The notes under the pieces are model-generated. The model had not been told where the DNA came from, ran no database searches, and worked only from the letters and a program-made list of their open reading frames with translations. Positions 1 through 64,000 of a stretch of DNA of 64,000 bases are shown here, in pieces; positions within the stretch are counted from its first letter, which is position 1, and every line of letters begins with the position of its first letter. Location of the stretch: positions 6,882,001-6,946,000 of the forward strand of contig OZ024761.1 in NCBI GenBank assembly GCA_964016885.1, given 5' to 3'. Made by a program: the position numbers and the translations under genes. Origin of the DNA: Eledone cirrhosa. Taxonomy: Eukaryota.

Positions 1-37
1 TAGACAGACAGACAACCACAGCTTTATATATATAGAT
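1..37 (-). mobile_element. Probable 5' end of a non-autonomous Helitron-like element
   Basis: On minus: TCTATATATATAAAG followed by (GTCT)n, the same start pattern as the element at 30544. Confidence 0.35.
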
Positions 38-183
38 GATAGAAGGGCTTAAGATAAATGTAAACACTTTAAAATGACTTTAAAGTATTTTTTCTTTTTT
101 TTTCAATTTTAGAATCAAGGGTTTCAGATGGTTTATTACCATCAAAAGGGTTCAATTTACTGAATTCAAATAAATGTTCTTAC

Positions 184-348
184 ATCTCCAACATATTTCT
201 GTAAAAGATTTGCTCCGATGACACGAATGAAACAAGCGTCAGTTTTGCTTGCAACAGCTCGGACACACAATGTCTTACCAGTGCCAGGAGGACCGAAAAG
301 CAACATTCCTTTTGGTGGTTGAATGCCCAGATTTATATACCTTTCAGG
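184..348 (-). CDS. PSMC2: PSMC2-like exon 8, AAA+ Walker A and pore-1 loop ([55 protein letters not shown]). Gene continues left of the window.
   Basis: catcag| and |gtaaga, 165 nt. [18 protein letters not shown] (Rpt1 signature) and KYVG are all present. Confidence 0.96.
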
Positions 349-879
349 CTGATGAAGAAAGAGAAGTGAGAAGAGATTGAAAGAGAAAACATAGAAACAT
401 AATAGCCCTTCTTCAGGAAAGAAAAGAGAGAGAAGTTAGTAGAAAGAAGAGAATATAAAAGAGGAAAAAATATGGTCTCTTCAGTTGTGACAAAGACATG
501 ACAACCTCCCTGGTGTTGGTGATCTACACCATAAATGCACCTTGTACACTCTGTAAAGTGGCTGGTCATAGGGAGGACATCCAACCATAGAAAACGTGCC
601 AAATAAAGGGTCTGCTGTATCAAAGACATGTCAACTATCTTAATGCTGGTGCCATGATAAAATGCACTCAGCATAGTGTGGGAACATAGGTAAGTATAGT
701 GTGGGTGGCTGTTAGGATTTAGGAGGGGTGAGGTTGATACTGGATAGAGTGGAGGTACAGTGCTGAGAATAGGGACAGGGATATTGGTTTGTGGGGAGGG
801 GTGACATGGTGAATACATTGATAAAGGTGATAGCTACTATGGGGTGAGAGTGGAGAGGAGGGGTGTATGAGGCTGGGTC

Positions 880-1117
880 AAGTCAAGTTCTAAGCTGGAA
901 GACAGGCCTTCACCAGCATAGTATAGCACCATACCTCATGGTCCTTCATCATCTCTGTTGTGAGGTTTAGCTTCTTAAGATCAGACTTCACTACTTCATC
1001 CCATGTCTTCCTTCCCACCTGAAAGGTCAGTAGCTCCACTTGAGGACTGACTCAGTCTGTTGACCACCTGTCTAACCCTTGTTAACAGGGAAAAATTGAC
1101 ATTTAAATGATGATGAT
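880..1117 (+). mobile_element. Degenerate RTE-type 3' tail
   Basis: Ends ...gggaaaaattgacatttaaatgatgatgat, similar to the RTE termini at 47200-47233 and 53870-53920. Confidence 0.4.
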
Positions 1118-1270
1118 ACAGCCTCAATATTAAATATAGAATAACTTACCTTAAGGAAGGTGTTTTCAACTAAATATAGCATAACTCACTTTTAACAAAG
1201 GTGTTTTCAACTAAATACAGAATACCTTACTTTTAACAAAAGTATTTCAACTAAATATAGAATACCTTAC

Positions 1271-1414
1271 CATTAACAAGGGTTTATCAATGACTTCGTT
1301 AATGCTATCAATTTGCTTCTTATATCCACCAACTATTTTCTCAAATGTTTTATCATCCAAGTATTGAGAACTGTCTCTAATCAATGGTGATGATCTATCA
1401 GGCTCTTTTTTAAC
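1271..1414 (-). CDS. PSMC2: PSMC2-like exon 7 (VKKEPDRSSPLIRDSSQYLDDKTFEKIVGGYKKQIDSINEVIDKPLLM)
   Basis: ttctag| and |gtaagg, 144 nt, open. Ends align to VEEKPD...[21 protein letters not shown] with ~16 extra residues. Confidence 0.85.
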
Positions 1415-1431
1415 CTAGAAATAATAATAAT

Positions 1432-1891
1432 AAGAATAGATATGATAGGGTGGGACAATATCTCCACTGGATAATATGAAAAAAATACAATTCAGAAAAC
1501 TGGTATGAACATAAACCACAGCTGAGACTGAAGGAGCAACAATCCTTCAGGACTTTTCCATTCACAAAGATCACACTGTTAATGCTAATCTTCCTGATAT
1601 TATTATTAAAGATTTAAAAAACAAGACCTGCTTACTCATTGACATGACTGTACTGTATGATAGAAATATGTCAGCAAAAGAGTATGAGAAACTTGTTAAA
1701 TATAAAGATCTAGAAATTGAAATAAACAGAATGTGGTACCTTAAAACACAAACTATTCCGGCAGAGATAGGAGCTCAAGGTGTCATAAAGAAAGGTGTTC
1801 ACAAGTTTCTAGAAAACCTAGCATCTATGAAATCCAAAAGATACTTCTAACAAGTACCGTCCACAAACTTCGTAAATTTTTGTCTATGTAA
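1432..1891 (+). mobile_element. R4/Dong-like non-LTR retrotransposon 3' fragment (RLE domain), decayed
   Basis: YDRVGQYLHW, WYEHKP, ANLPDIII, KYKDLEIEI..MW motifs with stops and frameshifts. Preceded by (TAA)n. Confidence 0.75.
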
Positions 1892-2264
1892 TATATGTCA
1901 ACACACAATCTTTTCTGTTTAATTTTTAGAGTAAATTTAAAATATCCTTAATGCAAAATTAATTCATATTTTTTATACTCCTTTAATCACTGTATTCTTT
2001 AATGAATTGTTGCCCTTGACACTGAATTAAGGGCAGATTACTCTATTGTCACAATTTCTCGCCAACATCACATTAAAGATACTTCTTTTTATCTCCTACT
2101 CTTACCTTTTTTTTAAAACTTATCTACCTATCAACTTTTGTAAAGTCACTTGGTAAGTGAATGTGAGAACAGAACAAAAAAAAAGCTAACGAAAGTGTCA
2201 AAACCAATGATACCTGCCCATTGACATAAAAGGAAATCAAAGGAAAATAATAATAATAATAATG

Positions 2265-2294
<30 letters not shown>

Positions 2295-2296
<2 letters not shown>

Positions 2297-2915
2297 TGTG
2301 GCTCACATTGTATCCGAGTGTAAACACCTAGCCCAGACTCACTAGAAGGGCTGGAGACATGATGTGATGGGCAGGGTGATCCACTGGCACCTATGCAAAG
2401 TAAACAATTTACCACATTCTGAGAAGTGGTATGAGCATAAGCCAGAGGCGGTGATAGAAAACGATCAGGTGAAGGTGCTGTGGGATTTTAGGATACAGAC
2501 GGACAAGAAACTGGAACACAATAGACCTGACCTGGTGGTTGTGGACAAGGAAAAAAGATCGTGCCTGATTGTGGATGTGGTCTGCCCATTCGACACGAGA
2601 GTGCAAGAGAAGGAGAGGGAGAAAATTAACCGATACCAGGACTTAAAGTGGGAGGTAAAAAGGATTTGGAACTGCCATGAAGTCAAAGTGGTCCCGATTG
2701 TCATAGGCGCACTAGGTACTATCTCAAAAAGTTTCCAGGGATGGTTAAAGAAAATTGGCCCCTTCACGCTTTTTGGAACACTTCAAAAGGCATGCTTGCT
2801 GGGAACAGCAAGAACCCTCCGATACGTCCTGAATATCTGAGGCTGCAGGTAGTGGCTTGATATTCATTTCAACAAACTTTCCAGTTAACTAACATCAATG
2901 ACTGAGACTCAAAGA
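2295..2915 (+). mobile_element. R4/Dong-like 3' fragment, RLE endonuclease (ORF 2364-2840)
   Basis: WYEHKPE..LWDF.IQTD....HNRPDLVVVD...EK..RYQDL..E...IW...VVPIVIGALG. (TAA)n on both sides. Confidence 0.85.
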
Positions 2916-2960
2916 GTAATAACAACAATAATATCAATAATAATAATAATAATAATAATA

Positions 2961-3800
2961 AGTTCAGGGCTAAAGGTGGAGAGTGAAGGCTTCATCTTAG
3001 CTGCCCAAGATCAAAGCTTATTGACTCGTAATTACCAGGCCAATGTGATGAGAAACGGAATAAACCCAAAGTGCTGATTCTGCAATGCTGGGGTTGAAAC
3101 AGTGGATCACTTAGTCTCTGGATGTAAAGTTTTAGCACCAGTAGAATACAAATATAGACATAATAGAGTTAGCCAATATCTACACTGGGTAATATGTCGG
3201 CATTGCAAAATCAAAGCTGAAGACAAGTGGTACAATCATCAGGCTGAGGCTGTGGCTGAAGGAGAAAAAGTATCAATTCTCTGGGACTTTCCTGTACATA
3301 CTGACAGGACCATAAAAGCAAATAGACCTGACATCATTATAAAAGATCAACCTAACAAGGCCTGTTTATTGATAGATATGAGCATCTCATGTGATCACAA
3401 TATCACGGCAAAAGAATTTGACAAGCTACGAAAATATAAAGATCTGCTTATTGAAATTGAGAAAATGTGGCACCTCAAGGCCGTTACAATACCAGTGATT
3501 GTGGGATGACTGGGAATGATCAAGAAAGGAACAGAACGATATTTGCGAATGATTCCTGGTTTACCCTCTCTGCACCTGTGCAAACAATTGTTTTGACTGG
3601 TACTGCAAACGTATTGACAACAGCACTATCTCTGTAAGATTGGTATCCCTCATTGTATTTACATATGCACATGTGTATATATGTATACTGTTATTTTTTA
3701 TAATTATAATCAATGTGCTGTATTAACTGGCTTACCAATGCACACTGTGAATTTATTTGCCCTAGGTGTCAGGAAGACACTCGGCATATATCTCAGAAAC
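2961..3800 (+). mobile_element. R4/Dong-like 3' fragment with CCHC knuckle and RLE, decayed
   Basis: ESEGFILAAQDQSL, C..C....ETVDHLVSGC, WDF..TDRTIKANRPDIII. Flanked by (TAA)n. Confidence 0.85.
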
Positions 3801-3841
3801 AATAATAAAAATAAAATTAAAATAATAATAATAATAGTAAT

Positions 3842-4050
3842 GGTTTCTTTTATAGGCACAAGGCCAGCAATTTTGGGGGAGGGGAAAGTCGATTAAATCG
3901 ACCCCAGTGCGTGACTGGTACTTTATTTTAGCGACCCCGCAAGGATGAAAGGCAAAGTTAACCTCGGCGGGATTTGAACTCAGATCGTAAAGGGACGTAA
4001 CTCCATGCCGCAAAGCATGGTGTCTGACGCTCTACCGATACTGCCAATCG
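3842..4050 (-). mobile_element. tRNA-related SINE family A (Deu/Nin-domain-like core GCCTTTCATCC...GGGGTCG...AAGTACCAG)
   Basis: B-box-like GAGTTCAAATCC on minus. Homologous copies at ~21780-21935(+), 29933-30116(-), 30198-30310(+), 31190-31260(+), 33505-33626(-), 33765-33946(-) and 44801-44983(+). Confidence 0.8.
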
Positions 4051-4074
4051 ACCAACTATTGTAATAGTGTGTAA

Positions 4075-7000
4075 TACCAATATCATGTTATATACACCAA
4101 TATCATGTTATATACAGCAATATCATGTTATATACAGCAATATCATGTTATATACACCAATATCATGTTATATACAGCAATATCATGTTATATACACCAA
4201 TATCACGTTATATACACCAATATCATGTTATATACACCAATATCATGTTATATACACCAATAACATGATATATACACCCACCAACAATATGTTATATACA
4301 CCCACCAACATCATGTTATATACACCCACCAACATCATGTTATATACACCCACCAACATCATGTTCTATACACCCACCAACAACATGTTATATACACCCA
4401 CCAACAACATGTTTTATACACCCACCAACAACATGTTATATACACTCACCAACAACATGTTATATACACCCACCAACAATATGTTATATACACCCACCAA
4501 CATGTTATATACACCCACCAACAACATGTTATATACACCCACCAACAACATGTTATATACACCCACCAACAATATGTTATATACACCCACCAACATGTTA
4601 TATACACCCAACAACAACATGTTATATAGACCCACCAACAACATGTTATATACACCCACCAACAGTAACATGTTATATACACACACCAACAATACGATAT
4701 ATAAACCCATCAACATCATGTTATATACACCCACCAACAATAACATGTTATATACACCCACCAACATCATGTTATATACACCCACCAACAATATGTTATA
4801 TACACCCACCAACAATGTTATATACACACACCAACATCATGCTATATACACTCACCAACATCATGCTATATACATCCACCAACAATGTTATATACACCCA
4901 CCAACATCATGTTATATACACCCACCAACAATAACATGTTATATACACCCACCAACAACATGTTATATACACCCACCAACATCATGTTATATACACCCAC
5001 CAACCTGTTATATACACCCACCAATAACATGTTATATACACTCACCAACAACATGTTATATACACCCACCAACAATGTTATATACACCCACCAACAATAA
5101 CATGTTATATACACCCACCAACATGTTATATACACCCACCAACAACATGTTATATACACCCGACAACATGTTATATACACCCACCAACAATAACATGTTA
5201 TATACACCCACCAACATCATATTATATACACCCACCAACAGCATGTTATACACACCCACAAATAACATGTTATATACACCCACCAACAATAACATGTTAT
5301 ATACACCCACCAACAATATGTTATATATACCCAACATCATGTTATATACACCCACCAACAATAACATGTTATATACACCCACCAACATCATATTATATAC
5401 ACCCACCAATAACATGTTATATACACCCACCAACAATATGTTATATACATCCACCAACAATATGTTATATACACCCACAAAACATGTTATATACACCCAC
5501 CAACAATAACATGTTATATACACCCACCAACAACATGTTATATACACCCACCAACAATATGTTATATACATCCACCAACATCATGTTATATACACCCACC
5601 AACAATAACATGTTATATACACCCACCAACATCATGTTATATACACCCACCAACAATATGTTATATACACCCACCAACATCAATGTTATATACACCCACC
5701 AACAATGTTATATACACACACCAACATTATGTTATATACACCCACCAACAATGTTATATACACCCACCAACATCATGTTATATACACCCACCAACAATAA
5801 CATGTTATATACACCCACCAACAACATGTTATATACACCCACCAACAACATGTTATATACACACACCAACAATATGTTATATACACCCACCAACATGTTA
5901 TATACACCCACCAACAACATGTTATATAGACCCACCAACAACATGTTATATACACCCACCAATAGTAACATGTTATATACACACACCAACAATACGTTAT
6001 ATACACCCACCAACATGTTATATACACCCACCAACAATAACATGTTATATACACCCACCAACATCATGTTATATACACCCACCAACAATATGCTATATAC
6101 ACCCACCAACAATGTTATATACACACACCAACATTATGTTATATACACCCACCAACAATGTTATATACACCCAACAACATCATGTTATATACACCCACTA
6201 ACAATAACATGTTATATACACCCACCAACAACATGTTATATACACCCACCAACATCATGTTATATACAACCACCAACCTGTTATATACACCCACCAATAA
6301 CATGTTATATACACCCACCAACATGTTATATACACCCACCAACAACATGTTATATACACCCGACAACATGTTATATACACCCACCAACAATAACATGTTA
6401 TATACACCCACCAACATCATATTATATACACCCACCAACAGCATGTTATACACACCCACTAATAACATGTTATATACACCCACCAACAATATGTTATATA
6501 CATCCACCAACAATATGTTATATACACCCACCAACATGTAATATACACCCACCAACAATAACATGTTATATACACCCACCAACAACATGTTATATACACC
6601 CACCAACAATATGTTATATACATCCACCAACAATATGTTATATACACCCACCAACATCATGTTATATACACACACCAACATGTTATATACATACACCAAC
6701 AATATGTTATATACACCCACCAACATCATGTTATATACACCCACCAACATCATGCTATATACAACCACCAACATCAATGTTATATACACCCACCAACATC
6801 ATGCTATATACATCCACCAACAATATGTTATATACACCCACCAACAACATGTTATATACACCCACCAACAATAACATGTTATATACACCCACCAACAACA
6901 TGTTATATACACCAATCAACAATATGTTATATACATCCACCAACAACATGTTATATACACCCACCACCAACATGTTATATACAACCACCAACATCAATGT

Positions 7001-7079
7001 TATATACACCCACCAACAACATGTTATATACACCCACCAACAATAACATGTTATATACACCCACCAACAATGTTATATA
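4075..7079. repeat. Minisatellite: 20-bp units grading into 21/24/27-bp units (ATGTTATATACACCCACCAACAAC)
   Basis: Direct tandem repeats. The first ~190 bp is TATCATGTTATATACACCAA. Confidence 0.97.
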
Positions 7080-7080
7080 T

Positions 7081-10000
7081 ACAGGTAGCCATACCACAGG
7101 TAACCATACCAGAGGTAGCCATGCCAGAGGTAGCCATACCACAGGTAACCATACCAGAGGTAGCCATACCAGAGGTAGCCATACCAGAGGTAACCATACC
7201 AGAGGTAGCCATACCACAGGTAGCCATACCACAGGTAGCCATACAAGAGGTAGCCATGCCAGAGGTAGCCATACCACAGGTAGCCATACCACAGGTAGCC
7301 ATACCAGAGGTAGCCATACCACAGGTAGCCATACCAGAGGTAGCCATACCACAGGTAGCCATACCACAGGTAGCCATACCAGAGGTAGCCATACCAGAGG
7401 TAGCCATACCACAGGTAGCCAGACCAGAGGTAGCCATACCACAGGTAGCCATACCAGAGGTAGCCATACCACAATTAGCCATACCACAGGTAGCCATACC
7501 AGAGGTAGCCATGCAAGAGGTAGCCATACCACAATTAGCCATGCAAGAGGTAGCCATACCACAATTAGCCATACCACAGGTAGCCATACCACAGGTAGCC
7601 ATACCACAGGTAGCCATACCACAGGTAGCCACACCAGAGGTAGCCTACCAGAGGTAGCCATACCACAGGTAGCCATACCAGAGGTAGCCATACGACAGGT
7701 AGCCACACCAGAGGTAGCCATACCACAGGTAGCCATACCACAGGTAGCCATACCAGAGGTAGCCATACCACAGGTAGCCAGACCAGAGGTAGCCATACCA
7801 GAGGTAGCCATACCAGAGGTAGCCATACCAGAGGTAGCCATACCAGAGGTAGCCATACCACAGGTAGCCATACCAGAGGTAACCATACCAGAGATAGCCA
7901 TACCACAGGTAGCCAGACCAGAGGTAGCCATACCAGAGGTAGCCATACCTGAGGTAGGCATACCACAGGTAGCCATACCAGAGGTAGCCATACAAGAGGT
8001 AGCCATACCACAGGTAGCCATACCAGAGGTAGCCAGACCTGAGGTAGCCATACCAAAGGTAGCCAGACCAGAGGTAGCCAGACCAGAGGTAGCCATACCA
8101 GAGGTAGCCATGCCAGAGGTAGCCATACCAGAGGTAGCCATACCAGAGGTAGTCATACCACAGGTAGCCATACCAGAGGTAGCCATACCACAGGTAGCCA
8201 TGTAGAGGTAGCCATACCAGAGGTAGTCATACCACAGGTAGCCATACCTGAGGTAGCCATACCAGAGGTAGTCATACCACAGGTAGCCAGACCAGAGGTA
8301 GCCATACCACAGGTAGCCATACAGAGGTAGCCATACCAGAGGTAGTCATACCACAGGTAGCCATACCAGATGTAGCCATACCACGGGTAGCTATACCACA
8401 GGTAGCCATGTAGAGGTAGCCATACCAGAGGTAGCCATACCAGAGGTAGCCATACCACAGGTAGCCATACCAGAGGTAGCCATACCACAGGTAGCCAGAC
8501 CAGAGGTAGCTATACCAGAGGTAGCCATACCACAGGTAGCCATACCAGAGGTAGCCATACCACAGGTAGCCATACCAGAGGTAGCCATACTAGAGGTAGC
8601 CATACCACAGGTAGCCAGACCAGAGGTAGCCATACCACAGGTAGCCAGACCAGAGGTAGCCATACCACAGGTAACCATACCAGATGTAGCCATACCAGAG
8701 GTAGCCATACAGAGGTAGCCATACCAGAGGTAGCCATACCACAGGTAGCCATACCAGAGGTAGCCATACCACAGGTAGCCATACCAGAGGTAGCCATACC
8801 AGAGGTAGCCATACCACAAGTAGCCAGACCAGAGGTAGCCATACCAGAGGTAGCCATACCACAGGTAGCCATACCAGAGGTAGCCATACCAGAGGTAGCC
8901 ATACCACAGGTAGCCATACCAGAGGTAGCCATACCAGAGGTAGCCATACCACAGGTAGCCATACCAGAGGTAACCATACCAGAGATAGCCATACCAGAGG
9001 TAGCCATACCTGAGGTAGGCATACCACAGGTAGCCATACCAGAGGTAGCCATACCACAGGTAGCCATACCAGAGGTAGCCATACAAGAGGTAGCCATACC
9101 ACAGGTAGCCATACCAGAGGTAGCCAGACCTGAGGTAGCCATACCAAAGGTAGCCAGACCAGAGGTAGCCAGACCAGAGGTAGCCATACCAGAGGTAGCC
9201 ATGCCAGAGGTAGCCATGCCAGAGGTAGCCATACCACAGGTAGCCATACCAGAGGTAGCCATACCAGAGGTAGTCATACCACAGGTAGCCATACCAGAGG
9301 TAGCCATACCACAGGTAGCCATGTAGAGGTAGCCATACCAGAGGTAGTCATACCACAGGTAGCCATACCTGAGGTAGCCATACCACAGGTAGCCATTACA
9401 GGGGTAGCCATACCACAGGTAGCCAGACAGAGGTAGCCATACCACAGGTAGCCATACAGAGGTAGCCATACCAGAGGTAGTCATACCACAGGTAGCCATA
9501 CCAGAGGTAGCCATACCACAGGTAGCCATACCACAGGTAGCCATGTAGAGGTAGACATACCAGAGGTAGTCATACCACAGGTAGCCATACCAGAGGTAGC
9601 CATACCAGAGGTAGCCATACCAGAGGTAGCCATACCACAGGTAGCCAGACCAGAGGTAGCCATACCAGAGGTAGCCATACCACAGGTAGCCATACCAGAG
9701 GTAGCCATACCACAGGTAGCCATACCAGAGGTAGCCATACCAGAGGTAGCCATACCAGAGGTAGCCATACCACAGGTAGCCATACCAGAGGTAGCCATAC
9801 CAGAGATAGCCATACCACAGGTAGCCAGACCAGAGGTAGCCATACCAGAGGTAGGCATACCACAGGTAGCCAGACCAGAGGTAGCCATACCAGAGGTAGC
9901 CATGCCACAGGTAGCCATACCAGATGTAGCCATACCACAGGTAGCCATACAGAGGTAGCCATACCAGAGGTAGTCATACCACAGGTAGCCATGTAGAGGT

Positions 10001-10910
10001 AGCCATACCAGAGGTAGCTATACCACAGGTAGCCATACCAGAGGTAGCCATACCACAGGTAGCCAGACCAGAGGTAGCCATACCAGTGGTCGCCATACCA
10101 GAGGTAGCCATACCACAAGTAGCCAGACCAGAGGTAGCCATACCACAGGTAACCATACCAGAGGTAGCCATACCAGAGGTAGCCATACCAGAGGTAGCCA
10201 TACCACAGGTAGCCATACCAGAGGTAGCTATACCACAGGTAGCCATACCACAGGTAGCCATACCAGATGTAGCCATACCAGAGGTAGCCATACTACAGGT
10301 AGCCAGACCAGAGGTAGCCATACCAGAGGTAGCCATACCAGAGGTAGCCATACCACAGGTAGCCAGACCAGAGGTAGCCATACCACAGGTAACCATACCA
10401 GAGGTAGCCATACCAGAGGTAGCCATACCAGAGGTAGCCATACCAGAGGTAGCCATACCAGAGGTAGCCATACCAGAGGTAGCCATACCACAGGTAGCCA
10501 GACCAGAGTTAGCCATACCAGAGGTAGCCATACCAGAGGTAGGCATACCACAGGTAGCCATACCAGAGGTAGCCATACCACAGGTAGCCATACCACAGGT
10601 AGCCATACCACAGGTAGCCATACCACAGGTAGCCATAACAGAGGTAGCCATACCACAGGTAGCCATACCAGAGGTAGCCATACCAGAGGTAGCCATACCA
10701 GAGGTAGCCATACCAGAGGTAGCCATACCAGAGGTAGCCATACCAGAGGTAGCCATACCAGAGGTAGCCATACCAGAGGTAGCCATACCACAGGTAGCCA
10801 TACCACAGGTAGCCATACCACAGGTAGCCATACCAGAGGTAGCCATACCAGAGGTAGCCATACCACAGGTAGTCATACCACAGGTAGCCATACCACAGGT
10901 AGCCATACCA
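7081..10910. repeat. 15-bp minisatellite (ASAGGTAGCCATACC)n, ~250 copies
   Basis: Direct tandem repeats. The array ends ~10 nt from the exon 6 donor. Confidence 0.98.
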
Positions 10911-10919
10911 TATATATAC

Positions 10920-10992
10920 CTCCATATCTGCAACCAATTTATCAAAACTTTGTGGCAGCGGCAGACATATCTGATACTTCGTCATGTCCACA
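10920..10992 (-). CDS. PSMC2: PSMC2-like exon 6 (CVDMTKYQICLPLPQSFDKLVADME)
   Basis: ttttttcag| and |gtatat, 73 nt, phase 2 to 0. Matches [24 protein letters not shown]. Lies between two satellite arrays. Confidence 0.9.
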
Positions 10993-11010
10993 CTGAAAAA
11001 ACAACAAAAA

Positions 11011-14000
11011 CATTTAGTGAGGGTGGTGACATCAACAACATTTAGTGAGGGTGGTAACATCTACAACATTTAGTGAGGGTGGTGACATCAACAACATTTA
11101 GTGAGGCTGGTGACATCAACAACATTTAGTGAGGGTGGTGACATCAACAACATTTAGTGAGGGTGGTGACATCTACAACATTTAGTGAGGGTGGTGACAT
11201 CTACAACAACATTTAGTGAGGGTGGTGACATCTACAACATGTAGTGAGGGTGGTGACATCAACAACATTTAGTGAGGGTGGTGACATCAACAACATTTAG
11301 TGAGGGTGGTGACATCAACAACATTTAGTGAGTGTGGTGACATCTACAACATTTAGTGAGGGTGGTGACATCTACAACATTTAGTGAGGGTGGTGACATC
11401 TACAACATTTAGTGAGGGTGGTGACATCTACAACATTTAGTGAGGGTGGTGACATCTACAACATTTAGTGAGGGTGGTGACATCTACAACATTTAGTGAG
11501 GGTGGTGACATCAACAACATTTAGTGAGGGTGGTGACATCAACAACATTTAGTGAGGGTGGTGACATCAACAACATTTAGTGAGGCTGGTGACATCTACA
11601 ACATTTAGTGAGGGTGGTGACATCAACAACATTTAGTGAGGCTGGTAACATCTACAGCATATAGTGAGGGTGGTGACATCTACAACATTTAGTGAGGGTG
11701 GTGACATCAACAACATTTAGTGAGGCTGGTAACATCTACAGCATATAGTGAGGGTGGTGACATCTACAACATTTAGTGAGGGTGGTGACATCAACAACAT
11801 TTAGTGAGGGTGGTGACATCAACATTTAGTGAGGGTGGTGACACAACAACATTTAGTGAGGGTAGTGACATCAACAACATTTAGTGAGGGTGGTGACATC
11901 AACAACAACATTTAGTGAGGGTGGTGACATCTACAACATTTAGTGAGGCTGGTGACATCTACAACATTTAGTGAGGGTGGTGACATCTACAACATTTAGT
12001 GACGGTGGTGACATCTACAACATTTAGTGAGGGTGGTGACATCAACAACATTTAGTGAGGCTGGTGACATCTACAACATTTAGTGAGGGTGGTGACATCA
12101 ACAACAACATTTAGTGAGGGTGGTGACATCAACAACATTTAGTGAGGGTGGTGACATCTACAACATTTAATGACGATGGTGACATCTACAACATTTAGTG
12201 AAGGTGGTGACATCAACAACAACATTTAGTGAGGGTGGTGACATCTACAACATTTAGTGACGGTGGTGACATCTACAACATTTAGTGAGGGTGGTGACAT
12301 CAACAACATTTAGTGAGGCTGGTGACATCTACAACATTTAGTGAGGGTGGTGACATCAACAACAACATTTAGTGAGGGTGGTGACATCAACAACATTTAG
12401 TGAGGGTGGTGACATCTACAACATTTAATGACGATGGTGACATCTACAACATTTAGTGAGGGTGGTGACATCAACAACAACATTTAGTGAGGGTGGTGAC
12501 ATCTACAACATTTAGTGACGGTGGTGACATCTACAACATTTAGTGAGGGTGGTGACATCTACAACATTTAGTGACGGTGGTGACATCTACAACAACATTT
12601 AGTGAGGGTGGTGACATCTACAACAAGATTTAGTGAGGGTGGTGACATCAACAACATTTAGTGAGGGTGGTGACATCTACAACATTTAGTGAGGGTGATG
12701 ACATCAACAACATTTAGTGAGGCTGGTGACATCTACAACATTTAGTGGGGGTGGTGACATCAACAACATTTAATGAGGGTGGTGACATCAACAACAACAT
12801 TTAGTGAGGGTGGTGACATCAACAACAACATTTAGTGAGGGTGGTGACATCTACAACATTTAGTGAGGGTGGTGACATCTACAACATTTAGTGAGGGTGG
12901 TGACATCTACAACATTTAGTGAGGGTGGTGACATCTACAACATTTAGTGAGGGTGGTGACATCAACAATATTTAGTGAGGGTGGTGACATCTACAACATT
13001 TAGTGAGGGTGGTGACATCAACAACATTTAGTGAGGGTGGTGACATCAACAACATTTAGTGAGGGTGGTGACATCAACAACATTTAGTGAGGGTGGTGAC
13101 ATCTACAACATTTAGTGACGGTGGTGACATCTACAACATTTAGTGAGGGTGGTGACATCAACAACATTTAGTGAGGGTGGTGACATCTACAACATTTAGT
13201 GAGGGTGGTGACATCAACAACATTTAGTGAGGGTGGTGACATCTACAACATTTAGTGAGGGTGGTAACATCTACAACAACATTTAGTGAGGGTGGTGACA
13301 TCAACAACATTTAGTGAGGGTGGTGACATCAACAACATTTAGTGAGGGTGGTGACATCTACAACAACATTTAGTGAGGGTGGTGACATCAACAACATTTA
13401 GTGAGGGTGGTGACATCAACAACATTTAGTGAGGGTGGTGACATCTACAACATTTAGTGAGGGTGGTGACATCTACAACAACATTTAGTGAGGGTGGTGA
13501 CATCAACAACATTTAGTGACGGTGGTGACATCAACAACATTTAGTGAGGGTGGTGACATCAACAACAACATTTAGTGAGGGTGGTGACATCTACAACATT
13601 TAGTGAGGGTGGTGACATCAACAACATTTAGTGCGGCTGGTGACAACAACATTTAGTGAGGGTGGTGACATCTACAACATTTAGTGAGGGTGGTGACATC
13701 AACAACATTTAGTGAGGCTGGTGACACAACAACAATTAGTGAGGGTGGTGACATCAACAACATTTAGTGAGGGTGGTGACATCTACAACATTTAGTGAGG
13801 GTGGTGACATCTACAACAACATTTAGTGAGGCTGGTGACATCAACAACATTTAGTGAGGGTGGTGACATCTACAACATTTAGTGAGGCTGGTGACATCAA
13901 TAACATTTAGTGAGGGTGGTGACATCTACAACATTTAGTGAGGGTGGTGACATCTACAACAACATTTAGTGAGTGTGGTGACATCAACAACATTTAGTGA

Positions 14001-17000
14001 GGCTGGTGATATCAACAACATTTAGTGAGAGTGGTGACATCTACAACAACATTTAGTGACGGTGGTGACATCAACAACATTTAGTGAGGGTGGTGACATC
14101 TACAACATTTAGTGAGGGTGGTGACATCAACAACATTTAGTGAGGGTGGTGACATCAACAACATTTAGTGAGGGTGGTGACATCAACAACAACATTTAGT
14201 GAGGGTGGTGACATCTACAGCATATAGTGAGGGTGGTGACATCTACAACATTTAGTGAGGGTGGTGACATCTACAACAACATTTAGTGAGGGTGGTGACA
14301 TCTACAACATTTAGTGAGGGTGGTGACATCAACATCATTTAGTGAGGCTGGTGACATCAACAACAACATTTAGTGAGGGTGGTGACATCAACAACATTTA
14401 GTGAGGGTGGTGACATCAACAACATTTAGTGAGGGTGGTGACATCAACAACATTTAATGAGGGTGGTGACATCAACAACATTTAGTGAGGGTGGTGACAT
14501 CAACAACAACATTTAGTGAGGGTGGTGACATCAACAACATTTAGTGAGGGTGGTGACATCAACAACAACATTTAGTGAGGGTGGTGACATCTACAACAAC
14601 ATTTAGTGAGGCTGGTGACACAACAACATTTAGTGAGGGTGGTGACATCAACAACAACATTTAGTGAGGGTGGTGACATCAACAACATTTAGTTAGGCTG
14701 GTGAGATCAACAACATTTAGTGAGGGTGGTGACATCTACAACATTTAGTGAGGGTGGTGACATCAACAACAACATTTAGTGAGGGTGGTGACATCTACAA
14801 CATTTAGTGAGGGTGGTGACATCAACAACATTTAGTGAGGGTGGTGACATCAACAACAACATTTAGTGAGGCTGGTGACATCAACAACATTTAGTGAGGG
14901 TGGTGACATCAACAACATTTAGTTAGGCTGGTGAGATCAACAACATTTAGTGAGGGTGGTGACATCTACAACATTTAGTGAGGGTGGTGACATCAACAAC
15001 AACATTTAGTGAGGGTGGTGACATCTACAACATTTAGTGAGGGTGGTGACATCAACAACATTTAGTGAGGGTGGTGACATCAACAACAACATTTAGTGAG
15101 GCTGGTGACATCAACAACATTTAGTGAGGGTGGTGACATCAACAACATTTAGTGAGGGTGGTGACATCAACAACATTTAGTGAGGGTGGTGACATCAACA
15201 ACATTTAGTGAGGGTGGTGACATCAACAACAACATTTAGTGAGGGTGGTGACATCTACAACATTTAGTGAGGGTGGTGACATCAACAACATTTAGTGCGG
15301 CTGGTGACAACAACATTTAGTGAGGGTGGTGACATCTACAACATTTAGTGAGGGTGGTGACATCAACAACATTTAATGAGGGTGGTGACATCAAAAACAT
15401 TTAGTGAGGGTGGTGACATCAACAACATTTAGTGAGGGTGGTGACATCTACAACAACATTTAGTGAGGCTGGTGACATCAACAACATTTAGTGAGGGTGG
15501 TGACACCAACAACATTTAGTGAGGGTGGTGACATCAACAACATTTAGTGAGGGTGGTGACATCAACAACATTTAGTGAGGGTGGTGACATCTACAACATT
15601 TAGTGAGGCTGGTGACATCAACAACAACATTTAGTGAGGCTGGTGACATCAACAACATTTAGTGAGGGTGGTGACACCAACAACATTTAGTGAGGGTGGT
15701 GACATCAACAACATTTAGTGAGGGTGGTGACATCAACAACATTTAGTGAGGGTGGTGACATCAACAACATTTAGTGAGGGTGGTGACATCTACAACATTT
15801 AGTGAGGGTGATGACATCAACAACATTTAGTGAGGGTGGTGACATCTACAACAACATTTAGTGAGGGTGGTGACATCAACAACATTTAGTGAGGGTGGTG
15901 ACATCAACAACATTTAGTGAGGGTGGTGACATCTACAACATTTAGTGAGGGTGGTGACATCTACAACAACATTTAGTGAGGGTGGTGACATCAACAACAT
16001 TTAGTGACGGTGGTGACATCAACAACATTTAGTGAGGGTGGTGACATCAACAACAACATTTAGTGAGGGTGGTGACATCTACAACATTTAGTGAGGGTGG
16101 TGACATCAACAACATTTAGTGCGGCTGGTGACAACAACATTTAGTGAGGGTGGTGACATCTACAACATTTAGTGAGGGTGGTGACATCAACAACATTTAG
16201 TGAGGCTGGTGACACAACAACAATTAGTGAGGGTGGTGACATCAACAACATTTAGTGAGGGTGGTGACATCTACAACATTTAGTGAGGGTGGTGACATCT
16301 ACAACAACATTTAGTGAGGCTGGTGACATCAACAACATTTAGTGAGGGTGGTGACATCTACAACATTTAGTGAGGCTGGTGACATCAATAACATTTAGTG
16401 AGGGTGGTGACATCTACAACATTTAGTGAGGGTGGTGACATCTACAACAACATTTAGTGAGGGTGGTGACATCAACAACATTTAGTGAGGGTGGTGACAT
16501 CAACAACATTTAGTGAGGGTGGTGACATCAACAACAACATTTAGTGAGGGTGGTGACATCTACAACAACATTTAGTGAGGGTGGTGACATCTACAGCATA
16601 TAGTGAGGGTGGTGACATCTACAACATTTAGTGAGGGTGGTGACATCTACAACAACATTTAGTGAGGGTGGTGACATCTACAACATTTAGTGAGGGTGGT
16701 GACATCAACATCATTTAGTGAGGCTGGTGACATCAACAACAACATTTAGTGAGGGTGGTGACATCAACAACATTTAGTGAGGGTGGTGACATCAACAACA
16801 TTTAGTGAGGGTGGTGACATCAACAACATTTAATGAGGGTGGTGACATCAACAACATTTAGTGAGGGTGGTGACATCAACAACAACATTTAGTGAGGGTG
16901 GTGACATCAACAACATTTAGTGAGGGTGGTGACATCAACAACAACATTTAGTGAGGGTGGTGACATCTACAACAACATTTAGTGAGGCTGGTGACACAAC

Positions 17001-18400
17001 AACATTTAGTGAGGGTGGTGACATCAACAACAACATTTAGTGAGGGTGGTGACATCAACAACATTTAGTTAGGCTGGTGAGATCAACAACATTTAGTGAG
17101 GGTGGTTACATCAACAACAACATTTAGTGAGGCTGGTGACATCAACAACATTTAGTGAGGGTGGTGACATCAACAACATTTAGTGAGGGTGGTGACATCA
17201 ACAACATTTAGTGAGGGTGGTGACATCAACAACATTTAGTGAGGGTGGTGACATCAACAACAACATTTAGTGAGGGTGGTGACATCTACAACATTTAGTG
17301 AGGGTGGTGACATCAACAACATTTAGTGCGGCTGGTGACAACAACATTTAGTGAGGGTGGTGACATCTACAACATTTAGTGAGGGTGGTGACATCAACAA
17401 CATTTAATGAGGGTGGTGACATCAAAAACATTTAGTGAGGGTGGTGACATCAACAACATTTAGTGAGGGTGGTGACATCTACAACAACATTTAGTGAGGC
17501 TGGTGACATCAACAACATTTAGTGAGGGTGGTGACACCAACAACATTTAGTGAGGGTGGTGACATCAACAACATTTAGTGAGGGTGGTGACATCAACAAC
17601 ATTTAGTGAGGGTGGTGACATCTACAACATTTAGTGAGGCTGGTGACATCAACAACAACATTTAGTGAGGCTGGTGACATCAACAACATTTAGTGAGGGT
17701 GGTGACACCAACAACATTTAGTGAGGGTGGTGACATCAACAACATTTAGTGAGGGTGGTGACATCAACAACATTTAGTGAGGGTGGTGACATCAACAACA
17801 TTTAGTGAGGGTGGTGACATCTACAACATTTAGTGAGGGTGATGACATCAACAACATTTAGTGAGGATGGTGACATCTACAACAACATTTAGTGAGGCTG
17901 GTGACACAACAACATTTAGTGAGGGTGGTGACATCAACAACAACATTTAGTGAGGGTGGTGACATCAACAACATTTAGTTAGGCTGGTGAGATCAACAAC
18001 ATTTAGTGAGGGTGGTGACATCAACAACATTTAGTGAGGGTGGTGACATCAACAACAACATTTAGTGAGGGTGGTGACATCAACAACATTTAGTGAGGGT
18101 GGTGACATCAACAACATTTAGTGAGGGTGGTGACATCAACAACATTTAGTGAGGGTGGTGACATCAACAACATTTAGTGAGGGTGGTGACATCTACAACA
18201 TTTAGTGAGGGTGGTGACATCAACAACATTTAGTGAGGCTGGTGACATCTACAACATTTAGTGGGGGTGGTGACATCAACAACATTTAATGAGGGTGGTA
18301 ACATCAACAACAACATTTAGTGAGGGTGGTGACATCTACAACATTTAGTGAGGGTGGTGACATCAACAACAGTTATTGAGGGTGGTGACATCAACAACAA
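11011..18400. repeat. 28-bp minisatellite (CATTTAGTGAGGGTGGTGACATCWACAA)n with 31-bp variants, ~7.4 kb
   Basis: Direct tandem repeats with no spacers. Abuts the exon 6 polypyrimidine tract. Confidence 0.98.
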
Positions 18401-18590
18401 CAATGACACCAACACCACTACAAAAACAACAACACCACCACCATCACAGAAACAACAGTAACAACAACACCACCACCACCTGTAACAAAAACAACAGTAG
18501 CAACACCACCACCACCAACAACAAGAACACTACTACTTTCCCTCCCACTACCACTACTATCAACAGTACCAGTAATATCTTAGGACCTAC

Positions 18591-18747
18591 CAAACTCTCA
18601 TTCCTTCTTTAATATCAGCTGGAGCAACCACATCTCCAAGATCTACTATAAGTTTTGCAGAATATTTTATTTCAACCATATACTTTCTATCATTAGTGTC
18701 AGCATCGAGTATTTTGGTGCAGTGTCCAACCATGAATGGTTTTTCAT
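18591..18747 (-). CDS. PSMC2: PSMC2-like exon 5, OB domain (NEKPFMVGHCTKILDADTNDRKYMVEIKYSAKLIVDLGDVVAPADIKEGMRV)
   Basis: ttacag| and |gtaggt, 157 nt, phase 1 to 2. Matches EQPLQVARCTKII...VAPTDIEEGMRV. Confidence 0.93.
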
Positions 18748-18934
18748 CTGTAAAAGAAAGTAATAACAGTAGTAAGACAATGAAAGTCATTCCTTTAGAG
18801 GAGGGGATTACCCTTTTGTTACCACACTGCTAATGAAATAAACTGTATTTTATTTCATTATTAACAAGCTCCCATCTGTAACAACAATGGAGCTGAAGGC
18901 AAGTTGTGTTGGGTGACTGATATTCGCACATATA

Positions 18935-21110
18935 GGGGTGTTTCTGGCTGGTTTTCTATGGCTGGATGCCCTTCCTAATGCCAACAACATTGACAGTGTG
19001 TGCTGGGTGCTTTTGTTTGTGTCTTTTACATGTCCACTATTACAGTGTGTGCTGGGTACTTTTGTTTGTGTCTTTTACATGTCCACTATTACAGTGTGTG
19101 CTGGGTGCTTTTGTTTGTGTCTTTTACATGTCCACCATTACAGTGTGTGCTGGGTACTTTTGTTTGTGTCTTTTACATGTCCACTATTACAGTGTGTGCT
19201 GGGTACTTTTGTTTGTGTCTTTTACATGTCCACTATTACAGTGTGTGCTGGGTACTTTTGTTTGTGTCTTTTACATGTCCACTATTACAGTGTGTGCTGG
19301 GTACTTTTGTTTGTGTCTTTTACATGTTCACTATTACAGTGTGTGCTGGGTACTTTTGTTTGTGTCTTTTACATGTCCACTATTACAGTGTGTGCTGGGT
19401 ACTTTTGTTTGTGTCTTTTACATGTCCACTATTACAGTGTGTGCTGGGTACTTTTGTTTGTGTCTTTTACATGTCCACTATTAGTGTTTGGTGGGTGCTT
19501 TTGTTTGTGTCTTTTACATGTCCACTATTACAGTGTGTGCTGGGTACTTTTGTTTGTGTCTTTTACATGTCCACTATTACAGTGTGTGCTGGGTACTTTT
19601 GTTTGTGTCTTTTACATGTCCACTATTACAGTGTGTGCTGGGTACTTTTGTTTGTGTCTTTTACATGTCCACTATTAGTGTTTGGTGGGTGCTTTTGTTT
19701 GTGTCTTTTACATGTTCACTATTACAGTGTGTGCTGGGTACTTTTGTTTGTGTCTTTTACATGTCCACTATTACAGTGTGTGCTGGGTACTTTTGTTTGT
19801 GTCTTTTACATGTCCACTATTACAGTGTGTGCTGGGTACTTTTGTTTGTGTCTTTTACATGTCCACTATTACAGTGTGTGCTGGGTACTTTTGTTTGTGT
19901 CTTTTACATGTCCACCATTACAGTGTGTGCTGGGTACTTTTGTTTGTGTCTTTTACATGTCCACTATTAGTGTTTGGTGGGTGCTTTTGTTTGTGTCTTT
20001 TACATGTCCACTATTACAGTGTGTGCTGGGTACTTTTGTTTGTCTTTTACATGTCCACCATTACAGTGTGTGCTGGGTACTTTTGTTTGTGTCTTTTACA
20101 TGTTCACTATTACAGTGTGTGCTGGGTACTTTTGGCCGTGTCCTTTACATGTCCACTTTACAGTGGGGGGGGGGGGGGGGACATACTGTACATATGCTTC
20201 AGCTTGTGCTCGTGAGAAGTCAGGCCTTCTGTATTACTGCATATCACCAGAGATCCCGGTCATGTGCCATCTCCTTTGAGAGGTGCAATTGGGCAAGGTC
20301 GGCTTTTATCACCTCATCCCAGGTCTTCCCACTCCAAAGCTTCCAACGACTTTGACCACTCTTCTGCACCTTTTTATGCAGCTGTCATCCTTCATACGCA
20401 ACACATGTCCATACCAAATCAATTTCCTCTCATGCCTAGTTTCTCTCTTAGTTCATTTATGCTTCACCGTTCTCTATTATTACACATCCATCAGAGTATG
20501 TAGGCTTCGTTTCTTTCCAATCTATGTAAGTCTTCTGCACACAGCGCCCAAGTCTCACTACCATATAACATTGCTGTACACATTCATCATACAGTCTGCC
20601 TTTCATTCTGAGGGAGAAGCCTTTTGCAGCTAGCAGTGGTAGTAGCTCCTTGAACTTCTTTCATCCCGTTCTTACTCTGGCTAATGTACTTTCAGAACAC
20701 CCACCACCACTGCCAATTTGGTCACCTAAGTAGCAGAAGCTATCTACTGTTTCTACGGAGCCCTTCCAGAGTTTGGAGGTACTTGTTTCCTGTGGTTGTT
20801 TGCTGCTTGCTGTGAAGCCTACATTCTTAGTTAAGCTTCCTGAGATCCCGCTACATCTCTTGTGTACCCACATTTTGCATATGGAGCAGAGGATGGAATT
20901 TCTACCAACACCTTTCCTACATACTGGACAAGGCCATTTCCATGGGGGATCTGGGTTCTGTTTTCTCTTCTACTTACTAGGACCTTAGTCTTTGTCAGGT
21001 TGACTTTGCGACCCCTTCTTTCTAGGCTCATCTTCCATGTTTGGAATTTATTCTCTAGTTCCACCATGGATTCAGATATAAGTGTAAGATCATCCGCATA
21101 CAGAAGTTCC
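18935..21110 (-). mobile_element. RTE-clade LINE 3' portion, decayed
   Basis: ELLYADDL, WVHKRCSG, DSFCYLGD. Colinear with the RTE copy at 47291-48836. Confidence 0.9.
18993..20165. repeat. 49-bp minisatellite within an RTE 3' UTR, ~24 copies
   Basis: Unit ACAGTGTGTGCTGGGTACTTTTGTTTGTGTCTTTTACATGTCCACTATT (e.g. 19042, 19091). Confidence 0.95.
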
Positions 21111-22246
21111 AATACGTCAATTTCCTTTCACTCTAACATCTCTATAATTTCTCCTGTTCTTCCTTTCATAGTGCTTACGTTGATGATGCCTATTCGGAAT
21201 TTTGGGAGTTTGACATCAACAGGGGAGGGTAGGTTTTTGTGGAGTAGGGAGTGGGTGTATATTTTCTGTATCTGAATTAAAGATTTGCATGGTCACCTGG
21301 AAACGTATGGGTTCATATTCATTTCAAGTAGTTCATCATCTTCAGCTCATCCATAGACAATCATAGACAAAGATTTCTCGAGAGGAGAATGGTTAAGAAA
21401 GATAACTAGTAGTAGCATTTGTTGCCGCGGGTGATGGATTAAGGTACGTTGTGGTATATTATGTGAGATAAAGCCTCTACCATGAAAATACAATAGTATA
21501 TCTAGAGTAATGTAAATACAAAAGGGTTAAAGGATAAGGACGTTGTGTGTGACTGCAGCATTGAACCACAGACTACACAGCACCTCCTGATATGACCCCT
21601 GCGGGAACACCCCAGGACAGAATTGGACTTGACAGAGTTTAATGAGAAAGGACAGCAAAATGTTCAGCTGTGGCGGAACCACATCTAGCCAAGGTTTGTA
21701 ACTGACACTCTTGGGGACATGACAAGAAGAAGAGTTTCATTATTGGAGAATTTGAAGGATGATAAAGCGCCAGACAACATACTTTGCAGTATAGAGTTAC
21801 ATCCCTTTACGTTCTGAGTTCAAATCCTGCTGAGGTTAATTTTGATGAAATAAAGAACCAGTAATGTATTAGGGTCAATCTAATTGACTTTCTCCTCCCA
21901 CAAAATTGTTCACCTTGTGCCTAAATCAGAAATCTTTATTAAAGAATTTGGAAAGATTTACTAAAATTATACTTTTATTATTAACCAACCTGACCAAAAT
22001 TGGCTCTGGTTCTATGAAAACAAAAAAAAAACCACCCATTTCAAAGGGTTCTTATTGGAATTAAAATCCCCCAACATAATTTTGTATAAGAGCTATATTT
22101 TAAGTTATTAAGTAATAACCTTAACTAAATTACTATTTTAATAGTATGTACAATGCCCCAGTATGACTGTAGTAAAAAAAAAAATGTATTTATACACACT
22201 TCAATACATACATGCAGAAAATCAATATCAACTAAAGTTCCATGGT

Positions 22247-22602
22247 AACCATATTTGCCTGCCTTATTGAATACACTTTTTTTTCACCAAAACATACTGA
22301 AAAATCTTCCCTGCATCCAATACACCCATATCACCAATGGGAGGCTCAACAGAGAGTAAGGATGGTTTTAAAAATATTAGTATTAGTATTACTAGTATAG
22401 TAATCCAATTTATATAAGCAAATGATCTCAAACTTATATAAGAGTTTCTGAAAAAAAAGAATGAAATAATTTTTAATAAATTTATGAAGAAATGTCCTAA
22501 AATTCTTTTTTCTCAAAATGTCATTGCAAAACTAGAAGTGTCTTATATGAAGGACGGGGGGGGGGGGGGGGGGGGGCGTCTAATAGGCCAGTAAATATGG
22601 TA
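22247..22602. mobile_element. Possible degenerate Tc1/mariner-pogo-type MITE
   Basis: Imperfect terminal inverted repeats accatatttgcctgccttattga / tctaataggccagtaaatatggta. Confidence 0.3.
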
Positions 22603-23126
22603 ATCAATAAGTCGAAACACATTTGTAGCGCTCTCTAGACAAGGGAAGTAGCTAGAGTTACTTCCCGTTGAATTTCTAGAATATTCCTTAAAACTTCCGT
22701 TCAAGGGATTATAAAAGATTGAGCTAAAATTCATCTTCCTCTTTGCCGGTTAACTCTTAAACTGATCACATCAAGCGCAACCATGCTAAGCTTTTTGCAA
22801 CCACATCTTATAATTCAGGATTATACTTTGTCATGCCACGAGGTACATTTGGTTACCACATTTGTAATACACGGACTACAATAAATGCAATTTATTTTGA
22901 TACTCGTTTTGAGAAACTCTTCATGCCTCGGTTATTACTTCGGATGAAGAGAGAGATAATTCTCACAAAAAAAAAAAAAAATTGTATGAAAATTCTTCTA
23001 TATCTTCTTTCTATTAAATTTTGTAGTTGGGATCCAGTGGTACTTACTGGAGTAAGTAACCCTGGGACCAACTCCTCTGGGACCAAACATTCATATAGAA
23101 AAAAAACAATACGGTAGCTCACTCAC

Positions 23127-23201
23127 TTTGTATCATTTTCTTATCAGCTGCTAAATCCCACTTAGCTGAAGGGGCAAGCCCTGTATTGAATTCTTTAATT
23201 C
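23127..23201 (-). CDS. PSMC2: PSMC2-like exon 4 (GIKEFNTGLAPSAKWDLAADKKMIQ)
   Basis: ccccag| and |gtgagt, 75 nt. Carries the Rpt1-diagnostic TGLAP..WDLAADK motif. Confidence 0.93.
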
Positions 23202-23741
23202 CTGGGGGAAAAAACATTTTATAAATTAAATGTAAATAACTATTCATATTTATACACACAACCCACATTTCTTCCTCTTTTTACTCTTGTTTATCTTTCT
23301 ATTTCTTCATCTAAATATTAGAATTTTATTTACATAAATACAGGCATTTATTTGACAGATATGAAATTATTCAATAAAATGTATAGAAAAATAAAGCAGC
23401 ATTGGAAAGGGCTATAAATGCCATACATTTGAGGAAATGGAGGGAAAAAGCAAGGACTATTAGGCAACAACAAAAGGAGGAAAGGGCAAGGGTGAGACTC
23501 TATACTTAGGTCAGAATGGTATTTCGGCTGCACCCCACTAACAAAATTATAAAGACATTTCTCCAGACAATGGCCAACATCCCCTGCAACAATAACCCCA
23601 CCTTGCTCCTTCCAACATCCAAAATGTTAAGATTCCTTTCATTGTACTTTATTGTTTCACTGTTTTGTCTATCCATTTATTTTTCAGATACAAAAAAAGA
23701 GGAAATAAAAATAAATATTTTTTTATATTTCTTTGACTTAC

Positions 23742-23817
23742 CTATGAGTTCATTGACTTTTTTAAACTTAGCTCTGACATCATTTTCACAAGCCTTGATT
23801 AGTTTGCTGTAATGATC
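23742..23817 (-). CDS. PSMC2: PSMC2-like exon 3 (DHYSKLIKACENDVRAKFKKVNELIG), coiled coil
   Basis: ttgtag| and |gtaagt, 76 nt, phase 0 to 1. Aligns to [25 protein letters not shown]. Confidence 0.85.
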
Positions 23818-23869
23818 CTACAAAGTGTAAACATACAAGGTACATAAACAACATAGTTACAGTTTGTCT

Positions 23870-24128
23870 CGAGCCCGGTGCTTATCCTAGTTTCTGTGAC
23901 ATGAAGCAACTGAGAGTACACAACTTCCCCCTGGAGAGGACACCAGTCCATTGTAAGGTTAAACCCCTAGCTTCTGTAGCTGGTACTCATTTTCAGCTGA
24001 GTATATTGGAGCAATGTGAAATGAAGTGTTTTGCTCAAGAACACAACACACAACCCAGTTCAGGAATCGAACCCACAACATTAGGATCATAAGTCCAACA
24101 CCTTTACCACTAGGCTACATGCTTCCCA
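23870..24128 (-). mobile_element. tRNA-derived SINE family B variant
   Basis: On minus: A box (TAGCCTAGTGG) and B box (GGTTCGATTCC), then ttcttgagcaaaacacttcatttcacattgctcc, which is shared with the copy at 24421. Confidence 0.75.
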
Positions 24129-24420
24129 CATTAACAATGAAGGAAGAACTAAATACATATCTCAGCAAACACCATTGACCGAAGAGCCAGCCAGTGGCTA
24201 ACTAGGGCCACCAACATAAAAGATGGAGCAATGAGCCATTTGGTCATTGTAATTAACTCTTATATATCCTGTACCACATGGAACTACATTAGCAAAACAG
24301 TCTATGACTGTATCAAAATATGAATAGTCGGCTCAATAGTTTATAGGCTCACTATGAGGATTGATGCTAGAGCTGTGAAATCTTGCATGTATTAATTTCA
24401 ACTCTTATTAATATATGCAT

Positions 24421-24766
24421 GGAGGCACATGGCTTAGTGGTTAGAGCATTGGCCTTGCAATTGAAAGGTTGTGAGTTCAATTCTCAGAGCAGGTGATGTG
24501 GTGTTTCCTTGAGCAAGACACTTTATTTCACATTGCTCCAGTTTACTCAGCTGTAGAAATGAGATGATAGGGACTGGGGTCCCTATCATTCCACTGTAAA
24601 GTGGACGTGGAGGCACCACGGCAAAAAAGCACCCAGCACTCACTGTAAATGAGGTTGGTGTTAGGAAGGGCATCCAGCTGTAGAGATCAAGCCAGAATCA
24701 GTTCCCGTCACACCCTTGCAAGCAGGGAAAAAGTGGACGTAAAATGAAATGAAAATGATGAAATGA
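24421..24766 (+). mobile_element. tRNA-derived SINE family B with RTE-derived 3' tail
   Basis: A box TGGCTTAGTGG, B box GAGTTCAATTC. Tail gttggtgttaggaagggcatccagc...gggaaaaagtggacgtaaaatga matches the RTE 3' UTRs in this window. Confidence 0.85.
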
Positions 24767-25561
24767 TTGTTTCTTTTCAGAGACTATGTTAAAAAAATAA
24801 ACCTCATTGGGTCATTCCGTGAGAGTATCTAGGTCAGCCTATGAAATTTTCAGCCAACTCTCATAAAAAGTCTTTACTCTAATACTACAAATTTTTACAA
24901 CAATCTGTCCACTAGAAAACCTACATTTGAATTAATAAACCATATGAAACCACATTAACCAGAGATTCTTCTAAAGTATAAAACAGCACTCGGACTGCAT
25001 CACATTAAAAATCAGTCATTACTCTTTTACTGCAAATTTTCACAACAATCTGTCTACTAGAAAACCTACCAAAAAAAGAATCGGGATAACTCTTCAGCTA
25101 TGTCAAAAACATGACAATCTCCTTAGTATGGGAACACATGTAAGATGCAGGCCCCCAGCCCATCTGAAAGGTTAGTGTATCTGAGTACTTACTTGATCTT
25201 TGAAGACCCATACTCCAAGACACTGACCCTTTTAGTCACCTCTTACAACATACAAGGATATATATATACCATGTGATTACTCTAATAACCAGGATACACA
25301 CAGGTGGTTTTACAATTAAGGCATTTTTCACAACTGATCAATGTCTATCTGTCTATCCTTTCTTCTCATAGTTAACCCAATGTCATCATGAGGTGGGTAA
25401 AGGAATTAGCATAGATTAAAGTGTGCAGAATAATTAACCTTCTCAACAAGGCACAACCATAAAATCTGTAGCAGGGATTAAAATCATATTCTCATCGACA
25501 ACAGTCCTGTAAAAAACAATTACATCATATCATCAAATACATAGGGAACTGTAATACTTAC

Positions 25562-25599
25562 ATATCTTTTTAAGATGGCAATGTCTTCCTCATCAAGCG
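25562..25599 (-). CDS. PSMC2: PSMC2-like exon 2 (ALDEEDIAILKRY)
   Basis: tttcag| acceptor and |gtaagt donor, 38 nt. Matches ALDEGDIALLKTY. Confidence 0.92.
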
Positions 25600-25769
25600 C
25601 TGAAAGAGGACAAAAACATAAAATATTAGATACATGTTTAGTTGGGCACATCTCAAAATATAATATGTGACACCACTCACTTGCTTCAAGGCTATTTCCA
25701 CAATGCAACACTTGCTCCCCCAATGTTGGATGACCCCAGATCCAGGAGCTTGACAAACAGGACACACAC

Positions 25770-25847
<78 letters not shown>

Positions 25848-26694
25848 TAAAATAACAGATTAAAGTTTAAGCAAAGAATCGCTTAACGGGATCTTCACCC
25901 TTAACGGGATCTTCTGAAAGTCAATCTGTAAACGCAGAAGTGAATATTTCAAAAAACGTTGCAACCGGAGGAAGACAGGAAGACGATACTATGGTTCGTG
26001 GAAACGTTCCCTGGCAAAGAACGGGAAAAAACGAATATAATACGTCATTATTTGGAGCGGTGAAAAACAATTACGCGCAAAGACAGAACCACGTTTATGG
26101 TATAAAAGAAGTTGTAGACTAATGTTCTCTTACGTGGTTCATAGAGACGTTCTCTGGCTATGAACGGAAAAAATGAAGATAATACGTCATATGTGGAGCA
26201 TGGAGAACAATTGCATGCAAAGACAAAACCACGTAATAAATATTTGCTCTACAGTTCTTATATATTTGATATATATTTATCCTTATCGAGCCCTCTTTGG
26301 ATTTTAGTGTTCAAATTTATTATTATTACTATATATATGGGATAACAAGTTATTGTTATAGGTATTCCAGTTAGAGGTTGTGAGTACTCTGCGTCGTGGA
26401 TAGTTTTAACGTACGGCTTTGTTTGACTCAACAAGATGTTTCCATAGTTAGACAGCGAGTTCGCGGGAATTCCTATGTAGGTTATTTATACTTGGAGTAA
26501 TAATAGTGAAAGAATGAAGAGTAACATGGTCAGCTGTACAACATGGTGCTTTATTTCAGGTATTAACAATTGTTTCATTGATCAGGTGAGTCTAGAGGCC
26601 GCTAATCGCTTGAAGTTGCGTCACTCGATCTCCAATACATTATTTACCTCTGATCAAATCCTCGGATTTGATCAGAGGTAAATAATGTAGGACA

Positions 26695-27168
26695 ACAAAG
26701 GAGAGGTACAAAATAGCAAAAGTTGTCACTGAGGATGTCACAGAATATGTGACGAAAGAGCTTTGACAATCAACAACTAAACAACCATCTGGTTATTAAA
26801 CTAGCCGCATCTTTGAATCACTTTGGCCAGAATCGTTCCACTCTCCACGTGGAGTACATCCAACTATGTCTGCTTATCAAGCGAGCTGCTAGCAGAAAGG
26901 CCCCAGCAGTGTGGTCGATTGACCCTCGTGTGACATCACCTCTTCATACTTCCGGTCAGGCATCCCCCAACTTCCAGCAATCTCCCTCCCACGGCAGCAG
27001 CCCCACATAAAATAACCAACTGGGAGTTTATAATAAATTGAAGTGAAATCCAACAGGTGCTTGTGTTTTTATTGGCAGCATGACCCTCCCAAAATATAAC
27101 AATATCTGCTTCAACATATGCTTTCAGAGAAGAAATCTTGCACAACAATTACAAAAATGAAATATATA
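26695..27168 (+). mobile_element. Penelope-like pseudo-LTR remnant
   Basis: 27035-27168 is homologous to the reverse complement of 58212-58345 (aaattgaagtgaaa...attggca.catgaccctccca.a.tataacaatatc). Contains a hammerhead motif. Confidence 0.75.
26723..26769 (+). ncRNA. Minimal type I hammerhead ribozyme motif
   Basis: ttgtca CTGAGGA t gtcaca-gaata-tgtgac GAAA gagc TT tgacaa: stem I, core, stem II and UH site are all present. Confidence 0.7.
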
Positions 27169-27179
27169 AGACCTCAAAA

Positions 27180-27522
27180 TTTTTCATTTTCATTTCATTT
27201 TTACGTCCGCTTTTTCCCTGCTTGCAAGGGAGGGACGGGAACTAATTCTGGCTTGATTTCTACAGCTGGATGCCCTTCCTAACACCAACCTCATTTACAG
27301 TGATTGCTGGGTGCTTTTTTGCCGTGGCACCTCCACGACCACCTTGCAGTGGAATGATATGGACCCCAGTCCCTATCATCTCATTTCTACAGCTGAGTAA
27401 ACTGGAGCAATGTGAAATAAAGTGTCTTGCTCAAGGAAACAACACATCACCCGGTCTGAGAATTGAACTCACAACCTTTCAATTGCAAGGCCAATGCTCT
27501 AACCACTAAGCCATGTGCCTCC
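27180..27522 (-). mobile_element. SINE family B with RTE tail, inverted relative to the 24421 copy
   Basis: Near-identical reverse complement of 24421-24766. Confidence 0.85.
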
Positions 27523-27577
27523 ATATATAGACAAATTGATATCCATGTATGTGGTTATTAGACATGGAAATTTCAGA

Positions 27578-27609
<32 letters not shown>

Positions 27610-27630
27610 ATATACACATGTATATGTGCA

Positions 27631-27742
<112 letters not shown>

Positions 27743-28951
27743 TAAAAAAATAATGAATAAAACAATGAAACAGTTCCTTATATTAAACAAAAAAAACAAA
27801 AAAGGAACTGTTTCATTGTTTTATTCATTATTTTTTTAATATTTTATCTTGACTCTGTATTCCGTTTATCTTTCACCGAAAGTGATATTTCATTGCATCT
27901 CTTCTTTCCATGATATCCGGATTACATTGAGTTCTTCATACGGATTGGACACTACTGTAAACTCTTGGTAGATTTATCTACATATATATATATATATATA
28001 TTTCTTTTTCTCATAATTATTTCAAAATATCTATATTTTATTTTTTAAATATCAAAATTGTAATGATAATAGAATTTAGAAATGAAAATCTGTCAATCTT
28101 GAAGCACTTTAGGGTAAACAATATTCATTGAGTAATTTTTTTGTTGGTGTCCAAATGAATAAATTGTTGCTACACACTCACACACATACACTCTCACAGA
28201 CAGACACACATAGACATACATTCACGCAGACACACGCATAGCTTTTCACCTCATTTTTGGTCAGTTGCTACATATGTGTAGATGTGTGTGTGTATTTAAT
28301 AACGTACCTAATAAACACGCACACACACACACACAGACACATACATATTCATATACAAAATGTTACATCAGTGTGTTGTTTTCTATTGTTTTAATGCAAA
28401 TGAAAATAAAAATTATCACACATACACTCACACACATACACTCACACACACATACACTCTCACATACATATATAATGACAGACACACACACAGACATACA
28501 CTCACACACAAATACACTCTCATATACATATACTAAGACAGACACACACACAGACATACATTCACACACACCTGTCTGTCATCACATATGTATCTTTATG
28601 TGTAGATGTGTGTATGTGTTTAATTGTCTGTGTGAAGATAATGTGTATGCAACTTACGTAGTAACGAAGTTGCAAACACACACACACACACATACATTCA
28701 CAAACACACACATACTCATATACAATGTGATGTAATCGTGGTCGTCGTCGTCGTGGTTTACTATAGTTCACTATAGAAATGTTATTGTAGATAAAATACT
28801 CTATTTCTTTTAATCCAAATGAAATTTAAAATTACATGTTGACACACTCGGGGTCTAATACTATTACCTTGTAAAATTTGATTTGATTTGGTCCAGCCGT
28901 TTGAGAATGCATAGGAACAAACAGAGAGACAAAGGATGTTATATAGAGAGA

Positions 28952-29853
28952 CTAGCATTAAAGCCCGGCGTTGCTCGGGGTCAGTAAGTTACCAAAGTTA
29001 GGTTGCACCACCCATTTTATGGCAGCACTTTTTTTTCTGCCAGGCACTGGGTGAATGAATTGCAGACCTGGACTGCCGAAGCAGGAGCTGCGCCAGCAGT
29101 GACAATTGTAGTTTCGCCTATGGATATTATGTCTGTGCAAAGAAGTGTTGACATGTATTATTTCACAGTACTTGCGCAACACGCGCGTAGACAATGCCAG
29201 CCGAACAACAGAGCTGCGATGGAGTTGTTCTGCATGGTTGTCTAATGTGTGTTTTCTAAATTTAAGACAGTAGGGAGCGGTATGATATGGGGGAGAGTTA
29301 GCTGCTGTTTCTAGCAGGTTTAGTGACCACATAGAGGATATTATTGTGTATAGTAAATAAACTGATACTTCTTTCTTCCACGTTCGTTGAAAGGTTTTTA
29401 AAAAGATTTATCGCTATTTTTTTTGTTGTTGAATAAATTTATCTGTTGCTTTTGAATAATCGTTGTTTCGTATGAAATGTAATAAGTTCTCTTTGTCATT
29501 GAAGTAAATAAATGTTTGACCGTTCCACTCCAAAACAAACGTTCTCTCACTCTCTCTCTCTCTCACTCTCTCCCTCTCACTCTCACTCTATTCTCTCTCT
29601 CTTGGGTGTTCCTAAAGGAAGTTCGTAAGCATGTATGTAGTTTTATCGAATTTTAAGGGGAGTAGAGAGAGGAAATCAGATTGTTTTAGAGGGTTAAAGC
29701 GTCATGTAATTAGTTTTATCGATTATTTCCGTAATTGTGGGTGAGTTTGAATGAAATAAATAGTCGTTGAACTATGTTGGACCATTTACAACATTCTTAC
29801 AAACTTTGAGTCGAATCGATTTGAAATTGTGCAAATGTATAAACATGGAACAT

Positions 29854-29905
<52 letters not shown>

Positions 29906-29929
29906 CAACAACAATCTGCCTTTTATAGA
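28952..29929 (-). mobile_element. Non-autonomous Helitron-like element
   Basis: On minus: 5' TC(tataaaaggcag) followed by (TG)n; 3' hairpin cccgagcaacgccggg then CTAG; A|T insertion context. A further 5' end abuts at ~28740-28951. Confidence 0.65.
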
Positions 29930-29932
29930 TAA

Positions 29933-30175
29933 TTGTTTCTACTTTTGGCACAAGGCCAGCAATTACCCAGTGTATTACTGGTACTTTATTTTATCGACCC
30001 CGTAAGGATGAAAGGCAAAGTTAACCTCGGCGGGATTTGAACTCAGAATGGCAAGGGCCGTAACTCTATGCGTCAAAGCATGGCGTCCGACCCTCTACCG
30101 ATACTGCCAATCCACTGCCTTTTATAGATAATTGTTTCTACTTTAGGCCCAAGGCCAGCAATTACCCAGTGCATT
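29933..30175 (-). mobile_element. SINE family A with an 18-bp direct repeat, plus a second partial tail
   Basis: ctgccttttatagataat flanks both ends of the full copy. Confidence 0.8.
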
Positions 30176-30543
30176 ATAGATAATGATATATATATAGGCG
30201 GCGAATTGGCAGAGCCGTTAAGATGTCGGATATTCGTGCCACCTTATTACGCGCTCTGAGTTCAAATCCAGCTGAGCTCAACTTTGCTTTTCATTCTTTC
30301 AAGGTTGATAAAAAAAAAGGTAGGGTGAAAGGGGAAATAATTTTACTTCCTTGTTTTGTTGTTGTTTTTCTGGCCCCCTTATATGATTGCAATCAATGTT
30401 TTTCCTGGAAAAACATCGATTGTGTTCAGACCTGGAGAGAGTTGGGCTCCATCAGGTTTAACAGTGCCCTAGACACGCCGTATGACGGTGCCTCTACAAC
30501 TCCACAAGGTGTTAGGGGTTCTTTATCCTTATATATATATATA

Positions 30544-31168
30544 TCTTATATAATAAAGTTGTAGTTCCTGTCTGTTTGTTTGTTTGTTCACGAACTCCCT
30601 ATGGTTTTGGAGATAAACCCCCCTCCCCGATAACCATATATATTCTGAAACTACATTGCCCGGGGTACTTGAATAAGTATATTGCATTTTAATCAAAGAG
30701 TTCCCCCCGGGGGGGGGGGGGGGGGGGGGGGGGCACAAACCCCACTGACATTTTTTCCCTTTGATTTATATGAAATTTAAACCATAGGTAAATGACAAGA
30801 TATGATGCCTATTCACAAAATTTCAGCAAAATTCAATAATATTAAGACACTCTATTGGGGGTTAAACCCCCTATAGTGAACATTTTGGAGTATTGGAACC
30901 TCTATTATCACGGGTTTTTTCTATTGATTAAACGTAAATCAACAAAAAAAGCACCCCTCTTTTATAGTAAAATTTGGCTAATTAGTCTATGGCAAAACAT
31001 CACTAGAATTATGACAAAAATTATTAGTTAATGCCTCTGCTTTTTTAACATTTTCCCTTTATTTCTTCTCCATAAATTATATCACTGATTTAAAATCAAT
31101 CAACATTTTCTCCCCCCCCCCCCCCCCCAAATGTGTGAAACGCAGCAAGGCGCGGGTAATTCGGCTAG
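30544..31168 (+). mobile_element. Non-autonomous Helitron-like element (Lep1-like architecture)
   Basis: a|TCTTATATAATAAAG...(GTTT)n ... cgcagcaaggcgcgggtaattcggCTAG|t. Confidence 0.7.
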
Positions 31169-31943
31169 TATATATATGGTATTATTATAGGGGGTCGATA
31201 AAATAAAGTACCAGTAATGCACTGGTATAATTGCTGGCCTGGTGCCAAAAGTAGAAACAATTATATTATAGAAGAGACCGCAGTCGATTTCAGTCGGAAA
31301 ATCTGTTATTTTGTATGCCATCAACTAATCTAACCTCCAAGCAATCGACTTTTTTCCCGGAGAACGGAGAGGGGTGCTCGCATTATAGGACACCCACCCA
31401 CCTCTTCTTTTTTCGCGTTTTATCAACAAATAGGATCTCCAACCCAGTTGGAAACGACTAGATTTGTAAAAATAAAAAAAAAGGTCGGGTGAAAAGCGGA
31501 AACAATTTTACTTCCTTGTTTTGTTGTTGTTTTTTCTGGCCGTCTTATATGATTGCAATCGACGTTTTTCCTGGAAAACAGAAACCTTAAACCTAATCCT
31601 GAACAAAAAAATTCTATTACAAGTATCTAAGAGGTCCAGAAAAAAAAAATTGAGGAAAGAATTATTTCCTAACAAACGCGAGAGGTGTGTCGATCTGCGA
31701 TGATGGGCGGCACCCTACCCACTCCGTTCTCCGGGACAAAAAAGTTGTTTACCAGAATATTGGAGGTTAGGTTAGTTAATAGCATACGAAAAAAAAAAGA
31801 AAGAGGAAAACATTTCTTTCCCACTGAAATCGAGTGAGGTGTACCATAAATATATATATATATATACACACACACAGCAAAACTTTCTTCAATTAACTTA
31901 AAAGCGTAATTTGTAAAAAAAAAATGTTTAAATACTACTAAAC

Positions 31944-32019
31944 CTGGATTAGTTTCGTCTTTTTCATCCTCTTCCTCCTCTTTTTCTTTTCTTTGTTCAT
32001 CTCCCAAATAGACTGACAT
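31944..32019 (-). CDS. PSMC2: PSMC2/Rpt1-like, coding exon 1 (MSVYLGDEQRKEKEEEEDEKDETNP)
   Basis: ATG at 32019. Resembles the Rpt1 N-terminus [21 protein letters not shown]. Ends CCAG|GTTTAG, phase 1, matching exon 2. Confidence 0.85.
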
Positions 32020-32449
32020 GTTTGTTGTTTGTTTGTTCTCTGAAAAAATATTAAAACTCCAACGATAACATAAAAAATATTTCAAGAACAAGCAACTGTC
32101 GAGAAAATTATGATTTTGTCTAGATTTGTTGAAAAAGTTGTCTACCTTTGAAAACTCTCTCTCTCTCTATCTCTCTCTTTTCTTTAATCTATCTATATTT
32201 CTCCTTTTTTCTCCCTCTATCTTTATCTTTATTTCATACTATCTCTTTTCTTTTACTTCTTTCTCCCTTTTTTTTTCTCAGCCTTCTTTCTTCTACTTTT
32301 CAATTTCTATCATTTATCTCTCTCTGTCTGTCCTTAACTTTATCTCTCTCTGCTTTTTTCATTAACTCTCTACTTTTTGACGTTATCTCTTTTCCACTCT
32401 CTCTCTCTGTCATTTATTTTCTCTCTCTATCTTTCTCCTCTTCCCCTCT

Positions 32450-32892
32450 TACTCTCCAGAAGTCTTCACTGCTAGGGGCTCGACTACAAACCTGTTGGAG
32501 AGCGACCGATATTTGGATAGTTTACTCTCCTCAACCCGAAGTACAGCAGATCCTGGGTTAGTCGCAGACTGCACCAGATTGCAGCTGGAGAATGTGTCGC
32601 TGCATGTGGCATCCTAGACAAGGGGTTTGCCACCGTGGAGCGGGAAGATGGTCATACCATTTGGCCTTTTGTCGTCCCCTTGGTCCAGCCTCACCGGCTC
32701 GATCTGAGAGGGGAAGCCTGCAGCATCCAAGCCATGCTTTTAGGACCTCATTGAAAGCAGCTTGGCATTGAAAGCAGCCGGCACAGTAGCGGCAGGACAG
32801 CAGATGGAGGCCAAAAATGTCTACAGTGGATCCGCAGCAACATTTATGTGGCTCGAAGATCCAGAGGCCGAGCCTCAGGGAAACCCCCACCG
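32450..32892 (-). mobile_element. CRE-clade non-LTR fragment (CCHC and RLE)
   Basis: LRLGL....HKCCCG..VD..GLHLLSC, then frameshifted DDKRPNGMT..P....LVWDATC. Confidence 0.7.
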
Positions 32893-33477
32893 TTTCTTTT
32901 AATATGACTAAAAAGCAAAGTACATATTACATATAGATGCAAACATGGCTTTATTGCTAAGTTGTTCACTTCACAACCATCAGGTTTTGTATTCAGTCCT
33001 GCTGTGTTGCACCATGGGCATCTTCCCCTATAACTGTGGCTTATTCTTTTGCAGTCTTGTCGGCAGGGCTCAGCTCCTATACTGCCATGCCCTAGACCCA
33101 CAGCCTAATCATCCTCCCCATTCTTCTGTCACACTAGAGTTCTTGCCATTCCCTCTCCTTCTCATTTTTTTCTTTTTCTATTTTTTCTCTATATTTTCCT
33201 ATTTTACATTCCATTCTTAAAAAAAAGAAAAAAGTACGAGTCCAGTACTGGAGTTGATTTTTTCTCTATAGAAAAACTCAGCTGTGTTCAGACGTGGAGA
33301 GGGTTGGGGTTTGCCAGATTTAAAAGTGCCCTAGACACGCGACAGTGCCTCTACGACTCCACAAGGAGTTGGGGGATCTTTATCTTTTATCCTTCTCAAT
33401 ATAAATTTTCTTTTTTTCTTTTTCTATTAAACTGTATTTACATGATATATTCCATAAAGAAAATCAGCTAACTCTTC

Positions 33478-34178
33478 ATAAGAAACAGAGTTTGTGTAAT
33501 ATAATTGTTTCTACTTTTGGCACAAGGCCAGCAATTACCCAGTGTATTACTGGTACTTTATTTTATCGACCCCATAAGGATGAAAGGCAAAGTTAACCTC
33601 GGCGGGATTTGAACTCAGAATGGCAATATAATTGTGTAATATAATGAATAAGAAACAGAGTTTGTGTAATATAATGAATAAGAAACAGAGTTTGTGTAAT
33701 ATAATGAATAAGAAACAGAGTTTGTGTAATATAATGAATAAGAAACAGAGTTTGTGTAATATAATTGTTTCTACTTTAGGCACAAGGCCAGCAATTACCC
33801 AGTGCATTACTGGTACTTTATTTTATCGACCCCGTAAGGATGAAAGGTAAAGTCAACCTCGGCGGGATTTGAACTCAGATCGTAAAGGGACGTAACTATG
33901 CTGGAAAGCATGGCGTCCGACCCTCTACCGATACTGCCAATCCACTGTAATATAATGAATAAGAAACAGAGTTTGTGTAATATAATGAATAAGAAACAGA
34001 GTTTGTGTAATATAATGAATAAGAAACAGAGTTTGTGTAATATAATGAATAAGAAACAGAGTTTGTGTAATATAATGAATAAGAAACAGAGTTTGTGTAA
34101 TATAATGAATAAGAAACAGAGTTTGTGTAATATAATGAATAAGAAACAGAGTTTGTGTAATATAATGAATAAGAAACA
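33478..34178. repeat. 30-bp minisatellite (TGTAATATAATGAATAAGAAACAGAGTTTG) with two SINE A insertions
   Basis: Tandem units at 33633-33765 and 33946-34178. SINEs at 33505-33626 and 33765-33946. Confidence 0.9.
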
Positions 34179-34199
34179 AACAATTGAAATCAAAGAAAA

Positions 34200-34420
34200 G
34201 GGTGAGAATTATTGTAAAAGACTATAAATGAGAGGAAAAGGGTGAGGATTATTAAAGAAGGAAAGAAAGGGGGGTGACAGACTCTACACCTAAGTCAGGG
34301 TGATGTTTCGGCTGTGGACAAAATGGCACTGCCCATTGCCGCAGACAATGGGCAGTGACAGCCGCTGCACCAGACTCCCCTCCTCGTGGGCCTCCCTCCT
34401 CAGATAGGGTTGCTCATGGA
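34200..34420 (-). mobile_element. CRE-like extreme 3' end (a related remnant lies at ~23400-23600)
   Basis: Minus strand reads QRLSLPIVCGN (cf. the CRE motif QRLSLAIxRGN). Shares ctcta.ac.ta.gtcag...tttcggctg with ~23500. Confidence 0.45.
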
Positions 34421-34656
34421 AACTACAGAAGTGTTTGTGTTTTTACGTTTGTCTCTGTCTGTTTATGTGTTGTAACTTAATGGTTCTAGAAAAGAGATCG
34501 GCTAACGTGACGCCACTGCATTGCCCCAGTCTAATTACTGGAACTAATAAAGGCATGTGAATGTACGCCTGCATGTAATCGTGTGTAAAACAATGTTCAA
34601 CAATATAACCAATGCCAGAAACAGCAGCTATCATATATACAACTACATTAACCCTT

Positions 34657-35766
34657 TAACATTTACATTACTCTATATATACTATTGTATTTTCACAGTA
34701 AAGGCTTTACCTTACATAATATCTCAGATAACATTTACATTACTCTATATATACTATTGTATTTTCACAGTAAAGACTTTACCTCACATAACATTTACAT
34801 TACTCTATATATACTATTGTATTTTCACAGTAAAGACTTTACCTCACATAATATCTCACATAACATTTACATTACTCTATATATACTATTGTATTTTCAC
34901 AGTAAAGACTTTACCTCACATAATATCTCACATAACATTTACATTACTCTATATATACTATTGTATTTTCACAGTAAGGACTTTACCTCACATAATATCT
35001 CAGATAACATTTACATTACTCTATATATACTATTGTATTTTCACAGTAAAGACTTTACCTCACATAATATCTCACATAACATTTACATTACTCTATATAT
35101 ACTATTGTATTTTCACAGTAAAGACTTTACCTCACATAACATTTACATTACTCTATATATACTATTGTATTTTCACAGTAAAGACTTTACCTCACATAAT
35201 ATCTCACATAACATTTACATTACTCTATATATACTATTGTATTTTCACAGTAAAGACTTTACCTCACATAATATCTCAGATAACATTTACATTACTCTAT
35301 ATATACTATTGTATTTTCACAGTAAAGACTTTACCTCACATAATATCTCAGATAACATTTACATTACTCTATATATACTATTGTATTTTCACAGTAAAGA
35401 CTTTACCTCACATAACATTTACATTACTCTATATATACTATTGTATTTTCACAGTAAAGACTTTACCTCACATAACATTTACATTACTCTATATATACTA
35501 TTGTATTTTCACAGTAAAGACTTTACCTCACATAATATCTCACATAACATTTACATTACTCTATATATACTATTGTATTTTCACAGTAAAGACTTTACCT
35601 TACATAATATCTCACATAACATTTACATTACTCTATATATACTATTGTATTTTCACAGTACAGGCTTTACCTCACATAATATCTCACATAACATTTACAT
35701 TACTCTATATATACTATTGTATTTTCACAGTACAGACTTTACCTCACATAATATCTCACATAACAT
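34657..35766. repeat. 60/71-bp minisatellite, left part
   Basis: Unit TAACATTTACATTACTCTATATATACTATTGTATTTTCACAGTAAAGACTTTACCTCACA, with or without TAATATCTCAC(A). Confidence 0.95.
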
Positions 35767-35976
35767 CTCGTATACGAGAGATGTGTGTTGACATGTGTGA
35801 ACAAGCTCGGCTACCGAGTCGGATTTACTTACTCAAAAGTGAGTTTTGATTAATTTTTTTATACTGTAATATACGTTAACCCCTTGCCTTGGTCGTCAAA
35901 CTTTGAGTTTATTTATTTTCGGCCCTTTTTGGGGCGATTTTTCCAGTTAAAAATTTATTACGGCAAACTAATAGAA

Positions 35977-37708
35977 ATGGACGGAATTTTCACATCTCAT
36001 CCTAACGTGAAAGCCACGCCCCCTAAGAAAGGTGATACAGAGAAGCTAGAAGCACAAGGCTCTAAGTCTTCCCTCCTCACTTCTGCAAAAGAAACATGGA
36101 ACACGGAATTAAAAGAAAAATTTGTAAAAATGGGTGCCCAGAAAGTCACATAAACGCAGACAAAAACAACAACGACAATAACAGCAATAGTCACAACACC
36201 AACCAAGGAAAAAATAACGATAACACCAAACAAAGCGAACCCACTACTGGTGCCTCCTTTGCACAGGCGGTCCGGAAAACACAAACCTGCAAGCAACTGG
36301 ACATTACAACTCTGAGAGAAAAGATGAAGGAAGCGAAACAGTATGTAACTTTCAAAGAAGGAGGAGACTTCACAATCACCTCCCCACAAGAAATCAAAAG
36401 AGACACGACGCTAAGAACGATATCTTTCAGAACAATTTCTAACATAACAAGGAAACCAACTCAATTATCCCAAAAAGAGATTGAGCTGGTCCTAAAAAAT
36501 GTGTGGAGTGATATATCGTTCATACAAAAAGGGCCACTCTATGGGAATATAACGGTCCTAATGAAGGATCAATTGACGGCCAGGAAATACTCTGTGGCGC
36601 CAATTGTTTCCAAGCTACATACATTTTTCCCCACATATTTAGGGAAAAGAACGCAGAAGATAAGGGTCTCCGGAATCCGGCCAAATGCATGCATTTCCTG
36701 GGTACTAACAGGATTTTTAGAAGACGAGGACGGAATCCTTTCAGTAGGAGAAGTCACCACAGACGTTTTCGGCGGTTTGAGCGTGGAGGTTCTGGTCCAA
36801 ATGAGACCAGAACGAATAGCTAGAATACCACAGAGGGTGTCCCTCGATGAAGATACATTTATATATATTTCAGCCGAGGGTAGGAGGCCCATATGTTACT
36901 ACTGTTCAAGCAGGGGTCATCTAAGGGCTGCTTGTCCTCAATTGACAAAAAAAAGGCTCTTTTGCCTACACCCCACACACCACCACCGCCACCACCACCA
37001 CCACCTCCACCACCACCACCACCACAACAACAAAAACAACACGGAAAAATAACACAAGACACGGCCCCACCCAAAACAACTCCCAAAACACACACAAATA
37101 CAACAAAACCCCAAAATACACCACTACCCGACAGCACGGACGAGGACCCAGCGGAAACGGCACCTAGTGACGAAGAGGGGGAACCCTTCCAACCTGTAAA
37201 AAGGAAAAAAAGAAAGCACCACTCGAACATAAACGAAACAAACACACAACCACCAACAAAAACAAAACAAACAGAACAAACAAAATCCGCCCCACCCCAA
37301 AACATAACACATACAACAAAACGTAAGCACACACAAGAACAACAAACAAACACAACACAAATAAAACAGTATACATACATTAACACAAATAACAAAGAAC
37401 TAGTAAAAACAATACACAAAGACCCTTCGGTGGAAACTGAAGGGCAATTCTTTGCAAGCGCGGCCAACAAACCGCATTTAAAAATGATAAGACTCCCAAT
37501 GGACACCTATGCAAAACTAAGAGAGAACTTTCCTGAGGACGTGGGGAAAACATGTACTCGACCCTATAACCGCGTCCTCTTGAAACGTTTCCCCACCCAC
37601 ACCTCACCAAACACCCCCACTCCACCACAGAACAACACCCCACCAAACAACCCCTCCAATACGCCCATGGATATTGTGCAACCTGCTCCTCAGGAGCCGA
37701 ACAGGTAG
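35977..37708 (+). pseudogene. Tx1-like ORF1 (gag-like CCHC, Pro/Thr-rich tail), frameshifted
   Basis: Three overlapping frames (35977-36153, 36096-37052, 36893-37708). One shift falls in an A-run near 36950. Confidence 0.7.
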
Positions 37709-37729
37709 GTCCTTCCTCTTTTAACCAAC

Positions 37730-40700
37730 ATGGCTGATATAAGAGTTGGGTGTCTGAATGTACGTGGCCTGGGACTGTCTTGGAAACAAGGCAAACTTTT
37801 AAACGATCTCAGGTCGCATAGAATGGATGTAATGGCTATTTGCGAGTCCAGGATCAGCAGCGAGCACCAACTGGCGCCCCTCTTCGACGACTTTGAGATC
37901 TTCGCATCTCTCTGTCAACCGGGGGGTGGGGGTGGAGTTGTCGTTCTGCTGCGAAAACACCTGGGCCTCGCCATACAGAAGGTGCACCTGGACCCGGAGG
38001 GTCGACTGGTGGTTTTAGACGTCGGCAGTAGTGAAAGTGGAGCCCTTAGACTAATAGCTGTGTACGCCCCTTTTTGGGCAGCGCGGCCGGAATACTTCCA
38101 ACGTCTGGAAACTTTTCTGGGAACGTCCCACTCCTTGCTTTTAGTGGGGGACTGGAATGGTATCCTGGATGCACGTTGGGACTATGTAGGGGCATGTGCC
38201 AATAGAGAGGGGTGTAAAAGCCTCAAAAGGTTAATCGGCCGATTTGACCTGGCCGATAGATATCGACTAGATTTTCCGACTGTACCACTATGGACGTGGA
38301 CCAATCGCAGCGGAACATCTAGGTCGTACCTAGATAGGGCCCTAGTTAGAGAGAAGGATAGGGACACATTTAGCTGTCCAAAAATGTTCATGGTTGACTA
38401 TTCGGATCACAAGTTAGTGACCTGCATAGCCAACCTTGTTAGAACCCATAGACAGGGACCCGGTTACTGGAAGCTGAACTTGTCCTTACCGAGAAGCAAA
38501 GCTTACAGTAAACAGATTAGCACGTTAGTTAAGCAGTTAAGCAGAGTTTGACAGGGGCAATTGTCAACAACAGGTGGTGGAGCTCTCTTAAGAGAGCAAT
38601 TAGAATAGAATTGATAGGTTTTAGTCAGGAATTAGCAAGGGATAGGAACAAGACGGAAAGGGAATTAGTAGATAGAGTAGAAGAGGCGATTAGGAGTGGC
38701 AATGTAGCCGGCGTGCTGGCATCAAGAATGGCCTTAGACCAGTTCTTTGAGGTGAAGTATGAAGGCTGCGTTGTCAGGAGTAAAATACGTGCTCTGGGTA
38801 ATGAGGGAGCCAAAGCTGTGAGCTGGGCCCGAGTGACAGAGGCAAAAAGTGGGAACAAGTCCACGATTCGGTCTTTGAAGGACCAGGATGGGCGTGTGAT
38901 CCTTGAACCTGGGCAGATGTGTGCGGCCTTTCAGCGGCACTTTGCACGACTGTTCGAGAGGGGCGGCGCGCCGGGTGAGACTATGGATTTCAATCCATAC
39001 CTCAACGGTCTGCCACGCCTCTCGGACGCGGAGGCGAAGTCCTGCAAAAGGACGATTTCAGCTGCTGAGATAGGGGCGGCGCTGAGCCAATGCGGCAAAC
39101 GCAAATCCCTGGGTCTCGATGGTCTACCATACGAGCTATATGTAGCGATGCCGGACTTGTTCTCCGATATCCTCGAAGCGGTCTACTGCAACTGGCAGCA
39201 GAACGGGAGAATTCCCAGTTCTGTGACCAAGGGCGTAGTTACGCTGGTGAGGAAGGATGAGAACAAGGGGGATGACATAAGTAACTTCAGGCCCATAACT
39301 CTGCTAAATACAGAGTTAAAGATTTTGGCCAAAGTGTTAGCGAAGAGGTTGGCGCTTGTCGTTGGAAACCTGGTGGGAGAAGCGCAGACATGCGCAATCC
39401 CGTCCAGGTCCATTCACGACAATCACCACCTTATGCGATACATCATAGAGAGGGTAGGGAATGAACCCGGCTTTGGTGGGGCCCTGATCAACTTGGATCA
39501 ATCTAAAGCTTTCGATAGGGTTGACCATCGTTACCTGGATGCGGCGCTCGCGGCGGCAGGCTTCGGACCCGTTTTCAGGGGTTAGATTGCTGCGATGCAC
39601 AGCAGCAACGTCTGCTCAAGGGTCAAGGTGAACGGCCACCTCTCGGAGCCGTTCCAAATCATGCGATCCATCCGACAGGGATGCCCTCTCTCCTCCCTAC
39701 TGTATGTGCTGGCTCTTGAGCCACTACTGCGGAAGTTGGAGCGGTTGCAGGGCATCCCTTTGGAACCGGGATTGCAGAAAGCGGCGTCGGCCTACACCGA
39801 TGACGTGACAGTAATGGTGTCGAAAACCTCGCAAATCGGTGAGATCGGCACCTTACTGGAGGAATATGAAAGGTTTACGGGAGCCAAGCTGAACCGGGAC
39901 AAGTCCGTCGGTTTGCAACTCGGAACATGGAGAGGCAAACCGATGCCCTCCAACGACGTCGTCGGACGCTGGACGGAGGGCCCGGTGAAGCTGCTCGGGG
40001 TCTGGTTCGGACCAGACCTCCAGGTGGAGAAAAACTGGAACGAGGTAACGGCCAGGGTGTTTGCACTCACCCAGAAGTGGGCCCAGTGCAAACTATCCCT
40101 GAAAGGTCGAGCGGAGGTGGCGAATACTTATATAGCATCCGTCATCTACTACCGCTTGACCGTCGTGCCTTGCCCAGTGAAAAGACTCGCCAAAATGGAG
40201 TGCGCGCTGTTCCAATTTCTTTGGAACAAGCGGACCCCTTTGGTGAGGAGATCCATCTGCTGTCAACACCCTTCGAAAGGAGGGCTGGGGATGCCGTGGC
40301 TACAGATGCGTAAACACGCATTAAGGCTACGGCACCTCCAGGTATTCCTCACCGGTCAACCGGTGTGAGCCCCATTTGTGAGGCGAGCCTTTCCCAGACT
40401 CGTCTCGCTCACCGAGCTGCAATCCTGGGTCAAGCAAAGACCGAGAAAAGTGGGCGACTGGCACATTGAATGTGCCCAGGCGCTCACGGCCCTCTGGAAA
40501 GCGGACCCGGCAATCAGTGGAGACTCCACCTCGACATTCTATAGAGGGTTGGTACGCAGCAGGTGCGACGATGCTCTCGGAGAAGCTCTAGGCATGGAGG
40601 AAGATGAACTGGCCAGTCTGTTCGGTAGGACGTTTGGCCCTGGACCGATGGACAACTTCCAAAAGTCCCTGGCTTGGCAGTGCTACCGAGGGGCTCTACC

Positions 40701-41175
40701 CGTTCGAGACAAGCTCCACAGGCATGGGAGCCTGGATAAATATGCTTTGAATAAGATCTGTCCGAGATGCGTGCATGATGACGAAACCGTTGCGCACGCA
40801 TTCGTACACTGCCCAGGCATTGCTGACCTGTGGGGCTATGTGGAACGACTACTGTCGAGGGTGGGACCAATCCGGTTGACCACCGAGTCCATTGTCACGA
40901 TCAAACCGCCTCCCCCTTTCAAAAACGAAGGAGAGGCGGTTTTTCTCTGTGTGATAGCCATGGCTAAAGAAGTTGTATGGTGGAAGAGGCTGAAAGGGCT
41001 GAAGTCAGACACCTTTCCCTCCGGCCAACAACTGGTCCTCTTTTTCAAATACCATTTTAAAAGAAGGATCAGAATGGAGAGAGAGGTGCTCTACCCCAGC
41101 AAGTTTTATGAAAGGTGGGTGAAAGTAGGGAGAATGGCCAGAGTGAATGGGTCTTCTCTCTATATCAGCCTGTAG
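37730..41175 (+). pseudogene. Tx1-like ORF2 (EN-RT-Zn finger), interrupted
   Basis: Frameshift near 38548, in-frame stops at 39583 and 40366. Confidence 0.88.
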
Positions 41176-41378
41176 GTGAAAGAAGAGGAAAAAGAGGAGA
41201 CGAGGGAAGCACCTACTCTTTGTGCTCCTGAGGAGAAGGGTTGCACATTTTTTCCTATTGAGGACTTCGTTTGTTGTTGTTATTTCATTGTTATATTTTT
41301 GTACTCGTTAATTATATGTAAACTTCCCCCCTTGTATCTGTCCCTACCTTTTGTGCCCTAGTGGCAAATAAAGAAACC

Positions 41379-41797
41379 ACTCTATATATAGTATTATATT
41401 TTCACAGTAAAGGCTTTACCTTACATACTATCTCACATAACATTTACATGACTCTATATATACTATTGTATTTTCACAGTAAAGGCTTTACCTCACATAC
41501 TATCTCACATAACATTTACATTACTCTATATATTATTGTATTTTCACAGTAAAGGCTTTACCTCACATAATATCTCACATAACATTTACATTACTCTATA
41601 TATACTATTGTATTTTCACAGTAAAGGCTTTACCTCACATAATATCTCACATAACATTTACATTACTCTATATATACTATTGTATTTTCACAGTAAAGAC
41701 TTTACCTCACATAATATCTCACATAACATTTACATTACTCTATATATACTATTGTATTTTCACAGTAAAGGCTTTACCTCACATAATATCTCACATA
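41379..41797. repeat. 60/71-bp minisatellite, right part
   Basis: The same unit as 34657-35766 resumes directly after the LINE. Confidence 0.95.
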
Positions 41798-41799
41798 GG

Positions 41800-43500
41800 T
41801 CATTCTCAAGCTATATCTCAGGAATGCTTTTAATTCCATCAGTCGAGATGTCATCCTCTGTTCAGTAAAGAAGGGGTCCCTGCAGCTCTACCACTTTGCT
41901 TGGCAAGCCTATCGGGAGCCCTCCTACCTCACCTTCAGTGACCATCTGCCACAGGGGTCCAGCACTTTTCGCTCTGGGCATTGATGACGTCACCAAGCTC
42001 GGAGTTGACCTGGATCTGAATGTCTGGTATCTAGTTGATGCTTGCTTGGGGGAAGGGCATTACCCCAAACAAGATCTGGAGAGTCTTCATGTCAACAGTT
42101 CCAAATGAGAGCTCTGGCTCCTCAACCAGCTTCACATCAAGAGACTGTTCACCTGTTCACAGAGTCTTTCCCCTCCATAGCAGTCCCTCCCTCATCGGCG
42201 TGGTGCTCTCTTGGAGCCTCAGTTATGACCAAGCTTTCGAGTCCATCTTTCAATCTAAGTTAGCTAACCTCAAGCAACTTTTAAAAAACCTCAAAGTCAT
42301 TGAACCTCACCAAGGTTTTTTTCATTCTTCGGAATTATTTATCAATCCCTAAGTTGTTGTATTTCCTTAGAGTTGGCTCCTCTTACAAATTCGTCTCTCC
42401 AACACTTTGATGATCTAATATTCAGTGAGCTCGGGGGTTTGGTCAATGTCCGACTCTCTCCAGAGTTCCACGACCAAGCTGCCTTACCCAAACGGTTTGG
42501 AGGTCTCAGTTTGCATTAGTGTACTTCTTTGTCCCTACCTTGCTTTCTTTCCTCCATCCATACCTGCTCCCCTTTAGTGGGTGACATCCTCTCCTTCCCA
42601 ACATGGACTAGTTCTAACAGGGAGTTGGATGAAGCTTTACTACAGTGGAGAGAGCTGGGTTTGTCAGTTCCTGATGAGGATAGACAGAAGCAGAGAGTAT
42701 GGGACAATCTGCATTCAAGGGAAACTTTTAACTCTTTCTTTGATCTTTTCGATCAATTTTCTAGGTCCCGTTTACTTTCTGCAAGCACAAAGTTCTTGGG
42801 GGACTGGATTGATGCCCTGCCTGTGGCCAACATTGGCAGCCTTCTCAGTCAGGACGAATTCCGCATCTCCATTGCACTTGAAGTGGGAGCTGACGTCTGT
42901 GGGGTCTGAGATGCTGCTGTGGTAGATCCTTCGACTCCACAGGTCAACACTTTTTGTCCTGCCGCTTGAATACTGGTCATTTTGCTCGTCACACCAAGCT
43001 AAACCTGATCATCAAGCGGACCCTGGCTCATATCGTCACAGTTCTGGAACAGGTTGGTTTATCCAGAAGTGATGGGAAGAGAACAGACAGTCTTACCCTT
43101 TGTCCTTAGGTGAGAGGTAAGTGTCTCATCTGGGAGTCACAGTCAGTGACTCTTTTGCACCCTGTCACATCATGTGGGGTTCACTGCTTCCACTGCTGAA
43201 TGGAATAAAATTTGGAAATAGCAGGACTTATCAAATAATTATTTTTTCCAGCCTGTGATGTTCGAGATGTTCAGGGGAGTTGAGCTGCTGACAATGAAAT
43301 TCTTGTCTTTAATGGTGGCTCGCCTTACTGAGATGTCAGATGATGTCCATTAGGGTGCCTGGTTATTTCAGCACCTTAGCCTTGCCATCACCCGTGATAA
43401 TGTTGCAAACACATTGGCTTGCCTCAAGAGTGTAATTAACCTCCAAGGTGATAAATTGCCCCCAACTCCACCATTTTTTTCCTTCTTTTTTCTTTCCTTT
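41800..43500 (+). mobile_element. CRE-clade non-LTR retrotransposon, decayed RT, CCHC and RLE
   Basis: GPALFALGID, NVWYL.D, LPKRFGGL, SRSRLLSAS...GDWIDALP, RCCCG...GQHFLSC, LSRSDGKR.D, QHLSLAITR.N. Confidence 0.75.
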
Positions 43501-43614
43501 ATCATTTTTGTTAAATGAATTTATATTATTGTGTTATTATACAGGTTTAGACACTATATTTGTAATGTTCTTCTGAACGCAATTTATAATGTTATTTACA
43601 CATTTACAATGTTA

Positions 43615-43648
<34 letters not shown>

Positions 43649-43696
43649 CCGTTTTACGTCTGTTCTTCCATGCTAGCATGGGTTAGATGGTTGTTC

Positions 43697-44800
43697 TCAA
43701 GGGTTGCTCTGAATGTGTTGCCTGAGTCGCAGTGTGGGTTCAGGAATGAAAGAGGAACAGTGGATATGATCTTTTCTGCTCGGCAGCTGCAAGAAAAGTA
43801 TATTGGACAATGTATGGACCTTTACCAGGTCTTTGTTGACTTGACACAGGCATTTGACACCGTCAATCGAACTGCATTGTGAAAAATTTTGGAAAAGCTT
43901 GGCTGCCCTCCAAAGTTTGTGAAGATTCTGCATCTTTTTCATGATGACATGAAGGCTTAGGTCAGTATTGGTGGTAGCATCTCTGAACCAATATCAGTTG
44001 AAAATGAAGTGAAGCAGGGGGACATTCTGGCTCCAACTCTGTTTTCCTTATATGTTATGATAGTGTTCCTCATGGCATTCAGGAAGAATTGTTCACATGG
44101 AGTTTAGATCGGTAAACTCCATGTGTTCTCGAGTGGAGCTGGTGCATGACTATAGAGAACACGATCTCTCGGCATCGGTTGAGGTGGTGCGGGACACGTG
44201 GTCTGGATGTCTGATGATCGCATTCCAAAGCAACTTCTCTACGGAGAACTGTGTGAAGGAAGGCGAACACCATACAAACCAAAAATCTGGTACCAGGACT
44301 GTGTCAGAGGCACCTTGGCTTGCGCTGGAATTTCAGCTGACGAATGGGAGAAATGGCTGAGGAGCGTGTGAAGTGGAGACATTTGATCAAGTCAGGTAGT
44401 GAACACTTTGAAACTCGTTGGAGAGAACACCTAACACTGAAAAGGAAGGTAAGGAAAGGAGACTGTTCTGAACTGCCTGCTGTTGAACATCATCTGGGTT
44501 GCCAGCACTGTGGTAAAATCTGCCGGAGCAAAGCTGGTTTGATTAGACACGAACAAAGTCATATCAGTAAACCTCGTAGGTTATGATTGAAAAGGTGTAA
44601 GGAATGTGCTAGCATGGGAGGTCTTAAAAGACACATGAGAACACACAACCAGAACAAGACAATGGAAAGTCCCAGAAGAGCCAACAGTTGCCATGTATGT
44701 ACCAGAGGGTGCAAGTCTTTGGCTGGTTTAAAGAGCCACATTCGTGCCTCACATTTTTAGCATTTTATGGCAATGCTCGAACACAAGTTTGCAGCAATTA
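43697..44800 (+). mobile_element. RTE/BovB-type LINE fragment with C-terminal C2H2 fingers
   Basis: LPESQCGFR..RGTVDMIFSARQLQEK, FVDLTQAFDTVNR, VKQGDILAP, CQHCGKICRSKAGLIRHEQSH. Confidence 0.8.
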
Positions 44801-44983
44801 TATGGATTGGCAGTGTAGGTAGAGGGTCGGACGCCATGCTTTGCAGCAAAGAGTTATGGCCCTTTATGGTCTGAGTTCAAATCCCACCGAGGTTAACTTT
44901 GCCTTTCATCCTTACAGGGTCGATAAAATAAAGTACCAGTAATGTATTGGGTAATTGCTGGCCTTGTGCCAAAAGTAGAAACA
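44801..44983 (+). mobile_element. SINE family A
   Basis: Full copy flanked by a caattatat direct repeat. Confidence 0.8.
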
Positions 44984-45096
44984 ATTATATATATATATAT
45001 ATGTAAAAGTTAAACAGAAATAACAACACGAAGGGTACATTATATGGAAAGAATATATTAGTGTAACGCTTGAAATAACAGGAAGATGTATATATA

Positions 45097-45433
45097 TCAT
45101 CATCATCATCATTTTACGTCCACTTTTCCCTGCTTGCAAGGGTGGGACAGGAACTGATTCTGGCTTGATTTCTACAGCTGGATGCCCTTCCTAACACCAA
45201 CCTCATTTACAGTGAGTGCTGGGTGCTTTTTTTCCGTGGCGCCTACATGTCCACTTTACAGTGGAATGATAGGGACCCCAGTCCTATCATCTCATTTCTA
45301 CAGCTGAGTAAACTGAAGCAATGTGAAAATAAAGTGTCTTGCTCAAGGAAACAGCACATCACCCGGTCTGAGAATTGAACTCACAACTTTTAAATTGCAA
45401 GCCCAATGCTCTAACCACTAAGCCATGTGCCTT
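45097..45433 (-). mobile_element. SINE family B with RTE tail ending in (GAT)n
   Basis: Homologous to the 24421 and 27180 copies. Confidence 0.85.
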
Positions 45434-45529
45434 CACCTTCACACATATATATATAGTCACCTTCACATAAATATATATATAGTCACCTTCACATATATAT
45501 ATATAGTCACCTTCACATATATATATATA

Positions 45530-47233
45530 GTCAGCAAGGTTAGAATTAACAACGAATATAGTGTTTAGCGTAAAAGTTGGTGTTCATCAGGGATCCGTTC
45601 TTAGCCCCCTACTATTTATTATTGCCCTTCAGGCTATAGCAGAGGAGTTCAAGACCGGCTGCCCATGGGAACTCCTATATGCAGATGATCTAACGCTCAT
45701 AGCTGAATCAATGGCTGAACTAGAGAAGAAATTCCAAACATGGAAGCATGGCCTAGAATCAAAAGGCCTTAAAATTAATCTGTCTAAGACTAAAGTTCTA
45801 GTTTGTAGGAAGGAAAATAGGGCACCGGTCCCATCTGGGAAATGGCCATGCTCAGTGTGTAGGAAAGGAGTCGGCAGAAACTCCATTTTATGTCAAAAAT
45901 GCAAAGTATGGGTGCATAAAAGATGTAGTGGGATCACAGGTAAGCTAACTAAGAATATAGATTTTATATGAGGCCGGTGCTCAGGTGCAATAAGTAGCAG
46001 CAAGTGCCCACAGAATACTAGCTCATTCCATTGCACACATGTTTCTATAGAAATAGTGGACACCTTTCGTTACCTGGGTGACAAAATCAGCAGTGGTGGA
46101 GGGTGCTCTGAAAGTACAGTAGCTAGAGTCAGAACGGGATGGAAAAAGTTCAGAGAGCTTATACCACTATTGGCCGCTAAAGTGAGACTTGGGCATTAAG
46201 TGCAGAGGATATACGCCGACCCCAGTCGGCGTATATCCTCTGCACACAATGCCCAAGTCTCACTGCCATGTAACATTGCTGTTCGTATGCAGGCATCATA
46301 CAGCCTGCCTTTCATTTTTAGGGAGAACCCTTTAGCGGCCAATAGTGGTATAAGCTCTCTGAACTTTTTCCATCCCGTTCTGACTCTAGCTACTGTACTT
46401 TCAGAGCACCCTCCACCACTGCTGATTTTGTCACCCAGGTAACGGAAGGTGTCCACTATTTCTATAGAAACATGTGTGCAATGGAATGAGCTAGTATTCT
46501 GTATATATATATATAGGAACGAAGCTTGCATGCTCCACTGGATGTGTAATAGTAATATACGTGAACGGCAAAGCAGAAATGAACTAAGGGAGAAATTAGG
46601 AATAAGAGGGATCAGATGTTGTTTACTCGAGAGAAGACTACGTTGGTACGGTCACGTGATGCGCATGAAAGACGACAGCTGTATATAAAAGTGCAGGGCG
46701 ATAAAAATAGACGGTAGCCACGGAGTAGGCAGACCCAGAAAAACCTGGGACGACTTGATAAATTCCGACCTCACACACTTACACCTCTCCAAGACAATGT
46801 CACTGAACCGAGATCTTTGGCGCTACACAGTAATACAGAAGACCCGCCTTGCCTAAGTACAAAGCGAAACCTACAGTCAGTAGGCACCTCTAACAAAAAT
46901 ACACCCCTGTCCCACTACCCCCACCGCCATCTTTCGATGTAAAGCTATATTGGTACCACAACATCCAGTCTTAAATAAATGAGGTCGTGTAGGTGTCACG
47001 ACAAAAAAAAAAACACACAGTCCACGCTGTAATGTGGCCGTGTAGGTAACATGGTAAAAATCTCCCAGTCCACACTGTAAACGTGGTTGGTGTTAGGAAG
47101 GGCATCCAGCCGTAGAAAACCCGCCAGACAGTCCTATACGAGCAAGTCAACCAGTCTTGCCTCAAGTGGGAAAATTCCCGTCCAAACCCATGCAAGCGTG
47201 GAAGATGGACATTAACCGATGATGATGATGATG
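45530..47233 (+). mobile_element. RTE LINE 3' portion with an internal inverted duplication
   Basis: [28 protein letters not shown], (GAT)n tail. 46222-46501 is inverted. Confidence 0.9.
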
Positions 47234-47290
47234 AAATTATACATATATGTATATATAAATTATATATATATATATATATATAAATTATAT

Positions 47291-48836
47291 ATCATCATCA
47301 TCATCATCACCGTTTTACGTCCGTTCTTCCACGCTAGCATGGGTTAGACGGGTTGTCCTGTTGTGGGCAGTGTCTGGTCGGCTGACCATGCCTTGCTCAT
47401 ACAGGAACTGATCTGGCTTGATTTCTACAGCTGGATGCCCTTCCTAACACCAACCTCATTTACAGTGAGTGCTGGGTGCTTTTTCGTGGCGCCTACACGT
47501 CCACTTTACAGTGTGGGCTGGGTGCTTTTTTGCCGTGGGGCACCTCCACTACAACCTTGCGGTGGGGGGAGCGGGGGCATATTGTTTATATGCTTCAGCA
47601 TGTACCCATGGGAGGTCGGGTACCCTGTATTACTGCGTGACGCCAGAAGTCACGGTCGTGTGTCATTGACTTTGAGAGGTGTAGTTGGGTAAGGTCGGCT
47701 TTTATCACCTCATCCCAAGTCATCTTGGGTCTCCCCACTCCGCGGTTTCCATCAACTTCTAGTGCTCTGCACCTTTTTATGCAGCTGTCATCCTTCATAC
47801 GCATCACATGTCCATACCAGCGTAACCGCCTCTCCTGCACGCAGCATTTGATTCCTCTTATGCTCAGTCTCTCTCTCAATTCCTTTATGCTTTGTCGTTC
47901 ACGTATATTACTTTTACACATCCATCGGAGCATGCAGGCTTCGTTTCTCTCTAATCTACGTAAGTCTTCCACCTTCAGCGCCCAGGTCTCACTACCATGC
48001 AACATCGCTGTTCGGATACACGCATCATACAGTCTGCCTTTCATTCTGAGGGAGAAGCCTTTTGCAGCTAGCAGTGGTAGTAGTTCCCTAAACTTCTTCC
48101 ATCCCGTTCTTACCCTAGTTATTGTACTTTCTGAGCACCCACCTCCGTTGCTAATTCGGTCACCTAGGTAGCAGAAGCTGTCTACTGTTTCTACAGGGCC
48201 CTCCCAGAGATTGGTGGTACTTGTTTCCTGTGGCTGTTTGCTTGCTGTTTCAGCACAGCTGCTGCATGTGAATCCTACATTCTTAATTAAGCTTCCTGAG
48301 ATCCTGCTACATCTCTTGTGTACCCATTGTTTGCATTTGGGGCAGAGAATGGAGTTCCTACCTACACCTTTCCTACATACTGAGCAAGGCCATTTCCCTG
48401 AGGGGATCTGGGTTCTGTTTTCTCGTCTACTTATAAGGACCTTAGTCTTTGTCATGTTGACTTTGAGGCCCTTTCTCTCTAGTCCCTGCTTCCAGGTTTG
48501 GAATTTATTCTCTAGTTCTACCATAGATTCAGCTATGAGTGCGAGGTCATCAGCATACAGGAGTTCCCATGGGCATCCGGTCTTAAACTCCTCCGTTATT
48601 GCCTGCAGGACTATGATGAACAGGAGAGGGCTAAGAACAGAGCCCTGGTGGACCCCAACCTGTACGCTAAATTCCTCGCTATACTCATTGCCAATCCTAA
48701 CTTTGCTGACTGCTCCCCTATACATGGCTTGTACCGCTTTCACAAGCCATTCATCTACTCCTAGTTTTCTAAGAGCCCACCAGATTACTGCACGTGGAAC
48801 TCTGTCAAAGGCTTTCTCAAGGTCGACAAATGCCAA
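47291..48836 (-). mobile_element. 5'-truncated RTE LINE, open RT C-terminal portion
   Basis: LAFVDLEKAFDRVPR...YADD...RRLRWYGH open to 47595. (CAT)n tail. Flanked by (TA)n. Confidence 0.93.
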
Positions 48837-48839
48837 TAT

Positions 48840-48874
<35 letters not shown>

Positions 48875-48916
48875 AATATATATATATGTAATTTATATAT
48901 ATATATATATATATAT

Positions 48917-50049
48917 TATAAGTATGTACACGTCCATACATATATGTATACAGACGTACAGTAGTATGTATATATAAATACATACATGCACACGGCATAC
49001 GTCAAGACGGGCGGTCAGGAAAGTGAAAGTAATTTTTGACACTGAATTTTTTTTTTTTTTTTTTTACAACAGGTCTCAATAGTGAAAGTTACGATACACA
49101 GGCAATTGTATGGATTTCTTAATATATATATGTGTGTGGGTGTGTATATGTGTGTCTGTATGTATATATATATATGTGTGTTTGTATATATATATATGTG
49201 TTTGTGTCATCATCATCGTTTAACGTCTATCTTCCACGCAAGCATGGGTTTCTGACCCAAATCCCTTATCATTCTGTCCTTCTTATGACTCGACCTTAAT
49301 TTCTTTGGGGACAGAGAGTTGGTGCAAACAAGTTTGCCTAGATGTACAAACACATATATACACACAAACATATATATACGTCTAAACCCATGCTTGCGTG
49401 GAAGATAGACGTTAAACGATGATGATGACACAAACACATATATATATACAAACACACATATATATATACATACAGACACACATATATATACACACCCACA
49501 CATATATATATATATTAAGAAATCCATACAATTGCCTGTGTATCATAACTTTCACTATTGAGACCTGTTGTAAAAAAATAAAAAATTCAGTGTCAAAAAT
49601 TACTTTCACTTTCCTGACCGCCCGTCTTGACGTATGCCCATGCACACATATATACATGCACCTATGGATTCACCGAACATTTATTATAATGCTCGGTGTG
49701 TTTGTAAACAAACATCCCGTATTAAGCCGTAGTGTCTAGCAACCATCGTTGCTCGTTTGTTCAACACTGACAAAGGAACGCTGTACGGCAGGAAGGTATA
49801 CGTTGCTGACGATAGCTAATAAGCTTGAAACTGGTACAGCGTTCCTTTGTCAGTGTTGAACAAACGAGCAACGATGGTTGCTAGACACTACGGCTTAATA
49901 CGGGATGCTTGTTTACAAACACACCGAGCATTATAATAAATGTTCGGTGAATCCATACGTGCATGTATATATGTGTGCATGTATGTATATATATATACAT
50001 ACTACTGTACATCTGTATAAATATATGTATGTACGTGTACATACTTATA
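48917..50049. repeat. Nested three-stem inverted repeat
   Basis: Arms 48917-48993/49973-50049, 48994-49251/49384-49638 and 49639-49786/49834-49981. Confidence 0.9.
49800..49842 (+). ncRNA. Minimal type I hammerhead ribozyme motif
   Basis: acgttg CTGACGA t agct-aata-agct t GAAAC tg GTA cagcgt. Possible distal stem I extension agga/tcct. Confidence 0.65.
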
Positions 50050-50629
50050 TTTAAGTAACAGCCGTACTAAGAGTGGGAAATGAAATTTCGTTTCATTTTT
50101 TCCGTTTATATATATATTAAGAAAATTTTGCTCTATATAATTATATATATATAAATTATATATATAAATTATATATATAATTACATAGAGCAAAATTTTC
50201 TTTATATATATATATACTACTCTTATTTAATGTTCACAGAACTCTGAACAATGTAAAGGGAGATAACTAAGTTAGGGCTATATTTTATCAGACGCTCCAC
50301 AGAGTCGGCACCGGAAGTTGGATGATAATTGCGCAGACGCTGTGATGCCAATGCTTTAAGGGAGCGGTTTGTATGTAAACAGGTGGAGGGAGAAAGGAAG
50401 AGTTTAAAAACTCTTGCACATAAGCGACTTGCTCTTCACGGATGTTTATATTCACAACTTTCAAATCACGAACAGGCTAACAGATTTAACAACTAATGTG
50501 TGTATATGTATATGTGTATACATATACATAATCACACGTATATGTATATATATGACAAACCACTAAGTTTCTGTGATTTCTAGAAAGGAATTTTACTTAA
50601 ATGAAGGTAAAAAAAAAAGAACCGGGAAA

Positions 50630-53869
<3,240 letters not shown>

Positions 53870-53870
<1 letters not shown>

Positions 53871-55537
53871 CATCATCATCATCATCATCATCATTTTACG
53901 TCCGCTTTTCCCTGCTTGCAAGGGTGGGACGGGTCTTATTCAGCACAGCATCTCTCCACTCGTCACGGTCCCTCGTCATCTCCACCGTGAGCTTCAATGA
54001 TCTGAGGTCTGTTCTCACCACCTCCGCCCATGTTTTTCGTGGTCTAACTCTACCACGTCTTCCTTCAACTGACATTTCCTGGCACTTCTTCACCCATCGG
54101 TCATCCTCCATGCGCATCACATGTCCATACCACCTCAGTCTCCTCTCCCGTACACTACATTCTATCCCTCTCAGACACAGTTTCTCTCTCAACACATTTA
54201 TGCTGGGTCGTTCACGCACATTTACACTGCACATCCAACGGAGCATGCTTGCCTCATTTCTCTCCAGCCGTCGCATATCTTCTGCGGTAGCTGCCCATGT
54301 CTCACTACCATGCAGCATCGCGCTCCTCACACAGGCATCATACAACCGGCCTTTCGTACGCAGGGAGAAACCCTTCTTCGTCAACAGAGGAAGCAGCTCC
54401 CTAAACTTCTTCCAACCCGTCCTTATTCTAGATACTATGGCCTCGGAACACCCTCCTCCCATGCTAATCTGATCTCCTAGGTACCGGAAGCTATCCACCA
54501 CTTCTATAGCGCCCTCTCGCATTTGAAAAATGTGTCTATCAGTGCGACTTCTACTGTCTAATTTCCCTGTACATCTACTGCATACATATTTCTCCCTACC
54601 TGTTAGTTTGCCTGCTATCCCGCTACATCTCTTGTGTACCCAGGACCTACATTGTGTGCATTTTATAGAATTTATGCCAGTTCCTTTTCTGCATATCGAA
54701 CATGGCCATTTCCCTGACGGAATCAGGGTTTTGTCCTCTTTTCTACTCATCAACACTTTTGTCTTAGCTAGATTTACTCTCAGTCCTCTTGCTTCCAACT
54801 GCTGTTTCCATAGCCGGAATTTATTCTCTAGCTCCTCTACTGATTCTGCCATAAGAGCCAGATCGTCAGCATAGAGAAGTTCCCATGGACAGCCAGTCTT
54901 AAACTCCTCTGTTATGGCTTGGAGGACTATAATGAACAAGAGCGGGCTGAGGACCGAACCCTGATGTACTCCTACTTGTATCTGGAATTCCTCACTAAAC
55001 TCCATTCCTACCCTGACTTTACTGAGAGTACCTCTGTACAAAGTTTGCACTGTCCTTACAAGCCATTCCTCAACACCCAGCTTCCTTAGGGACCACCAGA
55101 TGACAGATCGGGGTACCCTATCAAAGGCCTTCTCTAGGTCAACAAAGGCTAAGTATAGTGGCTTATTCTTCTCTAAGAACCTCTCTTGCATTTGTCTCAC
55201 CAAGAAGAGGGCATCTGTTGTACTCTTCCCAGGCACAAAACCAAACTGCATCTCATCTAGTTTGACCCTTTCTCTAATTAGTTGTGCTAAAATCCTTTCT
55301 GCCACTTTCATAACCTGATCTATCAGTTTTATACCCCTATAATTGCTCCTCTCCAAAGCATCCCCTTTACCTTTGTAGCAATTTATGAGAATACTGCTGC
55401 ACCAGTCTTTGGGTATGACACCACCATATATAGCCTGATTGATTATGCGTGCAACCAGTTTAGTGCCTACGTCCCCTGATGCCTTCAGCATCTCAGCAAC
55501 TATTCCCGATGGTCCGGCCGCCTTACCATTTTTCATT
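53870..55537 (-). mobile_element. 5'-truncated RTE LINE with an open 546-aa RT fragment, inserted in (TA)n
   Basis: [39 protein letters not shown]. (CAT)n tail at 53870-53893. Confidence 0.95.
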
Positions 55538-58216
<2,679 letters not shown>

Positions 58217-58431
58217 TTCGTTTCTGAATTTGTTTAGCAAGATTCTTTATCTGAAATCGTGTGTTGAAACCGATATTGTTATACTTTGGGAGGGTCATGT
58301 TGCCAATAAGAAACACACGCACCAGTTGCTTTCACTTCAATTTAATTTAATATATATTTATAAATTTACAAATTTATAAATTTCTGGTTGGTTGGTTGGT
58401 TCCACAACCAGATAGTTGTTTATATATATAT

Positions 58432-58476
58432 AGTCATAGTTCTTTCGTCACACACTCTGTGACCTCTTCAGTGACT
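58432..58476 (-). ncRNA. Minimal type I hammerhead ribozyme in the PLE pLTR
   Basis: On minus: agtca CTGAAGA g gtcaca-gagtg-tgtgac GAAA gaac TA tgact. Sense to the PLE ORF. Confidence 0.78.
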
Positions 58477-58780
58477 GGGGATTTCTTTCTTCGTTTCTGT
58501 GCCTTTCCTTTCTTCTATCCTACGCCATTTTGTTTGTGTGTGGGTTGCGTGCTCAGTTTGCGCATGCGCCACATCCGGGTGTCTGTGTGTGTTTGTGTTC
58601 ATTTTTCTATTTTTATATTTTTATATTTATATTTGTTTGTTTATTTATTTATTTATTGTTGGTTGGTTGTTTGTTCTATGTGTGTGTGTGTTTTCATTTT
58701 GTCTTGTGTGTGTTTTCATTTTGTGTGTGTTTTCAATTGTAAGTTGTTTATATATGTGTGTGTGTGTTTTCATTTTGTCC

Positions 58781-61099
58781 TTAATTGTAAGTTGTGATGT
58801 TGCTGTTCCACTCATATTTTCTATTTAATTTTGGTTTTAATTCTTTTATGCTTACTGCCTCTGTAATTTGCCTAAACATTGCGTCTTTCTTGTGTGTGGA
58901 TTCTATTTTTATTTCTATGCTCTCTAATTTACCCCTGTGTTCTATCTTAGCATGTTGGTAGAGCACAGATGATTCTTTACTATCTTGGAGGTCTCGCCAG
59001 TGTTCATTTATTCGTTCCCCTATACTACGAGCTGTCTCACCTATGTACACTATATTTTTGTTTCTACATTGTCCCTCAGTACATCTTATGCTATATACTA
59101 CATTTCTAGTTTTACAGTTAATATGGGGGCTTATTTTACAGGTTATACATTTCTTATCTATACATGAGGGTCTTTGGAACGGGTATGTCTTGCTAATAAG
59201 TGTTTTTACGGAGGTACCAGGTCTTTCTACTATCTTAATATTGAGATTATGTTTCTTTAGGGCCCTTCTAAATTTGTAGGCTAGTTCACCTCTAGGGGTT
59301 GTATTGATGAACATTACACTCTGGTATTTATTGCTATCATACCATGAGTTTATTCTATTGGCCTTGTTCTTAGTTCTTTCTATTCTATTCCAAAATTTGC
59401 TCCTATACAAGGGGCAGGTCCCATTTATGTCATTATTTACCATTTTTTCCCATTTGGTTCTGGCTCCTTTATACACTCTGATTCTATCTCTCTGATTGTA
59501 GCCAGAGAACTGCATACGGTGGATGAAGTGTTGTATGTGTCTCTCTAGTTCTTCGGGGTTGCACATGCGGGACACATTTCTCATCACCCGTATCAAATCC
59601 GCAATCAGTATGTTGATTTTGGTATGGTCCGAAATGGCCGAGTTTCGGTGGATCAGATGTTTGGAAGTCATGGGTTTGGCATAATGGGAATGGAGGATTT
59701 GTTTTTGGTTGTTAATAGTATCTAACCAGAGCTCTGTGTCTAGTACAGGTAATCGATGGTTGGGGTGTCTACTTGGGTAGTCTATAGTAACTCTAATGCT
59801 CTGGTGGATGGAGTTTGCTATTTGCTGGATGCTTTCCATTGTGTTTTTCTCAGGTTCCTGACTGTTCTTTAGTGGGGGTGTCTTAACTACGATGTTTATA
59901 TCATCTACGTAGCGGGAGTACATTATCAGGGTTAATCTGTCTTCTAATTGTTCTTTAAGTTTTTGTTTAAGTCTACTGTCCCACCATACCATGAACAAGT
60001 TAGCTATGTCGCCTGCAATGCTAACACCAATGGCTGCTCCTTCCTCTTGGGCATATGTTTTACCATTAAATTTGAACATATGTTCCTTAAGGGTTAATTT
60101 TATGCTGGCCCCTACCGCATGTGCAATCATTTTCTTCAGTTCATCGTGGTTTTCGGGTGTCCGTATGGCTCTGGTCCACCCGTTCCATCTATCTGTGTGG
60201 GTTTTCTTGGCCATTGAGGTAATGGTAGGTGGTCTGCCTCTTGCTGGTCTTGTAGGGCACAGGTTGCTAAGGTCATAAGTGTCTAGGTAACTATTACTAT
60301 GGGTAAGCTTAAGTAGAAGTCCCAGCTCACTGGTATCAATCCCACGGAACTCAACCTTGCTCTCGCTGATCATTTCGACGCATTTCTCCACAGCAAAATC
60401 CACGTCAATAGATGGATACAGGGACACAACATCCATACTGCCTATTATGCAGTTTGTTAGGTCCCCAGATCGGTTACCCGCGTCGATTCTGCTGAGGAGG
60501 TCCTCCGTGCTGTCACACACATCTGGGGACATCTCAATGATGGGGCGTATGATCAGGGAGAGGAAGTAGGACAGTCTGTAGTTACTAGCAATGTTAGCCC
60601 CACAGACTGGCCGTGTTGGTGGTCCCGCGACAGGGTCCCAGCCCGTTTTATGGTCTTTTCGAAGCCCATACAACGCCGGCACGTCATTGTTCCAGGCCTG
60701 GAAGTTGTTGGCAGTCCTTTTGTTGGGCTGCATTATATTTGTCCACATCACCATATGGGCATTGAGGGTTTTTTCTCTGTCCTCATGCTCCTGTGGTGTT
60801 ACCTCTCTTGTGTTAGTGATGTGGGGTTGCATTGCCTGGATGTAGTTTGGCAGGCTGTCAACCGACATTCTGCCAGACTTGTCTGTTGGAAAGCATGCTA
60901 TCTCTCCATTACGCGAGCGCTGCATGAGCTTACGCAAGCCATTTGCAGATTCTTCTCCCAGTTGCTGGGCCTCTATTCTATTATGCTTCTTGCTATACTG
61001 TTCTATAATATTTCTAAGTTCGGATTTAGCTATACTAAATTGTGCTTCTGTTTGTTCATCGACCTGCGACGGCAACTGCGTGCGTTTGTTAAATGGCAA
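58781..61099 (-). CDS. PLE reverse transcriptase and GIY-YIG endonuclease (772 aa open, N-truncated)
   Basis: TDKSG, LYGLRKDHK, PPTRPVC, SMDVVSLYPSI, GAAIG, RYVDD, LPVLD, Cys-rich linker, VVY.I.C...YIGETAR...ER..EH. Confidence 0.93.
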   Translation of the reverse strand: MPFNKRTQLPSQVDEQTEAQFSIAKSELRNIIEQYSKKHNRIEAQQLGEESANGLRKLMQRSRNGEIACFPTDKSGRMSVDSLPNYIQAMQPHITNTREVTPQEHEDREKTLNAHMVMWTNIMQPNKRTANNFQAWNNDVPALYGLRKDHKTGWDPVAGPPTRPVCGANIASNYRLSYFLSLIIRPIIEMSPDVCDSTEDLLSRIDAGNRSGDLTNCIIGSMDVVSLYPSIDVDFAVEKCVEMISESKVEFRGIDTSELGLLLKLTHSNSYLDTYDLSNLCPTRPARGRPPTITSMAKKTHTDRWNGWTRAIRTPENHDELKKMIAHAVGASIKLTLKEHMFKFNGKTYAQEEGAAIGVSIAGDIANLFMVWWDSRLKQKLKEQLEDRLTLIMYSRYVDDINIVVKTPPLKNSQEPEKNTMESIQQIANSIHQSIRVTIDYPSRHPNHRLPVLDTELWLDTINNQKQILHSHYAKPMTSKHLIHRNSAISDHTKINILIADLIRVMRNVSRMCNPEELERHIQHFIHRMQFSGYNQRDRIRVYKGARTKWEKMVNNDINGTCPLYRSKFWNRIERTKNKANRINSWYDSNKYQSVMFINTTPRGELAYKFRRALKKHNLNIKIVERPGTSVKTLISKTYPFQRPSCIDKKCITCKISPHINCKTRNVVYSIRCTEGQCRNKNIVYIGETARSIGERINEHWRDLQDSKESSVLYQHAKIEHRGKLESIEIKIESTHKKDAMFRQITEAVSIKELKPKLNRKYEWNSNITTYN

Positions 61100-61107
61100 A
61101 GTCGTGG

Positions 61108-64000
61108 AAAAATCATAGAAAAATCATTTACGAAACTACGCTGGAGCATCAAAAACAAAAACAAAAGCAACAATATACGCACACACATATACAACACACA
61201 TCCCAACAACAACAGACACACAGACACAAACAATAACAACAACAATAGCAACATACCCAGATACACTACCAACAATAGCAACATACCCAGATACAACAGA
61301 CACGCAGACACAAACAACAATAACAACACACACGGAGACAACAATAACAACAACACACACATCAACAACAACAACAACAGCAACATACCCAGATACAACA
61401 ACAACAGACACGCAAACACAAACAACAATAACAACACACACAACAACGATAACACACACACACACGGAGACAACAACACACATCAACAACAACACACATC
61501 AACAACAACAACACACACACATTCAATGCCTCTCACCACCACTACAATCTTAACAAACACACAGACACAGAAAACAAGTAATGACAGTAGCACAGAAATC
61601 AGAGAAATAAGAGAAAGTAATAGGATTAAAAGGAGTAGGGAGACTAAGGACAAAGAGAATAACCAAGACGAACACACAGACACACAAAATAGGGTAGATA
61701 ACAACATTGAGCCAGTGGAAAGAGACAGGAGTAATTATGAGAGACATAGAAACAACCATGAAGCTGAGGCTGCTGCTGTTGGTGGAAATAGAAACAACAC
61801 AACTAACAATAGCGCAAGTACACATAAAGCAGCAGCCTGGAACTCTCCGTTTTATAACCACTCCGATAAATCATTCGACCTACGACGAGTCCACGCCACG
61901 ACTTTGCCATTTAACAAACGCACGCAGTTGCCGTCGCAGGTCGATGAACAAACAGAAGCACAATTTAGTATAGCTAAATCCGAACTTAGAAATATTATAG
62001 AACAGTATAGCAAGAAGCATAATAGAATAGAGGCCCAGCAACTGGGAGAAGAATCTGCAAATGGCTTGCGTAAGCTCATGCAGCGCTCGCGTAATGGAGA
62101 GATAGCATGCTTTCCAACAGACAAGTCTGGCAGAATGTCGGTTGACAGCCTGCCAAACTACATCCAGGCAATGCAACCCCACATCACTAACACAAGAGAG
62201 GTAACACCACAGGAGCATGAGGACAGAGAAAAAACCCTCAATGCCCATATGGTGATGTGGACAAATATAATGCAGCCCAACAAAAGGACTGCCAACAACT
62301 TCCAGGCCTGGAACAATGACGTGCCGGCGTTGTATGGGCTTCGAAAAGACCATAAAACGGGCTGGGACCCTGTCGCGGGACCACCAACACGGCCAGTCTG
62401 TGGGGCTAACATTGCTAGTAACTACAGACTGTCCTACTTCCTCTCCCTGATCATACGCCCCATCATTGAGATGTCCCCAGATGTGTGTGACAGCACGGAG
62501 GACCTCCTCAGCAGAATCGACGCGGGTAACCGATCTGGGGACCTAACAAACTGCATAATAGGCAGTATGGATGTTGTGTCCCTGTATCCATCTATTGACG
62601 TGGATTTTGCTGTGGAGAAATGCGTCGAAATGATCAGCGAGAGCAAGGTTGAGTTCCGTGGGATTGATACCAGTGAGCTGGGACTTCTACTTAAGCTTAC
62701 CCATAGTAATAGTTACCTAGACACTTATGACCTTAGCAACCTGTGCCCTACAAGACCAGCAAGAGGCAGACCACCTACCATTACCTCAATGGCCAAGAAA
62801 ACCCACACAGATAGATGGAACGGGTGGACCAGAGCCATACGGACACCCGAAAACCACGATGAACTGAAGAAAATGATTGCACATGCGGTAGGGGCCAGCA
62901 TAAAATTAACCCTTAAGGAACATATGTTCAAATTTAATGGTAAAACATATGCCCAAGAGGAAGGAGCAGCCATTGGTGTTAGCATTGCAGGCGACATAGC
63001 TAACTTGTTCATGGTATGGTGGGACAGTAGACTTAAACAAAAACTTAAAGAACAATTAGAAGACAGATTAACCCTGATAATGTACTCCCGCTACGTAGAT
63101 GATATAAACATCGTAGTTAAGACACCCCCACTAAAGAACAGTCAGGAACCTGAGAAAAACACAATGGAAAGCATCCAGCAAATAGCAAACTCCATCCACC
63201 AGAGCATTAGAGTTACTATAGACTACCCAAGTAGACACCCCAACCATCGATTACCTGTACTAGACACAGAGCTCTGGTTAGATACTATTAACAACCAAAA
63301 ACAAATCCTCCATTCCCATTATGCCAAACCCATGACTTCCAAACATCTGATCCACCGAAACTCGGCCATTTCGGACCATACCAAAATCAACATACTGATT
63401 GCGGATTTGATACGGGTGATGAGAAATGTGTCCCGCATGTGCAACCCCGAAGAACTAGAGAGACACATACAACACTTCATCCACCGTATGCAGTTCTCTG
63501 GCTACAATCAGAGAGATAGAATCAGAGTGTATAAAGGAGCCAGAACCAAATGGGAAAAAATGGTAAATAATGACATAAATGGGACCTGCCCCTTGTATAG
63601 GAGCAAATTTTGGAATAGAATAGAAAGAACTAAGAACAAGGCCAATAGAATAAACTCATGGTATGATAGCAATAAATACCAGAGTGTAATGTTCATCAAT
63701 ACAACCCCTAGAGGTGAACTAGCCTACAAATTTAGAAGGGCCCTAAAGAAACATAATCTCAATATTAAGATAGTAGAAAGACCTGGTACCTCCGTAAAAA
63801 CACTTATTAGCAAGACATACCCGTTCCAAAGACCCTCATGTATAGATAAGAAATGTATAACCTGTAAAATAAGCCCCCATATTAACTGTAAAACTAGAAA
63901 TGTAGTATATAGCATAAGATGTACTGAGGGACAATGTAGAAACAAAAATATAGTGTACATAGGTGAGACAGCTCGTAGTATAGGGGAACGAATAAATGAA
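61108..64000 (+). CDS. PLE ORF, longer copy, open to the window end
   Basis: Frame read by hand from IEKSFTKLRW through an Asn/Thr-rich tract to DLRRVHATTLPFNKR. 61896-64000 mirrors 59003-61107. Absent from the ORF track because no stop is reached. Confidence 0.88.

What the first reader, a model, noticed from the sequence alone, without database searches (positions are those of the whole stretch)
48917..50049. 1.1-kb Y-shaped nested fold-back with a hammerhead ribozyme in one loop
Seen: an outer ~77-bp stem closes two adjacent hairpins (~255-bp stem with ~130-nt loop; ~148-bp stem with 47-nt loop), joined through a shared CATGCACAC microhomology. The 47-nt loop holds a hammerhead core (CTGACGA...GAAAC..GTA), and the inverted arm begins at the GUA cleavage triplet (49834-49836). 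A few arm mismatches argue against a read artefact. Known: PLE pLTRs and retrozymes carry such hammerheads, and PLEs create inverted ends. Inference: a non-autonomous ribozyme-bearing element whose cleaved RNA or cDNA end primes serial fold-back synthesis that captures flanking DNA, including an RTE tail. If transcribed it would give a branched dsRNA in which the long stem competes with ribozyme folding.
Basis: partly seen in the sequence, partly recalled or inferred. Interest (0 to 1): 0.72.

Follow-up and report, generated by a model that had tools for sequence, protein, structure and literature searches.

The report
Transposon nested in hammerhead retrozyme copy
The Y-shaped fold-back is two common jumping elements stacked by chance: a small Merlin-type DNA transposon landed inside one mirror-image arm of a copy of a very abundant repeat that carries a predicted self-cutting RNA and was likely pasted in by a Penelope-type enzyme, so this site is ordinary.

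Summary
The three stems and the hammerhead motif are real, but they are not one element. 48994-49638 is a 645-bp Merlin-family MITE. It has GG-ended TIRs shared with transposase-coding copies, CATGCACAC is its 9-bp target duplication, and the RTE-like tail is part of its lineage. Without it, the locus is one insertion of a 422-bp type I hammerhead repeat (non-LTR retrozyme; 23,735 exact motif matches with its relatives). An inverted arm sits back to back with a forward arm in (TA)n, and the real right end is 50109. In 43 of 44 inverted copies with two standard ends, one end is short and the other about 60 nt longer, the Penelope tail footprint. Breakpoints do not cluster at GUA: 113 of 118 arm passes read through it, and a control position truncates as often. 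Snap-back copying from the long arm does not fit 21 of 36 inverted copies. The scan has already noted this footprint for hammerhead repeats elsewhere in this genome. Verdict: new member of known kinds, low interest.

The parts
48836..48916 (.). (TA)n run, left target flank of the retrozyme insertion
   Evidence: family copies end in (TA)n
48917..48993 (-). Inverted retrozyme arm, outer piece (monomer positions about 215 down to 137); carries the short 'A' end
48985..48993 (+). 9-bp target-site duplication CATGCACAC, left copy
   Evidence: L031: exact 9-bp match, no 8- or 10-bp match
48994..49638 (.). 645-bp Merlin-family MITE (fold-back), inserted later into the inverted arm
48994..49251 (+). 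MITE left inverted repeat, starting GGCATACG; its inner 49208-49251 is an RTE-3'-tail-like piece
   Evidence: RTE label recalled; the piece matches the 3' ends of RT-bearing copies in the window at 78-88%
49252..49383 (.). MITE loop; Merlin subterminal sequence that lies upstream of the transposase in L343
   Evidence: MITE 258-645 matches one end of L343 at 88%
49384..49638 (-). MITE right inverted repeat
49639..49647 (+). 9-bp target-site duplication, right copy
49639..49786 (-). Inverted retrozyme arm, inner piece (monomer 145 down through 1 to 420); its 5' truncation falls at the GTA triplet and it holds none of the ribozyme core
49787..50109 (+). Forward retrozyme arm (monomer 373 to 275), 5'-truncated, 0.77 monomer, ending at the long 'B' end before (AT)n
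   Evidence: 98% to the family consensus
49800..49842 (+). Type I hammerhead motif. Stem I 49800-49805/49837-49842, core CTGACGA, 4-bp stem II, GAAA, 2-bp stem III ACTGGT (family ACTAGT); predicted cut 49836/49837
50050..50109 (+). About 60-nt 'tail', present on this arm only
   Evidence: PMC8557442 Fig. 2 legend; PMC11167929

Best explanation
The locus is two nested mobile elements: a back-to-back insertion of a 422-bp hammerhead repeat (a non-LTR retrozyme) in a (TA)n run, likely made by a Penelope-type reverse transcriptase/endonuclease, and a 645-bp Merlin MITE that sits inside its left arm between 9-bp target duplications. Shown: the nesting, the duplication, both families, the two fixed 3' ends about 60 nt apart, the scattered 5' ends, and variants shared by the two arms. 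Inferred: the Penelope enzyme nicked both strands of the TA run; each 3' end primed cDNA on the same template RNA or the same source's RNA (uncleaved multimer or circle), one at site A and one at site B; both cDNAs stopped early and were joined at their 5'-truncated ends, often through 1-4 nt of microhomology. The Merlin transposase later cut and pasted the MITE into the left arm, which split one stem into an outer and an inner part and made the Y. The hammerhead is predicted to cut well only as a dimer through its palindromic stem III; it likely serves the family's RNA cycle and did not shape this locus.
For: MITE: 791 first-look candidates, 40 scored. An exact 9-bp TSD in 16 of 26 distinct loci, 9 of them in informative sequence, and no exact 8- or 10-bp TSD. 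The same terminal 12-mer stands at both ends around a DDE_Tnp_IS1595 match in 8 of 30 loci, with 8-9-bp TSDs; L343 matches MITE 258-645 at 88%. Merlin is defined by GG-ended TIRs of 24-462 bp and 8- or 9-bp TSDs (PMC8101967, passages). With the MITE removed, the left arm is continuous and shares two derived bases (125G, 129G) with the right arm. Retrozyme: tandem 422-bp units; 1,481 exact long ends running into TA; intact core in 91 of 113 hammerhead copies, palindrome ACTAGT in 87; a U-G to G-U double change in stem I of older relatives. PLE footprint: short+long ends in 43 of 44 inverted copies with two standard ends, out of 78 junctions; RT+GIY-YIG elements of this genome show the same layout with a 60-65-nt tail (L322); PMC8557442 describes it, and PMC11167929 shows both-strand priming at two internal sites. 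One source per insertion: 37 of 78 derived bases are shared between arms within an insertion (47%) against 8.6% between insertions. Arm lengths are uncorrelated (rho -0.03, n=36).
Against: No autonomous PLE with sequence homology to the monomer was found. Among 40 GIY-YIG loci (of 150 scored, 10,596 candidates) the monomer's relatives occur only as separate insertions in 2 loci. Eight PLE ORFs hit 7 of 260 family loci, none shown to be one element with the monomer. About half of the position-picked copies (roughly 50 of 96) show no inverted arm, and 34 of 78 junctions have a non-standard end. Ten of 26 MITE loci lack an exact 9-bp TSD. Rfam does not score the hammerhead, and the covariation rests on one pair in 5 distinct sequences, with 56 of 500 shuffles as high. 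Cleavage, expression and raw-read support were not obtained.
Confidence: 0.88

Rival explanations
1. One reading: the ribozyme-cleaved RNA or cDNA end primes serial fold-back synthesis, which builds all three stems and captures flanking DNA.
For: The window's inverted arm stops at the GTA triplet. 17 and 13 true truncations were caught at positions 420 and 1, against 4 at control position 8. A weak excess over the whole hammerhead: 18 observed against 12.3 expected, P 0.075. One perfect fold-back at GTAC exists (L227). In 15 of 36 inverted copies, and in the window, the inverted arm would fit inside the forward arm.
Against: Control position 15 gave 19 truncations among 30 of 35 matches inspected, as many as at GUA. 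In 96 position-picked loci, 5 ends fall at 418-5 against 3.0 expected (P 0.19), and 113 of 118 passes read through. In 21 of 36 copies the inverted arm is too long to be a copy of the forward arm. The middle hairpin is a dispersed Merlin MITE with its own TSD. The window's arm ends 3 nt beyond what a cleaved RNA could template.
Confidence: 0.04
2. The nesting is as described, but the inverted retrozyme pair arose at the DNA level (template switch during repair or replication, or two separate insertions in one TA run), not in a single Penelope-type event.
For: (TA)n runs attract repeated insertions (L321, L322). Junction microhomology of 1-4 nt in 20 of 36 copies also fits repair.
Against: Separate insertions would not share derived bases (47% against 8.6%). 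Neither route explains the strict short+long pairing (43 of 44).
Confidence: 0.06
3. Assembly or read artefact (chimeric fold-back).
For: Raw reads were not examined for this locus; palindromic chimeras occur in long reads (general knowledge).
Against: Arm mismatches, an exact TSD, standard MITE ends, standard A and B ends, and dozens of like structures at unrelated loci.
Confidence: 0.02

Closest known systems
Metazoan non-LTR retrozymes (Cervera and de la Pena 2020, PMC7229834, passages read; Li, Clavereau and Pollet, bioRxiv 10.64898/2026.07.22.740005, part 1 of 5 and passages read)
   Same: Non-coding tandem unit with one type I hammerhead per unit, low GC, thousands of copies, PLEs present in the same genome.
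   Different: The unit is 422 bp (170-400 nt RNAs, 150-450 bp repeats in the paper). The window copy is under one monomer per arm and has a single hammerhead, so it does not meet the preprint's 'active' definition. The passages I saw do not describe inverted two-ended insertions. Expression and circles were not tested.
Penelope-like element insertions (Craig et al. 2021, PMC8557442, passages; Frangieh et al. 2024, PMC11167929, parts 1-2 of 4; Cervera and de la Pena 2014, PMC4209133, part 1 of 4)
   Same: 5'-truncated inverted copy next to a forward copy, a tail on one end only, (TA)n or AT-rich targets, two internal RT start sites, hammerhead with a short palindromic helix III. In Frangieh et al. 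cleavage is not needed for insertion.
   Different: No ORF. The tail is about 60 nt rather than 30-40 (local autonomous PLEs have 60-65 nt). The partner PLE was not identified by homology.
Merlin/IS1016 DNA transposons, non-autonomous form (PMC8101967, passages)
   Same: GG-ended TIRs, 9-bp TSD, ends shared with DDE_Tnp_IS1595-coding elements of this genome.
   Different: The 258-bp inverted repeat appears to be a mirror duplication of one end of the parent, including an RTE-tail-like piece; the parent's other end matches only about 50-160 bp.

Membership tests
Non-LTR retrozyme | Type I hammerhead core and three helices in each unit | tested here: met
   Core intact in 91 of 113 copies; stems I and II paired in 96% of cells; no Rfam hit
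Non-LTR retrozyme | Tandem units of 150-450 bp, low GC, no protein | tested here: met
   422-bp tandem units. No ORF of 90 aa or more over 49787-50109
Non-LTR retrozyme | Two or more consecutive units with a complete hammerhead (active element) | tested here: not met
   Not met for the window copy (one hammerhead); met by other family copies (L020, L026, L027)
Non-LTR retrozyme | Self-cleavage; linear and circular RNA | not testable with these tools
   Needs in vitro cleavage and RNA data
PLE-type insertion | Inverted 5'-truncated copy next to a forward copy | tested here: met
   36 simple cases among 96 position-picked loci; the window
PLE-type insertion | Tail extension at one end only | tested here: met
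   43 short+long, 1 short+short, 0 long+long, 34 with a non-standard end, of 78 junctions
PLE-type insertion | Microsatellite or AT-rich target | tested here: met
   1,481 long ends into TA (this pattern required TA). Short ends also lie in (TA)n
PLE (autonomous) | RT plus GIY-YIG ORF | tested here: not met
   None in the element. Such ORFs exist elsewhere in the genome
PLE-derived retrozyme | Homology to the pLTR of an autonomous PLE | tested here: inconclusive
   None found in 40 GIY-YIG loci out of 10,596 candidates
Merlin MITE | TIRs of 24-462 bp ending 5'-GG | tested here: met
   GGCATACG...CGTATGCC, 258 bp
Merlin MITE | 8- or 9-bp TSD | tested here: met
   Exact 9 bp in 16 of 26 distinct loci, the window included
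Merlin MITE | Ends shared with a DDE_Tnp_IS1595 transposase element | tested here: met
   8 of 30 PF12762 loci carry the terminal 12-mer at both ends; L343 matches at 88% over 388 bp
Mutator/MULE fold-back (considered for the 9-bp TSD; features recalled) | Ends shared with a MULE transposase element | not tested
   Not searched, because the Merlin link was direct

The most novel reading that the evidence does not exclude
This family records a strict two-start rule: one Penelope RT/endonuclease dimer primes both strands of a cut TA run on one ribozyme RNA, possibly a circle, at two fixed sites 60 nt apart, always one site per strand, and reads through the hammerhead without cleavage. This would be genomic proof that animal retrozymes are mobilised by PLE enzymes, and a minimal 422-nt substrate for reconstituting two-ended PLE integration.
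Probability: 0.45. Interest if true: 0.55.

Novelty: new member of a known kind. Interest (0 to 1): 0.22.

Why it matters
The Y shape itself is a chance nesting and matters mainly as a warning: a 9-bp 'microhomology' at both sides of a hairpin is a TSD. The family data have some value. Retrozyme dependence on PLEs has been argued from co-occurrence and pLTR homology (preprint 10.64898/2026.07.22.740005), and the PLE tail was tied to two RT starts in vitro (PMC11167929). A near-invariant short+long pairing, independent arm lengths, one template source per insertion and no role for the cleavage site give testable limits on PLE integration. I found no paper on this footprint in retrozymes or on such repeats in cephalopods (searches; the taxon terms were my guess; subscription journals are not covered). 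The scan itself has noted the same footprint several times in this genome.

Tried and rejected
Rfam scans: no hammerhead family hit, only hairpin-driven miRNA hits below gathering score. A DNA search with the 70-nt right end found nothing, as the tool skips common words, so a pattern was used. An apparent cluster of ends at 414-1 in the first 30 loci was rejected: the query selected for it and one case was an edge effect of the reference length. A first control (position 8, 4 hits) suggested a hotspot; a second (position 15, 19 of 30 inspected) removed it. RNA-editing signature in arms: A>G is confounded by subfamily sites 47 and 203, and private changes show no A>G excess. Autonomous partner not found; family PF26215 is not in the library. 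Look-ups of earlier findings by sequence were empty. Circle versus homogeneous multimer template cannot be told apart: copies within an insertion agree at diagnostic sites (23 of 26, 43 of 44, 40 of 43, 30 of 32, 65 of 79; expected fractions 0.50-0.85), which both predict. Dropped before counts: 4 of 100 loci without a usable chain (L145, L185, L190, L199), L205 unused, L207 left out of the inverted set, 4 duplicate MITE loci. Supplements were not opened; those of the preprint (closed) may list invertebrate retrozyme families.

Full report
Observation. The three stems are present as described: 77 bp with 4 mismatches, 264 columns with 3 mismatches and gaps in simple repeats around a 132-nt loop, and 148 bp with 2 mismatches around a 47-nt loop. 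The loop and the start of the right arm form a type I hammerhead motif at 49800-49842. Rfam does not score it. The window lies in a 3.0-Gb genome, contig C22.

The middle hairpin is a separate element. A search with 48994-49120 gave 791 candidates, 40 scored, many as inward-facing pairs. Among 30 fetched loci (26 distinct), 16 have an exact 9-bp duplication at the GGCATACG...CGTATGCC ends: 9 in informative sequence (the window included) and 7 in TA runs. None has an exact 8- or 10-bp duplication, and 10 lack an exact 9-mer. A search for DDE_Tnp_IS1595 gave 150 scored matches. In 8 of 30 fetched loci the same terminal 12-mer stands at both ends, with 8-9-bp duplications, and one end of L343 matches MITE 258-645 at 88%. 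This meets the Merlin definition in PMC8101967 (passages read). The RTE-like tail occurs twice, with the loop, in 18 of 30 MITE loci, and also at one end of transposase-coding copies, so it was not captured at this site. The RTE label is recalled, not tested.

The rest is one insertion of a hammerhead repeat. A search with 49655-49845 gave a family of 422-bp tandem units. Numbering the unit from the predicted cut, the window reads: (TA)n, an inverted arm from about 216 down through 1 to 420, split by the MITE at 137-145, then a forward arm from 373 to 275 that ends at 50109, then (AT)n. BLAST reports the short end as 219 because of the TA run; the sequence puts it near 216. With the MITE removed, the left arm is continuous and shares two derived bases with the right arm. 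The hammerhead motif has 23,735 exact matches, relatives with longer units included. The long end has 1,481 exact matches running into TA. The core is intact in 91 of 113 copies and stem III is the palindrome ACTAGT in 87; the window has ACTGGT, which still self-pairs (-3.2 against -4.8 kcal/mol). This is the architecture that PMC4209133 (part 1 read) describes as needing a dimer. Older relatives show one double change in stem I (weak, 56 of 500 shuffles as high).

Breakpoints. I took the first 100 long ends on contig C1 by position; 96 could be mapped. Over 136 arms and 135 ends, 5 fell at 418-5 against 3.0 expected (P 0.19), 18 in the whole hammerhead against 12.3 (P 0.075), and 113 of 118 passes read through the cut site. 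Genome-wide patterns caught 17 truncations at 420 (of 25 matches), 13 at 1 (of 20), 4 at control 8 (of 4) and 19 at control 15 (of 30 inspected out of 35). There is no reliable hotspot; several junctions at 420 use a GTA or GTACAG microhomology. Of 36 simple inverted copies, 21 have an inverted arm too long to be a copy of the forward arm, arm lengths are uncorrelated (rho -0.03), and 20 junctions overlap by 1-4 nt. Serial fold-back from a cleaved end is not the family's route.

What made the inversion. In loci not chosen by the long end, 78 inverted junctions were found: 43 short+long, 1 short+short, 0 long+long, and 34 with a non-standard end. The two arms of an insertion share 37 of 78 derived bases (47%) against 8.6% between insertions; tandem copies within an arm share 29% against 6%. 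PMC8557442 (passages) describes PLE insertions with an inverted 5'-truncated copy, a tail at one end and (TA)n bias. PMC11167929 (parts 1-2 of 4) shows a PLE protein cutting and extending both strands, starting at two internal sites that bound the tail, without need for hammerhead cleavage. RT+GIY-YIG elements of this genome have the same two-end layout with a 60-65-nt tail (L311, L322). I infer priming from both strands on one template source by a PLE enzyme. The specific partner was not found, and circle versus multimer is undecided.

Comparison and novelty. The repeat is a new member of the metazoan non-LTR retrozymes (PMC7229834, passages; preprint 10.64898/2026.07.22.740005, part 1 and passages); the window copy is a truncated one with a single hammerhead. 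The insert is a Merlin MITE. The searches showed no paper on this footprint in retrozymes. Earlier notes of this scan report it for 310-, 430-450- and 500-nt hammerhead units in this genome; these are unchecked AI notes, looked up after my reading was formed, and whether any is this family is not known (empty). Raw-read support, expression and cleavage remain untested.

Verdict. Observation confirmed, interpretation partly supported. The Y shape is a chance nesting of two known kinds of element. Interest 0.22; new member of a known kind.

Noticed in passing
L099-L211 paired arms: At paired sites the short-end arm carries more private substitutions than the long-end arm (80 against 41), although overall rates are close (3.1% against 2.7%). 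Unexplained; may come from selecting on the long end.
   Followed up: partly
L311, L316, L320, L322 (e.g. L322:6158 +); L292-L330: Two autonomous PLE families carry minimal hammerheads with a U3-A8 core and the palindromic stem III ACCGGT, and two alternative ends in (TA)n.
   Followed up: partly
L243/L244: Both arms of one insertion carry the same 19-nt insert exactly at the predicted cut site; L239 and L240 lack the A of the triplet. Possibly a cleavage-ligation scar, but a control position shows similar numbers of indels.
   Followed up: partly
L027:1814-1860 (monomer 311-354): The unit holds an octamer-like ATGCAAAT and a splice-donor-like AAG/GTAAGT upstream of the hammerhead (motif names recalled); a possible internal promoter or intron as in Penelope pLTRs.
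   Followed up: no
L321:7989-9231; L322:2198-2772: Older relatives of the unit (79-86% identity, longer monomers) sit in TA runs next to PLE copies.
   Followed up: partly
L343:467-2357; L333; L335; L359: Near-complete Merlin elements with open frames of up to about 340 aa and asymmetric ends. The MITE looks like a mirror duplication of their long end. Some loci show a short TIR fragment repeated inside (L039, L044), and L043 is a related 505-bp MITE.
   Followed up: partly
window 47595-48835 (-): 5'-truncated RT-like open frame (YADD motif, RTE-like by recall) that abuts the same TA run; a similar fragment at 45531-45971 (+).
   Followed up: no
window 24060-24117 and 45368-45425 (-): Two tRNA-like hits just above the Rfam gathering score, probably SINE heads.
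   Followed up: no
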